DNA from: an uncultured Actinomycetes bacterium | GTDB taxonomy: Bacteria > Actinomycetota > Thermoleophilia > UBA2241 | Direction of reading: 5' to 3' | Assembly (NCBI GenBank): GCA_963725665.1 | Contig: CAVRZA010000011.1 | Coordinates: 128,001-192,000 of the forward strand | Length of the DNA: 64,000 bases | The notes under the pieces: model-generated | Databases searched by the model: none | The model's input: the letters and a program-made list of their open reading frames with translations, nothing else | Told to the model about the DNA's origin: nothing | Translations under genes and position numbers: made by a program | In this document: positions 1 through 64,000 of the stretch, one piece after another | How the letters are laid out: the number at the start of each line of letters is the position of its first letter | Numbering within the stretch: position 1 is the stretch's first letter

Positions 1-741
1 CGTCAAGAGCGGCCAGACCGTCATCATCAAGCCCAACATCTGCACGCAGTACCGAACCGCAGCCTACGCGGCCACGACCAACCCCGTCGTCGTCGGCCAC
101 CCTCGTCAAGCTCTGCAAGGGCGCACGGGGCGAAGAGCGTGCGCGTCATGGACATGCCCATCGGCGCGGCGAACGTGACCGTGCAGAAGGCGGCCTGGTC
201 CAAGAGCGGCATCAAGGCCGCCGTCGAGGCCGCCGGGGGAACGATGGCCGCCATGACCCCCCAGCGCTTCCTCAAGTACAACATCCCGTCGCACGCCAAC
301 CGCGCCATCTCCTCCTGGAACGTCTACCGCGACATCATGGAGTGCGACGTGCTCATCAACGTGCCCATCGCCAAGGTGCACGGGACCACCAAGCTGACGC
401 TGGGCGCGAAGAACCTGCTCGGCGTGGTCACGAGCCCGGCGTCGCTGCACTCCGGCATCGGCCAGAAGGTAGCCGACCTGGCGAGCCTCATCAGACCGAA
501 CCTCACGGTGGTCGACGCCATGCGCATCCTGGTGAGCAACGGGCCGACCGGAGGCAGCCTCTCGTACGTGCGACGCAAGAACACGGTGATCGCGAGCAAG
601 GACTTCGTCGCCGCCGACTCGCGCGCCACGCACCTCTTCGGCATGCACGGCTCCGACATCGGCTACATCAAGGCCATGGCCGCCATCGGGCTGGGCAAGA
701 TGAACCTCACCGGGCTCAACGTGCACACCTACTACGTCTGA
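1..741 (+). CDS. DUF362 domain Fe-S-associated protein (5' truncated; indels near 98 and 126)
   Basis: Frame 2 reads VKSGQTVIIKPNIC..AATTNP, then ORF 139-741 with CDVLINVPIAKVHG..LTLGAKNLLG..LH and PNLTVVDAMR..GP, typical DUF362 motifs. Confidence 0.85.
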   Translation, partial: RQERPDRHHQAQHLHAVPNRSLRGHDQPRRRRPPSSSSARAHGAKSVRVMDMPIGAANVTVQKAAWSKSGIKAAVEAAGGTMAAMTPQRFLKYNIPSHANRAISSWNVYRDIMECDVLINVPIAKVHGTTKLTLGAKNLLGVVTSPASLHSGIGQKVADLASLIRPNLTVVDAMRILVSNGPTGGSLSYVRRKNTVIASKDFVAADSRATHLFGMHGSDIGYIKAMAAIGLGKMNLTGLNVHTYYV

Positions 742-769
742 GGGATCCCAGCACGTCCCCTGAGGAGTC

Positions 770-2438
770 TTGAGCACTTCCGAGCGGCCTCCAAGCCGCC
801 CCGCCTCGACCGGCGGCGGTGAGGAGGCGGCCGTCCCGTCGCGCGCGCGTACGTCCAACCCGCTGAGCTGGCGCGACGCGCGCCGGCTGCGGCGCGTGGT
901 GCAGGCCGGCGTGTTCGTTGCCTTCGTCGTCGTCCTCGTGCTGGCCGGGCAGCGCACCGCGCCTCCGTCCAAGGCCGACATCTTCTTCCGTTTCGACCCC
1001 TTGGCCGCTCTCTCGGCGATGCTCTCGCAGCGCGCCTGGCTGCCGCGCTTCGAGCTCGTGCTCGTCACGATGGCGCTCACGCTCGTACTGGGCAGGGTCT
1101 GGTGCGGCTGGATCTGCCCGCTGGGCACGCTCCTCGAATGGTTCACCTTCAGGAGGGCGCGGCGGCGGGCGCACGCCCTGCCACCGCGCCTCAAGCAGAT
1201 CAAGTACGTCCTGCTGCTGGTCATGGTGGTGATGGCCGCCCTCGGTAGCCTGACGCTGCTCGTCCTTGATCCGCTGGCGCTGCTCACGCGCACGATGGCG
1301 GTCTCCGTTCTGCCTGCCCTCAACGTCGGCGTGACGCGCCTCGAAGAGGTGCTCTATCACGTGGGCGCCCTGCAGCCGCGCATCGACTGGTTCGAGGCGC
1401 ACGCGCGCGGCGTCGTCGTGCCGGCCACGCAGCAGCTCTTCGCCGGCGGCCTGCTGGTCGCCCTGATACTCGTCGCCATCGTCGCGCTCAACGCGCTCGA
1501 CCGACCGCTTCTGGTGCCGCGCGCTCTGCCCGTTGGGAGCGCTGCTCGGGCTGCTGGCGAAGATCGCCGTCTTGCGGCCCGTCGTGGGCGCGCCGTGCGC
1601 GTCGTGCGCGCGCTGCGCGCACGCCTGCCGGCTCGACGCCATCGAGGTCGAGACGACGGCGGGCGCCGCCGGCGGGGCGGCCGCCCCGCCGGCGGCGCCC
1701 GCCGTCGTCACCTCCGAGTGCACCATGTGCCTCGACTGCCTCGTCGCCTGCCCCGAGTCGATGACCATCGGAGTCTCGTTGCGGCCCACGCCCTGGCAGG
1801 CATACGACCCGGGCCGCCGCGAGTTCCTCGCGGCGACCGCCGCCGGGGTCGGCGCCGTGTTGCTCCTGGGCACCGGCGTCTGGACGAAGGTGCCGGCGCC
1901 GGGCCTGATCCGCCCGCCCGGCGCCGACGATGAGGAGGCATTCCTGGCCGCCTGCGTACGTTGCGGCGAGTGTCAGCAGGTGTGCCCGACCTCCGGGTTG
2001 CAGCCAGCGCTGACCGAGGCTGGCTGGACCGGCTTCTGGTCGCCGGTGCTGCGGCCGCGACTGGGCTACTGCTCCTACGACTGCATCGCTTGCAGCAAGG
2101 TCTGCCCCTCGGGGGCGATCCCGCGACTCACGCTCGACGAGAAGCACAAGGCGGTGATCGGCAAGGCCGTCATCGACCGCAATCGCTGCCTGCCCTGGTC
2201 CCAAGACAAGACCTGCATCGTCTGCCAGGAGGTCTGCCCGCTGCCCAAGAAGGCGGTCGTCCTCAAGCAACGCGCTCTGCGCAAGAACGCCGCCGGCTTC
2301 ACCGACTACCTCCAGCTCCCCAAAGTCGTGGTCGACCGCTGCACCGGCTGCGGGTTGTGCGAGTACGAGTGCCCTGTCTCGGGCCGGGCGGCCATCACGG
2401 TCGAGCACTGGTCCCCGGCCGCCACGCCGTCCGGCTGA
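770..2438 (+). CDS. Membrane polyferredoxin (NapH/MauN-like membrane part fused to NapG/MauM-like 4Fe-4S part); indel near 1505
   Basis: FFRFDPL, GRVWCGWICPLG and (R)FWCRALCPLG across the shift; multiple CxxCxxCxxxCP motifs in ORF 1533-2438. Confidence 0.85.
1652..1709. repeat. Perfect 58-bp palindrome inside CDS
   Basis: 29-bp arms, no loop, centre 1680/1681; encodes TTAGAAGGAAAPPAAPAVV on both strands. Confidence 0.95.
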
Positions 2439-2552
2439 CCTGCGGTCGCCCGTCTCCATGGGCGGCGTTCGAGAGCGGCGCCATTTACGAACGACCTCGT
2501 GGTGTGATGGGATTGACTGCCGGGACAGGCCCGCGACCGTCAGGGAGAAGCC

Positions 2553-3062
2553 ATGCTGCAGAAGAAGATGCTTGCCGCGCTCAACGAGCAGATCAACTGG
2601 GAGTTCTACTCCGCCTACCTCTACCTCGCCATGTCGGCCCGCTTCCACGCCCTCAACATGCCGGGGGGAGCGAACTGGATGAACGTGCAGTTCCAGGAGG
2701 AGCTCTCGCACGCGCTGAGGTTCTTCGACTACGTGACCGGCCGCGGCGGCGAGGTCAAGCTGGGCGCCATCGACGAGCCGCCGCGTGACTGGCAGAACGG
2801 GGTCGAGATGTTCGAGGTCGCCCTCAACCACGAGCAGATTGTCACCAAGCGCATCGACAACCTCGCCGACCTGGCGCTGCAGCTCAAGGACCACGCCACG
2901 CACCAGATGCTGCAGTGGTTCATCGCCGAGCAGGTCGAGGAGGAAGCCTCCGCCGAGCTCCTCTTGGGCAAGTTCCGCCTCGGGCAGGAGTTCCCGGGCG
3001 CGCTCTTCCAGATCGACAGCGAGATGGCGGCCCGCGTCTATACGCCGCCACCGGCCGCGTAG
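2553..3062 (+). CDS. ftnA: Non-heme ferritin
   Basis: LNEQINWEFYSAYLYLAM, QEELSHA, HEQIVT, LQWFIAEQVEEE ferroxidase motifs; SD GGGAG upstream. Confidence 0.93.
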   Translation: MLQKKMLAALNEQINWEFYSAYLYLAMSARFHALNMPGGANWMNVQFQEELSHALRFFDYVTGRGGEVKLGAIDEPPRDWQNGVEMFEVALNHEQIVTKRIDNLADLALQLKDHATHQMLQWFIAEQVEEEASAELLLGKFRLGQEFPGALFQIDSEMAARVYTPPPAA

Positions 3063-3067
3063 GAGTA

Positions 3068-3119
3068 GCGGCGGCGGGCGGCGCGGCGGGCCATGGCCCG
3101 CCGCGCCGCCCGCCGCCGC
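3068..3119. terminator. Perfect 52-bp GC palindrome after ftnA, probable terminator
   Basis: 26-bp arms centred on CCATGG, followed by pyrimidine run TTCCCTTCC. Confidence 0.6.
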
Positions 3120-3147
3120 GCCGTTCCCTTCCTGCTAGACTCCAAGC

Positions 3148-3831
3148 GTGATCCAGGAAGACCTCAAGCGCTCTCCCCTCTTCGCGTCACTGCCGCCGGA
3201 TGAGCTCGCCGAGCTCGCCGCGCTCGCCCGGCCGGTGCGTCTGCCGGCGCATCACGTCGTCTTCTCGCAGGGCGACCAAGCCGATGCCTTCCACCTCGTG
3301 TCGCACGGACGCGTGCGCGTGTTCAAGGTGCTGCGCGACGGCCGCGCGGTCACCCTGCGCCACGTCGGCGCCGGCGAGACCTTCGGTGAGGCCGCGCTCT
3401 TCGCCGCCGCGTACCCCGCGTTCGCCCAGACCATGGATGAGACGCAGCTCTACCGCATACGGATCGAGCCCTTCCGCAGGCTGCTCGCCGAACGTCCGGA
3501 TCTGGCGCTCAACCTCCTCGCCGCCCAGGCCCATCTCATGGTGCTCCTCTCCCAACGCGTCGAGGAGCTGCTGCTCCCCGTGCCGGCCCGCCTGGCGCGC
3601 TACCTGCTCGAGCTCTCCACGCAGCAGGGAACGGCCGATCTGCGCCTGCCGGTCTCCAAGCACGAGCTCGCCAACCGTCTGGGCACCGTCCCCGAGACGC
3701 TCAGCCGCGCCCTCACGCAACTCGCCCGGTCGCGGCTCATCAAGCGGCGGGGCGAGACGATCGAGATCCTCGATCCCGAGGGCCTCGATCGTCTCGCCCA
3801 GCTCCCTCCCAGCGCCAAAGGGCCGACATAG
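3148..3831 (+). CDS. Crp/Fnr family transcriptional regulator
   Basis: cNMP fold (GETFGEAALF) and HTH (ELANRLGTVPETLSR); TGcTAGACT extended -10 at 3133-3141, 6 nt before GTG. Confidence 0.92.
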   Translation: MIQEDLKRSPLFASLPPDELAELAALARPVRLPAHHVVFSQGDQADAFHLVSHGRVRVFKVLRDGRAVTLRHVGAGETFGEAALFAAAYPAFAQTMDETQLYRIRIEPFRRLLAERPDLALNLLAAQAHLMVLLSQRVEELLLPVPARLARYLLELSTQQGTADLRLPVSKHELANRLGTVPETLSRALTQLARSRLIKRRGETIEILDPEGLDRLAQLPPSAKGPT

Positions 3832-4067
3832 GGTCCGCTCGCCGCCGGCCACGAGCCTTTCGCGCGCGATCAGCGCCGCACCGGTCTCTTCTCGCGTCCT
3901 CCCGGTCACCGCAGCGGCCTTTGCCGACCACAGCCTCGAGATGCCTGCACAACCCCGCGTCTCCGCAGAACTGGCATAAGGGATTCTTATTTGCTTCATG
4001 AGTGAAACGCATCTATAGTCTCGCACCATCGCCATAGTGCAAACCGCATGGACCGGGAGGTTCACGA

Positions 4068-4785
4068 GTGAGAGCAGCAGCGACCCCTGAGGAGATCCAC
4101 GACCTCGTCAACGGTCTGAACTTCAAGGAGAAGGTGGAGCGCTCGCTCGACCTCATCAACGACGCCTACAAGGAGTTCGGCGACGGTCTCGTCGTCGCCA
4201 ACAGCCTGGGCAAGGACTCGGTGGTCGTCTGGGACTTGGCCAAGCGCGTCAGCGCCGACATCCGCGGCTTCATCGTCACCACGCGCTACAAGCCAGCCGA
4301 GACGAAGCAGTTCATGCTCGACCTCGTGGCCAGGTACCCGGAGACGCGCGTCTTCGCAAACGACGTCGAGATCCCTGACGAGCTCTACAAGACCGATCCC
4401 GACCGCTGCTGCGATCTTCTCAAGGTGCAACCCGTGCGCTGGGCGATCGAGGAGATGGGCGTGAGCTGCTGGGTCACCGGCCTGCGCTGCACCGAAGGGC
4501 GCACGCGCACCGACTATCTCGAGATCGAGGAGCGCGACGAGGGCCTCTTGAAGCTCAACCCGATCCTCCTCTGGCACGAGCGCGAGATCTGGCAGTACAT
4601 CGCCATCTACCAGGTGCCGGTCAACCCGTCTGTACGCCGAGGGCTACCGTTCGCTCGGCTGCGCGCCCTGCACGCACATCACCACGGGGATCAACGAGCG
4701 CGACGGCCGTTGGATCGGCACCAGCAAGTGCGGCGGCGAGTGCGGCATCCACACCCGGCCGCTGAAGGTCGGAACCCCCGTCTGA
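4068..4785 (+). CDS. cysH: APS/PAPS reductase family protein, 4Fe-4S type (indel near 4632)
   Basis: SLGKDS loop, RCCDLLKV, WVTGLR, then in shifted frame GYRSLGCAPCT..ERDGRW..GGECGIH; stop 4783-4785. Confidence 0.85.
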
Positions 4786-4834
4786 AGTCGGCCGGGACTC
4801 TGGCCTCGGCGCCGCTCTGCGGCGTGGCACAGCG

Positions 4835-5797
4835 ATGACACCCCACCCGATCGACGAGGGCACGGCCCCGGTCCAGACCGCGGCGCTGCCGGGACTCCCG
4901 GCGCCGACCGCGGCTGCCAGCGTCCTCGACCTCTCCAGGCGACACGTCTGGTGGCTTGCCGCCGCTGTGGCTTGGGGGGTGATCCTGACGTTCGCGTACG
5001 CCACCGTCGGCGATCGGCTGAACCCCTATCTCACGGTCACCGGACTGCTGATCGGGTTCCTCGTCGGCCTCACCGGCATGGGCGGCGGCGCTCTCATGAC
5101 GCCCATCCTCATCTTCGTCTTCGGCTTCAAACCGACCCTGGCCATCGGCACCGACATCACCTACGGCGCCATCACGAAGTGGTTCGGCGCCTGGCGGCAC
5201 TGGCGCCAAGGCTCGGTGGACCTGCCGCTCACGTTCTACCTCGCGCTCGGGAGCGTGCCGGCCACGATCTTCGGCGTAGGCCTGATCCATCTGCTCAAGA
5301 ACGCCTACGGGGACCGGCTCGACAGCCTCCTCTACCGGCTGATCGGAGCGGCTCTCGTCGCGGTCGGCGTCACCCTGGTGCTGCGCTCGGTGGTGCGCGC
5401 GGACAAGGTCTACCGGCGCGAGAACATCGCCCTCCCTCTGAAGAGGAAGATCCTGACGATCGGCCTGGGGGCGGCGACGGGGTTCATCGTCGGCCTCACC
5501 TCGGTCGGCAGCGGCACCTTCTTGGGGATGTTCCTGCTGCTGGCCTATCCGCTCGCCACGAGCAGGGTAGTGGGGACCGACGTCTTCCACGCCGCCATCC
5601 TCCTCGGAGCGGCAGCGATCGCGCAGGCGAGCATCGGCAACGTCGACCCCTGGATGGTGCTCGCGCTGCTGCTCGGGTCGATCCCCGGCGTCGTCGCTGG
5701 GTCTGGCCTCACCATCCGCACGCCCAACCGCCTGCTGCGCATCTGCCTGGCGATGGTGCTCTTCTTGAGCGGCATCGCGCTGTTCGGCAAGGCCTGA
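4835..5797 (+). CDS. TauE/SafE sulfite exporter family membrane protein
   Basis: GLTGMGGGALMTP, AIGTD, GLTSVGSG, VVGTD motifs; multiple TM helices. Confidence 0.9.
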   Translation: MTPHPIDEGTAPVQTAALPGLPAPTAAASVLDLSRRHVWWLAAAVAWGVILTFAYATVGDRLNPYLTVTGLLIGFLVGLTGMGGGALMTPILIFVFGFKPTLAIGTDITYGAITKWFGAWRHWRQGSVDLPLTFYLALGSVPATIFGVGLIHLLKNAYGDRLDSLLYRLIGAALVAVGVTLVLRSVVRADKVYRRENIALPLKRKILTIGLGAATGFIVGLTSVGSGTFLGMFLLLAYPLATSRVVGTDVFHAAILLGAAAIAQASIGNVDPWMVLALLLGSIPGVVAGSGLTIRTPNRLLRICLAMVLFLSGIALFGKA

Positions 5798-5801
5798 CGG
5801 C

Positions 5802-5836
5802 GGGCGGCGGGGCGGCCCGCGGCCGCCCCGCCGCCC
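5802..5836 (+). terminator. GC hairpin after TauE gene
   Basis: 16-bp perfect stem GGGCGGCGGGGCGGCC, loop CGC; no U-tract. Confidence 0.5.
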
Positions 5837-5878
5837 ACCCGATACCCGAACCCGCCGCGATGCCACCATGACCCTCGA

Positions 5879-5949
5879 GCCGGTGTCGTCGCCGATGCGC
5901 CGGACTTGGCCCACGGGCCGGTGTCGTCGCCGATCCGCCAGGCTTGACC
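5879..5949. repeat. Two-copy direct repeat, 38-bp period
   Basis: GCCGGTGTCGTCGCCGAT identical at 5879 and 5917, extending to 29/33 identity. Confidence 0.85.
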
Positions 5950-5958
5950 TAAGTCAAG
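5943..5958. promoter_or_regulatory. FNR/Crp-type operator CTTGAC-N4-GTCAAG
   Basis: Perfect dyad resembling the FNR consensus TTGAT-N4-ATCAA, about 110 bp upstream of a ferredoxin gene. Confidence 0.6.
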
Positions 5959-6070
5959 GGCGCGGACTGCGCTCGACCGGGTAGAGTTGTTCCTGTCAAC
6001 GTAGTGATTACTCGGCGGCGCCCCCGGTGAGCCGGCGCGCGCGGCTAGAAGAGGCGAAAGCGAGGAGCCG

Positions 6071-6457
6071 ATGACCGCGACGACAGTCCGCAAGATCGTC
6101 AAGATCGATGAGGAGAAGTGCACCGGCTGCGGCCTGTGCGTCATCCCCTGCGCCGAGGGCGCCATCGAGATCATCGACGGCAAGGCGAAGGTGATGAAGG
6201 AGGAGCTCTGCGACGGCGCCGGCTTCTGCCTGGCCGTGTGTCCCGAGGGCGCCCTCACGGTCGAGGAGCGCGAAGCCCCGGCCTTCGACGAGGCCTCAGC
6301 CGAGGAGCACACGCTCGCCAAGGCCGATGAGCGCATCACTCAGCACTGCTTCCGCTGCGGCAACTCCGAGGACGACGCCGTCCTCTTCCCCGCGCGCTAC
6401 CAGGGCCAGAGCCTCTGGGCGTGCGTCAGATGCCTGCCGGCACTGATACACGGCTGA
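6071..6457 (+). CDS. 4Fe-4S dicluster ferredoxin with C-terminal CxxC..CxxC module
   Basis: CTGCGLCVIPC, CDGAGFCLAVCP, CFRC..CVRC; SD GAGGAG. Confidence 0.88.
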   Translation: MTATTVRKIVKIDEEKCTGCGLCVIPCAEGAIEIIDGKAKVMKEELCDGAGFCLAVCPEGALTVEEREAPAFDEASAEEHTLAKADERITQHCFRCGNSEDDAVLFPARYQGQSLWACVRCLPALIHG

Positions 6458-6495
6458 CGGCAGCTCTGGCTGAGATTCCCTCCCAGCGGTAGAAC

Positions 6496-6530
6496 GGGGC
6501 GGGCGCCGAGAGGCGCCCGCCCCTTCTGTT
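6496..6530 (+). terminator. Intrinsic terminator
   Basis: 12-bp stem, GAGA tetraloop, TTCTGTT tail. Confidence 0.7.
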
Positions 6531-6626
6531 GCCGTGACCCGGCACGCGGAACAGCGTAGGCTGTCGAAGTCCGCTGTGTCCTGCAAGTCACTGCCGGAGG
6601 GGTAGCGGGCGCGGAGGGGAGCCCCG

Positions 6627-7085
6627 ACGTTCTGTCCCAGATGTGGAGCCGAGTACCGACCAGGGTTCACCCGATGCGCCGACTGTCTCGTCCCGCTGGT
6701 CGATCACCTGCCGCACGATGAGACCCCGCCAAAGCACGCCCGCAACGGCGCACCCCCTCGACGGGAAGGGCCGGCCAGGCGGGACTTCACCCGTGAGACG
6801 CCTCGCCCCGACCTCAGACTCGTCACGGTGTTCGCGACAGGCGACCCAGCCCTCGTCGCGCTTGCCAAGTCCGTCCTTCAATCGGCGTCTATCGAGTTCA
6901 TGACCCGTGGCGAGGGGATCCAGAACCTGTTCGGGATCGGCGGTTTGAGCGTGAGCGGCTTCAATCCGATCACCGGGCCGGTAGAGTTCCTGGTCGCCGC
7001 CGAGGAAGAGGACGACGCCAGGCGGCTGCTCGAGGACCTCACGGCCGGCCACGCCGGCGGCGAAAGCGGCCCTGCCAATCGCTAG
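6627..7085 (+). CDS. Zinc-ribbon plus DUF2007-like putative signal-transducing protein; ACG at the start position
   Basis: Frame of ORF 6828-7085 extends upstream as ACG-FCPRCGAEYRPGFTRCADC; SD GGAGG at 6613-6617; in-frame TAG at 6603. Confidence 0.75.
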   Translation, partial: TFCPRCGAEYRPGFTRCADCLVPLVDHLPHDETPPKHARNGAPPRREGPARRDFTRETPRPDLRLVTVFATGDPALVALAKSVLQSASIEFMTRGEGIQNLFGIGGLSVSGFNPITGPVEFLVAAEEEDDARRLLEDLTAGHAGGESGPANR

Positions 7086-7180
7086 CGCGAGATGTTCCGC
7101 CAGCATCAACGGGGCGGGGGAGCGCCATTCGGCGCTCCCCCGCCCCCTCACCTGCTGTCAGTCAGCCCCGTCGGGACTCG

Positions 7181-8224
7181 TCAGGGCACGTTCCACACCT
7201 GCGTGCCCAACGGACAGCGGGCGTACAGCCACAGGATGTTGGCGTTGGCGAGCCGTGTGCACCCGTGTGAGTAGCCGCGCGGAAAGCGGCTCAGTAGCCA
7301 GGGCTCGTTGGTGCCGTGGATGGCGAACAGGCCGAGGTAGCGCATGCGCCGAGGGCCGTAGGCGCCGCTCATGGAGGGATCCTTGGCGTAGATCCTGAAG
7401 TGGCCGAGCGGTGTCGGCGTCGACGGCTTGCCGAGCACGCAGTTGAAGGCGCGCACGATGTGCCCGTGCTCGTGGTAGTACAGCCGGTACTGTGACTTGT
7501 CGGCGACGATGAAGTGCGCCGGTCGCACCGGGATGTCGTAGGGGTTGCCGTCCTTCACCTTCACGATCACCCTCGTCCCCAGCCCGTCGGCGTGGTCGGC
7601 ATCGGCTGCCATCGCGAGGCGGAACGCAGAGGATCCGACGGCCTTCGGCCGCCAGCGATATGTCGCTCTCGACTGCTGATCGAGCGTGAGCGTCTGCCAG
7701 GCGGTCCAGACCCCGTCGACGCGGCGCTGGAGCACGACAGTGGCTCCGGGATGCACCGGCACCACGCGCGCAGCGAACTTGACGGTGGCGCCGCTGTACG
7801 CCCACGTGGGCGCAGTGAGCGTCAGACGCGGCCGGACCGAGACCATGGTCTCGGCCGCGGCCGCGTCCCACACGGCATCGCCGACGTACTCGACCCTGTA
7901 GGTGGTGTTCCAGAGCGGTGAAGGCGTCAATGAGGCCGTCCCGGCGACGTCCGCCGTGATGCTGCGCACGACCGTGAACGAATCCTCACCGGCGCGCATG
8001 CGGCTCACGGTCAGCGTGGCTCCCGGCACATCGATGGTGCTGCTGAGGGTCACGGCCTGCCCGGCCGTGCAAACGGCGGGCGAGGCGGTGAGAGACAGCG
8101 TCGGCGCGGCCGCCTGCGCGGCGAGCGCGGCGACCGGCAGCGCGGTCGCGGCCAGGGCGATCACGGCCAATGACACGATCGGTCGAGCCCACGTCGCTCC
8201 CATGAAGTCACCGGTGCGATGCAT
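7181..8224 (-). CDS. Secreted L,D-transpeptidase with N-terminal Ig-like domains
   Basis: Signal peptide; TPTPLGHF, AIHGT..SHGCTRL YkuD catalytic motif. Confidence 0.92.
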   Translation of the reverse strand: MHRTGDFMGATWARPIVSLAVIALAATALPVAALAAQAAAPTLSLTASPAVCTAGQAVTLSSTIDVPGATLTVSRMRAGEDSFTVVRSITADVAGTASLTPSPLWNTTYRVEYVGDAVWDAAAAETMVSVRPRLTLTAPTWAYSGATVKFAARVVPVHPGATVVLQRRVDGVWTAWQTLTLDQQSRATYRWRPKAVGSSAFRLAMAADADHADGLGTRVIVKVKDGNPYDIPVRPAHFIVADKSQYRLYYHEHGHIVRAFNCVLGKPSTPTPLGHFRIYAKDPSMSGAYGPRRMRYLGLFAIHGTNEPWLLSRFPRGYSHGCTRLANANILWLYARCPLGTQVWNVP

Positions 8225-8392
8225 CTGCTCGTGCTCCTCCCCTGTGGACCTTGGTCGTCAGCGGGCCAAGCGCGGCGGCCGGCGCCATTCCCGATCGGCG
8301 CGTCGTGGAGAGGCTCGGGCCACGCCCGCGGAATGCAAGGAGCAAGTACGACGGCGCCCGGCCGCTTCCTCTGACGTGAAGGTGCTGCGGCC

Positions 8393-8710
8393 CTACTGCA
8401 GCAAGGCCGAGATCACGGGCCCCACGAAGAAGACAGCGATCGAGAACAACAACAGGCAGAGACCGCGACGCGGGCTCACGAGGGAGCCGGCGTCGCCGCC
8501 GACGTTGCGGATCGACTCTGGCAACCCGAGGTTGAATCCCGTCAGGAGCGAGAGAGCAAAGGCGGCCCCGATCAGGCCGACCGCCCAGTCGACGGTCACG
8601 CTGACCTCCGCGGCGCCCAGCGCACGGCACACAGCCCAGGCCGCGACGTCGAAGACAAGACCTGCTCCGAACCACACGACGAAGACACCGCTGCCCAGAC
8701 GCCTGCTCAT
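8393..8710 (-). CDS. Small hypothetical membrane protein (3 TM)
   Basis: Hydrophobic 105-aa ORF with SD GGAGG upstream. Confidence 0.55.
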   Translation of the reverse strand: MSRRLGSGVFVVWFGAGLVFDVAAWAVCRALGAAEVSVTVDWAVGLIGAAFALSLLTGFNLGLPESIRNVGGDAGSLVSPRRGLCLLLFSIAVFFVGPVISALLQ

Positions 8711-8828
8711 CCCCTCCGTCCCGACCTTCGCGAGCCGCCGCCCCCGCTGACGCGAGACGCCGTCGTCTCCCGAAGGTCAATCGGTCGGGCAAGCCGACGG
8801 GTTTAGGCCCAGGAACACTACTGCGACA

Positions 8829-9467
8829 GTGGAGACTCCACCCTTGGGGGTACGCTCGTTGACTACCAGTCGACTCGAGGCCTTCAGCGACGCCGTCATC
8901 GCCATCCTCATCACGATCATGGTGCTCAGTCTCAGGGTGCCGAAAGGCACCGCCCTGAGTGACCTGCGCCCGGTCGTACCGGTGTTCCTCACCTACGTGC
9001 TGAGCTTCGTCTACCTTGCCATCTACTGGAACAACCACCACCACATGCTGCACGTGACGGAGCGCGTCACCGGGGCCGTCCTCTGGGCCAACATGCATCT
9101 GCTGTTCTGGCTGTCTCTCGTCCCCTTCGTCACCGGCTGGATGGGGGAGAACCATTTCGCCTCCACGCCGGCCGCGCTCTACGGCGTCGTGCTGCTCCTG
9201 GCGGCGATCGCTTACTACATCCTGGTGCGCGCCATCATCGCCGGCCAGGGCGAGGGTTCGTTGCTGGCCCAGGCCATCGGCGGCGACCTGAAGGGCAAGA
9301 TCTCCATTGTCCTCTACGCCGTTGCGATACCAGCGGCGTTCTTGCAGGCGTGGATCGCCTACGGCGTCTACGTCGCCGTCGCGCTGGTCTGGCTCGTTCC
9401 CGACAAACGCATCGAGCGCGTCATGGCGGCGGAGCAAGAGCGGCGGGTGGCGAACGCCCCGCGATGA
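8829..9467 (+). CDS. TMEM175 (DUF1211) potassium channel family
   Basis: RLEAFSDAVIAILITIMVL, YWNNHHH, LLFWLSLVPF; true start may be TTG near 8859. Confidence 0.92.
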   Translation: METPPLGVRSLTTSRLEAFSDAVIAILITIMVLSLRVPKGTALSDLRPVVPVFLTYVLSFVYLAIYWNNHHHMLHVTERVTGAVLWANMHLLFWLSLVPFVTGWMGENHFASTPAALYGVVLLLAAIAYYILVRAIIAGQGEGSLLAQAIGGDLKGKISIVLYAVAIPAAFLQAWIAYGVYVAVALVWLVPDKRIERVMAAEQERRVANAPR

Positions 9468-9483
9468 CGACGGAAGGAGCGGC

Positions 9484-10038
9484 ATGACCGAGGAAGCTCG
9501 TCTAGCGGAGACCCCCGCAGGTCTCGTCCCCGCATCGGAAGGCTGGTTTGTCGTGAACCTCCACGATGCGATCTGGTACGACGACGACACGTTCGGGTCG
9601 GTCTGCCACTTCGAGGGGACCGACCTCGAGTTCGAGCAGCTCGGCATCAACGTCCGGGTCCTTGAGCCGGGGCAACCTAACGGGCGCTACCACGCCGAGT
9701 CCAACCAGGAGGACTTCCTCGTGCTCGCCGGCGAGTGCCTACTGCTCGTCGAGGGCCAGGAGAGACGGCTCAAGGCGTGGGACTTCGTGCACAGCGCGCC
9801 GGGTACCGAACACATCTTCGTCGGCGCCGGCGAGGGCCCGTGCATCATCCTCATGGCCGGCAGGCGGACAACGGACAGGACCATCGTCTACCCCGTGTCG
9901 GAGCTGGCCCTGAAGCACAAGGCGGGCGTCGCCAAGGAGACGACGTCGCCGGCGGAGGCCTACGCGGAGTTCGAGTTCCCGGGACCGGGACGGCCCAGAA
10001 GCTGGGACGAGCTTCCCTGGAGCCGCGCGAGAGACTAG
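9484..10038 (+). CDS. Cupin domain protein
   Basis: YHAESNQEDFLVLAG and PGTEHIF cupin motifs; SD AAGGAG before ATG 9484. Confidence 0.85.
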   Translation: MTEEARLAETPAGLVPASEGWFVVNLHDAIWYDDDTFGSVCHFEGTDLEFEQLGINVRVLEPGQPNGRYHAESNQEDFLVLAGECLLLVEGQERRLKAWDFVHSAPGTEHIFVGAGEGPCIILMAGRRTTDRTIVYPVSELALKHKAGVAKETTSPAEAYAEFEFPGPGRPRSWDELPWSRARD

Positions 10039-10303
10039 GCCGTCCGGCGGCTCACTCCCACCTAGTCGGGCCTGCGCTCGGATGCAGACGCGCCCGGAAC
10101 GACGCGTAGGATCCCGATCATGACCAGCAGCGCCCACACCTAGCACGTAACGCCCCGCCGCGCCTCTCATCGTGTGCCACCCACGGTCATGTTGGTATCT
10201 TGTAGGAGGAGCGGCGCCGACGGCGACACGGACGCCGGTCGCATCGACGCCCAAAACGCGGCGAGACGCGACGCTCGCACGCCCCGTCGCCATGAGGAGG
10301 CAA

Positions 10304-11095
10304 GTGGCAGACCAGCTCACCTACTTCGGGCACGCCACCGTCCTGCTCGAGCTCGACGGCGCCCGCGTGTTGACCGACCCAGTCCTGCGCCGTCACGTCG
10401 GCCCTCTCGTGCGGCGCTCGCCACGGCCGCACGCTGCGCTGTTGACGAACCTCGACGCGATCCTCATCTCGCACCTGCACCTCGACCACTACGACCCGCC
10501 CTCGCTGCGGCGGCTCGATCGCGCGACGCCGATCGTGGGGCCCAGGGGCGGCGCCCGGCCGCTCGCGCGACTTGGTTTCACCGACGTGCACGAGCTGTCG
10601 CCGGGTGAAGAGACCGAGGTCGGTGCGCTGCGAGTGGTGGCGACTGCGGCCGTGCACGAGAAGAGCCGCCACCCCCTGAGCCGCGCGGCCGATTGTGTCG
10701 GGTTCGTCGTCGCCGGCAGTCTCTCGGCGTACTTCGCCGGCGACACGGCGCTGTTTCCGGAGATGGAAGGTCTCTGGGCCGGTCTCGACGTCGCACTGCT
10801 GCCCATCGCGGGCTGGGGGCTCACGCTCCCCGAAGGGGAGCACATGGGCCCCCTCCAGGCCGCCCGCGCGTTGCGGCTCCTGCGGCCGCGGCTCGCAGTG
10901 CCCGTCCACTGGGGGACGTTCGGGCTTCCTGGGACAGGCCTGGGGCGCCGCGGCCGCGCAACGGCGGCCGCGGCGCCCGTCACTTTCCGCCGTCACGCAG
11001 CTCAGCTGGCGCCCGATGTCGCCGTCGCGCTCCTGCGCCCCGGCGAGACGCTGCAGCTGGCGGAGGCCCTCGGTCCGCGTAGCGACGTGACGTGA
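10304..11095 (+). CDS. MBL-fold metallo-hydrolase
   Basis: GHAT, LTDP, SHLHLDH, YFAGDT, PVHWGT; SD GAGGAGG before GTG 10304. Confidence 0.9.
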   Translation: MADQLTYFGHATVLLELDGARVLTDPVLRRHVGPLVRRSPRPHAALLTNLDAILISHLHLDHYDPPSLRRLDRATPIVGPRGGARPLARLGFTDVHELSPGEETEVGALRVVATAAVHEKSRHPLSRAADCVGFVVAGSLSAYFAGDTALFPEMEGLWAGLDVALLPIAGWGLTLPEGEHMGPLQAARALRLLRPRLAVPVHWGTFGLPGTGLGRRGRATAAAAPVTFRRHAAQLAPDVAVALLRPGETLQLAEALGPRSDVT

Positions 11096-11112
11096 CGGGG
11101 GGTGCGGGGCGG

Positions 11113-12816
11113 CTACGCCGCCTCGCGCATCCTCAGGTCGGCCAGGTACTGGTGGCAGAAACGGACCGCGACCGCCCCCTCGCCGACGGCCGCCGCGACG
11201 CGTTTGACCGACCCGTGGCGCACGTCGCCGACGGCAAAGACACCCGGCATGCTCGTCTCGAGGGGGTAAGGTGCGCGGCCGGCCGCGAACAGCGGCCGGC
11301 CGCCCTCGGCCACTCCGGCCTCGAGCAGGTCCGATCCCGTGAGGATGAAGCCTTCTTCGTCGCGCAGGATGCTCTCCGACAGCCACTCGGTGTGCGGCTG
11401 GGCGCCGATCATGACGAAGAGGCCGGCGGCCGGGACGGTGCGCCGTTCGCCCGTGGTGAGGTTCTCGATCGTGAGCTGCTCCAGCCGGCCGTACCCCTCG
11501 CCGTCGACGATCTCACTGTGCGGCACGAGCGTCACGTTGGCCGCTCCCTCGAGGCGGGTCGTGAGGTAGCGCGACATGGTGTCTTCGAGACCCTCCTTGC
11601 GTACCACAAGGGTGACGCTGTGTGCGTACTTGGCCATGTGCAGCGCCGCCTGCCCGGCCGAGTTGCCCCCGCCCACGACGAACACGTCTGCACCTTCCAA
11701 CGTGCGCGCCTCAGTCGAGACGGCGCCGTAGTAGACCCCGGCCCCGGCGAGCTCGTCCAGCTTCGGGATACCGAGTCGCCGTAGTGGATGCCGCTGGCGA
11801 TCACCACCGTCTTGGGCGCAGAGCTCAGTCCCGTCGGCCAGCACGACCACGTGCCCGTCGCCCTCCGACGCGGATGTCCGTCGCCTCGTTGGCGAACAGG
11901 AAACGCGTGCCGAACGCCCACGCCTGCTGGTAGGCGCGTGCCGCCAGCTCGTCGCCGCTGATGCCACCCGGGAAGCCGAGGTAGTTCGCGATCAGGCTGC
12001 TCTGGCCCGCCTGACCGCCGATCGCATCACGCTCCAGAACGGTCGTGAAGAGTCCCTCAGAGGAGGCGTAGACGGCTGCGGCCAGGCCGGCCGGGCCGGC
12101 GCCGACGACGACAAGGTCGCATCCATCTCCCTCGGGCTGGCTCCTCACTCCGATGGCCTCGGCCAGCTCGCGGTTCGTAGGGGTCCTCGAGCACCTTGCC
12201 GCCGAAGACCACCGCCACAGGCAACGAGACGGCTCGGTCCAGACCGTTGTCCGCAAGAACCTCCTCGCCCTCCGACGAGTCGACCGGGTAGAAGCCGTAG
12301 GGCACGCCGTTGCGTTTCAGGACGTCGCGCAGCTCGTGGGCTCGCGCCGACCACCGCTCGGCCACGATCTTGACCGCCTCGAAGACCGGCTGATTCGCCC
12401 GGGACCACTGGTAGAGCTGGTCCGAGATCTCGTGATGGAAGCGCTCGTCGGTCCCCGAGTGCCACGGCTTGTTCATGAAGAACTCGATGAGGCCGTAGGC
12501 GCAGCTGTGATAGATCGTCTCAGGCGAACTCGAGTCGCCCCAGTTGACCAGCATCACGCGTCTGGCGAGCGGATCGATGAAACGCACGCGGCCGAGCAGG
12601 TCGTCGCCTCCCATCTCCGGCATCCACTGGTCGGCCAGCACCAGGGCGATGGGCTGGCCGGCCTCGTGTCGGCGCTCGAAGGTCCTCGAGTGCGGCCTTG
12701 GCCGACTGCTTGGTCACCACGCGGTAGGCGTGCTCGTAGCGGCTGCGCAGCTCGCGGTCGAGGATCGCCAAGCTCGTCAGGTCGTCGTCGACCGCCATGA
12801 TCACGGGCAGGTCCAC
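11113..12816 (-). CDS. Receiver-domain / thioredoxin-reductase-like FAD oxidoreductase fusion (several indels)
   Basis: Fragments in three frames: MAVDDD..ADQWMP receiver, GAGPAG, GGQAGQSSLIANYLGFP, GGGNSAGQAA, VFAVGDVR. Confidence 0.8.
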
Positions 12817-12965
12817 GGTGGTCCCCCTTGTTGCGGATACCCGGCACGTTCTGGTGACGGGATTGCCTGCGTTGCGAAAGAGGAAACCCGTTGCCGCCGC
12901 AGCCTTGCGCGACTCGGCCTATGGACGCGAAGGTCCGACCCCCATGGCCAGGGGCCCTCGGGGTT

Positions 12966-13409
12966 CTACGGCTCGAGCACCTCGAAACCCAGCTCGACGT
13001 CGTGGGCGCGTCGCGCCCCGCTGGCGACGAGCTCGATGACGATGGCCTCACCGACGACCCAGGTGACGACGCCGCGGCGGATGCAGCCGGCCACGGCCTG
13101 GTCGTCGCGGCCGAAGGCGGCGTGCAGGTGGAGCACGGGGCGGCCGGCGTCGTCGGGAAAGATCGTCCCGACGCCGGCCGCCTCGTGCACGTCGTGCAGC
13201 ACGCGCTCCAGAGGCACGACGGGAGCGGCAGCGCCATCCTCGGGGCCGACGACCAGCCGACTGCCCTTGCCGGCGCCGCCGAGGAGGATCACGGCGGCGC
13301 GCTCGATGCCCGCACTGCGAGCGGCTTCCTCGATGCTCTCATGGACGATGTCGCCGTCTTCAAGGCGCACGACGAGGACGCGTCCCAGCCTCGCCTCTGA
13401 GTACTTCAC
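12966..13409 (-). CDS. PPC/DUF296 domain protein
   Basis: GRVLVVRLEDG, HLHAAFG, GCIR motifs. Confidence 0.85.
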   Translation of the reverse strand: MKYSEARLGRVLVVRLEDGDIVHESIEEAARSAGIERAAVILLGGAGKGSRLVVGPEDGAAAPVVPLERVLHDVHEAAGVGTIFPDDAGRPVLHLHAAFGRDDQAVAGCIRRGVVTWVVGEAIVIELVASGARRAHDVELGFEVLEP

Positions 13410-13519
13410 CGCCGATCTCCGTTCCCAGCCGTCCAGCCCGACGCCGACACGCGGCGGACGTCGATGGGGCATGGTACCGTCCGGGGTAGTCCGGTGTCAC
13501 TGTGCTACCGTTGCCTCCC

Positions 13520-15991
13520 ATGGACCCGGATGTCATGGACCCTGATGTCATGCTGCCCGATGCCCTGAGCTTCTTCGCCACCTGCCCCAAGGCGACCGAG
13601 GAACTGGTCGAGGCCGAGCTGCTGGCGCTGGGCGCGGGCGCAGCCCGCGCCCAGCGCGCGGGGGTCTCATTCCACGGGCCGCTCGCCCTGGCCTATCGCG
13701 CCTGCCTGTGGTCGCGGCTCGCGAGCCGCATCCTGTTGCCGCTGGCCAGCTTCGCGGCCGCTGATGAGCAGCAGCTCTACGACGCGGTGCGGGGCATCGA
13801 CTGGACGGCGCATCTCGAGCCGGCCGGCACCCTCGCGGTCGACGTCGCCGCCGCGCGCCCGCCAAAGGAGCTCGCCCACTCGCACTTCGTCGCGCAAAGG
13901 GTCAAGGATGCGGTCGTGGACCAGTTCCGCGAACGCTTCGGGCAGCGGCCGTCGGTCGACGTGCGCCGGCCCGACGTGCGCCTGAACCTGTACCAGAGGG
14001 GCGCTGCGGCGACGCTGAGTCTCGACCTCTCCGGGGAGAGCCTGCACCGGCGCGGATACCGTGAGGAGGGCGAGCAGATCGCGGCGCCGCTCAAGGAGAA
14101 CCTGGCGGCGGCGATCCTGGTGCGCGCCGGCTGGCCGGAGATGGTGAGCAGTGGGCGCTCCGACCTGTTGGAGGAGGGGACACCCGCGCTGGTCGATCCG
14201 CTCTGTGGCTCCGGCACACTCCTCATCGAGGGCGCCTTGATGGCGGCCGACATCGCGCCCGGACTCCTGCGCGCGACGGACGGCCGCTTCGGCTTCGTGC
14301 GCTGGAAGAGACACGACCCGGCGCTGTGGGATGACCTGGTGGCCGAGGCGCGCGAGCGGCGCGCAGCCGGGCTGGCCCGGCTGCGCGCCGCTCGCGCGCG
14401 AGCCGGTGGCCGGCAGCTCTTCGTCGGCTACGACAACGACTCGCGCGCCGTAAGGCTGGCGCAGGCAAACGTGAAGCGGGCCGGGCTCGGGGGCGTGGTG
14501 GATGTCGTGCAGCGGGAGCTGGCGGCGCTCGCGCCGCCAGCTCCCGCTGCAGCACCGACCGCCGCGCCTGGTAGCGCCGCAGGCTCCAGCGCGCCCCCCC
14601 AAGTCAGCTCACCTCCCGGCCTCGTCGTCACCAACCCGCCCTACGGCCAGCGCCTCGAGAGCACGACGGCCGAGATCGTCGGCCTCTACTCCACCCTGGG
14701 CGAGCGGCTGCGCGCCGGCTTCGCCGGTTGGCGCGCAGCCGTGCTCGTGGGCGACCGCTCGCTCGGCTACCAGCTCGGCATGCGCGCCGCCAAGCTCAAC
14801 ACGCTCTACAACGGCGCGCTCAAAGTGACGCTGCTGCGGTTCGAGATCCCCGGCAAGGACGCAGACGGGCGGGCTCCGGCCGGAGCGCGGCTCCTTGACG
14901 GGCGGAGCCGAACAGCGCCGTGAAGGATGCGCCGGCGGCACGGGTCGCGGGTCCTTCCGTCGTCGCCGCGCGGACATCGACGACTTCGCCAACCGCCTGC
15001 GCAAGAACGCGCGTCACTGGGGCCGCACCATGCGGCGTCAGAACGTCACCTGCTTTCGCGTGTACGACGCCGACCTGCCCGACTACGCTTTCGCCATCGA
15101 CCTGTACGAGGAGGCGAACGCCCGGGATACCGAGACGACGGAAGACGGCGCGCGGGCGCCGGCACGCACACGTTCAGGAGTACGCCGCACCGCCCGAGAT
15201 CGAACCGGCGAAGGCGCAGGCGCGCCTGCGAGCGGCGCTGCGCGTCATACCCGAGGTCCTCCAGCTCGAGCCGCGGAACGTCCACCTCAAGGTCCGCAGG
15301 CGACAGCGCGGCGCGGCGCAGTACGAGCGCCAATCGACAGTAGGCAGGTTCTTCGAGGTTCACGAAGGGGAGCTGCGCTTCTTCGTGAACCTCACCGACT
15401 TCCTCGACACGGGGCTCTTTCTCGACGGCCGCCTCACGCGCGCCCTCCTGAGAGACACGGCGAGAGGAGCGCACGTCCTCAACCTGTTCGCCTACACGGC
15501 GGCCGCGACTGTCGCTGCCGGCAAGGGCGGCGCCGCGAGCACGACCTCGGTCGATCTCTCGCGCACCTACCTCGACTGGGCGCGCCGCAACCTCGAGCTC
15601 AACAAGCTCAAACCGAGCCGCAACCGGCTCGTGCAGGCCGACGCGCTCGAGTGGATCGGTCGCCCGCACGACGGCTCGCCCGACGCGCCGCGGCGAGTAC
15701 GACCTCGTCTACCTCGACCCGCCCACCTTCTCGAACTCGAAGAGGATGGGACGGGCGACCTTCGATGTGGCGCGCGACCACGCGGATCTCATCCGCGTGG
15801 TCGCGCGCCGTCTGCTGCGTCCCGGGGGCACGCTGCTCTTCGCCGGCAACGCGCGGCGCTTGCGCATGGAGGTCGAGGCCTTGACTTCGTCCGGCCTCGA
15901 CCTCCACGACCTGAGCGCCGCCACGCTGCCGCCGGACTTCGCCCGCTCCGCACGCGCGCATCACCTGTGGCGGATCACGGCCAGGAGCTGA
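13520..15991 (+). CDS. rlmKL: Bifunctional 23S rRNA G2445/G2069 methyltransferase RlmKL (indels near 14900-14975, 15155, 15695)
   Basis: THUMP region, SGESLHRRGYR, APLKENLAAA, DPLCGSGT, NPPYG; then FANRLRKN, RVYDADLP, DTGLFLD, LNLFAYT, LDPPTFSNSKRM in shifted frames. Confidence 0.88.
14348..14399. repeat. Perfect inverted repeat inside rlmKL
   Basis: 25-bp arms (14348-14372 and 14375-14399), 2-nt loop TG. Confidence 0.95.
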
Positions 15992-16066
15992 GCGGCGCCG
16001 AGAGCTCCCAAAGGAGCGGGACCGCCGACCCGGCCAGCGTCCGTCAACCTTGGTAGACTCCTCCTC

Positions 16067-18190
16067 GTGTCTTCTCCTGGCCGAGTGCTCCCCGTCACAC
16101 CTGCGGCCGTCGTGCTCCGCGACGTCTTCGGCTTCCCCTCGTTCCGTCCACAGCAGGAGGAGATCATCGAGTACGTGATCGGCGGGGGAAGCTGCTTCAT
16201 CCTCATGCCGACCGGCGGCGGCAAGTCACTGTGCTATCAGATCCCGGCCATGGTGCGTCCCGGCGTCGGCATCGTGGTCTCGCCGCTCATCTCGCTGATG
16301 AAGGACCAGGTCGACGCGCTACGCGCCAACGGTGTGCGAGCCGAGTTCTACAACTCGTCGCTCGAATCGGCCCCGGCGCGCAAGGTGCTGGCGCGCCTGC
16401 ACGCCGGCGTGCTCGACTTGCTCTACGTGGCGCCCGAGCGGCTCATGACCGAGGGGTTCCTCCAGCGCCTGCGCGGGCGGGACGGCGGAGTCATTACCGA
16501 CGGCGGCAGCGGCCTCGAGACCGACCCTGGCATCCCCATCGCCCTCTTCGCCATCGACGAGGCGCACTGCGTCTCGCAGTGGGGACACGACTTCCGTCCC
16601 GAGTACATCGACCTCGGACGCCTGCGCGGCCTCTTCCCCGAGGTGCCGGTCGTGGCCTGCACCGCCACGGCCGATCCAGAGACGCGCGACGACGTGCGCC
16701 GCCGCCTCGGCCTGGCCGATGCGCCCCTCTACGTGGCCGGCTTCGACCGGCCCAACATCAGGTACACGGTCGTGGAGAAGAGTCACCCCTCGGAGCAGCT
16801 CCTCGCCTTCCTGAAGCAGCACGAGGGCGAAGCCGGCATCGTCTACTGCCTGAGCCGCAAGCGCACCGAGGAGGTGGCCGAGCGGCTGGCGGCGGCCGGC
16901 TTGCCGGCCGCCGCCTATCACGCCGGGCTCCCCGCAGCCGAGCGCGAGCGCGTGCAGGAGGCCTTCGTGCGCGACGAGATCCTCATCGTCGTCGCCACCG
17001 TGGCCTTCGGCATGGGCATCGACAAGCCCGACGTGCGCTTCGTCGTGCACTACGACCTGCCCAAGACCATCGAGAGCTACTACCAGGAGACGGGGCGGGC
17101 AGGCCGGGACGGCCTGCCCGCCGAAGCCCTCTTGCTCTTCGGCCTCGCCGACGTGGGCATCGCTCGCGGGCTCATCGAGATGGGCGACAACGCCGAGCGC
17201 ACCCGCATCGAGGCGCACAAGCTCAACGCCATGGTCGGCTTCGCCGAGGCCACCGCCTGCCGCCGCCGCGTGCTGCTGGGCTACTTCGGCGAGCGCCTCG
17301 GCGACGACTGCGGCAACTGCGACGTCTGCCTCGATCCGCCTGAGACCTACGACGCCACCGAAGATGCGCGTAAGGCGCTCTCGTGCGTCTACCGGCTGCG
17401 CCAGCGCTTCGGTATGGGCCAAGTGATCGACGTGCTGCGCGGCGCCGAGACCGATCGCGTACTGCAGCTCGGACACGACCGCCTCTCGACCTACGGCATC
17501 GGCGCCGACCAGAGCCACGATGCCTGGGCGGGCCTCATCCGCCAGCTCATCCACCACGGCTACCTCGCGCAGGACATCGCCGCCTACTCCGTGCTCAAGC
17601 TCACGCCGGTCGCGGCACCGCTGCTGCGTGGCGAAGAGACGCTGACCCTGGCCCGGCCGCGCACGCGAGTGGCCAGGTCGAAGACGAAGAGGCCGAAGCG
17701 GTCTGCGCCGGCGAAGGCCGCGACCGCGCGGCGGGCTGGGCGGACGGGCGCAGTGGCGGCATCTGCCGCTGCGGGCGCGGACGGGACTCTGGGCGAAGCG
17801 ACAGCCGGCGACACGACCAGCGGCGGCGGGCGGCTCGACCTCGTGCCCGACTGGTACACGGGCGGACGCCCGGCGCTCCTCGACGAGGAACAGGCGAGGG
17901 CTGCGGCCGGCGCGGAGGCGGGCGAAGAGCTCCTCGACTACGACGAGGAGCTCTTCGCCCGCCTCCGCGCCCTGCGCAAGCGCCTCGCCGACGCGCAGCA
18001 TGTGCCGGCGTACGTCGTCTTCAGCGACGTCACCCTGCTCGAGATGGCCGCCGGCAGGCCCACCAGCGACGAGGAGCTGCTCGAGATCACGGGCGTCGGG
18101 CGACACAAGCTCGCGCGCTACGGGCCGGCGTTCCTCGAGGCCATCGCGGGCGACGACCCTCAGCCCGGCGAGGCGGATCCCCCCCTATAA
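16067..18190 (+). CDS. recQ: ATP-dependent DNA helicase RecQ
   Basis: MPTGGGKS, DEAHCVSQWGHDFRPEY, QETGRAGRDG, Zn-binding CRR..CGNCDVC, RQC and HRDC domains. Confidence 0.97.
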   Translation: MSSPGRVLPVTPAAVVLRDVFGFPSFRPQQEEIIEYVIGGGSCFILMPTGGGKSLCYQIPAMVRPGVGIVVSPLISLMKDQVDALRANGVRAEFYNSSLESAPARKVLARLHAGVLDLLYVAPERLMTEGFLQRLRGRDGGVITDGGSGLETDPGIPIALFAIDEAHCVSQWGHDFRPEYIDLGRLRGLFPEVPVVACTATADPETRDDVRRRLGLADAPLYVAGFDRPNIRYTVVEKSHPSEQLLAFLKQHEGEAGIVYCLSRKRTEEVAERLAAAGLPAAAYHAGLPAAERERVQEAFVRDEILIVVATVAFGMGIDKPDVRFVVHYDLPKTIESYYQETGRAGRDGLPAEALLLFGLADVGIARGLIEMGDNAERTRIEAHKLNAMVGFAEATACRRRVLLGYFGERLGDDCGNCDVCLDPPETYDATEDARKALSCVYRLRQRFGMGQVIDVLRGAETDRVLQLGHDRLSTYGIGADQSHDAWAGLIRQLIHHGYLAQDIAAYSVLKLTPVAAPLLRGEETLTLARPRTRVARSKTKRPKRSAPAKAATARRAGRTGAVAASAAAGADGTLGEATAGDTTSGGGRLDLVPDWYTGGRPALLDEEQARAAAGAEAGEELLDYDEELFARLRALRKRLADAQHVPAYVVFSDVTLLEMAAGRPTSDEELLEITGVGRHKLARYGPAFLEAIAGDDPQPGEADPPL

Positions 18191-18198
18191 TGGCCGGC

Positions 18199-18987
18199 AT
18201 GAAGCGCCCCGACAGACGAGCGCTCATCGTCGCCTTGGCCGCCCTGCTGGGCGTGGCGGTGGTCGTCGCTCTCGCGCTCGTCGCGGGCTGGCCACGGGCC
18301 AGCACGGCGACGGGCTCCGCCTCGCCGGTCGCGAGTCTGTCACCGTCGCCGTCGTCGGCAGCGTTGGCCTCGGCGACGCCGACCCCAAGCCCATCGCCAT
18401 CCCCGTCGATCACCCGGCCGCCCATCGTGCGCGACTACATCCCCTACGGCAGCGCCCGCCGCCGCCAGATGGCCGCCTACTCCCTGCGCCACTACGGCGC
18501 GCGGACGTGGCGGCTCCGCCCCCGCGTCATCGTCCTCCACTACACGGCGGGCTCGACCTACGCGGGCGCGCGGGCGGTGTTCGCCGCGAACGCTCCCAAC
18601 CTCGGCGAGCTGCCCGGCGTCGCGGCGCACTTCGTCGTCGCCAAGGGCGGGACCATCTACCAGCTCGTTCCCTTGAACGTGCGCGTGCGGCACGCCATCG
18701 GCCTGAACCACCGCGCTCTGGCGATCGAGATGGTCCAGGAGGGAGGGTCCGGGCCGCGCTGGGCCGACGCCCAGATCCTTGCTCGCAAGCCGCAGATGCG
18801 CGCCGCGCTGCGCCTGGTGCGCTACCTCCAGGCGCGCTACGGGATCCGCATGCGCAACGTCATCGGGCATGCAATGGCCAACGACTCGCCCTACTTCCGC
18901 GACCGGCTCGGCTGGCGCAACGACCACACCGACTGGCTCGCCGCCGACGTGCGCGTCTTCAGGTCGAGGCTGAAGGCCCTCCGCTGA
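18199..18987 (+). CDS. Exported N-acetylmuramoyl-L-alanine amidase (Amidase_2/PGRP-like)
   Basis: TM anchor, Pro/Ser linker, IVLHYT, AHFVV, HAIG, IEM, IGH; TATAAT at 18186-18191. Confidence 0.85.
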   Translation: MKRPDRRALIVALAALLGVAVVVALALVAGWPRASTATGSASPVASLSPSPSSAALASATPTPSPSPSPSITRPPIVRDYIPYGSARRRQMAAYSLRHYGARTWRLRPRVIVLHYTAGSTYAGARAVFAANAPNLGELPGVAAHFVVAKGGTIYQLVPLNVRVRHAIGLNHRALAIEMVQEGGSGPRWADAQILARKPQMRAALRLVRYLQARYGIRMRNVIGHAMANDSPYFRDRLGWRNDHTDWLAADVRVFRSRLKALR

Positions 18988-19074
18988 CGCGCGGCCCGCG
19001 ACCACGCCACCCCTTCACGCCGCACCACCACGTCACCACTAGTCAACGACCCTTCCCCAGCGCATACTGCCCCC

Positions 19075-20022
19075 ATGCCGATGCTCGACCTGACCGGGAT
19101 CCACTTCCTCGTCACCTACCGTTGCCTCTACCAGTGCGACCACTGCTTCGTGTGGGGCAGTCCCGACCAGGATGGGACCATGACGCTGGCACAACTGCGC
19201 GACGTGATCGACCAGGCCGTCGCGCTGGGCACCATCGACAATGTCTACTTCGAAGGCGGCGAGCCGACACTCGTCTACCCAATCGTCGTTAGCGCGGCGC
19301 GCCACGCCCGCGAGCGCGGCCTCGACTTCGGCCTCGTGACCAACTCCCAGTTCGCCGAGTCGGTCGAGGACGCCGCCGTGTGGCTCGCCCCCTTCGCCGA
19401 GCTCGGCATCGCCGACCTCTCGGTCTCGGCCTACCCATACTTCGGGGATGTGATCGAGCCACGCCTGATCCGCAACGCCGTGGAGGCCGCGCTCGGGCTA
19501 GGGCTGGGCGATGCGCTCGGCGTGCTCGAGGTCGGCGCGGCGGCAGACCTCGCCGACCTCGGCGTCGCCTGCGGCGACCCGGGCGAGATCATGTACAAGG
19601 GGCGGGCGGCTCGCGTGCTCGCTCCCGAGCACGCGAGCCGCCCGCCCGACACCCTCATCACCTGCCCGCACGAGGACTTCGTCGCGCCCGGACGCTGCCA
19701 CGTCGGCTGCGACGGGGAGCTGCAGCCCTGCCAGGGCCTCAGCGCCGGGAACATCTTCGCGAGCTCCCTGGCGCAGGTCGTGGCGGACTACGACCCGGAG
19801 CAGAGGCCGGTGGTGAGGGAGCTCATGCGCGGCGGTCCGTGGGAGCTGAGCCGGGCGACTGGCCTCGCCCCCGAGCGCGACCTCTACGCCGACGAGTGCC
19901 ACCTCTGCTACGAGCTGCGCTCACGCCTGCGCGACCGCTACCCTGAGGTGCTCGTGCCCGACCAGTGCTACGGGGTCGGGCTGCCGGAGCTGTCCGAGCC
20001 GGTTGGCTCGGGCGACGCCTGA
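19075..20022 (+). CDS. Radical SAM protein of unknown function
   Basis: TYRCLYQCDHC, EGGEP; extra Cys in C-terminus (CHLC). Confidence 0.88.
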   Translation: MPMLDLTGIHFLVTYRCLYQCDHCFVWGSPDQDGTMTLAQLRDVIDQAVALGTIDNVYFEGGEPTLVYPIVVSAARHARERGLDFGLVTNSQFAESVEDAAVWLAPFAELGIADLSVSAYPYFGDVIEPRLIRNAVEAALGLGLGDALGVLEVGAAADLADLGVACGDPGEIMYKGRAARVLAPEHASRPPDTLITCPHEDFVAPGRCHVGCDGELQPCQGLSAGNIFASSLAQVVADYDPEQRPVVRELMRGGPWELSRATGLAPERDLYADECHLCYELRSRLRDRYPEVLVPDQCYGVGLPELSEPVGSGDA

Positions 20023-20081
20023 CTCTAGAACGAGTCGTTCAACAGGGTGGCGACGATCCCGGCAGTCTTGCCCTCACCCCG

Positions 20082-20795
20082 TCAGAGGCAGCGCGCGAAG
20101 TTGCGCACGATGGTCGTGCAGAGCGGCACCGAACCGGCGACGATCTCGCTCCTCACCTCGCGCAGGTGCTTCCCGAAGGCGGGATCCTCGCGGTCGGCGT
20201 CGTCGAGCCAGTGCTCGAGCAGGTCATCGTCGACCTCGGGGTGGAACTGCACGCCCCAGGCACGTCGCCCCAGCCTGAACGCCTGCTGACCGCCGCCGCG
20301 CTCGGCGAAGAGCAGCGCCTCCGGCGGCGCCTCGAACGAGTCCACGTGCCACTGCAGTGTCGAGAAGCGCGGCGGCAACCCGTCGAAGAGCTCGTCGTCG
20401 CCGGTCACGTCGATCGACACCCAGCCCCGCTCGGGACGCTCGCGATGGTACACCCGGCCACCGGTCGCCGCGGCGAGCTGCTGCGCCCCCAGGCAGATGC
20501 CCAACACCGGCACGTCGTGATCCACCGCCTCGCGCAGTATCCGGCGCTCGCCCGCGAGCCACGGGTAGCGCTCATCTTCGTCGGTGTTCATGCCGCCGCC
20601 CAGGGGGATGATCGCCGCCAGCGACGACAGCTCGGTCGACGAGGGCACGGGGTCACCCGCCCACAGGTGCCGCACGGCGCACGCGATCCCCTCCGCCTCG
20701 AGCACAGCGCCGACGGTCCCCGATGGGCTCACGGCCTCGTGCTGAAGGATGACGACCGGCCCGTGAGGGGCGGTCTTCCTTTGGTCCGTCGTCAT
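20082..20795 (-). CDS. Type 1 glutamine amidotransferase-like protein
   Basis: LGICLGAQ, QWHVD, GVQFHPE. Confidence 0.9.
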   Translation of the reverse strand: MTTDQRKTAPHGPVVILQHEAVSPSGTVGAVLEAEGIACAVRHLWAGDPVPSSTELSSLAAIIPLGGGMNTDEDERYPWLAGERRILREAVDHDVPVLGICLGAQQLAAATGGRVYHRERPERGWVSIDVTGDDELFDGLPPRFSTLQWHVDSFEAPPEALLFAERGGGQQAFRLGRRAWGVQFHPEVDDDLLEHWLDDADREDPAFGKHLREVRSEIVAGSVPLCTTIVRNFARCL

Positions 20796-20914
20796 GCCTG
20801 GGATCCTCCGTGGGCCGGTCGTCGCCGTCACCGGGCGCGATTGGATCGGGCGCGGCTGGGGCGGGCGCCTCCGGCCGCCCCAGCCGCGCCTACTCTACCC
20901 CCCGCGCGCCGGCC

Positions 20915-21643
20915 CTACGCCTGCCCGAGCAGCGCCTTGAGCCGCATCGCGTCGTGCGCCGCGTAGCCGCGCTGGTCGTTGTCGAAATAGACCCGCACCT
21001 CGCGCCCCTCGTGCGCCCACGCGGCACACTTTCCTGCCCACTCGGCCAGGCTCGCGTCGTCGTAGCTGCCGCTGTAGCGCCCAGGACCGTGCAGGCGCAC
21101 GTACACGAGCGGCGCGGTGACGATCTCAGGGGTCGGCCTGCCGTGCAGGTCGGAGATGCAGAACGTCGCCGCGCGGCGCTCAAGCGCCGCGTACACAGAC
21201 GGATCGAACCACGTCGTCTCGCGAAACTCGAACGCGGCGGACGACCCCGTCGGGAGCAGCTCCAGAAAGGCCTTCAGGCGCTCCAGGCGCAGCGGGAACG
21301 AGGGTGGCAGCTGAAAGAGGAGCGGCCCGAGCGCTTCGCCCAGGCCGCTCGCGCGCTCGACGAACTGCGCCAGCGCCTCCTCGGCGCCCGCCAGTCGTCG
21401 GTAGTGGGTGATGAACCGCGTCGCCTTGACCGCGTAGCTGAAGCCGCGTGGAGCGAGGTCGCGCCAACGCCTCACGGTCGTGTCGGACGGCAAACGGTAG
21501 AACGAGTTGTTGATCTCGACCGTGGCGAAGCGCTGCGCGTAGTAGGGGAGGAAGTCGGCCGGTCGCACCTCGGGCGGGTAGAACGGCCCCCGCCAGTGCG
21601 GGTAGGACCAGCCGGACGTGCCTACGAGGACTCCTGCGACCAT
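20915..21643 (-). CDS. DUF72 (YecE-like) protein
   Basis: GTSGWSY..W..FYP, TVEINNSFY, LFQLPP, YVRLHG, YFDND. Confidence 0.92.
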   Translation of the reverse strand: MVAGVLVGTSGWSYPHWRGPFYPPEVRPADFLPYYAQRFATVEINNSFYRLPSDTTVRRWRDLAPRGFSYAVKATRFITHYRRLAGAEEALAQFVERASGLGEALGPLLFQLPPSFPLRLERLKAFLELLPTGSSAAFEFRETTWFDPSVYAALERRAATFCISDLHGRPTPEIVTAPLVYVRLHGPGRYSGSYDDASLAEWAGKCAAWAHEGREVRVYFDNDQRGYAAHDAMRLKALLGQA

Positions 21644-21783
21644 GACCACCCCATTCTAGCCGTCGGGCATCGGAGCCGGGATCGCAGACGAGCCCGGCAT
21701 CCTCTTGTTTGGGGCGGGGAACAAGGAAGCTGCACCACAGGCGGCCGGAAGCGGCCGCCCCAGACCCGAGAGAGGATGATCAC

Positions 21784-22833
21784 GTGGCACGACCGATGAA
21801 GCTCGTCTCCACCAACGGATCGGCAATCGTGGGCACGGGCCCGATGGCCGGCGAGGCCTCCGACGCCGAGTTGCTCGACGCTTACTCCGAGGCGGTCATA
21901 GCCGCCGCCGAGCGCGTCAGCCCATCGGTCGTGAACATAGAGGTGACACACGCGCAACGCCGGCCGACCGGGCGCGGGCCGCGCCCGCTGCCGGGACGTC
22001 CCGACGAGCAACGAGGCACGGGCTCGGGCTTCGTGTTCACGCCCGACGGGTTCATCCTCACCAACAGCCACGTCGTGCACGATGCTTCCTCGACCATCGT
22101 CACGCTTTCGGATGGGCGGGAGGCGCCGGCGCAGCTCGTGGGCGACGACCCAGACACCGATCTGGCCGTCATCCGCATCGAGGGCCCGACCGTCCAAGCC
22201 GCCGAGATGGGCGATTCGCTAGCCCTGCGCGTGGGACAGCTCGTCGTGGCCATAGGCAACCCCTACGGCTTCCAGACCACCGTGACCGCAGGCGTGGTCA
22301 GCGCCCTTGGGCGCTCGTTGCGCTCTCAGAACGGGCGCCTCATCGACAACCTGATCCAGACCGACGCGGCCCTGAACCCCGGCAACTCGGGCGGTCCGCT
22401 CGTCACCTCGAGCGGGCGGGTCGTCGGCGTGAACACGGCCGTCATCCTTCCCGCCCAGGGGATCTGCTTCGCCATTGCGGTGAACACGGCCGTCTTCGTC
22501 GCCGGTAAGCTCATCAAGGACGGCCACATCACCCGCGGCTACCTCGGCATCGCCGGCCAGACTGTGCCCGTCCACAGGCGCCTCGTGCGCTTCTTCCACC
22601 TGCCCGTCGAGACGGCGGTGCTGGTGGTGGGCGTGGAGCCCGACAGTCCGGCGCAGCGCGCCGGTCTGCGCGAAGGTGACCTGTTGATCGCCTACAACGG
22701 CCGCGAACTGCCCGATGTCGATACACTGCACCGCATACTCACCGAGGACGAGGTCGGCGCGCGAGCGGAACTCGGGGTGATCAGGCGCACGCAGAAGCTG
22801 TCGCTCGATATCATCCCGGCACGGGCTGCCTGA
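21784..22833 (+). CDS. HtrA/DegP-like serine protease with PDZ domain, no signal peptide
   Basis: [30 protein letters not shown]; [11 protein letters not shown]. Confidence 0.92.
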
Positions 22834-22889
22834 CCGGGCGCCGGGGCGATCCCGCGCACAGCGCCCGCCGCAGGCGAAAGGAGAGAAGG

Positions 22890-23303
22890 ATGCCGGCTCA
22901 AGAAGGGAAGTGGCGCAAGTCGCCGCCCGAGCTCATCGACACGCTGCACGAGACCGTCGGCGCCGCGCTCCCCGATGACGCTGCCGTCGACTTCCGGCCG
23001 ATGTTCGGCTATCCGTGCTACTGGACCGGGGGCAACATGTTCTTCGCCACGCACCAGGACAACTTGATCCTGCGGCTGTCAGACGAGGACCGCGCCGCTT
23101 TTTCCGGCGTCCCCGACGCGCGGCTCTTCGAGCCGATGCCCGGTCGACCCATGAGAGAGTACGTGGTCGTCCCGCCCAAGCTCGTGGCCGATCGGGCGAC
23201 GCTGCAGGAATGGGTGGCGAAGGGCTATCGCTACGCGGCCTCGCTGCCGCCCAAGGAGAAGAAGGCCAATAAGCGGCCGGCGTCGACCGAAGCCAAGGGG
23301 TAG
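22890..23303 (+). CDS. TfoX/Sxy N-terminal domain protein
   Basis: MFGYP..GNMF, FEPMPGRPMREYV. Confidence 0.85.
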   Translation: MPAQEGKWRKSPPELIDTLHETVGAALPDDAAVDFRPMFGYPCYWTGGNMFFATHQDNLILRLSDEDRAAFSGVPDARLFEPMPGRPMREYVVVPPKLVADRATLQEWVAKGYRYAASLPPKEKKANKRPASTEAKG

Positions 23304-23348
23304 CCGGCGGGGCGAGCCCGCGGTGAACAGAGTCAGGGGAGGACAGAC

Positions 23349-23801
23349 ATGAGTGGATCGGGAGCGAACGGCGGCGGTGCGCCGGGCAGCGCTGCAGAGG
23401 AGCCCGTGGGAGGCGTCGGCGAGGAACGCGCCTGGCGGGTACGCACCGAGCGCCTGCGTGTGACGGGCGGCGACCTCTACGGCAAGCTGCGGCAGCTCGT
23501 GCACGAAGGCAACGTGCGGCGCATCATCATCAGGGGCGGCGACGAGCGCGTCCTGATCGATATCCCCGTGACCGTCGGCGTCGTGGGCGCCGTGCTGGCG
23601 CCCTTCGCGGTGGCCATCGCCGCCCTGGCTGCCATAGCGACGCGTTGCACGATCGAGGTCGAGCGCGTCGAGGAAGAAGCGCCGGCGGGTAAGGCTGAGG
23701 CGGCAGCCGACGCCCAGGCCGCCGCAGGAGCCGAGACCACGGGCACCCAGACGGGGGCCGAAGCTCCCTCCGCGCAGAGGGCGAAGAAGACCAAGGGCTG
23801 A
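23349..23801 (+). CDS. DUF4342 protein
   Basis: HEGNVRRIII, IPVTVG, CTIEVER. Confidence 0.85.
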   Translation: MSGSGANGGGAPGSAAEEPVGGVGEERAWRVRTERLRVTGGDLYGKLRQLVHEGNVRRIIIRGGDERVLIDIPVTVGVVGAVLAPFAVAIAALAAIATRCTIEVERVEEEAPAGKAEAAADAQAAAGAETTGTQTGAEAPSAQRAKKTKG

Positions 23802-23840
23802 AGCCGCCAGACGAGGCCGCCCCTCGGGGGGCCGGCGACC

Positions 23841-25388
23841 TCAGTCGATGAGACCGTCGACGCCCGGCACGTCGACCGGCTGTGGCGGCACCGGGTCCTC
23901 CGGCAACCCCTCGACGTGCTCGATGGCGCGCTGGGCGGCGGCGCGGCCCTCGCGGATGCAGTCGCCGATACCGATGCCGTGATAGGCGCCGCCGGCGATC
24001 TCGACGCCGGGCACACGCGCCACCTCATCTTCAATGCGGCGCACCAGGTCGGCGTGACCGACGCGGTACTGTGGCATGCCGAGAGGCCAACGGAAGACTC
24101 GCGAAAGCACGGGTGTCGCGCGGATGCCCAGGACGACGGCGAGCTCCTCGCGCACCAGCGCGAGGAGCTCGCCGTCGTCCAACGTGGCGTACTGCTCGAA
24201 CCCGGCCCGACCGACGAAGCTGCGCACAAGGACGTACCCCTCGGGGGCGCGCCCGCTGAACTTGGTCGAGCTCCAGGTCGTCGCCATGACGCCGCGTCCC
24301 TCCGCGCGCGGCGTCACGTAGCCGAAGCCGCGCAGCGGGTGCTGCACCTCGGCGCGGCGGAACGCCAGCGAGACGGTGGCCGACGTCACGTAGGGGATCG
24401 AGGTGAGCCCGGCTGCGGCCTGCGGCGCGATGCCCGCCAACAGCTCGCCGCTGGCGAAGGCCGGCGTCGCCAGGACGACGGCGTCGACGACCTCCGTCGT
24501 GCCGTCACTGAGCGTGAGGCGATAGCGGGCGGTGACGCCCGCCTCACCGCGCCCCGTCTCCGCAGCCGTTGGGTCCAGTCGCTCCACCGATATCCCGAGG
24601 CGCAGGCGGTCGGCCGGCAGCGCCGCCTGGACCGCGTCACTGAGGTCGCCGAGGCCGGTCGCGAACGAGAGAAAGTAGGAGCGCCGGCGCTCCGGCGGGC
24701 CCGCGCCCGCCGGCGCAGCGGCGGCGCGGGCGCGGGCCCGGCGGCGCTGCACCATCCCCACCGTGAGGCTGCGGTACTTGTTCTCCATCTCCAAGAACAT
24801 GGGGAAGGTCGAGCGCACGCTCATGAGCTCGGGGTTGCCGGCGTGGATGCCGGCGACGATCGGCTCGGCGATCTTGTCGAGCGCCTCGCGCCCCAGGCGG
24901 CGGCGCACGAAGTCGCCGAGGCTCTCGTCGCCGCCGCCGCGCGCCGCAGCGCCGCGGGGCAGCATGAGGTCGAGACCCATACGCGCCTTGCCCGGCCAGG
25001 AGATCAGGGAGCTGAGGGCGAAGGGCACGAGGCGCGTCGGGACCATCAGGATCAGCCCCTCGGGCAGCTCGTGCAGCCGCCCGCCGGAGTAGATGAAGCT
25101 CTTGCGGATGGCCTCGTTGGAGTCGAGCACACGCTCTTCGATGCCGAGCTCGCGGGCGAGCTGGATCGGCCAGGGTTTCTCGACCATGAAGGAGTCCGGT
25201 CCGCCCTCGACCACGAAGCCGTCGAGGCGCTCGGTGTGCACCTTGCCGCCCAGACGCCGGTCCTTCTCGAACAGCAGCCAGTCGACGGATCGGCCGCCGC
25301 GGCGCTGGCTCTCGAGCTCGTAGGCCACCCCCAACCCGGCCATGCCGCCGCCTATCACAGCGACGCGGCGCCGTTGCTCTTCGGGCAT
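23841..25388 (-). CDS. hemY: Coproporphyrinogen III / protoporphyrinogen oxidase (HemY/CgoX)
   Basis: GGGMAG, EGGPDSF, GIHAG, KFSGRAP, MPQYRVGH, GIGIGDCI; start MPEEQRRR. Confidence 0.92.
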   Translation of the reverse strand: MPEEQRRRVAVIGGGMAGLGVAYELESQRRGGRSVDWLLFEKDRRLGGKVHTERLDGFVVEGGPDSFMVEKPWPIQLARELGIEERVLDSNEAIRKSFIYSGGRLHELPEGLILMVPTRLVPFALSSLISWPGKARMGLDLMLPRGAAARGGGDESLGDFVRRRLGREALDKIAEPIVAGIHAGNPELMSVRSTFPMFLEMENKYRSLTVGMVQRRRARARAAAAPAGAGPPERRRSYFLSFATGLGDLSDAVQAALPADRLRLGISVERLDPTAAETGRGEAGVTARYRLTLSDGTTEVVDAVVLATPAFASGELLAGIAPQAAAGLTSIPYVTSATVSLAFRRAEVQHPLRGFGYVTPRAEGRGVMATTWSSTKFSGRAPEGYVLVRSFVGRAGFEQYATLDDGELLALVREELAVVLGIRATPVLSRVFRWPLGMPQYRVGHADLVRRIEDEVARVPGVEIAGGAYHGIGIGDCIREGRAAAQRAIEHVEGLPEDPVPPQPVDVPGVDGLID

Positions 25389-25393
25389 GAGGC

Positions 25394-26347
25394 TCACCCC
25401 GCCGCGGGCGACGATAGATCGGGCAGGGGCCGCAGCGCGAGGTACCTGATCACGGCGTCGGCGAGCGCCGCGATGCAGCGCCGCGAGTCGTTGGCGGGCT
25501 CGCTGCGCAGGTAGTGCATGCCGGCCTCCTCGACCACCCGGCGCAGCACGACGTCCAGGTCGTACAGGGTCTCGACGTTGTCGCAAAGGAAGCCCACGGG
25601 CACGACGAGCAGCTTGCGCCAGCCCTGAGCGGCGAACTGCATGGCGACGTCCTCGACGTCGGGCTCGAGCCACCGTGCATCGCCCCGCCGGCCCTTGCTC
25701 TGCCACGCCAGGCGCCAGTCACCCGGCATGATCATGGGGAGGAGTTGCGCGATCGTGTGCTGGATCTCGTCCACGTAAGGATCGCCCCCGAGGATCGTCT
25801 CCTCGGGCACGTTGTGCGCCGTGAACAGCAACGCGTACTCGCTCGACTCGCGTCCGTCGAGGGCGCGCGCCACGTGCTCGCTGATCGCCTGCACGTACTG
25901 CGGGTCGGCCGACCAGCCCTCGATCAGCGGCACGTCGGCGCGCCTCGTCTCGGCGAGGGCCTTCTTGTACGTGTCGGTGGTCAGGCGCGACGTGTAGGGC
26001 GAGAGCGAGAGCGCCAGCACGTCGTGCGCGTCCAGCCCGGCCAGGGCCTCGGCGACGCTCGGCGGGGCGTGCAGATATCCGGGCCGCACGCGCACGACAA
26101 ACCCCAGCCGCTGGGCCAGCTCGGCCTCGAGAGCCTTGGCGATGCGCTCGCTGATCTCCATCAACGGTGAAGCGCCGCCCACGGCGGCGTACTTCTCCTC
26201 GACCGCGCGCAGCAGTTCGGGCGGGGCCTCGACGCCCGTCAGCCGCACCATGAACGCGGGGATCTCCTCGAGGTTGCGGGGACCGCCGAAGGAGAGCAGA
26301 GCGACGTCGAGGACGGAACCGCTCGCGCTCGAGCCCGTCGCCGCCAT
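25394..26347 (-). CDS. hemH: Ferrochelatase (HemH/CpfC)
   Basis: FGGP, YAAVGGASPL, FTAH, AWQS, WLEP, GFLCDNVETLYDLD. Confidence 0.9.
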   Translation of the reverse strand: MAATGSSASGSVLDVALLSFGGPRNLEEIPAFMVRLTGVEAPPELLRAVEEKYAAVGGASPLMEISERIAKALEAELAQRLGFVVRVRPGYLHAPPSVAEALAGLDAHDVLALSLSPYTSRLTTDTYKKALAETRRADVPLIEGWSADPQYVQAISEHVARALDGRESSEYALLFTAHNVPEETILGGDPYVDEIQHTIAQLLPMIMPGDWRLAWQSKGRRGDARWLEPDVEDVAMQFAAQGWRKLLVVPVGFLCDNVETLYDLDVVLRRVVEEAGMHYLRSEPANDSRRCIAALADAVIRYLALRPLPDLSSPAAG

Positions 26348-26348
26348 C

Positions 26349-27380
26349 TCAATCGGCCGTTCGCGACGAGAGACGATGCACCGTGTCGACCAGGAAACGC
26401 ACATTGTCGGGCGGCGTCTGCGGCAGGATGCCGTGGCCCAGGTTGAAGACGTGTCCCGGGCGTCCCGCGGCGCGGCGCAGGATGTCGGCCGCGCGCTCCT
26501 CGATGCCGGCCTGCGGTCCGAGCAGCACCACGGGGTCGAGGTTGCCCTGGATGGCCACGTCGTGGCCGATCTCGTCCCAAGCTCGGTCGAGGTCGATGCG
26601 CCAGTCGACGCCGATCACATCGCCGCCCTGCGCGCGGACCAGCGGCAGCATGCCCTCGGCCCCGTTGACGAAATGGATCACCGGCGCGCCGTGCCCGCTC
26701 ACACGAGCGAGCACGGCGCGCGTGTAGGGCGCGACGTACTTCTCGTAGTCGTACGGCGCCAGCGCGCCGACCCAGGAATCGAAGAGCTGCAGACACTGCG
26801 CGCCCGCGTCGATCTGGGCCAGCAGATAGCGCGACACGGTCTCGGCGACAACCTCCATGAGGCGGCCCCAGGCGAGCTGGTCCGAGTACATGAGGCCCTT
26901 CACGAGGGCGTAGGAGCGCGAATGCCCCCCCTCGACGATGTAGCTCGCGAGCGTGAACGGCGCCCCGGCGAAGCCGATCAACGGCAGCCGGCCAGCGAGC
27001 TCAGCCCGCACCAGGCGGATGGCATCGAGCACGTAGGGCAGGTCCTCCCGCGGGTCGGCGGCGCGCACCTGGTCGAGGTCGGAGGCCTCCCGGACGGGGC
27101 GCTCGATGACGGGGCCCTCGTGGTCGGTGAAGTGGAAGCCGATGCCCATGCCCTCGAGCGGCAGCAAGATGTCGGCGAAGATGATGGCCGCATCGAGGTC
27201 GAAGGCGGCGACCGGCTGTAGCGTCACCTCCGCGGCGACATCAGGCCGGCGGCACATCTCCATGAACGAGAGCTTCTCCTTGATGGCCCGATACTCGGGC
27301 ATGTAGCGCCCGGCCTGGCGCATGAGCCAGACGGGCGTGGCGTCGACGGGGCGGCGGGCACAGGCTTCGAGGAAGCGCAC
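26349..27380 (-). CDS. hemE: Uroporphyrinogen decarboxylase
   Basis: PVWLMRQAGRYMPEYR, DAAIIFADIL, QLFDSW, FNLGHG. Confidence 0.96.
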   Translation of the reverse strand: MRFLEACARRPVDATPVWLMRQAGRYMPEYRAIKEKLSFMEMCRRPDVAAEVTLQPVAAFDLDAAIIFADILLPLEGMGIGFHFTDHEGPVIERPVREASDLDQVRAADPREDLPYVLDAIRLVRAELAGRLPLIGFAGAPFTLASYIVEGGHSRSYALVKGLMYSDQLAWGRLMEVVAETVSRYLLAQIDAGAQCLQLFDSWVGALAPYDYEKYVAPYTRAVLARVSGHGAPVIHFVNGAEGMLPLVRAQGGDVIGVDWRIDLDRAWDEIGHDVAIQGNLDPVVLLGPQAGIEERAADILRRAAGRPGHVFNLGHGILPQTPPDNVRFLVDTVHRLSSRTAD

Positions 27381-27498
27381 GGGCAGCTCTTCACGCGATC
27401 GCAGGGACGGGCCGGACGCTCATTGTAGCCTCTCGCACGCAGGCGCGCACGACGACGGCTCCCGCCGGCCACCCTGCCGGTGCGCTCTGACCACTGCG

Positions 27499-27744
27499 TC
27501 AGAGGGCGGGTCGGTATCCCTCGCCGAGCGCCGCCCTGTGGCAGGTGGAGCACACGGTGACGTGTTCGCCGCCGCGGATCGGCGACACTAGGGTGAAACG
27601 ACGCACGTCGCGGTCCAGGGGACGACCGCACAGCGAGCAGTGGATGAGATAGCTCTCCGGGGCCGGAACGACCTCGAGGTGTCTTTTGCGATCGTGCGAG
27701 CGAGGCCGATCACCGGGTGACGGAAGCGGGACGCCCTGCGCCAT
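27499..27744 (-). CDS. Small hypothetical CxxC..CxxC protein
   Basis: SD AAGGAGG before ATG 27744; CSLC and CSTC. Confidence 0.65.
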   Translation of the reverse strand: MAQGVPLPSPGDRPRSHDRKRHLEVVPAPESYLIHCSLCGRPLDRDVRRFTLVSPIRGGEHVTVCSTCHRAALGEGYRPAL

Positions 27745-28002
27745 CACTTCCTCCTTCTCGGGGCCGAAAGCAACGTCCGTCGGGTCTCCCCGTGACACGT
27801 TGAGCAGCCATATTCCCGGCGGGGTCCACACCGTAACGCCACCGTTGCCCATCCCCGGGGAGCGGCGCACGGGACGCGCCTAAAGAGCACGGGGCGATGG
27901 GCCGACATAAGAAGGAGGGCGGCTGAAGCGGGCTTGCGGCGCATGATCCGACCGACTGCGCCGCGAGCCGGAGGCGGATGTGTGGGCAGCGGGAGGTCGA
28001 CC

Positions 28003-29346
28003 ATGAAGTGCGCCATGGCGCTCGTGATCCTGGTGTTGAGCGGCGTTGTCGGAGCGACGTTCGCCGGCCCCGCGTTCGCCTCACACCAGCAGGCGCTCCT
28101 CCTCCCGAGGATCACGCACGCTGGCGACGAGAGCGGAGCCGTGGTCCCGCATGGGATCACTGCGCTTGCGGCGCAGGGCGGCGCCGGCGCCGTCAACGGC
28201 ACGGTGTACGCGTTCGACGGCAGTCGAATCGAGGCGGCACAAGTCTACGCCGGCTGGCGCGAGGGCGACTCCTCTACTTTCCTTGATCCGGTGTCGACCG
28301 ACGCCTCGGGGTTCTACTCGGTGACCGGCGTGCCGGCCACGAGCCTCGGCGTCGTCCAGGCTACGCTCGCGTCGGATGATTACTTCCTCAGGAAGGGCCT
28401 GACCTTCGCAGACCCCGGACCGAGCACCTTCGACCTGCGCCCAGGGACGATTGGCTTCACCACGACGCGCGTGACGAGCGGCTGGGGCACCTGGACCTCC
28501 CTGGCCGTCTACACGGCGGGCAGCGAGGGCGAGGCACGAACGATCTCGACCGCCGGCGTGAACGGCAGCGCCTGGGCCATGGCGCCTGACGTGAGCTACG
28601 CAGTCGCCTACTACTGGTCGAACGAAGCGGCGGAGTACCGCTTCCCCTCTGCCGCGTCGGTGACGCCCGGGGCCGACGCGGGGGTCACGGCCGCCTTCAA
28701 GGAAGGTTCCGCCTTCAGGATGTGGATCGCCAAGCCGTACTGGTGGTCGGGCAAGCCCGGCAGCTCGCTCGAGCTGCACTACTCGGGCTGGCCGGCAGGC
28801 ACGGCGGCGCGCTTCCTCGGTGCGCCGGGCTATCCGCCCAGTGCGACAGCCACCACCTTCGGTGGCAAGCACCTTACGTCGGCGGGGACTAAGGAGACCG
28901 TGACCAAGGTCACGGTGCCCAGCACGGTCAAGCCGGGATACGCCTACACGGTGGAGATGTACCGCCCCGAGAACCCGGTCTGGATCGACCTCTCGGTCCG
29001 CTTTCAGGTCTGCACCCTCAACCCCAGCCACACCTCGGTGCGCAGCGGCGCAGCGGTGAAGCTCAGCGGCGTGGTCCCCGTCTCAGGCCACGCAGGCACC
29101 CAGCCGGGCGCTCCCGTCACGGTGACCATCTACCGGCGCACGACTGCCGCCAGCAGCCCGCCCACGGCATGGGATGCGACGACGCGCGGCTGGCGCAAGG
29201 TCGGCTCCTTCGCGACGACTGGTCTCGGCGCCTTCCACACCGGCTATCTGCACCCCACGCGCACCACGTGGTACGTCGCGCGCTACACGGCGCGCCCGCC
29301 TTATCTGAGGGCCTACACCTCGGTACGCAAGGTGACCGTGTACTGA
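28003..29346 (+). CDS. Secreted beta-rich protein with carboxypeptidase-regulatory-like domain
   Basis: SD GGGAGG; signal peptide; VNGTVY..TDASGFYSVTGVP; Thr/Gly/aromatic rich. Confidence 0.7.
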   Translation: MKCAMALVILVLSGVVGATFAGPAFASHQQALLLPRITHAGDESGAVVPHGITALAAQGGAGAVNGTVYAFDGSRIEAAQVYAGWREGDSSTFLDPVSTDASGFYSVTGVPATSLGVVQATLASDDYFLRKGLTFADPGPSTFDLRPGTIGFTTTRVTSGWGTWTSLAVYTAGSEGEARTISTAGVNGSAWAMAPDVSYAVAYYWSNEAAEYRFPSAASVTPGADAGVTAAFKEGSAFRMWIAKPYWWSGKPGSSLELHYSGWPAGTAARFLGAPGYPPSATATTFGGKHLTSAGTKETVTKVTVPSTVKPGYAYTVEMYRPENPVWIDLSVRFQVCTLNPSHTSVRSGAAVKLSGVVPVSGHAGTQPGAPVTVTIYRRTTAASSPPTAWDATTRGWRKVGSFATTGLGAFHTGYLHPTRTTWYVARYTARPPYLRAYTSVRKVTVY

Positions 29347-29401
29347 GCCCTCTCGCGCCTCACGCTAGCTACTCCGTTGACGGCGCGCTGAGTCCTGTCT
29401 C

Positions 29402-29501
29402 GCGCGCCTCGCGGGTCTCTGCGGACCCGCGAGGCGCGCGCGTTCAGGCGACGCCCAAGGCGGGGGCGGCGCCGGCCCGCGGCCGGCGCCGCCCCCGCCT
29501 T
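29402..29501. terminator. Two GC hairpins between the secreted-protein gene and the hdr operon
   Basis: 16-bp stem 29402-29439 and 21-bp perfect stem 29457-29501 (loop CGC). Confidence 0.55.
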
Positions 29502-29513
29502 ATGCCTTCCCGC

Positions 29514-29560
29514 CCTATCATAATAGGATTTTATTTGAGTTATAACTCCCGATTATCGAT
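29514..29560 (+). promoter_or_regulatory. AT-rich hdr promoter/operator region
   Basis: CCTAT-N4-ATAGG (29514-29527), GAGTTATAACTC perfect palindrome (29537-29548), CGATTATCG. Confidence 0.65.
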
Positions 29561-29599
29561 ACTACCCTCTTGGACAACGCCCGATGCAAGGGGAAGGCC

Positions 29600-30575
29600 A
29601 TGGCGACCACGACTCCCGACATCCCGCGCGTCACCGGCGGGGTGCTGCTCTTCAGAAGCTGTCTCATATCGGCCGAGTATCCCGGCGTCGAGGCGGCGAC
29701 GAAGTACCTCTTCGAGCGCTTCGACATCGAGTACACGGTGCACCCTGAGCAGACGTGCTGTACCGGGCTCGGCTACTACTCCGACCTGATGCCCTTCGCC
29801 ACCACGGCCGCCATGGCGGCCCGCAACGCCTGCGTCGCCGTCGAGGACGGGCACCCCGTGATGAGCTACCTGTGCTCGACCTGCTACGCCATCAACAAGA
29901 AGGCGCACAAGGTCCTCGAGGTCCCCAAGCACCGCGAGGCGACCAACCGCGTGCTGGCCGAGATCGACCGCGCCTACGACGACCGCGTCGCCGGCCGCCA
30001 TCGATCACCGCCACACCCTCGAGATCCTCTGGAGCGCGCACGAGTCGATGCCGCAGCTGATCCGGCGCCGGCTCGAAGGCGTCAAGGTCGCCACCCACCC
30101 CGCCTGCCACTACTGCAAGGTCTTCCCCGACGACGTGGTCGGCGACGCCGAGAACTTCATGATCCCCGAGGACCTGCTGGAGCCGGCCGGTGTCGTGTCG
30201 ACCGGCTACTACAACGAGAAGACGACCCACTGCGGCGCCGGCTTTCGCCAGCGCTTCGTCAACCCGCAGATCTCGGTCGCGGTGACGCAGCAGAAGCTGC
30301 GCCGGCTGACCGAGCTCGGCGTCGACGTGCTGGTGCACATGTGCCCCAACTGCGCCGTGCAGTTCGACCGCTTCCACGACATCATCAGCGAGGGCTCGGG
30401 CGAGGAGTACCCCTTCGTGCACCTGCACGTGCAGCAGCTCCTGGCACTGGCGCTGGGCGCCGACGCCGACGGCGTGTGCGGCGTCGCCTCTCACTCGCAG
30501 AACGTCGAGCCCTTCCTCGAGCGCATCGGGGCTCGCGAGAAGGTCGCGGTGGCGATGAGTGGGGGTCCGCGATGA
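29600..30575 (+). CDS. hdrB: Heterodisulfide reductase subunit B (indel near 30003)
   Basis: FRSCL, QTCCTG, CSTC, HPACHY, HCGAGFRQR, CPNCAVQFD CCG-domain motifs. Confidence 0.88.
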
Positions 30576-33500
30576 GGTGCGGCGTCTTCCTCTGCGAGTG
30601 CGGCGGCAACATCTCGGGCGTGCTCGACCTCGAGGCGCTCAGCGAGACTGCAAAGGGCGGCGACGGCGTCGTCGCCGTCGCCGTCAAGCAGTTCATGTGC
30701 GGTACCGAGGGGCGGCGCGCCATCGAGGAGGCCGTCGAGGAACGCGGCCTCGACCACCTCGTCATCGGCTCCTGCTCGCGGCGCTTCCAGGGTCCCACCT
30801 TCGAGCGCGTCGCGCGCGAGCTGCGCCTGGGTGAGAACGCGGTCAGCTTCGCCAACCTGCGCGAAGGGTGTTCGTTCATCCACCGGGACGACCCCCCGGC
30901 GGCGCAGAAGAAGGCGGAGAAGATCCTCGCGGCGGCGGTCAACCGCGCCGCCTGTCAGAGCGACCTGCCGCGGCAACGCACCTTCCTGCACCGCTCGGCG
31001 CTGGTCGTCGGCGGCGGCATCGCCGGCATGAGCGCGGCAGAGGAGCTGGCCGAGGCCGGCATCGAGGTGCACCTGGTCGAGCGCCAGCAGAGCCTGGGTG
31101 GCTACATGGCCCGCCTCTCGAAGACCTTCCCGACCGAGGACTGCGCGATGTGCTCGCTGGCGCCACGGCTCACCAACGCCGCCACCGACTCGCGCATCCA
31201 CATCCACACGCTCTCCGAGGTCACGGGCATCAGCGGGCCTCCCGGTGAGTTCAGGGTCACGATCAAGACCAAGCCGAGCTACGTGACCGAGAAGTGCGTC
31301 GGCTGCGGCGAGTGCGTGCCGGTTTGCCCGGTCAAGGTGAAGAGCGAGTTCGACTTCGGCGTCGTCGAGCGCACGGCCATCTCGCGTCCGTTCGCCAACG
31401 CCGTGCCGGCCACGTTCGCCATCGACAAGAAGGGCTGGGCGCCCTGCAAGAGCGCCTGCCCCGTGCACACCTCCGCCCAGGGATACACGGCCCTCGTCGG
31501 CCGCCGGCCGCTTCGAGGAGGCCTTTCGCGTCGCCAGTGAGCCCAATCCCTTCCCGGGCGTCTGCGGGCGCATCTGCACCCACGTGTGCGAGACGCAGTG
31601 CACGCGCGGTCAGGTCGAGGCGCCGATCGCGATCGCCGGCATCAAGCGCTTCATCGCCGACAACGCGGCGCCGGGCGAGCTCCCGCAGCGGCTGCCGCCC
31701 GTCTACGACGAGAAGGTCGCCATCGTCGGCGCCGGTCCCGCCGGCCTGGCGGCGGCGCGCGAGCTGGCGCGCTTCGGCTACGCGGCGCGTGTGTTCGAGG
31801 CGCTACCTAGGCCAGGCGGCATGCTGCGCTACGGCATCCCCGAGTACCGCCTGCCCGAGGCCGTGCTCGATCGCGACATCGAGCGCATCCTCGCCCTCGG
31901 CGTCGAGCTCGAGACGGGCAGGCGCTGCGGCGAGGACTTCACGGTCGACTCGCTGTTCGCCGGCGGCTACAAGGCCGTCTTCCTGGGAGTGGGACTGCAC
32001 AAGAGCAAGGAGCTGCCGCTGCCGGGGCTCGAGCTCGAAGGCGTCGTGCAAGCCGTCGAGTTCCTGCGCGCCCAGACGCTGGGCGAGAGCCCCACCACCG
32101 GCAAGCGTGTGGTCGTCGTCGGCGGCGGCGACGTCGCCTTCGACGCCGGCCGCACCGCCTTCCGCTGCGGCGCCACCACGGTCACCCTCGCCTGCATCGA
32201 GGACGAGCGCACCCTGCCGGCCACGGAGGAGGAGCTCGAGGAGGGACGCGAGGAGCAGGTGCACGTCGAGTACTCGCTCATGCCGGTCGAGATCCTCGGC
32301 GCCGACGGCAGGGCGACCGGAGTGAAGCTGCAGCGCTGCACGCTGGGCGAGCCCAACGAGCGCGGGTGGCGTCCGCCGCTGCCTGTCGAGGGCGACTACG
32401 TCACCATCGAGGCCGACACCGTGGTCTTCGCCATCGGCCAGGCTCTGGTCGACGACTTCCTCGCCGGCGCCGACGGCGTGACCCTCGAGAGGGGGCAGAT
32501 CGCCATCGATCCCGACACGATGATGACCGTCGCGCATGGGCGTGTTCGCGGGCGGCGACGCGGCCGCCCAGGGCCCCTGGACCGCCATCGAGGCCATCGC
32601 GGCCGGCCGCCGCGCCGCCCGCGCGATGCACGACTTCCTGCGCGGCGAGCAGCTCGTGCGCGTCTGGGACCAGGAGGCCGACAAGGTCAAGATCCCGCAG
32701 ACCGAGCTGGCGCCGCTCGAGCCGCAGGCGCGGCGCGTCATGCCGACGCTGCCGGGGCTCGAGCGGCGCACCACGTGGCAGGAGGTGCGCATCGGCTACA
32801 CCGAGGAGGACGCCGTCGCCGAGGCCAAGCGCTGCCTCGACTGCGCCGTCTGCTCGGAGTGCCGCTCCTGCGAGCTCGCCTGTCCGGCGAGCGCCATCGA
32901 CTTCAGCCAGACGGCCACCGAACAAGAGGTCACCGTCGGGGCGATCGTCATCGCCAGCGGGCACCAGGAGTTCGACGCCTCGCGCAAGATCCCCCTCGGC
33001 TGGGGCCGCTACGACAACGTGCTCACGCAGAGCCAGCTCGCACGCCTCCTCTCGGCGTCGGGCCCGACCGACGGGGAGCTGACACGGCCCTCCGACGGGG
33101 CCGAACCGAAGAAGATACTCATGCTCCAGTGCGTCGGCTCGCGCGACTGCACCTCGACCGGCAACGAGCACTGCTCGGCCGTGTGCTGTCTGTTCGCCAC
33201 GCTGCACGCCTCGCTCATCAAGCAGCACCTCCCCGACGCCGAGGTGACGATCGCTTACACCGACCTGCGTGCGCCCGGCAAGGCGCACGAGGAGTACTAC
33301 CGCCTCGTGCAGGAGCGGGGCGTGCGCTACGTGCGCGGGCGCGTCGGTGAGATCCTCGAGGAGCGCGACAAGCGCCTGACGGTGCGTTTCGAGGACAGCT
33401 TCACCGGCACCAAGGTGGAGGACACCTACGACCTCGTCGTGCTCTCGGCCGGCCTCGAGGCCTCGGCGGGCACGACGCAGATCGCGCGCGTGGCCGGTCT

Positions 33501-33915
33501 GCAGCAGGGTGCGGCGGGCTTCATCAAGGAGTACCACCCCAAGCTGCGCCCCGTCGACACGCAGCGCAGCGGCATGTTCGTCGCCGGCACGGCGCAGGGC
33601 CCCAAGAGCATCCCCGACTCGATCGCCCAGGCCAAGGCCGCCGCGGCGCGGGTCGTCTCGATGCTCTCCACCGGCTTCGTGCTCACGCCGGCTCAGGTCG
33701 CCGCGAGCGACCCCGAGATCTGCATCGGCTGCGGCGTCTGCGAGACCGTCTGCCCGCAGGCCGCCGTCACGCTGACGGTCGGTCCCGACGCGCACTCGGT
33801 CGTCGACGCCAACATCTGCCGCGGCTGCGGCATCTGCTCGGCGGAGTGTCCTTCAGGGGCCATCCAGTTGGGCGGCTTCTCCGATGACGAGATCCTCGCC
33901 GAGGTGCGGCTGTGA
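30572..33915 (+). CDS. hdrA: HdrA with inserted GltD/NfnB-like NAD(P)-binding module (HdrL-type); indels near 31500 and 32533
   Basis: GVFLCECGGNI, GGGIAG, KTFPTEDC; insert CKSACP..PFPGVCGRICTH..GAGPAG..GGMLRYGIP..GGGDVA; then QCVGSRD, CSAVCC, GPKSIPD and ferredoxin tail. Confidence 0.88.
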
Positions 33916-34466
33916 GTGCCGCCGCGACGGACACGACGACTAGTGGTGCAGCGGCGGTCGCGACTGCGGGGTGCACGCCTGTCGCGACCGTTGCCAAGTC
34001 GCACGCCGACGGCGAGATCGCCGCGCAGGCTCAAGCGGCAGCGGCGAGCGCGGCGGAGCGCACGATCGTCGCCTTCTGTTGCCGCGAGTGCGCCTACGCC
34101 GCGGCGGACGCCGCGGCCAACGCGCGCACCCCGCTGCCGCCCTCGGTGCGTCTCGTCCTGGTGCCTTGCACCGGCCGAGTCTCGCCGCTGCACCTGCTGA
34201 CCGCCCTCGCCCAGGGCGCCGACGGCGCCATGGTCGCCGGCTGTCTGCTCGGCCAGTGTCACTACCGCGAGGGCAACTTCAACGCCGTCGACCGGGTGGC
34301 GTTCACGGCCCGTCTGCTGGAGTCGGTAGGCGTCGAGCCAGAGCGCGTGCGCATGTTCACGATGAGCGCCGGCGAGCCGCCCAAGTTCGTGGCCGCGGTG
34401 CGCGAGATGGACAGGGTGATCGGTGGCCTTCCGCCGCTGCAGCGCGACGCCATGAAGGAGGCCTGA
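33912..34466 (+). CDS. mvhD: MvhD/FlpD 2Fe-2S subunit
   Basis: FCCRECAYAAAD, PCTGR, GADG, GC..GQCHY. Confidence 0.9.
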   Translation: MSAAATDTTTSGAAAVATAGCTPVATVAKSHADGEIAAQAQAAAASAAERTIVAFCCRECAYAAADAAANARTPLPPSVRLVLVPCTGRVSPLHLLTALAQGADGAMVAGCLLGQCHYREGNFNAVDRVAFTARLLESVGVEPERVRMFTMSAGEPPKFVAAVREMDRVIGGLPPLQRDAMKEA

Positions 34467-34471
34467 GAAGC

Positions 34472-34927
34472 ATGCCGCTGACGAACCGCGGACGCGAGAT
34501 CCTCGTGCGCGTGCCGGGCGCGTCCTTTCACAGCGGACACAACATCGGCTGCGAGATCGTGCGCCACGAGGAACTCTGCGTGGGCTGCGGCACCTGCGCC
34601 AAGAACTGCCCCACGGGGGCCAGCGAGCGCGGCGCGACCTTCGACGTGAACCAGCTCCTCGACGCCCCCGAGGGAACGAGGCGTGGCGCGCTCGGCGCCG
34701 CGCTGCGGCGCCTGGCGCGCCACGCCCCCGCGGCCGAGATCGAGGTGCCCGAGCGGGTCACCGTCTTTCGCACCATCGTTTACGACGCCGAGGCGTGCCT
34801 CGGCTGCGGCACCTGCGCGCGCAACTGCCCGGCCGATGCCATCGAGGCGCTGCCGCCGAACGTCGCTCCACAGGCCGGAGTCGGCACCGCCGCGCCGGCC
34901 GAGGCGACGACGGGGGTGACGTCGTGA
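34472..34927 (+). CDS. 4Fe-4S dicluster ferredoxin
   Basis: Two CxxCxxCxxxCP motifs. Confidence 0.85.
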   Translation: MPLTNRGREILVRVPGASFHSGHNIGCEIVRHEELCVGCGTCAKNCPTGASERGATFDVNQLLDAPEGTRRGALGAALRRLARHAPAAEIEVPERVTVFRTIVYDAEACLGCGTCARNCPADAIEALPPNVAPQAGVGTAAPAEATTGVTS

Positions 34928-37480
34928 GCGCCGTCGGCACGAACGGCAACAACGGGGCGTCGGTCGCCCCCGCCGACACGGCTGCGACGGGCCCGAGCGT
35001 ACACGGCGCCGCCGGTGTTGCCGGCGGCGAGTCGCCGGTGCTCATCCTCTGCGAGTGCGCTGGGACGATGCCCAACATCGACTTCGCCGGCCTCGAGGAC
35101 GCCTTCGCCGAACGCGCCGAGGTGCTGAGCGGCCGTCACTGGTGCAGCCGCGAGGGCCAGGCCCGTCTGCTCGAGCTGATGGAGGCCGGCGATGGTCGCC
35201 AGCTCGTCTTCGCCGGCTGCTCGAAGGACTTCGCCAACCGGCGCTTCCACCGTCTCATGATGCGCGGGCTCGAGCTCGAGGTCGCCGACATCCGCGAGGG
35301 CTGCTCGTGGGCGCACGGAGCCGTGCGCGGCACGGAGCAGCCGCTCGACGAGATGGCCGCTGTGAGCGACAAGGCGGCGCGCATCATCGAGGCCGCCCTG
35401 ACGTACCCCGCGCCGGCGGCCGACCGCCTCGCCCGCGAGCGTCGCCGCGACTCGGTGCTCGTGATCGGCGGCGGCGTCACCGGCACGCAGGCCGCCTGCG
35501 AGCTGGCCCAGATGGGCCACCACGTCGACCTCGTCGAGACGCGGCCCTTCCTCGGCGGCCGCGCCGCTCGCATCGGCACCGTCTTCCCGACCAACGACTG
35601 CGGCCAGTGTCTGCCGACGACCGACGCCCAGGCCGGCGTGCGCAAGTGCTTCCACCGCAACCTCGCCATCGACGACCCCAAGCTGCACATCTGGCGCCGC
35701 GCCTCGGTCGAATCGGTGGACGGAGGGGCCGGCGACTTCGAGGTCGTCGTGCGCCGCCTGCCCAACATCGTCACCGACGCCTGCATCAATTGCGGCGCGT
35801 GTGAGACGGTCTGTCCCGAGATGAGCGCCGACGGTATGAACAAGGCCATCTACACGGAGTTCTACGACGGCCGCGTGGTGCGCACGGTCGACCTCGAGAC
35901 GTGCAGCTTCTGCGGCGCCTGTGTCGAGGCCTGTCCCGTCGAGGCCATCGACTTCGACCAGTCGCCCGAGCGCATGACGCTGCAGGCGGGCGCCGTCCTC
36001 ACAGCCATCGGCTGTGAGCCGGCGCCAGCCGAGCTCGTCACGCACCTAGGCTACGGCCACGAGCCGGTCGTCACGCAGACCGAGCTCGCCGAGCTTCTCG
36101 ACGACTGGGAGGCGCAGTCGGCCGAGGGACGCGCGCCGGCCAAGGAGCTGGTCATGATCCAGTGCGCCGGCTCACGCGACCGCCGTCGCCTGCCCTACTG
36201 CTCGCGCCTCTGCTGCATGATCGCCCTCAAGCACGCCATCCGCCTGCGCATGCTGTTCCCAGAGATGAAGGTGACCATCTGCTACCTCGAGTTGCGCGCC
36301 GCCGGCATCGGCTACGAGAACTGGTACCTCGAGGCGCGGCGTGCCGGGGTCGAGTTCCTGCGCGGCACGCCGCCGGAGGTGCAGTTCGACGAGAACGGGC
36401 GACCGGTGATCGAGGTCGACGACATGTCGGCAGGACGCAAGAGGACCCTGCGCCCCGACCTCGTGGTGCTCTCGAGCGGCATGGTCCCGGCGAACGACAC
36501 GCGGCGCATCGCCGAGGCTCTGCAGATCGAGCGCGACGAGGACGGCTTCATCGAGATCCTCGACCGCAAGAACCGGGCCACGGAGACCACGCGCGAGGGC
36601 GTCTTCGTCGCCGGATCGGCGGCGGGCCCGAAGGCCCTGGTGGAGTGCAACACGGAGGCCTCGGCGGTGGCCAGCGAGATCCACAACTTCCTCGCCAGCG
36701 CCGGGCGCCGCAGCGCGCCCGCCTCCGTCGTCGACGCGGCGATCTGCGTCGGCTGCGACATCTGCTTCGATGCCTGCCCCTTCAACGCCATTTCCCTGGT
36801 GGAGCGGCCGGCCGACGCGCCGCGTCCGGCTGAGGTGAAGGATCACGGCAAGCTGGCCGTCATCGACGAGGAGGCCTGTCACGCTTGCGGCATCTGCGCC
36901 GCCAACTGCCCCGAGATCGCCATCCGCCACAACCTCGCCGACGAGGCGCTCTTCGGCCGCCTGCGGATCATCACTGAGGGCGTCGACGAGCCCATCGTCG
37001 GCTTCTACTGCAAGGAGTGCGCCGGCGCCGCCATCAGCCTGGGCGGCCTGCGCCACGACAGCTACCCGCCCAACGTGCGGCTGATCGAGCTGCCCTGCCT
37101 CGGGCGAGTGAGCGCCCTGCACATCGCCGAGGCCGCGCGCCTCGGTGCCAAAGGCGTGTTCCTCGCCGGCTGCGCCGAGGGGCGCTGCCAGTATCGGACG
37201 GGAGATTCCAGCGCCGTCGAGCAGGCGCGCCTGGCGGCCGAACTGCTCGAGGACGCCGGACAGCGGCTGCCGATCGAGCTCTGGCACCTGTGCGCCGTCG
37301 ACGGCGCCAGCGTCGGCCGTCGCATCCGCCGCTTCTGCGACCAGGCTCTGAACGATGGGGACCCGGCTAACGACGGCCCCGGCAAGCGAACGGAGCGCGG
37401 TGCGCGCGAGCTGGTGACGGTGGTCGCCGGCGAGGCGGCCTGCGAGGGAGGTGAGAGCAGTGCCTGCAGCTCGCTACTAG
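34924..37480 (+). CDS. hdrA: Second HdrA fused to C-terminal MvhD domain
   Basis: LCECAG, DIREGCSWAH, VFPTNDC, QCAGSRD, YCSRLCCMIALK, ferredoxins, then FYCKEC, LPCLGR, GCAEGRCQY. Removing one base near 37472 gives stop TAG at 37478-37480. Confidence 0.85.
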
Positions 37481-38690
37481 CGAGGCACATGAGACCGTTC
37501 GCCGGCTGGCGGACGAGTGCCGCCAGTGCTACCAGTGCGGCCAGTGCGTGGGGGCGTGCCCGAGCGGGTTCGAGCTCGAGGAAGGCCCGCGGCTCGTCGT
37601 GCGCCTCATTCTGACCGAGGACACCGAGGCGCTGCTCGAGAACGAGGACGTCTGGCGCTGCAGCGAGTGCGGGAGCTGCACCGACGCCTGCCCCATGGAA
37701 GTGCCGGTGAAGGACATGATGGGCGCCGTGCGCGCGCTGCAGCGCGCGCACGGCGCCCGCGCCTGCCCCGAGCGTCAGGCGGCCGAGATCGCCACCCGCC
37801 ACCTGCAGCGTCACGAGCGCATCGACAACCTCACCTTCGGCGTGGCGATGGCGGCCAAGGGCCACGTCCCCAAGGACGTCGTCGGCGCGGCGGAGGCATT
37901 CGGCAGCATCGTCACCGAGAGGCTGCGCGGCCTCGCCAGACGCGAGGGCTCGGCCGCGCCGGACTCGTCCGGAGCGGCGGCGGCGACCGCGGCAACCGCC
38001 ACGGACGCCGATCCCGAGACCGCACCCCAGCCGTTCTACGGCGGCTGCTCGCTGCCCCAGGACGCGGAGGCGCACCGGCTCACGCTGGGCGTGGCCGCGT
38101 CGTTGGGCGTTCCCCTCGTCGAGGAGACGGCGGCAGGCTGCTGCGGTCATCCGTCGCGCGGCCAGGTGGCGGCCAAGTACGCCAGCGGACGCCCCGTGCT
38201 CACCGCCTGCCCGGCCTGCGACGCCAGCCTGCGCGAGGCGCAGATCGACACGACGCCTCTCTGGGAGGCGCTGGTCGCGCGCGCCCGGCGCGACGAGCGC
38301 GCGCTGCTCACCGCGGCGCCCACGTTCGTGCCCTACGTCGGCTGCCTCGGCGAGCGCGACCGCGCGCTCGCTTCGCTCGCGGACGCGGCCGCGCTCGCCG
38401 GCGCCACGGTGCACCAGTCCTTCCCCTCGCTGCACGGTGGCTGCTGCGGCGCGCTGGGCGGCATGTATCGCGGCGAGACGACCACGACCCGCAGGCTGCT
38501 CGACTTCGCCGCGCAGAGGCAGGCGCCCGTGGTCACCACCTGTCTGCTGTGCCGTGACAACCTGCGCTCGGCGGCGAGACGGCGCCGCACGCCCGTCGAC
38601 ATCCACTTCTGGCCCGAGTTCTTCTCCGCAGCGCCGCAGAACGGCACTCAGGCGGCGGGGACCGCGACCGCCAAGGGAGAGGCCCGATGA
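37460..38690 (+). CDS. HdrC-like 4Fe-4S domain fused to degenerate HdrB-like CCG domains
   Basis: SD GGAGG plus GTG 37460; after the same 1-bp fix reads CYQCGQCVGACP, WRCSECGSCTDACP, YGGC, GCCG, CPAC, GCCG, CLLC. Confidence 0.8.
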
Positions 38691-39367
38691 CCGAGAAGAC
38701 ACCCAGCCCCGCGAAGGAGACGCGCAAGGAGAATCCCTACGGCGCTCCCGCCGCCAACGCCTTCAAGCCTCGCTCGGCCGAGCGCAAGGACATCGTCACC
38801 ATGATCCTCGAGGACCCGCGCATGGTCGGACACACCGACGGCTTCCAGTCGTGCATCCAGTGCGGCATCTGCACGTCGGGTTGTCCGGCGGCGCGCTTCA
38901 CCGACTACTCGCCGCGCGAGATCGCCCGCAGGGCCCTCGACGGCGACGAGACGCTCCTCACCGACGACTCCGTGTGGTACTGCTACTACTGCTACACGTG
39001 CCAGAGTCGCTGCCCGCGCAAGAACAGCGTGGCGGTCATCAACCAGGTGATCCGCGGTTATCAGGTCGAGCACGGCCACGGTGCACCGCACGTGCAGCCG
39101 TTCGTCACCTGGTGCCAGCGCTTCTACGACGACGGCATGGGCGGAGATCCGCACCTCTTCTTCCCCGACATCATGGAGGCTTTCGGCCCCAAATACCGCG
39201 ACTACATGGAGCACCTGCTCGAGTTCCGCGAGGGGCTCGGCCTGGGGCCGCTCTTCCCCAACGAGAAGGCCGTCGCCGAGGTGCGCACCATCATGGAGGA
39301 GACCGGCTTTAAGGCGCGCCTGGAGAGCCTGGGCGCCTGGGCTGAAGAGCGTCCCGAAGACACGTAG
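38687..39367 (+). CDS. hdrC: Heterodisulfide reductase subunit C
   Basis: CIQCGICTSGCP and WYCYYCYTCQSRCPR. Confidence 0.88.
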   Translation: MTEKTPSPAKETRKENPYGAPAANAFKPRSAERKDIVTMILEDPRMVGHTDGFQSCIQCGICTSGCPAARFTDYSPREIARRALDGDETLLTDDSVWYCYYCYTCQSRCPRKNSVAVINQVIRGYQVEHGHGAPHVQPFVTWCQRFYDDGMGGDPHLFFPDIMEAFGPKYRDYMEHLLEFREGLGLGPLFPNEKAVAEVRTIMEETGFKARLESLGAWAEERPEDT

Positions 39368-39411
39368 GAGCTCTCCCGGCTCACGCCTCCCCGAATAGGG
39401 GGAGACCGGCA

Positions 39412-39720
39412 CTAGCCACGCCCCCCACCCTGCGGGTCGCCCGCCAGCTGCGCTGAGTGCCAGACGGCGACGATCCACACGGTTTCCGACTTCACACGGT
39501 AGAAGAAGCGGTAGGGCGCGACCACGATCTCGCGGAAGGGCAGGTCGGGAAACTCCGGCAGAACGCGCCCCGACTCGGGAAACTTGCGCAAGCGCGACAG
39601 CGACGCCTCGGCCTGCGTGCGCATAGCCGCGGCTGCCGCCGGGTTGTCGGCGCGGATGTAGGCGAGGGCCGCGAGGAACTGCGCCCGAGCGGTGGGCGTG
39701 AACAGGACCTTTCGTCTCAC
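39412..39720 (-). CDS. ParE/RelE family toxin
   Basis: FTPTA, YIRADNP, FPESGR..PE, YRFFYRV, AVWH. Confidence 0.88.
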   Translation of the reverse strand: MRRKVLFTPTARAQFLAALAYIRADNPAAAAAMRTQAEASLSRLRKFPESGRVLPEFPDLPFREIVVAPYRFFYRVKSETVWIVAVWHSAQLAGDPQGGGRG

Positions 39721-39992
39721 GGCCTGCCGAGCAGCTCGTCAGCCTCGGCCAGCACGACCTCGAGGTCGTAGCCGCCACCGCCTTCGATCTCGGCCTCGCC
39801 GCGGGCCAGGAGGCGCAGGATCTCAAGCTCGTGCTGCGTGCGTGCGTAGGTCTGCGTGCTGACCATGACGGCGGCCGCCCGGCCGCGCTGCGTGATGAAC
39901 ACGGGCTCGTGCGAGCTCGCGGCCCGCTTGATGACGCCGGCGGCGTCCTGGCGTAGGTCGGAGATGGGCACGATATTCGGTACTGAAGCCAT
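39717..39992 (-). CDS. Phd/YefM family antitoxin
   Basis: PISDLR, PVFITQRGRAAAV; 4-bp overlap with toxin; SD AGGAGG. Confidence 0.9.
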   Translation of the reverse strand: MASVPNIVPISDLRQDAAGVIKRAASSHEPVFITQRGRAAAVMVSTQTYARTQHELEILRLLARGEAEIEGGGGYDLEVVLAEADELLGRP

Positions 39993-40020
39993 TGACGATA
40001 CCTCCTAGGACACGACTAAC

Positions 40021-40037
40021 GGTACCACCAACGTACC
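40021..40037. promoter_or_regulatory. Probable TA autorepression operator GGTAC-N7-GTACC
   Basis: Dyad about 30 bp upstream of the antitoxin; GTAC cores resemble YefM-type operators. Confidence 0.5.
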
Positions 40038-40182
40038 CACGAAGCCAGAGACGCTGCTATCGCTAACGTCGGGCTTCCACATCCCCGTGCATGCCCGACC
40101 TCAGCAGCATAGACCACCGGGCCGCTGGGAATAAGGAGAGGTCTAGTACGAGCCCCGTGGAATCCGAGGAGCGAGGGGGTAG

Positions 40183-40672
40183 GTGCCTCCAGCCTCATAC
40201 ATCGCCGAGCGACGAGGGTACCTGCTCGCGCTGGCGCGCATCTTCCTCGGTGTGCTCTTCCTGGAGACCTGGGTCGAGAACCTGGTCAAGGGACTGTACT
40301 GGACGAACGGCTACGCCGACTTCATCCGCAACTACGCCGACAAGAACGTGCTGCCCCTCTACCCCACCATCCTCGACAGGGTCGTGATCCCCCACGCCGC
40401 CTTCTTCAGCAAGGCGCAGATGTTCACCGAGCTCGTGATCATCGGGCTCTTCCTGCTCGTGGGGTTCCTTACGCCGGTCGCCGGCGTCGTCGCCGGGCTG
40501 TTCGCGCTCAACTTGCTGCTGGCGACGCGAGGCACGGGGGACTGGTGGGGGACCTACGCGACTGCTCGTCGTGCTCGGCTTTCTCGTCGGGCTGGCCCAG
40601 GCAGGACGCACGTGGGGCATCGACGCCCGGCTCGCCGACAGGAATCCTCGCCCCGGCCTGCCGCTCTACTAG
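40183..40672 (+). CDS. DoxX/DoxD-like membrane protein (indel near 40560)
   Basis: ARIFLG, ELVIIGLFLLVG, then shifted AGRTWGIDARL; stop TAG 40670-40672. Confidence 0.7.
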
Positions 40673-41459
40673 CTCTCCGACCGTCTCGGGCGGGCGCGGG
40701 TGCCCCCGTCGAAGCCGCAGCGGTAGCCACAAGCGGACCAGGGTGACGAAGATGCCGCCGAAAGCCCCCACCGTGCCGCGCGCCGTGCCGGCGATCTTCG
40801 AGCGCCCGGCGCGCGGCCGACTGTGCGCCTCCACGAACGCGATGCGGGCGCCGGCAAGGTGGGCCTTGACGAGCATCTCCGTGGTCCAGGCGAACGGGCG
40901 CGGCTCCATCGTTCAGGCGGCGCAGAAGGCCGGCGTCGATGCCACGGAAGGGTCCGTTGTCGGGCACGTCGAGGTCGAAGAGCAGGCGCAGACACGCGGC
41001 GGCGAGGCGGTTGCCGAGGCGTTGGTGCGTGGGCATGCCGCGAGCGGCATGCCCACGCACGCCGATCACCAGGTCCGCCTCGCCGCGTAGCAGGGGCCCG
41101 ACGAGCAGGGGCAGGTCGCGCGGGTCGTCGCTGCCGTCGCCCTCCATGAAGACGACGGCGCCGGCGCCGCGCGCCAGCGCGGCGCCGGCGCCCGTCAGAC
41201 AGGCATAGCCGTACCCGCGCCGCGGTTCGTCGACGACCCGCGCGCCGCGCCTCTCGAGTAGCTCGCGACTGCCGTCGCGCGAGCCGTTGTCGACGAAGAC
41301 CGCGCGCTCGAGGAGCCCGGGCTCGGCCGCAAGCTCGGCGAGCAGGCCAGGCAGCGCCGGGGCCTCGTCCAGGACCGGGATGACGACCACCCACGGCGTC
41401 GGCTTTTGGGCCGTCCCGAAGCCGGTCTTCCTGCTACGCTCTGCTTGTGATGGGTCCAC
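40669..41459 (-). CDS. Family 2 glycosyltransferase (polyprenol-phosphate glycosyltransferase-like); indel near 40910, both ends uncertain
   Basis: VIPVLDEA, VDNGSRD, RGYGYAC, FMEGDGSD, DNGPFR; shifted WTTEM, SKIAGT. Confidence 0.8.
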
Positions 41460-42769
41460 GCCCGAGAGCCTTCATCGGTCTCCTGCTCGTCTGCGCCGGC
41501 CTGCTCGCGATCGCCGCCACCGGCGACCTACGCCAGCAGATGGCACTGTACCTCACCTGCTGGGCGCTGGCCGTGGCCGGCTACCTGCTGATCGTCTCGG
41601 CGCCGCGCTCCCTGCCCCTGTGGGTCGTCGTGAGCGCGGCGCTCCTTCTCGGCCTCGCCCTGCTGCCGCGCACGCCGAGCCTCTCCGACGACATCTACCG
41701 CTACGTCTGGGACGGCCGCGTGCAGCTTGCCGGACACAACCCCTACCTGCAGGCGCCGGCGAGCGCAGCGTTGAACGACGTCGCCTACGCCCAGCGCGGC
41801 CTCATCAACCACCCCGGCGTGCGCACGATCTACCCGCCCCTCGCCGAGCTCCTGTTCGCCGCCGCGGCGCTTCTCGGCGGAGGGATCGTGGCGCTCAAGC
41901 TGCTCGTGGGACTGGCCGGGCTGTTGACGGCCGGCGCGCTGGCCCTTCTCGCGCCGGCCGAGAGGCGACGCGAGGCGCTCACCCTCTACCTGCTCTGCCC
42001 GCTCGTTATCCAGGAGACGTGGGGATCCGGCCACGTCGAGATCGTCGCCGTTCTGTTCGCCGTGCTCGCCGCGGCACTGGTCGCGCGCGGGCGCGACGGC
42101 TGGGCCGGCCTCTCGCTCGGGCTGGGAGCGGCCGTGAAGCTTACCCCGGCGGCGCTCCTCATCCCGGCGCTCGTCGGCGGCCGGGCGAAGCCCGGCCGCC
42201 TCATCCCAGCCTTCATCCTCGCCTTCGCCCTGCCCTACGTGCCCTACCTGCTCACGGGGGGCGCCCTCGGCTCGCTGCAGGACACGGGAGCGCAGCCGCA
42301 GTCGAACCCTTCCCTCTTCGGCCTCCTCGACCTGGTGCTGCCCTACCGAGCAGCCGTGGCCGTCGCGGCGGCCCTGTTCGTGGCGGGCGCCGTGCTGATC
42401 GCGCGCCGGCTGCGCGGGCGCGCGCGCACGGCGCCCGCCTTCGCCTGGGCCGCCACCCTCTTCGTCCTGCTGCTGCCGGTTGCCCAGCCGTGGTACTGGC
42501 TCACCCCGCTGGCGCTCGGCATCGCCGGCGGCGTGCTCCTGCCCCTGTTCCTGGGCCTCGCGGCGCCATTCGGCTACGCCGCCTTCGCCTACCCGAGCTT
42601 CAAGCGCTGGGCGGCGCTTGTGACCTACCTGCCGCTCCTGACGCTCGTCCCGAGCCTTCTCCGTTGGATCCACGGGAGAAGGAGCGGCGAGACAGACCTA
42701 CCCCACGACGAGCTCGCCGCAGCAGCACACGACGCAGGCGGCGGGACCACGCGCGTGGAGTATCCTTAG
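41447..42769 (+). CDS. GT-C fold membrane glycosyltransferase (GT87/DUF2029-like)
   Basis: LSDDIYRYVWDG, NPY, TIYPP, GHVE, QPWY; about 11 TM helices; TGcTACGCT -10 at 41432-41440. Confidence 0.82.
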   Translation: MMGPRPRAFIGLLLVCAGLLAIAATGDLRQQMALYLTCWALAVAGYLLIVSAPRSLPLWVVVSAALLLGLALLPRTPSLSDDIYRYVWDGRVQLAGHNPYLQAPASAALNDVAYAQRGLINHPGVRTIYPPLAELLFAAAALLGGGIVALKLLVGLAGLLTAGALALLAPAERRREALTLYLLCPLVIQETWGSGHVEIVAVLFAVLAAALVARGRDGWAGLSLGLGAAVKLTPAALLIPALVGGRAKPGRLIPAFILAFALPYVPYLLTGGALGSLQDTGAQPQSNPSLFGLLDLVLPYRAAVAVAAALFVAGAVLIARRLRGRARTAPAFAWAATLFVLLLPVAQPWYWLTPLALGIAGGVLLPLFLGLAAPFGYAAFAYPSFKRWAALVTYLPLLTLVPSLLRWIHGRRSGETDLPHDELAAAAHDAGGGTTRVEYP

Positions 42770-42776
42770 TCCTATC

Positions 42777-44660
42777 GTGGCACTGGACGAACGCAAGCTC
42801 GCCGTCGCCATCGTCGCACGCCCGCCGATCCCCGGACTGGTGAAGACACGGCTCGCCGAATCGCTCGGGGAACAGCGCGCCTGCGAGGTCTACCTCACCC
42901 TCCTGCGCGAGACGATGGCCTCGCTCGCGCGACTGGACGGCGACGACCTTTTCCTGGCGCTCGCTCCCGGCCGCGATGGACAGATGCCTCTCGCGGGGCA
43001 GGACACACTCCGCCTCCTTGGCCTCCCGAACGGCGACACCTGGACCGTCCTCTCCCAGCGTGGCGCCCACCTCGGCGAACGCCTCGGCAACCTGCTCGAG
43101 GATCTCTTCGCGCACGGCTACGAGCAGGCCGTCATCGTCAACAGCGACAGCCCCGGCCTGCCGGTCGAGTACCTCGAGACGACGGGCCGCTGGCTGTCGG
43201 AGGGCAACGGCGACGGGCACGCCGGAGTCGTCTTCGGCCCCACGCCCGACGGCGGCTTCTACCTCGTCGCCGTGGCGCGCCCGGCATGGCTGCGCCACGG
43301 GCGCGCCGTCAAAGCCGCACTGGCGCGCGGGCCGATGGGCACGAGCGAGGCGCTCGAGAGCGTCATCGCGGCACTCCGCGAAGAAGGCCTGCGCTCGCGA
43401 CTGCTCCCCTTCTGGGTCGACGTCGACGACGAGACCGATCTGGCCCTGGCCGGTCGTCTCCTCCCCCAGACCGGATGGGCCCCGCAAGGCCACCCGCGAG
43501 GTGAGCCGCTCGTCGAGTTGCGTGAGGTCTTCCTGCACGTCACCAACCGCTGCGGCACGCGCTGCCCCCACTGCTATGCGCGCCTGAAGGACGACACCGC
43601 CGAGGAGCTCGCCACCGACCAGTGGCGGAGGGTGATCGATGAGGCGGCCGCCCTCGGTGCGCGCAGCTTCGTCCTTCTGGGCGGCGACCCGTTCGCACGC
43701 CGGGACATCTTGGAGCTCATCGATCACGTCACTGGGCCGCTGCAGCGCAAGGCGCGTGTCTTCTTCAACCGTGAGCTCTCACCCGAGGCGGCACGGCGCC
43801 TGGCCACCGTGGGACGCGGCCGGCTGACGCCGTTGCTCAGTCTCGACGGGCCACCGGCCATCAACGACGAGCTGCGCGGAGCGGGCAACTTCGACGCCGC
43901 GATGCGCTCGCTCGAGAGCCTGCAGGCCGCCGGCCTGCAGCCCGTCCTCAACACAGTCGCCCTGCGGCCGGTGCTCCCGGGGCTGCCGGAGTTGGCGCGC
44001 ACCGTCGGCGAGCGCGGCGTGAGAAGGCTGCACCTGATCCTGCCCCACCAGCGCGGTGGCCTCGAGGAGCACCTGGAGATGGCGCCCAGCGGCGAGGAGC
44101 TCCTGACCGCCTTCGAGGAGCTGCTGCCCGCGGCAGCCGAGGCCGGCGTCGTGGTCGACAACCTGGTTGCCTGGAAGCGGCGGCTGCGCGCGCCGCAGGA
44201 TTTCTGCAACGCCGGCTGCAAGGACATCGCCATCGATCCCTCCGGCCTCGTCTATGCGTGCGCTATCACGTGCGGCGACCCTGCCTTCGTGGCCGGTGAC
44301 ACGCGTCAGCAGAGCCTCGAGGACATCTGGCGCCACTCGCCCGCCTTCCGACTGCTGCGGGCCGCGCGCGCCCGCGACCGCGCCGCGTGCGCCGCCTGCG
44401 ACGTCGTCGACGCCTGCGGCGGCGAGTGCTGGATGCAGGCGCACTACGCGGCGCGCGCCCGCGGGCGCGCCGGCGGCTTCGGCGCCGAGTTCCCCTACTG
44501 CGGGCTGGTACGGCCTTTCTTGCGCGAGCTGGCCCGCAGCGCCGAGGAGGCCAGCGAGGTCACCGTTCTGGGCGGGCGGTGCAGCGCCGATGAAGTGACC
44601 GTGCTCAGGGGGCAGCGCGGCGCCGGCGAGGCTGATCTCACCCTATTCGACTGCATATGA
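42777..44660 (+). CDS. Fusion of TIGR04282/DUF2064 transferase and radical SAM/SPASM domains
   Basis: N-term PGLVKTRL, QRGAHLGERL, NSDSP, GPTPDGGFYL, DVDD; C-term TNRCGTRCPHCY, GGDP, SLDG, SPASM CNAG..YAC..CAAC..CGGEC..YC. Confidence 0.85.
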   Translation: MALDERKLAVAIVARPPIPGLVKTRLAESLGEQRACEVYLTLLRETMASLARLDGDDLFLALAPGRDGQMPLAGQDTLRLLGLPNGDTWTVLSQRGAHLGERLGNLLEDLFAHGYEQAVIVNSDSPGLPVEYLETTGRWLSEGNGDGHAGVVFGPTPDGGFYLVAVARPAWLRHGRAVKAALARGPMGTSEALESVIAALREEGLRSRLLPFWVDVDDETDLALAGRLLPQTGWAPQGHPRGEPLVELREVFLHVTNRCGTRCPHCYARLKDDTAEELATDQWRRVIDEAAALGARSFVLLGGDPFARRDILELIDHVTGPLQRKARVFFNRELSPEAARRLATVGRGRLTPLLSLDGPPAINDELRGAGNFDAAMRSLESLQAAGLQPVLNTVALRPVLPGLPELARTVGERGVRRLHLILPHQRGGLEEHLEMAPSGEELLTAFEELLPAAAEAGVVVDNLVAWKRRLRAPQDFCNAGCKDIAIDPSGLVYACAITCGDPAFVAGDTRQQSLEDIWRHSPAFRLLRAARARDRAACAACDVVDACGGECWMQAHYAARARGRAGGFGAEFPYCGLVRPFLRELARSAEEASEVTVLGGRCSADEVTVLRGQRGAGEADLTLFDCI

Positions 44661-44719
44661 GGCTACTGACGGGCGCGGTCGTGGACCGGGCACAGGAAGC
44701 GGACGAGAAGTCCCGAGGA

Positions 44720-45448
44720 ATGATCAGCGTCGTCATCCCCGCCCTCGACGAGGAGCTCCTCCTGCCACGCTGCCTGGCCTCGCTCGAGGACCAGATCGAG
44801 CACGAGCTCATCGTCGTCGACGGCGGCAGCCACGACCGGACGATCGACCTCGCGGAGAGCGCCGGGGCGCTGGTCGTGCGCAGCCCGCGCGCCAACCGCG
44901 GTCTGCAAATGAACCTCGGGGCGCGCCGCGCTCGGAGCGACGTGCTGCTCTTCCTGCACGCCGACTCCTGCCTGCCACCGGGGGCGCTCGCGGCTGTCGA
45001 GGCGCTGCTGGGCAGCCGTGACGACGTCGTCGGCGGCTGCTTCACGATGCGCCTCGACAGCCGCTCTCCCCTCTGCCGCCTCGTGGCTTGGGGTGGGGAC
45101 CTCTACCACCGCACGGGCCGCTCGCTCTTCGGCGACCGAGGCGTCTTCGTACGCCGCGACGCTTTCGAAGCCGCAGGCGGCTTCCGCGAGCTGCCGATCA
45201 TGGAAGACGTCGACCTCGGCCGCCGCCTACGGGAGTCGCGGGGGCCTTCAGGCGCGCGCGAAAAGAGACGACTGGTGATGCTGCCAGGCCCAGTCGTCAG
45301 CAGCGCGCGCGCCTTCGAGCGCCAGGGGGCCCTGCGTCTGCTGGCACGGATCCTGCTGGCCTGCGCCGCCTATAAGTGCGGGCTGCCGACCGACCACATC
45401 GCCCGCCTCTATCCTGGAGTGGCGGGAGGCCGGCTCATCGCCAACTGA
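44720..45448 (+). CDS. TIGR04283 family GT2 glycosyltransferase
   Basis: MISVVIPALDE, VDGGSHD, QMNLGA, FLHAD, FGDRG, IMED, SSAR; alternative start ATG 44657. Confidence 0.88.
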   Translation: MISVVIPALDEELLLPRCLASLEDQIEHELIVVDGGSHDRTIDLAESAGALVVRSPRANRGLQMNLGARRARSDVLLFLHADSCLPPGALAAVEALLGSRDDVVGGCFTMRLDSRSPLCRLVAWGGDLYHRTGRSLFGDRGVFVRRDAFEAAGGFRELPIMEDVDLGRRLRESRGPSGAREKRRLVMLPGPVVSSARAFERQGALRLLARILLACAAYKCGLPTDHIARLYPGVAGGRLIAN

Positions 45449-45550
45449 GCCGGTCCCGCACCTCGAGTGGACACCGCTGTGTCAGCGGCTCGCTGTCGAG
45501 ACAGGCAACACCGTGTCTTGCCCGGTGGTAGCCGCGCCCCGCGGCCACTG

Positions 45551-46237
45551 TCACGTCCGCTCGCCTCTTGGCGTGCCGATCAGGTACACGGCGACGTAGA
45601 CGAAAAGGAACAGCAACGCGAACAGCAACGTGAAGCCGAGCATGCGCACGTTGGCGTTGGGCTGGTTTGCCCGGTCCCAGGCCTTGTCGGCCAGCGCCAG
45701 CGGAGCCTGGAACACATACCAGCTGTTCCAGCCTAAGAAACGGCCCAGGTAGATGCCGACGCTGCCCAGCGCCGTGACGAGCGCCACGAGCAGCCAGCCT
45801 GCCACGCTCCCCGCCGCCCGGCTCACGATCTCCTGCATGAGGCGCAGAGACACGACGCCCAGCAGCAGCCCGGTCCAGGCATACCAGGCGATGAGCATCA
45901 CGTCGTACCAGCCGGGGACGTTGTCGTGGAACTCACCGAGGTGCACGAAGTCGGTCACGATGTACGGCGCGTTGGGAAAGAACAGCAGCCACACGATCGC
46001 CGTGAGCACGACGAGGAGGCGCGATAGGGCGCTGCGCCTGGTGGCCATCCGGTAGGCCAGCGCCGCCAGCACCAGGGGGATCCAGGCGAGGAATAGGTTC
46101 CAGACCAGGAACTGGAAGTTGGACGTGTGGCTGTAGGCCGTGCGCGCCACCACGAGGGCGACGCACATGGCCGAGGCCAGCCCCAGCAGCGTGAAGACCG
46201 CTGCATTGGAACGGCCGACGGTGGACTTGACCGGCAC
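45551..46237 (-). CDS. DUF1361 membrane protein
   Basis: WNLFLAWIP, WLLFFPNAPYIVTD, GIYLGRF..NSW; start approximate. Confidence 0.88.
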   Translation of the reverse strand: MPVKSTVGRSNAAVFTLLGLASAMCVALVVARTAYSHTSNFQFLVWNLFLAWIPLVLAALAYRMATRRSALSRLLVVLTAIVWLLFFPNAPYIVTDFVHLGEFHDNVPGWYDVMLIAWYAWTGLLLGVVSLRLMQEIVSRAAGSVAGWLLVALVTALGSVGIYLGRFLGWNSWYVFQAPLALADKAWDRANQPNANVRMLGFTLLFALLFLFVYVAVYLIGTPRGERT

Positions 46238-46737
46238 GCGAGCCTCCCGTAGCCGACGTCGTTGAACCCTATCATCCGGCAGCGATGGCGAGTCACCCGG
46301 TCGCCCATGGCTGCTCGCAGACGTCTTACACCTTCCTGACAACTCCCTGACAGCATGCCTACCGTCCGTCTCGACGATGTGCTTGAGAACACAGCCACGG
46401 CCGGGCATGGGAGAGCCGAATGCGCGTGAGGGGCTCGACACTGAACCCGAGTTCCCGGGCTCGCTGACGGCACAGAGCTTGATAGCATCGTCAGAGGAAG
46501 GCCGATAGACAGCGCCGCGGCCCCGCGGATGCGGCTCTACCTGAGCGCTACCGGCGCCTCGTTGGCCTCCTCGAGCGTGAAGACCGCACATCGGTGCGTC
46601 GGGGATCTCAGCGCCACGAGGCAGCTCCTCGGCGTCGCGGCGCGTGCTGGTAGTCACGCAGCGGGACGACGCGCTCCTGGCAGATCAGAGTGTAGTGGAT
46701 CGAGGGGATGGAGCTCGAGTGGACGGGCGACGACCCG

Positions 46738-47061
46738 CTACTCCCCTCGCGACTCGGGCGACAACTCCTCGACTTCCTGGTACTCCGTGCACTGCCCACA
46801 GTCACACAAAGGCTCATGGCGCCAGGGGAATTCCGGCAACTCCCGCATGTCCACGACCTGTCGCCACCCCTGTTCATGGATGCTGAAGAACCAGAAGCCG
46901 GACGGATCTCCTCCCTCGGGGCGGAAGTACCAGTAGCACTCGCCGGTGCCGCTGCGCCACCCTGCGTTCCGACCCAGGGCCTTTACCTCGGAGAGGGTGA
47001 GATCCTTGCTCTTTCTCTGCCCGCTCGGCTGCCCCCAGGCGTCATCTGTCTTGTCGACCAC
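46738..47061 (-). CDS. Hypothetical protein
   Basis: SD GGGAGG before GTG; normal amino-acid composition; H..CDCGQC motif. Confidence 0.55.
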   Translation of the reverse strand: MVDKTDDAWGQPSGQRKSKDLTLSEVKALGRNAGWRSGTGECYWYFRPEGGDPSGFWFFSIHEQGWRQVVDMRELPEFPWRHEPLCDCGQCTEYQEVEELSPESRGE

Positions 47062-47186
47062 GTACGCCTCCCACGGCTACCTTGCGCGAATGGGTCGCGC
47101 TACCCATTCGCCCTCGCGCCGTATCGTCCTCCCTGCGGGGCCGGCTTGGCTTCAGATGCCTGGCACGCAAGCGAGGCAACGTTCTG

Positions 47187-47768
47187 CTATCGGGGACTGA
47201 GGCTGAGCCGCTCGGCCATGGCCCGGCCCAGCGCCCGCGCCTCGGCCGTGAGCTGCGCATCGGCGGCGGCGTCGCCGGGCTTGTCCGCGCAGGCGCCCAT
47301 GCTCAAGACGGGCACCTCCTGCGGGTTCGACAGGGCCACGAAGCGGCGCATGGCGGCCAGGGTGTCGTCGAGGCCGGTCTCCGCGGCGACGGCGATCAGG
47401 CAAGCGACCTTCGGGGCCAACCATTGGTCGTGGTAGTAACGGGTCGCGTTGCGGTCGATGAACGTCTTCATCTGGCCCGAGACGTTCTCGTAGTAGACCG
47501 GCGTGGCGAGGATGAGGCCATCGGCGGCGTACACCTTCTCGAGGACGCCGGGCATGTCGTCGTCGTGGGGGCACGCGGCGCGCTCACCGCAGTTCCCGTG
47601 CCCGTCGCAGGCGTCGATGCGCAGATCGGCCAGCATGATGCGCGTGCAGCGGCAGCCGCAGCGCTCGAGCTCCTCGAGGACAGCGTCGACGAGGGCGACG
47701 GTGTTGCCGCGCCGGCGAGGGCTGCCGATGACGGCAACGACCTGGGGCTGCGGTTCGCGAGCGCACAC
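47187..47768 (-). CDS. Iron-sulfur flavoprotein / FMN reductase (flavodoxin-like)
   Basis: GSPRRRGNT, CDGHGNC..C..DD, ATPVY, MKTFIDR. Confidence 0.87.
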   Translation of the reverse strand: MCAREPQPQVVAVIGSPRRRGNTVALVDAVLEELERCGCRCTRIMLADLRIDACDGHGNCGERAACPHDDDMPGVLEKVYAADGLILATPVYYENVSGQMKTFIDRNATRYYHDQWLAPKVACLIAVAAETGLDDTLAAMRRFVALSNPQEVPVLSMGACADKPGDAAADAQLTAEARALGRAMAERLSLSPR

Positions 47769-47841
47769 GTGGGGACCTCCGGGTGATCGCCGGGCGGGGC
47801 GGGCACGATGGGCGAATCAGACCACCGCAGGCGGCGGAGGG

Positions 47842-49035
47842 TCAAGTCCCGATGTCCCCAACCGACAGCACCGCCGCGCCGCGGATGCGGCTCTCCTTGA
47901 GGGCGAGCAGGGCCTCGTTCGCCTCCTCGAGCGGGAACGCCTGCACCTCGGTGCGCACCGGGATCTCGGCTGCGACCCGCAGCAGCTCCAGGGCGTCCTG
48001 CCGCGTGCTGTTGGTCACACTGCGAATGACGCGCTCCTGGTAGATCAGCGGGTACTCGATCGAGGGGATGGGGCTCGAGTGGATGCCGCCGAGGGCGACG
48101 ATGCCGCCCTTGTCGAGCGCCTTCAGGGCAGCGACCACGAGCTCGCCGGCGGGAGCGAAGATGATGGCCGCATCGAGACGGAGGGCGGCATCGTCGCCCG
48201 GCGCCTCGCCCGCGGCGCCGGCCCACACGGCCCCGAGCTCGCGCGCCAGGCGGCGATGCTCCTCTCCCCGCGTGAAGACGAAGACGTCCCAACCGAGGTA
48301 GGTGGCGACCTGCGTGGCGATGTGGGCGGCGGCGCCGAAGCCGTAGAGGCCGAGCCTCCGGCTCGGGCCCGCGCCGGCTTCGGCGCCGCCGCCGCGTGCG
48401 TCGCCTTCCTCGGCCGCCGTCACGGAGGGAGGAGTGACCGCGTCGCCCGGCATGCCGCAGCCGGCCCTGGCGGCGTCCTCGCCGAGCTCCTCTGCATCCT
48501 CCGCCGACATCTCCTGGCTCGGCAGCGTCGGCTCGCCTGTCACGCCAACGAGCCGCAGGCATCGGTAGCCGATGATGCCGGCGCAGAGCAGGGGCGCCAC
48601 GGAGAGGTCGTCCATGGCCTGGTGCAGCGCGTAGCTGAACGCATCCCGGGCTACGACGTACTCGGCGTAGCCGCCGTCGACGTCGTAGCCCGTGAAGAGC
48701 GCGTTCTCGCACAGGTTCTCCTGGCCGCGCCGGCAGTAGCGGCAGGTCTCGTCGGCCCGCCACAGCCAGGGCACGCCGACGCGCTGCCCGACGCGGCGGG
48801 CATCGACCCCCTCGCCGACCTCGACGACCTCGCCCACGATCTGGTGACCAGGCACGACGGGCGACTTGTGCGGCGGCAGCTCTCCCTCGACGGTGTGCAA
48901 GTCGGTGTGGCAGATGCCGCAGGCGCGCACGGCGATAAGCAGCTCACCGCGCCCCGGCCTGGGCTTCGGCAGCTCGACCAGCTCGAGCGGCCGGTCCTCG
49001 ACCGCCCGCGGTGTGCGCAGCAACACCGCCCTCAC
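47842..49035 (-). CDS. Zinc-dependent alcohol dehydrogenase family protein
   Basis: CHTDLH, GHQIVG, CRYC..ENLC, APLLCAG, GLYGFG; about 45-aa low-complexity insert. Confidence 0.92.
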   Translation of the reverse strand: MRAVLLRTPRAVEDRPLELVELPKPRPGRGELLIAVRACGICHTDLHTVEGELPPHKSPVVPGHQIVGEVVEVGEGVDARRVGQRVGVPWLWRADETCRYCRRGQENLCENALFTGYDVDGGYAEYVVARDAFSYALHQAMDDLSVAPLLCAGIIGYRCLRLVGVTGEPTLPSQEMSAEDAEELGEDAARAGCGMPGDAVTPPSVTAAEEGDARGGGAEAGAGPSRRLGLYGFGAAAHIATQVATYLGWDVFVFTRGEEHRRLARELGAVWAGAAGEAPGDDAALRLDAAIIFAPAGELVVAALKALDKGGIVALGGIHSSPIPSIEYPLIYQERVIRSVTNSTRQDALELLRVAAEIPVRTEVQAFPLEEANEALLALKESRIRGAAVLSVGDIGT

Positions 49036-49192
49036 GGTCGCCTCCTCCGGCAGGTTCGTCCGCCAACGGTGGCAGGCCTTCTCTTGGCGTCTCGCATGAC
49101 CATAATCGCCATTCTGTCACTTCCCACGACGGCTTCCTCCGTCGATGGCCGTAGGCCGTACTCGCCCCACTTCGCACGCTGTTCATCAACAC

Positions 49193-49220
49193 TTGAAAGC
49201 CGCGCCATGCGGCCTACACT
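49193..49220 (+). promoter_or_regulatory. Sigma70-type promoter TTGAAA-N16-TACACT (native promoter of the gene now at 50777)
   Basis: -35 at 49193-49198, -10 at 49215-49220. Confidence 0.6.
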
Positions 49221-49345
49221 GGAGCAACTGTTGGTCCTTGACGGGACCCCCAGAGACGAAGGGCGCTCACCCCGTGGGCCCAACGTGGTGAGCGCCCTCT
49301 TCTTGTCCTCCAATCTCTCCCACAGGACCCAGAGGAGGAATCTCT

Positions 49346-50770
49346 ATGACGATGTCAAGCCGCCGCGGCGGACCTGAACATCGTCTCGTCGCGAAGCATC
49401 GCCCAGATGACGTTCACCCGCCGCCGGGCAAGCGCGATCACGGCTTGGTGATGGCGCTTGCCCTCGGCCCGCTTGCGGTCGTAGAAGGCGCGCGAGGGCG
49501 GGCTGCGCAGACTGGCGAAGGCGGATTGGTAGAAGACCCGCTTAAGGACCTTGTTGCCCCCCTGCATACGGCGCACGTTGCCGCTTCGTTTGCCCGAGTC
49601 GCGGGCCACCGGGATGAGGCCGGCGTAGGCGGCCAGGTGGTCGGCGGAGGCGAAGCTGCTCAGCTCGCCCACCGCCACCAGGAACTCAGCGCCCAGGCGG
49701 GGGCCCATGCCCGGCAGGCTCACCAGGATCTCCGCCTGGGGGTGGGAGAAAAAACGCCGCTCGAGCTCCTGGTCGAGCCGCGCCAGGCGCTCCTTTGTGG
49801 CCAGCACCTCGCTCGCCAGGTCGGCGACGATCGCGGCGCTCACCTCCTCGGCGGGCAGAGAAACGCTCTGGGCGCCCGCCGCCTTAAGGGCGCTCTCGGC
49901 CAGCTTGGCCGCTCCCCGGCAGCCGCGGGCGCGCAGGTAGGCCTCCAGGCGGCGGGCGCCGGCGCGGCGTACCTCGACCGGCGTGCGGTAGCGCTGCACG
50001 AGGAGCAGGGCGCCCTTGGTGGTGAGGTCCAGGGCGCGCTCCAGGCCGGGGAAGACGCCCACCAGCGCCGCGCGCAGGCGGGTGACGGCCCGTGTCTGGT
50101 CTTGAACCAGGTCGCGCCGCCGCGAGGTCAGCAGGGCCAGCTCGGCCAGCACCGCCTCGCTGGGGCGCAGCTCGGAAAGGTCACGGCGCGTGCGTGCCTG
50201 TTCGGCGATGATGCGCGCATCGCGGGCGTCGGTCTTGGCCTCTCCCCGGTAGGCGTCGCGGGAGCGGTTCACGGCCACGCCCGGCAGGTAGAGCACGCGC
50301 TCCTCGCCGCTCCACAGCACGGCCAGGGCGAGGGCGGCGACGCCGCCGGGGATGTCGAGAGCCCAGGTCGTCTGGCCGGCCTGAGCTCTGGCCTCGGCGA
50401 TCAGCCGCCGCAGCTCGTCCTCGTCGTTCTCCACCCGGCGAGAGAAGACGAGGCGTCCCTCCTCATCGATCGCCGCCGCCCAGTGGAAGTCCTTGCCCGC
50501 GTCGATGCCCACCCACAGCCCAGCCATGGCCACCTCCTCGCTTCCGCCGACCCCTTGCCCGTGGAGCACCCCGCCGGCACCTCCCTACACAGCGATCGCT
50601 CGCCGATCTCTATCAGCGGTCAGGGCGTCCAAAGGGGCCGAGGGGCCATTCCTCCCGAGCCATGCGAGCGGCAGAGACATGACAGCCATCCTCGACCCTT
50701 CTGGGCGTCCCGGACGCTACCGCAAAGAGGGCTCACAGCAAAGAATCCGTACGCCACAGGAGAAAGGTAG
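49346..50770 (+). CDS. Antisense ORF spanning the IS (hed-like)
   Basis: 474-aa ORF from ATG 7 nt after host GGAGG to TAG at the last bases of the element; coding status uncertain. Confidence 0.4.
   Translation: MTMSSRRGGPEHRLVAKHRPDDVHPPPGKRDHGLVMALALGPLAVVEGARGRAAQTGEGGLVEDPLKDLVAPLHTAHVAASFARVAGHRDEAGVGGQVVGGGEAAQLAHRHQELSAQAGAHARQAHQDLRLGVGEKTPLELLVEPRQALLCGQHLARQVGDDRGAHLLGGQRNALGARRLKGALGQLGRSPAAAGAQVGLQAAGAGAAYLDRRAVALHEEQGALGGEVQGALQAGEDAHQRRAQAGDGPCLVLNQVAPPRGQQGQLGQHRLAGAQLGKVTARACLFGDDARIAGVGLGLSPVGVAGAVHGHARQVEHALLAAPQHGQGEGGDAAGDVESPGRLAGLSSGLGDQPPQLVLVVLHPAREDEASLLIDRRRPVEVLARVDAHPQPSHGHLLASADPLPVEHPAGTSLHSDRSPISISGQGVQRGRGAIPPEPCERQRHDSHPRPFWASRTLPQRGLTAKNPYATGER
49355..50527 (-). 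CDS. IS110 family transposase (bridge recombinase)
   Basis: WVGIDAGK, ALDIP, KTDARDA RuvC-like domain; SLPGMG, LAAYAGL, DSG Tnp domain; SD GAGGAGG; 390 aa. Confidence 0.95.
   Translation of the reverse strand: MAGLWVGIDAGKDFHWAAAIDEEGRLVFSRRVENDEDELRRLIAEARAQAGQTTWALDIPGGVAALALAVLWSGEERVLYLPGVAVNRSRDAYRGEAKTDARDARIIAEQARTRRDLSELRPSEAVLAELALLTSRRRDLVQDQTRAVTRLRAALVGVFPGLERALDLTTKGALLLVQRYRTPVEVRRAGARRLEAYLRARGCRGAAKLAESALKAAGAQSVSLPAEEVSAAIVADLASEVLATKERLARLDQELERRFFSHPQAEILVSLPGMGPRLGAEFLVAVGELSSFASADHLAAYAGLIPVARDSGKRSGNVRRMQGGNKVLKRVFYQSAFASLRSPPSRAFYDRKRAEGKRHHQAVIALARRRVNVIWAMLRDETMFRSAAAA
50565..50757 (-). ncRNA. IS110 bridge RNA with target- and donor-binding loops
   Basis: Guide segments at 50674-50682, 50648-50655, 50606-50613 and 50581-50588 match the junction sequences; flanking stems and a GCGA tetraloop on the minus strand; RNA ends approximate. 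Confidence 0.85.
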
Positions 50771-50776
50771 GGAGAC

Positions 50777-51223
50777 ATGAACAGTGAGCAACCGCCAGAG
50801 GGACCGCAATGGCGCATTCTGGGCGCCGAGAGAGGCGCTGACTTGGCCGAACACCTGGCCCACGAGCAGGAGGCGGTGCTCATGCTCGGCGACGACGTCT
50901 TCGTGTTTCACCGGCTAGGCGTCGGCACTACGCCGGAGCTTCCCTGGAAAGACGAGACCGAGGAACTCACGCTGCACAGAATGGGGTCTTTTGCCCCACT
51001 GGAGGAGCACGAGCGCGCATACATAGCGCAGCAGAACAGCGAGGCAGAGTACAAGCAGGCAGCCGAGAAGGCGCTTTCCTTCCAACTGATGGGGGGGCAA
51101 CAGGTCATCCGGCTGTACCGACACACACACGCGCACGCGTTCGCCGAGGAGATCCACAAAGAGGGTCTTCGACTGACCATTGTCGGCCTGCTCGATGACG
51201 TGCGAGCGGCGTCAATAGCCTAG
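50777..51223 (+). CDS. Hypothetical protein (IS110 target gene)
   Basis: 148-aa ORF of lower GC; its original SD lies on the other side of the IS. Confidence 0.75.
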   Translation: MNSEQPPEGPQWRILGAERGADLAEHLAHEQEAVLMLGDDVFVFHRLGVGTTPELPWKDETEELTLHRMGSFAPLEEHERAYIAQQNSEAEYKQAAEKALSFQLMGGQQVIRLYRHTHAHAFAEEIHKEGLRLTIVGLLDDVRAASIA

Positions 51224-51469
51224 CGGAGTTGTAGCACCCAGGCGATCAGCACGGCGGCGAGCGCGGGCACGAGGGCGATGCCCGGTCATCTGCGCGACGA
51301 AGGCCGGCTCATTGGGGTCGGGCGGCCCGGGCTTCGAGAGGACGCCGGCGGCAACGGTGATGACGGGCACGGCCAGGAGCGCGGCCCACCCGATGTAGGT
51401 GCGCTTCTGGTGGAGGACCTTGACGATCTCCAGGCGGAGGTTGCCATGCGCGCCGCCGCCCGGCGGGCG

Positions 51470-52282
51470 CTAGGTCAGGATGTCCCGCCGCCCGAAGATG
51501 TACCAGGCGAGCGCGGTGACGCCACCGATCGTCGCCGCGTAGGTCAGGACGGCGTTGCGGATCGGGGCCCAGTAGATGGGATCGCGGAAGAGGTCGAGGA
51601 AGGTCGTGCTGTACGCCGTGAACGTGTACGGCTTCATGAAATCGAAGTAGCTGAAGCCGTTGAGGATCGAGAGCACGATGAAGATCACCATGGCGATGAT
51701 GGAGGCCGTGAGACTCGAGTTGGTGAACGTCGAGAACAGGACGGCCAGCGAGATGAGACACATCATGCCCAACAGGATGAGGCCGTAGGTAAGGAGCGTG
51801 AGCCACACGGCGTAGGGGATGCTGACCGTCGTCCCAGAGAGAGTCACGAGCGGCTTCAGCCCAAACACGATGCCGCCCGCAAGCAGACCGCCGCCCCAGA
51901 CGAGCAGCATGCCGATGATCACGTAGACGATGGCGATGCCCCATTTCGAGAAGAGGACGGTCGAGCGGCTCACGGGACGCGAGAGCCACGTCTTCATCGT
52001 CCCTTGCTCGGCCTCGCCGGCTATGGGATACGCCCCCGCCATCGAGGCGAGCAGCGGCAGCAGAAACAACGAGAGCGCCGCCATGGCCGAGAGGGGTACG
52101 AACATGCCGTTGCTCAAGACCTGATCCAGGAAGGGCGGGCCCTCGCCCTCGCTGTGCGGGTTCGAGGAAGAGAGGTAGAGGGCCAGCACCTCGAGGAAGG
52201 GGATCGCCAGGAGGCCTGCCCAGCCGAGGTAGGTGCGCTTCTGGGCGAGGATCTTCTGCAACTCCCGCCCGAGGCTTCTCAT
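51470..52282 (-). CDS. ABC-2 type transporter permease
   Basis: Starts MRSLGRELQK; AGEAEQGTMK..RPVSR, FGRRDI; 6 TM. Confidence 0.88.
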   Translation of the reverse strand: MRSLGRELQKILAQKRTYLGWAGLLAIPFLEVLALYLSSSNPHSEGEGPPFLDQVLSNGMFVPLSAMAALSLFLLPLLASMAGAYPIAGEAEQGTMKTWLSRPVSRSTVLFSKWGIAIVYVIIGMLLVWGGGLLAGGIVFGLKPLVTLSGTTVSIPYAVWLTLLTYGLILLGMMCLISLAVLFSTFTNSSLTASIIAMVIFIVLSILNGFSYFDFMKPYTFTAYSTTFLDLFRDPIYWAPIRNAVLTYAATIGGVTALAWYIFGRRDILT

Positions 52283-53312
52283 GGCGCGCCCTCCGGCGGC
52301 GCCGCCGGGGCGGCGGCTGCGGCGGTCGCGGCGCTGCGACCGCTGTCGACGTCGCCACTTTGCGTGAGCTCGAGGAAGAAGTCCTCGAGGCCCTGCTCGT
52401 GCGCCGGGATGACGGCGTGCACGTCGAGCTCGGCGGCGACGAGGCGACGCACCAGCTCGGGCACGCTGCCGTCGTCGGCGCTCACCGTCAGGTACTCCTC
52501 GTCGGGAGCGACCTTGTCCGCGCCGAGCAGGTCCGCCAGGACCTGCTCGGCGCGCGCCTGGTCGCTCGTCAGCAGCTTGACGGCGTTGCCCTTGGGGCGC
52601 AGCGCCGACACCGGTCCCTCGATCACCGTGCGTCCCTTGTTGATGATCACGGCGCGGCTGCACACCTGCTCGACCTCGTGCAGAAGGTGCGAGGAGAGGA
52701 AGACGGTCGTGCCCCGCCGGCCGAGCTCGCGGATCAGCTCGCGCACGTCCTTCATGCCCTGCGGGTCGAGGCCGCTGGTCGGCTCGTCGAGGATGATGAG
52801 CTCCGGCCGGTGCAGCAGCGCCGAGGCGATGCCGAGGCGCTGCTTCATGCCGTGCGAGTAGTCGCCGACCTTGGAGTCGGCGCGCTCGCGCAGGCCGACG
52901 ATCGAGAGCACCTCGTCGACGCGCTCCTCGCTGCACCGGCCCCCAGGCGCTGCCGATGATCGTCAGGTTGCGGCGCGCGCTCATGTTGGGGTAGAAGGCC
53001 GGCACCTCGACGAAGCCGCCCAGGTGCCGCAAGGCCTCCTCGCGGTCGCCGCGGCACGCGGTGGTCGAGCACCTGCACCCAGCCGCTCGTCGGGTAGATC
53101 AGCCCGAAGATCATGCGGATGGTCGTCGTCTTGCCGGCGCCGTTGGGACCGAGGAAGCCGAAGATGTCGCCCTTGCAGACGGTGAGGCTCAGGTGGTCGA
53201 CGGCGCGCAGCTTGCCGAAGTCCTTGGTGAGGGCGTCGATCTGCAGCACGGTGGGGCGGCCCTCGCAGGACTCCGCCTGCGAGGGCCGCCCGTTCTCTAC
53301 GTTATTGGACAC
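52279..53312 (-). CDS. ABC transporter ATP-binding protein (indels near 53055 and 52935)
   Basis: GPNGAGKTT, YSHGMKQR, ILDEPTSGLDP, SSH. Confidence 0.9.
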
Positions 53313-54564
53313 TGTTGGCGAAGGCGGACAGGTCGGACTGCGGCACCATGCCGGCCGCCACGACCGTCAGCTTGCCCTGCTGCCAGGCGACGACGTTGAA
53401 GAGCGATGTCGAGAGCTCGAGACCGGGCGAGCCGTTGACCATCGTCGGCTGCGCGAGCTGCACCTTGCTCAACTGGCCGAGCTGCTTCTGCAGCTGCGCG
53501 ACTTGATCAGCCGACGCCTGCGTCTCGACGAGCAGCACGCTGCCGAAGCCCTTGCCGTAGTGCAGGATCGCGGTGGGGCTGCCGCCGTTCTCAGCGGGGA
53601 CCACGGCGGCGCCGGTGAAAGGTAGCGTCGCGTTCTGCGGCTCGGCCAGCGTGAAGCCAGCCTTCTCTTGCGCCTGCGCCAGCGTGAGCGGCTTCATCTC
53701 CTGCATCGCCGCGCCGGGCTGCGAGCTTTCCGCTGCGCCGGGCTTTGGCTTCTCAGCGCCCAGGCCCGCCGGAACGCTCAAGGTCTTGTGGACTACCTTG
53801 GCGCCCTCGGGAGGCGTGAACTCGAAGAGCGTCTCGTCGATGCTCGAGTACGAGACGCTGGTAAAGCCGCCGCTGAGCGCCGCAGTAGCGGAGCCCTTGG
53901 GGAAGACCTCCATGCGCAGCGGCACGAACGTGGTGCCGTCGACTGCCACCCGGACCGAGCCCAGCGTCGTGTTCGACGCCGTGGGCGTCAGCGTCAGGAT
54001 GTAGGACTGCTGGCCGGCCACGCTCTCCTGGCCGGTCACAGCGATGTCCGCGGTGGGGGCGAGCTTCTGCAGCGCCGCCTCGATCCGAGTCACCGGATCG
54101 AAGACCGAGGTCGACGGCAGCGGGTTCGGAGACGTCGTGCCCTGCGCGTCGACCGGCACAGCGTACTGAGTCGCCGTGTTCGCGGCGGAGGAGTACGTCC
54201 AGACGGAACCGTTAGCCGCCGTCACCACTAGGTCGCCGCCCTGGCCCTGCGACTCGAGACGCACCTTGCCGTCCTGCAGCCAGATGCGACCCTTGCCTCC
54301 CTGCAGGAGCGAAGCGATCCCGGTCGGCGTCGTCGCACCACCCAGGTTCAGGGCGGAGGTGTCGCCGATCAGGTTGTTGGTCCAGGCGACGTCGCCGCTG
54401 ATCGCTTTGGTGTCGTGCGCTTTCATCGCCACGTCGGCCAGCAACTGCGACGGGGTGACGGCGGGAAGCGTCGCGCTGCCTTGCGCACGTGAGGCCAGCA
54501 CGCCGATGGTCAGGGCGGCGGCTACTACGGCGATGAGGACGGGGATGAGGACCTTGCGAGGCAT
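53302..54564 (-). CDS. LolA-like / DUF2092 exported protein
   Basis: N-terminal anchor, LPAVTPSQLL, ESVAGQQSYILTLTP, VDGTTFVPL, FEFTPPEGAKV. Confidence 0.78.
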   Translation of the reverse strand: MPRKVLIPVLIAVVAAALTIGVLASRAQGSATLPAVTPSQLLADVAMKAHDTKAISGDVAWTNNLIGDTSALNLGGATTPTGIASLLQGGKGRIWLQDGKVRLESQGQGGDLVVTAANGSVWTYSSAANTATQYAVPVDAQGTTSPNPLPSTSVFDPVTRIEAALQKLAPTADIAVTGQESVAGQQSYILTLTPTASNTTLGSVRVAVDGTTFVPLRMEVFPKGSATAALSGGFTSVSYSSIDETLFEFTPPEGAKVVHKTLSVPAGLGAEKPKPGAAESSQPGAAMQEMKPLTLAQAQEKAGFTLAEPQNATLPFTGAAVVPAENGGSPTAILHYGKGFGSVLLVETQASADQVAQLQKQLGQLSKVQLAQPTMVNGSPGLELSTSLFNVVAWQQGKLTVVAAGMVPQSDLSAFANSVQ

Positions 54565-54751
54565 CGAGACGCTCCTTTTCAGCACTAGCCAGAACAATGA
54601 TTCCCGCGCCGTTGGCAAGGGAACCGCAGGCTAACCCTCATCGTACACCCACGTTCGCCAGCCAGGGTTAAGAAGTGTGAAGAGGATCGGGGTGTCGGTG
54701 ACTGAATCGCGAACGGCCCACGCCACCCGGAGCGGCCAGCCAGTCCCGATA

Positions 54752-54788
54752 GCGCGCGGAGCCCCGGCGATGCCGGGGCTCCGCGCGC
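54752..54788 (-). terminator. GC hairpin after the EEP gene
   Basis: 17-bp perfect stem, 3-nt loop, 5 bp past the stop. Confidence 0.55.
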
Positions 54789-54793
54789 CCCCC

Positions 54794-56371
54794 CTACTTC
54801 GTGACCGTGAACGTCGCGCTGCCCGCCGACGTGTAGGCGTCGGTGAGCAGGTAGTGCACGACGTACTTGCCCGGCGGCAGCGGCCATGGCTTTCCCTGAG
54901 AGCTGTCGCCGAGGGTCACCGAGCCGTCGACTTGGGGTGGCACCGTGCCGGACGCGTGGAGGCCCGTGTAGTCCCAGATCAGATAGTAGTCGACGTTCGG
55001 ATCGGCGGCGTTCGCCTTGTAGACGCCGATCCAGTCCCAGCGGTTGGCCGGACCGTCGGTCCAGCTGACGGTGATCGGCTCGCCGACCGCATACGCCAGC
55101 TTGTCGGTCGAGAGCTGGACCTTGGCGTGCTTGGCGCGCAGCCAGAACGGGACGCGCGCCACCTCGGCGCCGTCGCCGGCTGTGAGCACGGCCTCATAGC
55201 CGCCCGCGGCGAGTCGCGAGGTGTCGAACGTGAGCGTGCCCTTCTCGCCCGGTGCGTCCTGGCTCATGAGCGGGGACGCGAGATCGGCCCCAGCGGTCAC
55301 GATGGCGGCCTTGTTGCCGCTCTTGCCGGGCGCGTTGTAGGTAACGGTGACCGAGTCGCCGACGGTCAGCAGCCGGGCGTTGACGGCGACCATGGTCGGC
55401 ATCGCCAGTGGAGTGACTTCGAGGGTCGATACGACCGCACGGTGATCCGAGGGCCAGGGGGTGACGCTGAGTGACACGTCGGGGCCACCTTTCTCACCCA
55501 TGATCTCGCACGCGAGCGTCTTGGCGGGACCGGCGGCGTAGACGTAGTCGATGCGGTCCCTGGGGTCGTTCGGAGACGGGTTGCCGGCCCAGGCGGCGAC
55601 CTTGGGGCGCTTGGCAGGCCAGGTGATGCCCTGGTTCTTCGCCGGGTCGGGGTGCGCGTCACGGTAGGAATCACGGAAGCCAACGTTGAAGAGCGCAAGG
55701 CTGACCGGCCAGGCGACGGGCTCCGTGATCTGCGGCCGCAGGCCCACCGTGGCGGCCACGTAGTCGAGACTCGACGGCTCGTTGAAGTCCCCGGTCAGGA
55801 ACACCGGGTAGCCCTGCTTGGCGAGCTGGGGCAAGACGGGGAGCAGCTCGCCGAGCGCCGACGTGCGCACCTCGTTCTCAGTGGCGATCACCGTGTCGAC
55901 GGGCGTGCCTTTGAGCAGCGCGGTGGGGCCGTCCTTGACGTAGTCGAGGTGGATGTTGCAGAAGGCGATGACGTAGCCCGGCTGCACCTCGATCAAAGCG
56001 TACAGGCCGTCGCCCCCCGACGGCTCGTAGACAGGGTACTTGGAGAGGATCTGCAGGCTGACGTTGTAGAAAGGGTACCCTGTTGCCTTGGCGATCTTCG
56101 GCAGGTTGTTGTAGGACTCCTCGATGCCGACCACGCCGGCGTCGGCCAGCTTGATCGCCTCTTCGGTCTTCTTCAGGCTCACCAGGGTGCCGCCGTACTC
56201 GATGTTGTACTCCATCACCTTGAGCGGCATCGGCTTGCCAGCCGCGACGGCCTTCTCGCTCTCTTTTCCGCTACCGCACGACGCGAGCAGGACGGCTGCC
56301 ACGATCGCGGCGGCGAGGGTCATCCACTTAAGAATGGTGGACCTCAGTCTGCCGTTTGCTGTGCGATTCAC
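54794..56371 (-). CDS. Endonuclease/exonuclease/phosphatase family lipoprotein with C-terminal Ig-like domains
   Basis: Lipobox LASC; YNI, GIEE, TGDFN, DRIDY, SDH. Confidence 0.88.
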   Translation of the reverse strand: MNRTANGRLRSTILKWMTLAAAIVAAVLLASCGSGKESEKAVAAGKPMPLKVMEYNIEYGGTLVSLKKTEEAIKLADAGVVGIEESYNNLPKIAKATGYPFYNVSLQILSKYPVYEPSGGDGLYALIEVQPGYVIAFCNIHLDYVKDGPTALLKGTPVDTVIATENEVRTSALGELLPVLPQLAKQGYPVFLTGDFNEPSSLDYVAATVGLRPQITEPVAWPVSLALFNVGFRDSYRDAHPDPAKNQGITWPAKRPKVAAWAGNPSPNDPRDRIDYVYAAGPAKTLACEIMGEKGGPDVSLSVTPWPSDHRAVVSTLEVTPLAMPTMVAVNARLLTVGDSVTVTYNAPGKSGNKAAIVTAGADLASPLMSQDAPGEKGTLTFDTSRLAAGGYEAVLTAGDGAEVARVPFWLRAKHAKVQLSTDKLAYAVGEPITVSWTDGPANRWDWIGVYKANAADPNVDYYLIWDYTGLHASGTVPPQVDGSVTLGDSSQGKPWPLPPGKYVVHYLLTDAYTSAGSATFTVTK

Positions 56372-56422
56372 GTGAGCCCCCTGACCGTGGCACCAGGATT
56401 CGAACCGCGGACCTGTTCCTCC

Positions 56423-57673
56423 TCAAGGCAGTGTCAGCACGTAGGAGCGCCAGCCTGAGTAGAAGCGGTCCCACGAGACGTTGAGATCGCGCTTCACGGC
56501 GTACTTGATGGGCGACTCCGAGAGGTCCGACGTGCCCACGTCGACGGCGAAGCGCCGCAGGGCGCGCTGGCCCCACCCGGCCAGAATGTAGCGCACGAGG
56601 CTACCGCCCTCCTCGTAGAGCAGATCGACGCGCGCCAAGTCATTGCTCTGCCACAGACTGCCGTAGGCAAGCGCCTGCAGCAGCGGCTCGTCTTTGTTGC
56701 CGTTCAGGAGCTCGCCCTTGAGCGCCGCGTAGCTGCGGTCGCCCTCGACCGCCACGCCGATGCCCTCCAGGACCAACCGAGGCACCTGCGGTGCGTCGAA
56801 GAACCACTTCTCGGTCAGCGCGTGCGCCATCTCGTGGGCGAGCATCGTCGGCGCCCAGGTGTCACGGCCCGCCAGCTCAGGAGCGACGATGCCGATGTCG
56901 CCGGGCGACCACGGCGAATCGGAGACGCGCCTGGGCTGGCCCGAGAAGAACTTGATGCGCTTCTCCATGTCGGGGCGCCCGAGGAACTGGACGACCTGTC
57001 GCTCCGAGGAGTAGACGAAGATGAACACGGGCTCGCCGCTGCGCACGCCCAGGACCTCGGCTACGCGCGCCCTCGCCTGCGGCACCAGCTTCGCCATCTG
57101 CTCGGCGCGCAAGCGCCAGGCGGACTCGTAAACCAGCACCGCGGCGCCGAAACGTCGCACCCGGGGGCGGTCGAAAGCCATGAAGCCTTGCGGTCTGAGG
57201 GCGGTGGGCGTCTCGTCGCCGGTGACGACGAGACGCCCACCTCTCCGCTTCACGACAAGCTCCCGCTCGGCCACGAAGCGGTCCGGTGGGCCGCCGCCGA
57301 GCGGCGCTCCGCTGATGACGATGTCGAACGCCCCCGGCAGCCCGGGCGGCGCCGTCACCGACACCGCGAGGCGGCGCAAGTGCAGCGGCGCCAGCCGCGT
57401 CGCGAGGTTGTCGAGCGTCTTCCTGGCCTTGCCTGAGGCCGGCAAGGCGGCGCTCCACGCCGCGCGGTCGCCCTTGGCGAGAGCGGGGAGCGCGGCGGTC
57501 ATGAAGGCGCGCACCTCCGCGGCGGTGACGGGCGGGGGGCCGCTCGCCTGCGGCGAGCGGCCCCCCGCCGCCTCGTCCTTGAAGGCGAGCAGGAGCCCCG
57601 CGGCGGCCATGACAAGCGCGACCAGCGCGAGCGCGGTCGCGAGGACCAAGGGCAAGTTGTGTCGTCTCTTCAC
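56423..57673 (-). CDS. Membrane-anchored HExxH metallopeptidase (peptidase MA-like)
   Basis: N-terminal TM; LAHEMAH..EG. Confidence 0.7.
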   Translation of the reverse strand: MKRRHNLPLVLATALALVALVMAAAGLLLAFKDEAAGGRSPQASGPPPVTAAEVRAFMTAALPALAKGDRAAWSAALPASGKARKTLDNLATRLAPLHLRRLAVSVTAPPGLPGAFDIVISGAPLGGGPPDRFVAERELVVKRRGGRLVVTGDETPTALRPQGFMAFDRPRVRRFGAAVLVYESAWRLRAEQMAKLVPQARARVAEVLGVRSGEPVFIFVYSSERQVVQFLGRPDMEKRIKFFSGQPRRVSDSPWSPGDIGIVAPELAGRDTWAPTMLAHEMAHALTEKWFFDAPQVPRLVLEGIGVAVEGDRSYAALKGELLNGNKDEPLLQALAYGSLWQSNDLARVDLLYEEGGSLVRYILAGWGQRALRRFAVDVGTSDLSESPIKYAVKRDLNVSWDRFYSGWRSYVLTLP

Positions 57674-57864
57674 CAGGGACCCCGTCCAACTGTAGCATCC
57701 CGCCGCGACCCGGCAAGAGCGTCGGCGAGCCTCGGGCGTAGACCGGTCAGGCAGCGCGCCGTCGACGATGGCGTTTCGCAGGCGTTGCGCGCCCTGAGCT
57801 TTGCTGAGGCGACGGCCGGCGGCGTTTGAACGCCGCCCGAGCGGGGACTACACTCGCCAGACTC

Positions 57865-58701
57865 ATGTATCCGGTCCTCTTCCATCTCGGCCCGTTCACC
57901 TTCTACAGCTTCGGTCTCATGGCCGCGCTGGCGCTCATCGTGCCGGCCTACTTCGTGTGGCGGCTCCTGCGCACGCGCGGCGTCCCGGGGGAGTTCTGCT
58001 ACGAGCTCATCTTCGCCGCCGGCATCGGCGGCTTCGCCGGGGCCCGCATCTACTGGATCGTCCAGCACTGGAGTGAGGCCAGCAAAGACCTCTTCAACTT
58101 CCTCGTCGGCGGCTTCGGCCTGACCTGGTACGGCGGCCTCATCGGTGGCTTTATCGGCGTGGTGGGCTGGAGCCTGATACGCAAGCAGAAGGTGGGCCTA
58201 GTCGCCAACGCGATGGGACCGGCCGTGGCCCTCGGCTACGCCATCGGGCGAGTCGGCTGCCAGCTCTCCGGCGACGGCGACTACGGCAAGCCGACGACGT
58301 CGTTCCTGGGGATGGCGTACCCCCACGGCACCGTGCCGACGCCGGCTGGCGTCGAGGTCTGGCCGACGCCGATCTTCGAGATCCTCATCATGGTGCCGAT
58401 CTTCCTAATCCTGTACCGCATGGCGAAGAAGCCCCAACCCGGCTGGTACGTGTTCGGCTGGTTCCTGGTGCTGTCGGGCATCGAGCGCCTTCTCATCGAG
58501 TTCATTCGACGTAACCCCGTCTGGCTCTTCGGCCTGACCGCGCCGCAGATCCTCTCGATCGTGAGCGTCGCCATCGGAGTCGGCATCATCATGGTGCAGC
58601 AGCACAAGCCGCCCGTCGAGGTCCGGCTGCGGGAAGAACGTCTGGGCCCGCAGCCACGCGCAAAGCGCGGCGCCGGCAAGAGGGTGGGGGCGAAAGCCTA
58701 G
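57865..58701 (+). CDS. lgt: Prolipoprotein diacylglyceryl transferase
   Basis: MYPVLF, GARIY, WYGGLIG, IGRVGC, PTPIFE, RLLIEFIR. Confidence 0.9.
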   Translation: MYPVLFHLGPFTFYSFGLMAALALIVPAYFVWRLLRTRGVPGEFCYELIFAAGIGGFAGARIYWIVQHWSEASKDLFNFLVGGFGLTWYGGLIGGFIGVVGWSLIRKQKVGLVANAMGPAVALGYAIGRVGCQLSGDGDYGKPTTSFLGMAYPHGTVPTPAGVEVWPTPIFEILIMVPIFLILYRMAKKPQPGWYVFGWFLVLSGIERLLIEFIRRNPVWLFGLTAPQILSIVSVAIGVGIIMVQQHKPPVEVRLREERLGPQPRAKRGAGKRVGAKA

Positions 58702-59489
58702 ATCGACAGCGGCGTCGGCGCGGGGACCAGCAACAGCGGGCAGGGCGTGCCCTCGAGCAGCGCCTTGACCCGTTCGCAATGACCCTCGGCGAGCGAATGG
58801 CTCCACGCCGCGACTATCACGTCGGCCCCCAACTCGAGCGCCTCCTGCTGGATGACCTCCCTCGGGTCCCCCACGCGCACGATCGTGCGGTGCCTGCCGC
58901 CCTGGGGGCACTGTGAGAAACGCATGGTGAACTCCTCGCGCCACGACGTCCACTCGTAGTGCTCCTGGTCCATCATGCGCGGCGCCGGCAAGCTGCCCGG
59001 CTCCAGCGGTACGTCCGAGGTCACCACGTGCAAGGCGATGAGCTCGCGTCCCTTGGCGCAGAAGCCCTCCTCGGCGCGACGCATGGCCTCCGACGACGAG
59101 GGGCTGCCTTCGAGCGGCACCAGGACACGCTTGATGTTCGTCACCTCGCGTATCCCCGGCCTGCCGACGAGAAGCGACACGGCCGACTCGCGCACCAGGT
59201 GATCGGTGAGCTCACCTTCGTCGCACAAGGCGCCGGCGAGACAGAAGGAGAGGACGCTCACGTCGTCGGCGCGCGTCGCGGCGAGGATCTCACCCACGGG
59301 GTCGTCGCCGAGATCGACGATCTCGACGTCGCGCGCCAGCTTGTTGGGTATCTCGGGCACCGCGCCGCCGGCGCCGCCAGGAACACGCAGCACGCGCACG
59401 GGCCAGCCGGCGGCGAGAGCGATGGCCCGCGAAGACGCGAGCGCCTTCAGGCAGTCGCTGCCTTCCTCAAGGGCGAACAGGAGAGTCAT
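58698..59489 (-). CDS. Tandem universal stress protein
   Basis: RVLVPLEGS, ALHV, GDPREVI, PCPLLLV; ATGA overlap with the GH65 gene. Confidence 0.8.
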   Translation of the reverse strand: MTLLFALEEGSDCLKALASSRAIALAAGWPVRVLRVPGGAGGAVPEIPNKLARDVEIVDLGDDPVGEILAATRADDVSVLSFCLAGALCDEGELTDHLVRESAVSLLVGRPGIREVTNIKRVLVPLEGSPSSSEAMRRAEEGFCAKGRELIALHVVTSDVPLEPGSLPAPRMMDQEHYEWTSWREEFTMRFSQCPQGGRHRTIVRVGDPREVIQQEALELGADVIVAAWSHSLAEGHCERVKALLEGTPCPLLLVPAPTPLSI

Positions 59490-62400
59490 GGCTTCTCTCT
59501 CCATATTCCCCCGCGCCCACGGACGTATGTGTGCGCGCCGCGCTCGAGGTGCGCCGCCGTGCGGCCGATCACGGCGTCGACCGCGGCGCCCTCGACCTGC
59601 ACCTTGAGGGTCGCGCCGTCGGTCCAGACCTCGAGTCGCGCTCCCCTGAAGCGCAGCGGGAAGCGCAGGCTCTTCCAGTGCTCCGGCAGGTGGGGGTGGA
59701 GGACGACGGCGTCGCCGTGCCGGCGCACGCCGCCGAAGCCCATCACCGTGGCTTGCCAGAGGCCGCCCATGGTCGCCATGTGCAGGCCGCGGGCGGCGTT
59801 GCCCATGTTGTCGGAGAGGTCGACGTCGGCCGCCAGCCGGTAGGAGTCGGTGGCGGCGGCCATCTTGCCCAGCCGGGCTGCGACGGCCGCGTGGATCGCG
59901 GGCGAGAGCGAGCTGCCGTGCACGGTGATAGGTTCGTAGTAATCAAAGTTGGCCGCCGCCACCTCCTGGCTCACCTCGTCGGGCAGCAGGTAGTTCATCA
60001 TCACGACGTCGGCCTGCTTGATCACCTTGGCGTGCTGTGTGACCTCGCGTCCCAGGATGAGATCGGCCGGCATCGGCCTCGGCGTGAGTCGCTCCGGCTC
60101 GATGTCGTCGAGCTCGAAGAAGCCGCCGAACTGCTCGTAGAGCTTCGTCTCGGGGTCGAAGCCGTCGACCATGTTGTCGGCCACAAGGCGCCAGTCGCGC
60201 AGCTCCTTGTCGCTGAGCCGCAGCTTGCGCCGCAGCTCGCCGGCTCGCTTGGGGTCGCGCTCGCCAAGCCAGGCGATGGCGTCGAGGCCGCGGCGGATGT
60301 TCCAGCGCGCCAAGACGTTGGTGTAGGCGTTGTCGTCGACGCTCTCGTGGTACTCGTCGGGGCCGACGACGAGGCGGATGTGATGACGGCCCTCGTCGTC
60401 GTGGCTCGCGCGCGACACCCAGAAGCGAGCCGTCTCGAGGATCATCTCGGCCCCCATGCTGTTGAAGAACTGGTCGTCGCCGGTCACCTTCCAGTACTCC
60501 CACGTCGCCCAGGCCACGTCGGCGGAGATGTGGTGCTCGAGGATCCCTGAGAGGATGGGGATGATCTCGCCGTCGGGCCCCAGGCCGTACGGCGGTGTGG
60601 TCTCGTCGCCGGTGTCGGCCGACTCCCAAGGGTACATGGCGCCGCGGTGGCCGAAGCGCTGCGCCTTGCGGCGCGCCATGTCCAGGCGGTTGTAGCGGTA
60701 GGTCAGCAGCGCCCGCGCCGTCGGCGGGTGCGAGTAGATGAAGAAGGGCACGACGAAGATCTCGGTGTCCCAGAAGACGTGCCCGAAGTACGACATGCCG
60801 GAGAGGCCGCGGGCGCCCACCGAGACGTTGGCATTCGTCGGGTCGGCCGTCGAGATCATGTGGTAGACGGAGAAGCGCACGGCGCGGAGCGCGTGGTCGT
60901 CGCCCTCGATGGCCACGTCGGCGTCGCGCCAGCGCTCCTCCCAAGCCTCGCGATGGCGGCGCAGGAGCTCGTCGTAGCCGGTCTGGCGCGCCTCGCCCAG
61001 CAGCCGCGTGGCGCGGTTCTCGGGCGGTACCTGGCGCGGCGAGGCGGCGACGGCGGCGAGGCGGTCGACCGTCGCCGGCTCGCCGCTCTCGAGCCGCCCG
61101 CCGATCACGTCGCGGTACATCTCGAGGCGCCGCGACACCGGCGAGCCGGGCGCCGGGGTGGTGGCCACGGCTAGGACGTGGCCACCACCCCGGCGCCCGC
61201 GCGTCCTGGCCACGAAGCCCTCGCCGTCGAGCACCTCGACGGCGGCGTCGGTGGTCGGCCCACCGGCGTGGGTGATGCCGAGGCAACCCTCCCACGTGAG
61301 CCTGCCGGAGAAGTTCTCGGGCGTCGCCTCGGCGCGCACGGCGAGCAGGTGACGGTCGGCGAGCGAGGCGAAGCGCGCCGTGCGCAGGCGCACCTCACGT
61401 CCCATGCGGTCGCGCTGCCGCCAGACGCGGAACACGAGCCCCTGGCGCATGTCGAGGATGCGCGTGTGCTCGAGGATCTCCCCGTTGGCGAGGTTCAACG
61501 GCGAGCCGTGCACGAGCAGGCGCAGGCAGAGCCAGTCGGGGGCCGGCACCGGCTGGCGGACGCGCGGCTCGGAGGTGCCGTCGCCGTACACGCCGGCCAC
61601 GAAGGTGGCCGGCGTCGAGGCGGCCGAGCCCTCCTCGAGTGAGCCGCGCGTGCCGGTTTCGCCGTTGGCTACGGTCATCCAGGTCTCGACCTCGCGCTCG
61701 CGGAAGGGGTCGAAGCCATCCACCCTGAAGAGCCACGCCGGATCGGCCGTCGGCTCGGGGAACCCTTCACGCGCGACACGCTCCCGCAGCTCGATCTGCG
61801 CATCGAGGATGCGCAACAATCCCTCGGGTCCGCCCCCGACGTGCAGCACCGGCGGCGCCACGCCGCCGCGCTCGGGACCGACCGAGACGTACTGCGAGTG
61901 CACGAGCTCCGGCACGACGAGTTCCTCGTCCTCGCCGGGCGCGCCGTCGAGCGGGCCGAACTCGGCGCCGCAGACGAGCAGGTCGCTCGTCTCGCGCCCG
62001 CGCTCGCGGACCAGATAGCGCGCCACCCAGCGAATGCTGTCCGACCCGTCGGTGAGACCGATCTCGACGCGCCCGTCGCCGGCCGTGAGGCGCGCCTTGC
62101 CGAACCCGATCTCGTCGGCTAGGCGCGAGGCCAGCGCCAACACCCCGCGCAGACCCTCGAACCCTGCCCGCGCGACTCGGCGGGCGGCCTCTGCCTCGAT
62201 CTCGCGGCGGTCGAGCGCCGACGCCTCGCGCTGCTCCGTGCCCGCGGCCTCAGGCCGGCCGGCTCCGTCGGCCTCGCCGCCCTCCAACGCCCCGCCGCGT
62301 GCGTCCGCTCCCGCACCGCCCTCTTCACCGCGGTCGACATCGGGCAGGAGGTCGACCACGCGGCGGCTGAGCGGCCTGCCCTCGGCGCGCGCCTCGAGAC

Positions 62401-62845
62401 CGCGCTCGCCGAGCTCGCCGCACAGCCGTGCGGCGAGCTCGGCGAGCTTCTGCTCCTCGTCGGGGGTCGGCCGCCGGCGCTGCAGCAGGCGCGGCCCCCG
62501 CGGGCCGACGACGTAGGCTTCGGAGCCTGCCGAGAGCAGCAGGAAGAGGCGTCCTTCGACGCCGGGGCGTGCGTGCAGTTGCCCGTCGACCGCCTGCACG
62601 GCGGCGGTGCTCATGATCGCCACGTCGACGCCGAGCGCCGTCAGGCGCTCGACGCGACTGCGTACAGGGCTCGCGTCGACGTCGGGATCCGGCACGGCGG
62701 TGCCCAGCCAATCGAAAGCGACCACGGGGTAGAGGCGGCCGAGCTCGTGGAAACCGCCGGCGGTGCCGGGGGCCGCGGCAAAGGCCGCCCACGCCTCGGC
62801 CGATCCGCCGTCCCCTCGATCTGTTCCGCGCTCCGTCGCGCTCAT
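59486..62845 (-). CDS. Glycoside hydrolase family 65 phosphorylase with N-terminal HAD-like domain
   Basis: NGETGTRG, ARGLSG..YFGHVFWDTE, GPDEYH, DNAYTN, KQAD, GSSLS; N-term AFDWLGT. Confidence 0.9.
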   Translation of the reverse strand: MSATERGTDRGDGGSAEAWAAFAAAPGTAGGFHELGRLYPVVAFDWLGTAVPDPDVDASPVRSRVERLTALGVDVAIMSTAAVQAVDGQLHARPGVEGRLFLLLSAGSEAYVVGPRGPRLLQRRRPTPDEEQKLAELAARLCGELGERGLEARAEGRPLSRRVVDLLPDVDRGEEGGAGADARGGALEGGEADGAGRPEAAGTEQREASALDRREIEAEAARRVARAGFEGLRGVLALASRLADEIGFGKARLTAGDGRVEIGLTDGSDSIRWVARYLVRERGRETSDLLVCGAEFGPLDGAPGEDEELVVPELVHSQYVSVGPERGGVAPPVLHVGGGPEGLLRILDAQIELRERVAREGFPEPTADPAWLFRVDGFDPFREREVETWMTVANGETGTRGSLEEGSAASTPATFVAGVYGDGTSEPRVRQPVPAPDWLCLRLLVHGSPLNLANGEILEHTRILDMRQGLVFRVWRQRDRMGREVRLRTARFASLADRHLLAVRAEATPENFSGRLTWEGCLGITHAGGPTTDAAVEVLDGEGFVARTRGRRGGGHVLAVATTPAPGSPVSRRLEMYRDVIGGRLESGEPATVDRLAAVAASPRQVPPENRATRLLGEARQTGYDELLRRHREAWEERWRDADVAIEGDDHALRAVRFSVYHMISTADPTNANVSVGARGLSGMSYFGHVFWDTEIFVVPFFIYSHPPTARALLTYRYNRLDMARRKAQRFGHRGAMYPWESADTGDETTPPYGLGPDGEIIPILSGILEHHISADVAWATWEYWKVTGDDQFFNSMGAEMILETARFWVSRASHDDEGRHHIRLVVGPDEYHESVDDNAYTNVLARWNIRRGLDAIAWLGERDPKRAGELRRKLRLSDKELRDWRLVADNMVDGFDPETKLYEQFGGFFELDDIEPERLTPRPMPADLILGREVTQHAKVIKQADVVMMNYLLPDEVSQEVAAANFDYYEPITVHGSSLSPAIHAAVAARLGKMAAATDSYRLAADVDLSDNMGNAARGLHMATMGGLWQATVMGFGGVRRHGDAVVLHPHLPEHWKSLRFPLRFRGARLEVWTDGATLKVQVEGAAVDAVIGRTAAHLERGAHTYVRGRGGIWREKP

Positions 62846-63047
62846 CTGGCGTCTGGTCCCTTCTATCCGACGCCCGGGTACGCTAGCCCTCCCTCAAGCG
62901 CAGCGCAAGGCTAGGCGCGTTCCCGAAGTCGACCCGCCCTTGGACCTTTCCCGTACTCGAGCGACCGGACACGGTAGACTTGACGCTGATCGTCGCCCCG
63001 TCGGGGCGACAGCGTTCCAGCTACCGTGACGCGAGGAGTGGCCGTCG

Positions 63048-64000
63048 GTGATCGAGTTCGATGTCGAGTACGTCCGCAGGCAGTTTCCCGCCCTCGAGAG
63101 GTCGATAAACGGCTTCCCGGCGGCCTATCTCGACGGCCCCGGCGGCACGCAGGTGCCCCGACGGGTGGTCGACGCGGTCGTCGGCTACCTCGTCGATCAC
63201 AACGCCAACACCCACGGCGTCTTCGCGACCAGCGAGGAGAGCGACGCCATCCTCGACCACGCCCATCGCGCCGCAGCCGACTTCCTCGGCTGCGATCGCG
63301 ACGAGGTCAGTTACGGCGCCAATATGACGACCCTCACCCTGCTGCTCGCCCAGGCGATCGCTCGCGAGCTTCGGCCGGGCGACGAGATCCTTGTGACGCA
63401 GCTCGACCACGAGGCGAACCGCGGCCCCTGGGACCAGCTCAACGACCATGGCGTCGTGATCCGCGAGGCGCCCGTCGACCTGGTCACGTGCACCATCGAC
63501 TGGGAAGGGCTCGAGGAGCTGGTCGGCGAGCGCACGAAGGTGATCGCTATCGGCTACGCCTCGAACGCGGTCGGCACGGTCAACGACGTGCGCCGGGCCG
63601 CCGCCGTAGCCCGGCGGGCCGGCGCCCTGTCGGTCATCGACAGCGTGCACTACGCTCTGCACGGACCCATCGACGTGCGCGACATCGGCTGCGACGTGCT
63701 GCTTTGCTCGGCCTACAAGTTCTTCGGACCTCACGTGGGCATCATGTACGTCCGCCGCTCGGTCAGCGAGCGCTTGCGGCCGCTCAAGCTGCGCGCCCAG
63801 GAAGACGCACCCCCCTTCAAGTGGGAGACGGGCACGCTGAACCACGAAGGCATGGCCGGCGCCGGCGAGGCGATCGAGTTCATCGCCGACCTCGGACGTC
63901 ACCACGAGGCCTTCATCGAGGAACGAGCGCCGGGGCGGCTGACCGGCCTGAGTGGTCGGCGGCGCGACATCGTGGCCGGCATGATCGCCACCGAGCTCTA
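63048..64000 (+). CDS. Cysteine desulfurase-like aminotransferase class V (3' truncated; absent from ORF track)
   Basis: SD GAGGAG; VRRQFPAL, YLDGPGGTQVP, LDHEAN, ASNAVG, DSVH, SAYKFFGPH, ETGT. Confidence 0.9.
   Translation, partial: MIEFDVEYVRRQFPALERSINGFPAAYLDGPGGTQVPRRVVDAVVGYLVDHNANTHGVFATSEESDAILDHAHRAAADFLGCDRDEVSYGANMTTLTLLLAQAIARELRPGDEILVTQLDHEANRGPWDQLNDHGVVIREAPVDLVTCTIDWEGLEELVGERTKVIAIGYASNAVGTVNDVRRAAAVARRAGALSVIDSVHYALHGPIDVRDIGCDVLLCSAYKFFGPHVGIMYVRRSVSERLRPLKLRAQEDAPPFKWETGTLNHEGMAGAGEAIEFIADLGRHHEAFIEERAPGRLTGLSGRRRDIVAGMIATEL

Follow-up and report, generated by a model that had tools for sequence, protein, structure and literature searches.

An IS110-group insertion sequence with a predicted IS621-type bridge RNA, located beside a translation start in an uncultured Actinomycetes bacterium

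Organization of the locus

The window, i.e., the whole stretch of DNA that was analyzed, comprises 64,000 nucleotides of a contig from an uncultured Actinomycetes bacterium. An IS110-group element of 1434 bp was found on its minus strand at positions 50773-49340, counted from the core of the left junction to the last base of the left donor. The element has the end layout of the IS110 group: a long non-coding left end (244 nt, 50771-50528), a short right end (15 nt, 49354-49340, following the stop codon and including the left donor), a core at both junctions and no long terminal inverted repeats. Below, related elements are denoted by L numbers and the second copy in the same genome by C4. The genes and boundary features are as follows:

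49332-49337, minus strand: right target (RT) CTCCTC, which on the plus strand reads GAGGAG, the Shine-Dalgarno motif of the host gene; common to both genomic copies
49338-49339, minus strand: core TC of the right junction, from the junction sequence compared among copies and relatives
49340-49347, minus strand: left donor (LD) ATAGAGAT, the final bases of the element
49346-50770, plus strand: antisense ORF of 474 aa that spans the whole element, of uncertain status; it starts with an ATG 6 nt downstream of the host GAGGAGGA and ends with a TAG within the right donor
49355-50527, minus strand: recombinase gene, 390 aa, with ATG at 50527 and GAGGAGG (50539-50533) ahead of it; residues D9, D58, D100, D103 and S311
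50767-50771, minus strand: right donor (RD) CCTAC, with which the left end begins; complementary to the right donor guide GUAGG in the window, C4, L009 and L019
50772-50773, minus strand: core dinucleotide TC of the left junction
50774-50780, minus strand: left target (LT) TCATGTC in the flank, which holds the reverse complement of the host ATG at 50777
50777-51223, plus strand: host gene, 148 aa, with a start codon 5 nt from the left junction and no Pfam family

The original prediction gave the core as TC(C). Both junctions in the window carry TCC, but those of L019 have only TC in common, so the core is TC rather than TCC.

A second copy of the element, 100% identical, was found on another contig of the same genome. 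Its insertion site resembles that of the window without being identical to it (flanks TCACGCC-TC and CTCCTC), in agreement with the original prediction. The C4 target differs from the left target guide at two positions, and since both differences are T to C, U.G wobble pairing is possible at each of them.

Metagenome unitigs break at 49332 and 50774, that is, at the element boundaries. In the four DNA runs examined, neither joints nor a circle junction nor an empty site were found, and contigs only stop at these two positions. None of the 15 sequencing runs listed for the stretch is recorded as RNA. No empty site was recovered from relatives either: the element was found in none of the 60 relatives searched (E <= 1e-40) and the host gene in none of the 40 searched.

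Recombinase

The recombinase contains a DEDD_Tnp_IS110 domain (PF01548, 1.5e-46, residues 6-160) followed by a Transposase_20 domain (PF02371, 4e-20, residues 266-349). Its best matches in the PDB, found with a profile, were the IS621 and ISCro4 transposases (1.4e-26 and 1.1e-26, respectively). In a phmmer comparison with IS621, the Tnp domain alone was aligned (6e-12), and a profile was needed for the RuvC domain. Residues D9, D100, D103, S311 and G312 are invariant in 14/14 relatives; L019, which has a frameshifted gene, was left out of the protein alignments.

Residue D58 is aligned to E60 of IS621, which is a conservative acidic change, and the predicted tetrad is all acidic, literally DDDD. 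An aspartate at the usual E of DEDD had been put forward as something that this copy adds. The alignment bears out the residue, but it is present in 13 of the 14 relatives and in 73 of 75 aligned cluster representatives; being clade-wide, it adds nothing special to the present element. Judging from the alignment, the whole clade is predicted to work with an all-aspartate tetrad.

Guides in the left end and their matches

Four matches of 8-9 nt between the left end and the junctions of the element had been predicted, and each of them was confirmed on the minus strand. The left target guide UCAUGUCUC (50682-50674) is identical to the flank TCATGTCTC (50780-50772), and GGAGGAAU (50655-50648) is the reverse complement of ATTCCTCC (49341-49334). 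Further downstream, AUAGAGAU (50613-50606) is identical to the element end (49347-49340), and GUAGGGAG (50588-50581) is the reverse complement of CTCCCTAC (50774-50767). The segments can be assigned as follows:

50674-50682, minus strand: left target guide (LTG) UCAUGUC with UC, of the same sense as LT and core, which would pair with the bottom strand; 50682-50676 is identical to LT
50650-50655, minus strand: right target guide (RTG) GGAGGA, complementary to the core TC and CTCC of RT; its sequence is that of a Shine-Dalgarno motif
50648-50649, minus strand: putative handshake guide AU of the target loop, complementary to AT, the last two bases of the left donor
50606-50613, minus strand: left donor guide (LDG) AUAGAGAU, identical to LD at 8/8 positions in the window
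50581-50588, minus strand: right donor guide (RDG) GUAGG, which would pair with RD, followed by GA (core) and a handshake G; 7/7 for RD and core in the window

The LDG is followed by CG, which mismatches the TC core, and so this guide lacks core pairing. The handshake G of the donor loop pairs with C50774 of LT, and the adjoining G50580 can wobble with T50775. The proposal that the right guides run past the core into the partner sequence as handshake guides is consistent with the report on IS621, where non-cognate DNA positions 6-7 pair next to the RTG and RDG (Hiraizumi 2024, PMC11208158).

The 239 nt left end was shuffled 5000 times with dinucleotide composition preserved, and matches at least as long as the observed ones were counted. 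Taken singly, the guides were equaled or exceeded in 24, 110, 414 and 396 of the shuffles, whereas all four matches together were never reached (0/5000). Since each single match is weak, the case rests on the set of four and on covariation.

The comparison of guides with flanks across homologous copies, which had been suggested as a check, revealed that both change together in 13 related elements. The longest LTG/LT run had a median of 7 in cognate pairs (17 junctions) versus 3 in non-cognate pairs (258 pairs, with runs of 6 or more in six of them). The corresponding RTG/RT medians were 5.5 (14 junctions) and 2 (207 pairs). Poor cognate junctions also exist, with a longest exact LT run of 3 for C4, L028 and L022. 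In L009, the guide UCAUUGCUC occurs alongside the flank TCATTGCTC, and in L019, the RTG GAAGA occurs alongside the flank TCTTC. On the donor side, changes were found between clades: LDG and LD change together (ATAGAGAT, ATCGGGAT and ATTACTCA), and so do RDG and RD (CCTAC, CGTAA and CTTAC), with CGTAA accompanied by UUACG in L005 and CTTAC by GUAAG in clade C. Both handshake positions of the target loop can pair in 14/14 right junctions, in three states (AT, AC and CA). The left-junction table omits L013, which has a diverged or truncated left end; L017, which has no target loop, was not used, and the partial or distant L006, L020, L021, L023-L025, L027 and L029-L034 were excluded from the guide tables.

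Predicted RNA structure

A bridge RNA was predicted in the non-coding left end, with the target loop first (5'), the donor loop after it (3') and conserved closing stems:

50629-50704, minus strand: target-binding module, in which a basal stem (50704-50684 with 50647-50629) surrounds the target loop; 19 pairs, 85% of cells paired, 10 pairs changed on both sides
50659-50672, minus strand: small hairpin GCC/GGC that caps the target loop; 71% paired, longer in L019, L003 and L012
50571-50619, minus strand: donor-binding module with a closing stem and an inner hairpin (50605-50590); closing helix 87% paired and nearly invariant

The 22 bp stem proposed for the target module (50711-50690 with 50622-50643) has three mismatches and three G.U pairs in the window. 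Its inner part is kept across the relatives as the basal stem listed above, but the outer third is not conserved, the seven outer pairs being paired in only 36-40% of cases. The donor closing stem CCGCUG/CGGCGG (50619-50614 with 50576-50571) was predicted correctly and includes one U.G pair, as was the hairpin CGGCGA-GCGA-UCGCUG with its GCGA loop and one G.U pair; GC/GC of this inner hairpin is invariant in 14/14 elements.

Structure counts were taken from a MAFFT alignment, which is not structure-aware. Compensatory changes were found in 13 of the 26 RNAalifold pairs. In the hand-drawn structure, 73.5% of cells pair, compared with 35-48% when the partner is slid, and its covariation score is 0.221 versus 0.064-0.090; none of 500 shuffles reached the observed score. 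The minimum-free-energy fold of the window RNA alone (z = -1.55) is not distinctive at its GC content and also pairs parts of the loops with one another. The Rfam scan gave no bridge RNA family; three chance-level matches (MIR950, DUF3800-IV and a snoRNA) were all far below the gathering scores.

Insertion sites, host genes and the antisense ORF

Read on the other strand, the target TCATGTC-TC-CTCC gives a Shine-Dalgarno motif, a spacer and ATGA. The programmed target thus places the element at the start of an oppositely oriented gene, with the ribosome-binding site on one side and the start codon on the other. All five clade-A insertions (5/5) are located 5-13 nt from a start codon. The host gene in the window has a paralogue elsewhere in the genome (48% identity over residues 2-146). 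In C4, a GTG lies at 5 nt and the gene encodes a full-length Hist_deacetyl protein (4.4e-92); in L009, an ATG lies at 5 nt ahead of a Ribosomal_S17 gene (1.1e-31). The ATG lies at 8 nt in L005 (Inhibitor_I36) and at 13 nt in L019, where the gene has no Pfam family.

The insertion puts the ribosome-binding site of the host gene 6 nt ahead of the ATG of the antisense ORF. At the other end, the TAG stop precedes the host start codon by 6 nt, and the element end rebuilds the Shine-Dalgarno-like GGGAG there. An ORF that is fed by the host Shine-Dalgarno motif and ends near the host start with a rebuilt motif could allow ribosomes to cross the element and restart. It may therefore be suggested, as a tentative and rather doubtful reading, that the bridge RNA of the clade is tuned to translation-initiation regions and that ribosomes read through the element and reinitiate at the host gene. 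If so, insertions would be tolerable even before essential genes, such as that of ribosomal protein S17 in L009. The antisense ORF itself was rejected as strong evidence, because shuffling leaves the non-coding part open in 16-32% of cases per frame. In-phase antisense frames are often open at 71% GC, and the neighboring dehydrogenase gene has an antisense ORF of 624 aa. Clade B elements contain no antisense ORF.

Interpretation of the guide matches

The locus is very probably a recently active IS110-group insertion sequence whose left end, ahead of the recombinase gene, encodes an IS621-type bridge RNA. The RNA layout, as originally proposed, is backed by the second copy, the covariation of guides with flanks, the compensatory changes in the stems, the PDB matches to IS621 and ISCro4 and the fit of the handshake positions. 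The sequence matches and their covariation, the conserved structure, the protein family with its catalytic residues, the identical copies and the target contexts were observed directly. Chance matches in GC-rich DNA, with no more than a 5' untranslated leader upstream of the gene, would agree with the weak fold z-score and the lack of an Rfam match. This explanation is contradicted by the joint chance test, by the clear separation of cognate from non-cognate pairs and by the structure score, and its probability is practically negligible. The internal copies of ends and flanks could also be protein-recognized subterminal repeats or leftovers of earlier insertions, with the protein choosing the target. 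The improbability of single matches is indeed modest (24 to 414 of 5000 shuffles), but for two of the four segments the matching DNA lies beyond the element, and these segments shift with the flank (L009, L019 and L005). Moreover, the segments sit in loops of a stem structure with compensatory changes and follow the strand logic of IS621, in which the left guides have the same sense and the right guides are complementary and followed by a 2 nt handshake. Subterminal repeats are accordingly a very improbable explanation.

A further alternative accepts the bridge RNA and attributes the bias toward start regions to an added layer (DNA structure, transcription or ribosome-free DNA) or to selection after insertion. 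The 13 nt target has no further exact copy in the genome; 96 sites with up to two mismatches were found, versus 21 for the reversed control, and only two sites are occupied, the second copy being at a site with two mismatches. A 'dual-match' rule of sequence plus structure has also been reported for another IS110 element (preprint 10.64898/2026.03.19.712850). On the other hand, the guides alone spell the complement of a Shine-Dalgarno motif and ATGA, and this class of site needs no extra factor; we consider the added layer unlikely. Two promoter-like hexamers are located in the ends of the element:

49353-49358, minus strand: TTGACA, a -35-like hexamer of the right end, overlapping the TGA stop of the recombinase gene
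50764-50769, minus strand: TACCTT, a putative -10-like hexamer (TANNNT), which in the circular element would follow the TTGACA of the right end at a distance of 17 nt

All 14 right ends compared carry CTTGAC equally far from the terminus. TACCTT agrees with TATAAT at only three of six positions. The promoter scan of the integrated state gave no sigma-70-like sites, and a junction promoter has been reported for IS110 elements (PMC11208160).

By analogy with IS621, transcription, RNA ends, RNA-protein binding and catalysis may be pictured as follows. The element would be excised as a circle, in which the joined ends would set TTGACA and TACCTT 17 nt apart and give rise to an RNA of about 190 nt, expected to fold with two internal loops. 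Within the 5' loop, the left half of the target and the core would be bound on their bottom strand by UCAUGUC-UC, and the core and the right half on their top strand by GGAGGA. In the 3' loop, AUAGAGAU and GUAGG-GA would pair likewise with the joined ends of the element itself. A recombinase tetramer (D9, D58, D100 and D103 with S311) would then cut the top strands after the TC core and exchange them, after which the handshake bases AU and G(G) would pair with the partner DNA and the junction would be resolved.

Comparison with known elements

The element belongs to the already known RNA-guided IS110/IS621-type class. IS621, ISCro4 and IS622 likewise have a two-domain recombinase (a RuvC-like domain and a Tnp domain with a catalytic Ser-Gly) and a left-end RNA with a 5' target loop and a 3' donor loop. 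The 7 nt LT, the 2 nt core and the RT of 4-5 nt are also shared, as are left guides in the top-strand sense, complementary right guides, 2 nt handshake guides and a right-end -35 box brought to the -10 box of the left end in the circle only (putative in the window element). The natural targets of IS621 are REP sequences, unlike the translation-start region targeted by the window element. Sequence similarity to IS621 is low, and further differences include the core (CT in IS621, TC here), the residue at the second tetrad position (E60 and D58, respectively) and the LDG, which leaves the core uncovered here. The IS621 recombinase is also shorter, with 326 residues (PMC11208158; 328 aa in the PDB chain) against 390 aa in the window.

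Bridge RNAs have already been predicted for 85.7% of the IS110 elements in ISfinder (PMC11208160). The present locus is a natural example, from a soil bacterium of high GC content, in which a predicted bridge RNA system can be read cleanly. Both halves of its target and donor are known and there is a natural near-cognate second site, so that it could be a candidate orthologue where programmable recombination is wanted in GC-rich hosts.

IS900 and IS901 of Mycobacterium avium, members of the IS110 family, have been reported to insert in a single orientation, with the Shine-Dalgarno motif on one side and the start codon on the other, and an antisense ORF, 'hed', was described as spanning IS900 (Plague 2010, PMC2942039, citing Doran 1997 and Inglis 2003; PMC8141618). 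The 5/5 start-codon insertions of clade A and the antisense ORF across the whole element resemble these accounts, the comparison being one of descriptions only. Guides that spell a Shine-Dalgarno and start-codon site are thereby joined with an insertion habit described decades ago for IS900/IS901, and translation across the element, if true, would give the 1997 'hed' observation an RNA-guided mechanistic account. No link of IS900 with a bridge RNA was found in the literature search, and the supplementary tables of the bridge RNA papers, with their many ISfinder predictions, may cover such elements.

The IS1111-group seekRNA elements, such as ISEc11 and ISKpn60, have a recombinase of the same DEDD family and RNA-guided target choice (PMC11187229). 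In that group, the RNA is reported in the right end, downstream of the gene, together with long subterminal inverted repeats (PMC11208160), whereas the predicted RNA of the window element lies in the left end.

Element and recombinase

On sequence evidence, the element (minus strand, 50773–49340) is a genuine, well-resolved bridge RNA element of the IS110 group, of a known kind and with an informative target class. A second copy (C4) was found on another contig of the same genome, with 100% identity across window positions 50781–49332. The flanks of the two copies diverge outside this interval, which puts the left end at TC(C)-CCTACC and the right end at ATAGAGAT-TC(C) and gives a length of 1434 bp from the left core to the last base of the left donor. 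Unitig breaks in metagenomes were located at 49332 and 50774. The identity of the two genomic copies argues for recent movement of the element. It encodes a recombinase:

49355–50527, minus strand: recombinase ORF, 390 aa, GAGGAGG upstream of the start

The protein contains the domains DEDD_Tnp_IS110 (1.5e-46) and Transposase_20 (4e-20), and its closest relatives of solved structure are the IS621 and ISCro4 transposases. The catalytic residues of IS621 are D11, E60, D102, D105 and S241 (Hiraizumi et al. 2024, PMC11208158). The original prediction noted D (ALDIP) at the usual E of DEDD as a trait of this copy. The alignment was right, since D58 fell opposite E60 of IS621 in a profile built from 14 relatives, and the residue is not peculiar to this copy: D was found in this column in 13 of the 14 relatives. 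Of 20,284 cluster representatives, the best 150 included 87 of at least 300 aa; 75 of these had a residue in the column, which was D in 73, E in 1 and G in 1.

Bridge RNA guides and predicted junction promoter

All four guide matches were present at the coordinates originally claimed, reading the minus strand:

50682–50674, minus strand: left target guide UCAUGUCUC, identical to flank 50780–50772
50655–50648, minus strand: right target guide GGAGGAAU, reverse complement of 49341–49334
50613–50606, minus strand: left donor guide AUAGAGAU, identical to 49347–49340
50588–50581, minus strand: right donor guide GUAGGGAG, reverse complement of 50774–50767

When the 239 nt left end was dinucleotide-shuffled 5000 times, matches of at least the observed length occurred by chance in 24, 110, 414 and 396 shuffles for the single guides, and in 0/5000 for all four jointly. 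Each match alone is modest evidence, and the case is made by the set of four together with the findings given below.

In IS621, the top strand is cleaved after the core, the right guides remain on positions 10–14 and then pair with the incoming core, and two handshake bases pair with positions 6–7 of the other DNA (PMC11208158). The guides, core and handshake in the target and donor loops of the window follow the order described for IS621 in that paper, in agreement with the predicted IS621-type layout. In the right target guide, GGAG corresponds to the right target, GA to the core and AU to the two final bases of the donor; GUAGG, GA and G occur in parallel order in the donor loop. Both junctions in the window have TCC, but those of the relative L019 have TC alone in common, so the proposed TC(C) core was reduced to TC.

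A promoter rebuilt over the joined ends was reported by Durrant et al. 2024 (PMC11208160). Two motifs were found here:

49358–49353, minus strand: TTGACA, overlapping the recombinase stop codon
50769–50764, minus strand: TACCTT, in the left end

In the circular element these would lie 17 nt apart, and a junction promoter is predicted from the sequence. A promoter scan found no sigma-70-like sites in the integrated copy.

Covariation of guides and DNA

Four related loci were fetched from genome contigs and 26 from metagenomes; 14 left-end regions were aligned, and 17 left and 14 right junctions were tabulated. Covariation with the flanks over homologous copies had been proposed as a check, and it was revealed that the guides track their DNA at these junctions. 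For the left guide against the left flank, the longest exact run had a median of 7 in cognate pairs (n = 17) versus 3 in non-cognate pairs (n = 258), of which 6 had a run of at least 6; for the right guide, the medians were 5.5 (n = 14) and 2 (n = 207). The target-loop handshake was paired in 14/14 right junctions, in three sequence states. L009, with an 81% identical protein, combines the left guide UCAUUGCUC with the flank TCATTGCTC and keeps the right guide and right flank of the window element, and L019 (71% identical protein) has the right guide GAAGA and the flank TCTTC. In L005 (Streptomyces contig), the donor guides have changed jointly with the handshake dinucleotide and the two ends of the element. 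Two other clades have the ends ATCGGGAT...CCTAC and ATTACTCA...CTTAC, a GC core and matching donor guides.

The cognate left junctions of C4, L028 and L022 were weak (longest exact run 3). Mismatches in C4 and L028 are mostly an RNA U facing bottom-strand G, i.e., a wobble pair; U opposite top-strand C accounts for 2/2 mismatches in C4 and for several of those in the L005 and L028 junctions, and could give U·G wobble with the bottom strand. L022 has a guide set in common with L014, and its left flank (about 1240–1275), ATTGCTC-GC, perfectly matches the donor guide AUUGCUCG and not the target guide; L022 may have arisen by insertion or rearrangement at a site resembling the donor. In the GC-core clades (L010, L011, L003, L004, L014, L016, L018), the left target guide matches the core incompletely (e.g., CC or GG versus GC) and the right guides match it always; the core may be read differently by the two guides.

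RNA structure

RNAalifold analysis of 14 sequences gave 26 pairs, 13 of them with compensatory changes. In a hand-drawn structure consisting of the originally predicted stems and two small hairpins, 73.5% of cells were paired versus 35–48% with the partners slid, and the covariation score was 0.221 (reached in 0/500 shuffles) versus 0.064–0.090 with the partners slid. The inner target stem (50704–50684/50647–50629; 19 pairs, 85% paired, 10 compensatory) is well supported, and the donor closing stem is almost invariant. Thus, the inner part of the predicted 22 bp stem was retained and its seven outer pairs (36–40% paired) were not. No Rfam family matched the left-end RNA, and single-sequence folding of the window RNA gave nothing distinctive.

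Insertion at translation starts

The programmed site reads GGAG-GA-GACATGA on the other strand, namely a Shine-Dalgarno motif followed by a spacer and then a start codon. In the window, 5 nt separate the junction from the ATG of a gene encoding 148 aa (50777–51223, plus strand), and in C4 the same distance separates it from the GTG start of a full-length gene of the histone deacetylase family. In L009, the element lies upstream of the gene for ribosomal protein S17 (L009:63–344, minus strand), 5 nt from its ATG; expression of this downstream gene would be expected to be needed still. The distance is 8 nt to the ATG of an Inhibitor_I36-family gene in L005 and 13 nt to that of a 142-codon ORF without a Pfam family in L019. 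Start-codon insertions thus make up 5/5 in this clade (clade A); 4/7 insertions of the clade with the ATTACTCA end are at a start codon followed by at least 71 open codons, and 0/5 in clade B, the other GC-core clade. A paralogue of the 148 aa gene, with 48% identity, is present in the same genome (G000:C1:59943–60380); neither belongs to a Pfam family, and a search of 40 relatives did not recover the gene. The 13 nt target has no further exact match in the genome, and 96 sites have at most two mismatches to it versus 21 for the reversed control.

The same habit, insertion between Shine-Dalgarno motif and start codon, has been reported for IS900 and IS901 (Plague 2010, PMC2942039). No publication joining IS900 with a bridge RNA was found in the library searched, and one that mentions IS110, bridge RNA and Shine-Dalgarno together has no bearing on this habit; supplementary tables may list such elements. 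An antisense ORF recalls the one described in IS900 as 'hed' (PMC8141618):

49346–50770, plus strand: antisense ORF, 474 aa, over the full length of the element and in phase with the codons of the recombinase

Its ATG is 6 nt past the host GAGGAGGA (Shine-Dalgarno motif), and its stop TAG lies within the left end, 6 nt ahead of the host ATG. A comparable ORF is open in L009, in L005 and in four elements from another clade, and not in clade B elements. The evidence for it is weak because the non-coding part was open by chance in 16–32% of shuffles and in-phase antisense frames are frequently open at 71% GC; a role for this ORF is retained as a novel reading of low probability.

Just outside the right junction, the intergenic region (49259–49300) contains a strong inverted repeat rich in GC, GGGCGCTCACC...GGTGAGCGCCC; an Rfam match to MIR950 was produced by this repeat and was rejected as chance. 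Decayed relatives were also observed: the recombinase gene of L019 (1501–2695) is frameshifted, L026 is shorter by 88 bp when compared with its sister copies, and L017 has a donor loop without a target loop.

Follow-up and report, generated by a model that had tools for sequence, protein, structure and literature searches.

It has been reported that elements of the IS900 type insert between the Shine-Dalgarno (SD) sequence and the start codon of host genes. A preliminary description of the locus analysed here took this as established, and the statement is in print in the available part of PMC2942039; the motif CATGNNNNNNTCTCCTT and an antisense open reading frame (ORF), hed, are given in the available part of PMC8141618, where the IS900 target reads CATG-N6-TCTCCTT. 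This preference has been known since the 1990s, and in the portions of the literature searched the mechanism of recognition was left without explanation. The other system of interest is IS621 of Escherichia coli. According to the accessible portions of the reports, the 5' side of a loop in its RNA has the same sense as the left target with its core, and core and right target appear as their reverse complement on the 3' side (PMC11208160), the handshake guides fit the non-cognate partner, which is the productive arrangement (PMC11208160, PMC11208158), and a promoter is formed across the circle joint (Durrant 2024, PMC11208160). In the same portions, perfect guide matches are described as strongly preferred, and reprogramming of the core was tested by Durrant 2024 (PMC11208160). 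No paper treating IS900 together with bridge RNA was found in the literature searched, and the two papers that introduced bridge and seek RNAs, in the portions covered, make no mention of IS900 or of ribosome-binding-site targeting.

We analysed a window of 64,000 nucleotides (the whole stretch of DNA under study) and found on its minus strand an IS110-family element of 1434 bp, one copy of the TC core counted (Table 1). Its recombinase contains the Pfam domains DEDD_Tnp_IS110 (PF01548, E = 1.5e-46, residues 7-161) and, in the C-terminal part, Transposase_20 (PF02371, E = 4e-20, residues 267-350). Two copies, the full number known in this genome, are 100% identical in sequence and have different flanks. 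Read on the plus strand, the left junction is CCCAGAGGAGGA followed by ATCTC, and the right junction is GGTAGGGA followed by GACATG. No terminal inverted repeats are apparent, the CCCTACC... and ...CATAGAGAT ends being unrelated, and TC alone is common to the junctions of both copies, representing a 2-nt core. Because core reprogramming has been tested in IS621 and we know of no rule that makes a CT core obligatory in the IS110 family, the TC core was not taken as excluding membership. The DEDD/Tnp recombinase, the left-end two-loop RNA, the strand rule and the handshake identify the element, by sequence, as a member of this family.

Table 1. Positions within the window of the element, its predicted RNA parts and the adjoining host features.
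Feature	Position	Strand	Basis or remark
Insertion sequence	49340..50773	-	Two 100% identical genome copies with different flanks; ends from conserved/variable boundary in relatives
Recombinase gene, 390 aa	49355..50527	-	ATG 50527, TGA 49357-49355; Pfam domains; relatives at most 86% identical
Antisense hed-like ORF, 474 codons	49346..50770	+	ATG 6 nt inside right end; TAG 6 nt before host ATG
Two-loop bridge RNA core (row 1, alignment A2), predicted	50569..50711	-	Alignment; another 62 nt of left end 5', up to 50773
Target-binding loop, closing stems and distal GCC/GGC hairpin	50635..50698	-	Helix 1 of alignment
Left target guide UCAUGUC + UC (core)	50674..50682	-	Equals left flank TCATGTC+TC of copy 1, 9/9
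Right target guide GGAGGA	50650-50655	-	Reverse-complementary to TC+CTCC of both copies
Handshake dinucleotide AU (right target guide)	50648-50649	-	Guide + AU = 50648..50655; reverse complement of element's final AT
Donor-binding loop, stem CCGCUG/CGGCGG, distal hairpin with GCGA loop	50571..50619	-	Alignment helices 3-4
Left donor guide AUAGAGAUC	50605..50613	-	First 8 nt = right end ATAGAGAT
Right donor guide GUAGGGA	50582-50588	-	Reverse-complementary to left-end TC+CCTAC
Handshake dinucleotide GG (right donor guide)	50580-50581	-	Guide + GG = 50580..50588; fits the target's last two bases, TC in copy 1 (one wobble) and CC in copy 2
TTGACA, putative -35	49353..49358	-	Read from sequence; would form promoter only in circle; contains recombinase stop codon
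TACCTT, putative -10	50764..50769	-	Read from sequence; 17 nt from -35 across right-end/TC/left-end joint
Host Shine-Dalgarno tract GGAGGA	49334..49339	+	Read from sequence; now 6 nt upstream of antisense ORF's ATG
Host ORF, 148 aa	50777..51223	+	ATG 3 nt from element; no Pfam family; GC3 coding-like

The left end is a non-coding segment of 245 nt which is predicted to hold a two-loop bridge RNA. In an alignment of 66 sequences, in which the row of one metagenomic relative (L124) was entered with shifted coordinates, 91.7% of 1769 cells were paired and 11 of 27 pairs had changes on both sides, whereas a slid-partner control gave 34-57% paired. The stem of the target loop (helix 1) comprises 13 pairs, 97.5% paired and with compensatory change in 8. 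Folding of the left end as a single sequence was no better than that of shuffles (z = -0.56), which counts against the proposal developed below; the minimum free energy structure pairs the guides and is uninformative, and the alignment was therefore used for structure. No bridge-RNA family was found in Rfam at threshold. Two sub-threshold Rfam matches, MIR950, which falls on a hairpin of a flank, and DUF3800-IV, which overlaps the target loop, were discarded as chance.

Within the first loop, the RNA strand from 50682 to 50674 reads UCAUGUCUC, the reverse complement of GAGACATGA. The junctions, the guides GGAGGA and UCAUGUCUC, the antisense orientation and the purine tract could all be read in the window as the preliminary description had given them. 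For copy 2, the left flank (TCACGCC+TC) differs from the left target guide at two positions, both with guide U over target C; since perfect matches are strongly preferred in the published portions on IS621 available to us, these two non-Watson-Crick positions count against the proposal. Both guide matches exceed chance, because they lie on the 5' and 3' sides of a conserved first loop and co-vary with the flanks. Besides, both handshake dinucleotides fit the non-cognate partner, AU the donor end AT and GG the target end TC or CC. The ninth base of the left donor guide has no fit to the core, another point against the proposal. Guide identity and co-variation together establish the loop assignments (target, donor ends) and the handshake fits as read here. 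The -35 hexamer, kept as TTGAC(A/T) in relatives, and the -10 hexamer might form a TTGACA-N17-TACCTT promoter across the presumed circle joint; no such joint was seen in 40 related genomes or four sequencing runs.

With regard to location, the interval between SD and start codon was occupied by both genome copies and by the one close relative with both flanks (L124), always antisense to the host gene. The expectation that other copies would lie near start codons was thus borne out. In the window, the 148-aa ORF is the gene to which the element runs antisense. The host starts are real: the start residue of an HDAC-like host gene (Pfam 4.4e-92) is the same as in 11 orthologues from related genomes, and that of the 148-aa ORF is the same as in its paralogue (contig C1), which has a GTG start with a purine tract upstream. 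The replacement purine tract that had been claimed to accompany antisense insertion is present as AGGAGAAAGGTAGGGAGAC-ATG at 50759-50779: after insertion the host ATG has GGAG 2 nt upstream, composed of left end, core and flank. The claim that insertion leaves ORFs intact does not always hold, as at copy 2 the upstream TetR-like ORF terminates inside the element and has an altered C-terminus. The empty site, with GGAGGA directly followed by GACATG, is a reconstruction. The conserved/variable boundary in relatives supports it, but no empty allele was found among 40 related genomes, which lack both the element and any close orthologue of the 148-aa ORF, and neither an empty allele nor a joint across the element was found in four of the 15 sequencing runs listed (all of DNA), which yielded short element contigs only; these negative results count against the proposal. 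Contigs from these runs end at 49332 and 50774, which is what repeat boundaries give and proves nothing further.

We consider it probable, at roughly 85%, that this is an IS900-like bridge system of the IS110 family whose guides direct antisense insertion between SD and start codon, with ribosome crossing as an inferred consequence. By analogy with IS621, the element would be excised as a circle in which right end, TC and left end are joined, and the promoter so formed would produce the left-end RNA. As sequence and co-variation show, the first loop of this RNA reads the target and the second the ends of the element itself (AUAGAGAU and GUAGGGA), with each of the two handshake dinucleotides fitting the opposite partner. 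Given these loop readings and handshake fits, recombination at the TC core would place the element between SD and start, always antisense. After insertion, the host SD faces the ATG at the right end, which opens an antisense frame that runs through the element to a TAG before the host ATG; ribosomes may cross the element in this way and re-start at the host gene, with little polar effect.

Comparison with IS621, as far as the available portions of its reports go, revealed the same two Pfam domains, a left-end RNA upstream of the recombinase, the target loop first and the donor loop second, a 5' side reading about 9 nt of the bottom strand including the core and a 3' side reading the top strand, handshake dinucleotides, and a promoter across the circle joint (putative in our element). 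The two differ in core (CT in IS621; the present element and its close group have TC), in target (a REP element as against the SD-start interval), and in the right target guide of 6-7 nt and the left donor guide unpaired with the core that are seen here. With IS900 of Mycobacterium avium subsp. paratuberculosis and IS901, as described in the accessible parts of the sources, it shares insertion between SD and start in one orientation, a target containing CATG ... TC TCC, the lack of inverted repeats and an element-spanning antisense ORF; from position 6 its left end carries ACCTTTCT, which the 24-nt repeat motif of IS900 shows at the same place (PMC8141618). CATG is separated from TC by 2 nt here (CATG-TC-TC-CTCC) and by 6 nt in the IS900 motif, so that the same parts occur at shorter spacing. 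Other differences are that the antisense ORF of our element has its own ATG and that its host belongs to a different actinobacterial lineage, the closest relatives being Rubrobacter-like MAGs. We regard the element as probably of the IS900-like kind, a likeness drawn from the published motif and features.

A scan of metagenomes gave 26 loci, only three of which exceeded 70% identity (L124, L129 and L135). In L124, whose recombinase is 81% identical at the amino acid level, the guide UCAUUGC-UC corresponds to the flank TCATTGC-TC (7/7) and the guide GGGAGGA to the right flank TC+CTCCC (7/7), and the element lies between SD and ATG of a complete ribosomal protein S17 gene in a ribosomal-protein region. 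More distant relatives from Streptomyces, Amycolatopsis and Rhodococcus (L061-L123, 48-54% amino acid identity), which we take to be probably the IS116 group, have the same RNA architecture and stems, antisense SD-start targeting and a GGAG regenerated at the left junction. These Streptomyces-type elements differ in the CT core, the right end CATTGAGA, the left end CCGTAAG and an antisense ORF that starts 5 nt inside the right end instead of 6 nt. Across the whole set of relatives, guides and flanks were scored in the best of three registers, for observed and control pairings alike, because several relatives need a one-base shift of the left guide; a fixed left-guide register was rejected for this reason, and the shift counts against the proposal. 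With this scoring, at least 6 of 7 positions of left guide and flank were identical at 39 of 52 unique junctions, compared with 0.2% of 2246 mismatched pairings, and at least 5 of 6 positions of right guide and flank at 34 of 40 junctions, compared with 6.5% of 536. Among the left-guide mismatches, 22 of 51 were guide U over target C, which is what rU.dG pairing to the bottom strand predicts. At 31 of 56 unique sites, and at 195 of 1800 random positions, a long ORF with coding GC3 began at a start codon no more than 14 nt away; this test overlooks short ORFs (L122) and sites in hosts of lower GC (L053, L054).

What the antisense ORF contributes is less clear-cut. Among ordinary long genes of this genome, the codon-aligned antisense frame stays open for 390 codons in 25% (of 915) and for 475 codons in 20% (of 564), and a hed-like ORF spanning the element is, on its own, not beyond chance. 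The reading in which high GC and codon bias produce the ORF as a by-product without any role, host expression, if kept, resting on read-through transcription and the regenerated GGAG alone, has a chance a little below even. It agrees with these background values, with the position of the ORF's ATG and stop inside sequence that the donor guides must conserve anyway, with the lack of any Pfam family in the product, and with an independent-pairs sign test of open frame against SD-start site, which was not significant (3 pairs on well-supported branches, a number too small to reach significance). However, 20 of 22 elements at SD-start sites have an antisense frame free of inner stops, compared with 2 of 14 elsewhere at similar GC3, and the remaining two antisense frames contain 3-27 stops each; L085, with a GC3 of 0.69, has no inner stop, whereas L046, L047 and L057 at the same GC3 carry 4-9. 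The same antisense ORF arrangement is found in L124, where insertion ahead of S17 in a ribosomal-protein region suggests tolerated expression.

These features led us to a possible, though rather doubtful, extension, in which the SD-targeting branch would represent a complete low-cost insertion module with a fixed guide grammar, a rebuilt SD, a right-end ATG and a stop-free translation bridge. Constant positions of the target loop would read GGAG and the start codon and variable ones the spacer of one gene, so that a few changes in the guide, together with rU.dG wobble (ATG or GTG), may bring new genes within reach. The left end would restore the SD of the host gene while the right end gives an ATG to the orphaned host SD, and the stop-free antisense frame would permit translation, and hence transcription, across 1.4 kb with handover to the host start 6 nt past the stop. 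If so, the 'hed gene' would be a translational bridge against polarity and not a protein with its own function, which would explain tolerance inside operons, even ahead of ribosomal protein S17.

As to the guides, they might fix only one 13-nt address, with the SD-start location reflecting survival of insertions in harmless places and not programming. The guide is indeed specific: the genome has no free exact 13-mer target and six sites with one mismatch, and the preliminary view of an abundant target class was not upheld, exact targets being rare. There are also only two copies in the genome, and same-clade relatives (L046, L047, L051, L057 and L129) aim at palindromic or other conserved sequences; SD-start targeting is therefore not a property of the whole clade, which counts against the proposal. 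In contrast, the distinct guides of the Streptomyces-type relatives keep the SD and start positions (GAG in 30/30 right guides, with the preceding G in 28/30, and A at left-guide position 2 in 31/31), while the positions reading the spacer vary and follow the flank. At 36 of the 43 unique junctions of these relatives, CAT, CAC or CAA precedes the core by 4-6 nt, and the guide therefore reads only the first two bases of the start codon. Copy 1, copy 2 and L124 occupy three different genes, and five of the six one-mismatch sites are gene starts, partly owing to the ATG within the motif; a shuffled-motif control for these matches was trivial and was set aside, as the real motif includes the ATG being scored. 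A single address appears unlikely on this evidence. The IS621 layout, the presence of both genome copies and L124 in the interval, guide constancy and flank co-variation support the earlier proposal that the guides account for the SD-to-start preference.

Crossover at CT, the core of IS621 and of the Streptomyces-type relatives, would make the empty site one GGA shorter (..CCCAGAGGAGACATG); it is more improbable still, and a CT core was rejected for this group. The right junction contains a repeat of TCC, and the two junctions by themselves therefore permit both readings; the right donor guide GUAGGGAG fits CT+CCCTAC too. On the other hand, the conserved/variable boundary in relatives lies at the right end ...CATAGAGAT+TC and the left end (C)TC+CCTA; all 15 close-group elements outside this genome with listed right ends stay conserved to ..(A/G)GATTC before the variable flank, which matches the right guide when the core is TC. 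Positions 9-10 of the left guide are UC, and a TC core lets each handshake pair fit the opposite partner instead of its own, the productive arrangement. Direct recognition of the site by the recombinase protein, the RNA matches being coincidental, is very improbable, since the 37 distinct left guides and the 31 distinct right guides vary in step with their flanks and compensatory changes maintain the guide-presenting stems.

The programmed reading of this locus links a known mechanism, bridge RNA, to a known preference, SD-start insertion, and the link is seen directly in the sequence, one guide segment being the SD and the other the complement of the start codon plus spacer. It offers a testable reading for the unexplained hed ORF. 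In practical terms, these elements are naturally occurring bridge systems from high-GC Gram-positive hosts, having a TC core and right guides of 6-7 nt. They also provide a natural example in which bridge-RNA guides diversify yet keep a safe class of addresses.

Exactly two copies of the element, identical over all 1433 bases compared, are present in the genome (3.73 Mb in 12 contigs, GC 68%), one in the window (copy 1) and one elsewhere (copy 2). A non-coding stretch of 245 nt separates the left end of the element from the recombinase start codon, with just 15 nt left between the stop codon and the other end. This stop, TGA, is embedded in TTGAC(A/T) (49353–49358), a motif conserved in relatives that would act as the -35 box of a circle-joint promoter, so that the end of the coding region and the putative promoter half overlap.

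Coordinates of the element, its gene and the target guides in the window
Feature	Position	Strand	Description
IS110-family element	49340-50773	minus	1434 bp
Recombinase gene	49355-50527	minus	390 aa; both IS110 domains, PF01548 and PF02371
Left target guide	50682-50674	minus	UCAUGUC-UC; agrees with target
Right target guide	50655-50650	minus	GGAGGA; reverse complement of TC+CTCC in the target

On the forward strand, the junctions read ...CCCAGAGGAGGA|ATCTC...GGTAGGGA|GACATGAAC for copy 1 and ...AAGGAGGAGGAGGA|ATCTC...GGTAGGGA|GGCGTGAAG for copy 2. The host ATG at copy 1 starts a 148-aa ORF without a Pfam family. A paralogue of this ORF elsewhere in the same genome (G000:C1:59934-60382, minus strand; DNA identity 67%) starts at the same residue, with a GTG behind the purine tract GAGAGGGGGAG and no element in front. 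At copy 2, the host GTG starts a histone-deacetylase-family gene (4.4e-92), whose N-terminus is the same in orthologues of 11 related genomes. Considered together, junctions and host starts place both copies 3 nt upstream of the start codon, directly after GGAGGA and antisense to the gene, as the preliminary description had proposed for the window copy. Its further claim that ORFs are left intact does not always hold: upstream of the copy 2 host gene, a TetR-family ORF now terminates within the element (...KEEEESL*). The uninterrupted ORF would end ...EEEEA*, its TGA overlapping the GTG of the histone-deacetylase gene. A strong G+C-rich hairpin (49259–49300; GGGCGCTCACC...GGTGAGCGCCC, then TCTTCTTGT) precedes the host Shine-Dalgarno (SD) sequence of copy 1 by about 35 nt, and from its sequence looks like a terminator directly before the 148-aa gene; an Rfam match to MIR950 at this hairpin was spurious.

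According to the IS621 rules as excerpted from Durrant 2024 (PMC11208160), the 5' side of a loop carries the left target and core in sense, and the 3' side the reverse complement of the core and right target. In element orientation the target is TCATGTC-TC-CTCC, and the target loop was found to carry both guides that had been claimed, one being the SD sequence GGAGGA and the other matching the start codon and spacer side. The AU after GGAGGA is complementary to the last two element bases, and a dinucleotide of this kind is called a "handshake guide" in an excerpt of Hiraizumi 2024 (PMC11208158). In the donor loop, AUAGAGAU equals the right end of the element, GUAGGGA complements the TC+CCTAC of the left end, and the next two bases, GG, fit the final two bases of the target. 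Against the left guide, copy 2 had two mismatches, each of them guide-U over target-C (rU.dG, bottom strand).

Neither a single-sequence fold of the left end (z = -0.56) nor an Rfam search of the RNA region, which gave no match, was informative, and relatives were therefore collected for alignment: 79 loci from species-representative genomes (Rubrobacter-like MAGs at 62–68% amino acid identity, Streptomyces and other actinomycetes at 48–54%) and 26 metagenome loci. Their left ends were alignable. In an alignment of 66 sequences, in which the row of the metagenome locus L124 had shifted coordinates, 91.7% of 1769 cells in the drawn stems were paired, and both sides had changed in 11 of 27 stem pairs (8 of 13 in the target-loop stem); pairing dropped to 34–57% when partners were slid by 1–3 columns.

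In the close group, i.e., the relatives nearest this element, right ends were conserved through ...(A/G)GATTC and variable beyond, and left ends were conserved starting at (C)TCC(C/T)TA. These limits define the core as TC and, at the level of sequence comparison, support the empty site reconstructed earlier. Guides and flanks were then compared in the close group and the Streptomyces-type group (core CT), using loci with a recognizable left end and at least 14 nt of flank, after removal of duplicate flanks. Taking the best of three registers, at least 6 of the seven non-core left guide positions equaled the flank in 39 of 52 unique left junctions (all 7 in 18), as against 0.2% of 2246 control pairings, in which the guide was set against the flank of a different element; mean identity was 6.0 with the own flank and 2.9 in the control. 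For right junctions, at least 5 of 6 positions agreed in 34 of 40, compared with 6.5% of 536 control pairings. Guide-U over target-C accounted for 22 of 51 left-guide mismatches. The left donor guide paired with 7–8 nt of the right end in all relatives, its last one or two bases mismatching the core in both groups (AUAGAGAU-C against ..GAT-TC; AUUGAGA-UG against ..GAGA-CT). At L055, another relative, the flank after the core of the right junction (CCTACG) was nearer to its own left end (CCTACC) than to the right target guide, which may mean that the element went in beside a donor-like sequence, or that part of another copy remains there.

The closest relative with both flanks, L124 (81% amino acid identity), has the left guide UCAUUGC-UC and the flank TCATTGC-TC, and its right flank TC-CTCCC fits the guide GGGAGGA at 7 of 7 positions. 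It is inserted after GGAGGGAGGA-GCA and 6 nt ahead of the ATG with which a complete gene for ribosomal protein S17 (L124:60-353) starts. If polar, such an insertion should be lethal; the contig is a 1.9-kb metagenome piece, however, and it may be a chimera, or its S17 gene a second copy. Overall, an ATG, GTG or TTG within 14 nt opened a long ORF with coding-type GC3 at 31 of 56 unique sites; the background, taken from random positions within these flanks, was 195 of 1800. The test overlooks some true sites where host GC is lower. Among Streptomyces-type elements, all 30 distinct right guides ended in GAG (28 of them in GGAG), the left guide had A at position 2 in 31 of 31 and U at position 3 in 23, and CAT, CAC or CAA occurred 4–6 nt before the core in 36 of 43 unique junctions. 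Thus, constant guide positions read the SD core and start codon, and variable ones read the spacer.

SD-start targeting was not shared by all relatives. Five loci among the close relatives (L046, L047, L051, L057 and L129) had the palindromic target GAAC..TTC..GAGAAC, the guides UGAGAAUGCCUC and GU(G/A)GAAGA, and near-identical palindrome-like junctions (..GAACTTCCGAGAACACC|TC|TTCCAC..); judged by sequence, this target looks like a REP-type element rather than a gene start. Several Streptomyces subgroups targeted other conserved sequences. Two Streptomyces subgroups (L062, L065, L089, L093, L099 and L114; also L063, L066, L075 and L082) each had one flank sequence across species, ..CCAAAGCCG|CT.. 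and ..CCCAGTAGGG|CT... The usual right end just 3' of the stop codon was not found in most members of these two subgroups, and their elements may therefore be longer or differently built. The suggestion that the target class is abundant failed for the present guide, which had no free exact 13-mer in the genome; sites with one mismatch numbered 6 (5 at gene starts by our own gene-start test), those with two mismatches 90 (35 at gene starts), and 16 sites fitted when wobble was allowed.

At the left junction, TAG-GGAGAC now precedes the host ATG. The element end supplies the replacement purine tract that had been described, with GGAG again 2 nt before the ATG, as formerly. GGAG was also regenerated at all but two Streptomyces-type left junctions, because the left end begins with CC, like the right half of the target. 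What follows the host GGAGGA at the right junction is now ATCTCT-ATG, and this ATG opens a codon-aligned antisense frame of 474 codons across the whole element, with its stop (50768–50770) 6 nt before the host ATG. It matches the antisense "hed" ORF of IS900 as described in an excerpt of PMC8141618, and in L124 the arrangement is the same, its frame having 473 codons and a TAG that lies 6 nt upstream of the S17 start. Since 25% of 915 ordinary long genes of this genome have this frame open, one open frame means little. In the 36 elements for which both traits were available (3 of 52 having been removed for broken recombinase genes), the frame lacked inner stops in 20 of 22 at SD-start sites versus 2 of 14 elsewhere, the other antisense frames carrying 3–27 stops. 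The recombinase tree offered only 3 independent contrasts on well-supported branches, so the association between open frame and SD-start site is not established.

A literature search found no paper joining "IS900" and "bridge RNA", and one unrelated preprint for IS110, Shine-Dalgarno and bridge RNA together; neither 2024 bridge RNA discovery paper mentions IS900 or ribosome-binding-site targeting. Mechanism and parts are like those of IS621-type bridge systems, with differences in the core (TC), the right target guide (longer), the left donor guide (not reaching the core) and the type of target. Insertion behavior is the same as that of IS900 and IS901, and the quoted IS900 motif, the part compared, has ACCTTTCT from position 6 in common with the left end here. 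The finding of the preliminary description is right, and the element is an instructive but expected case of a known kind.
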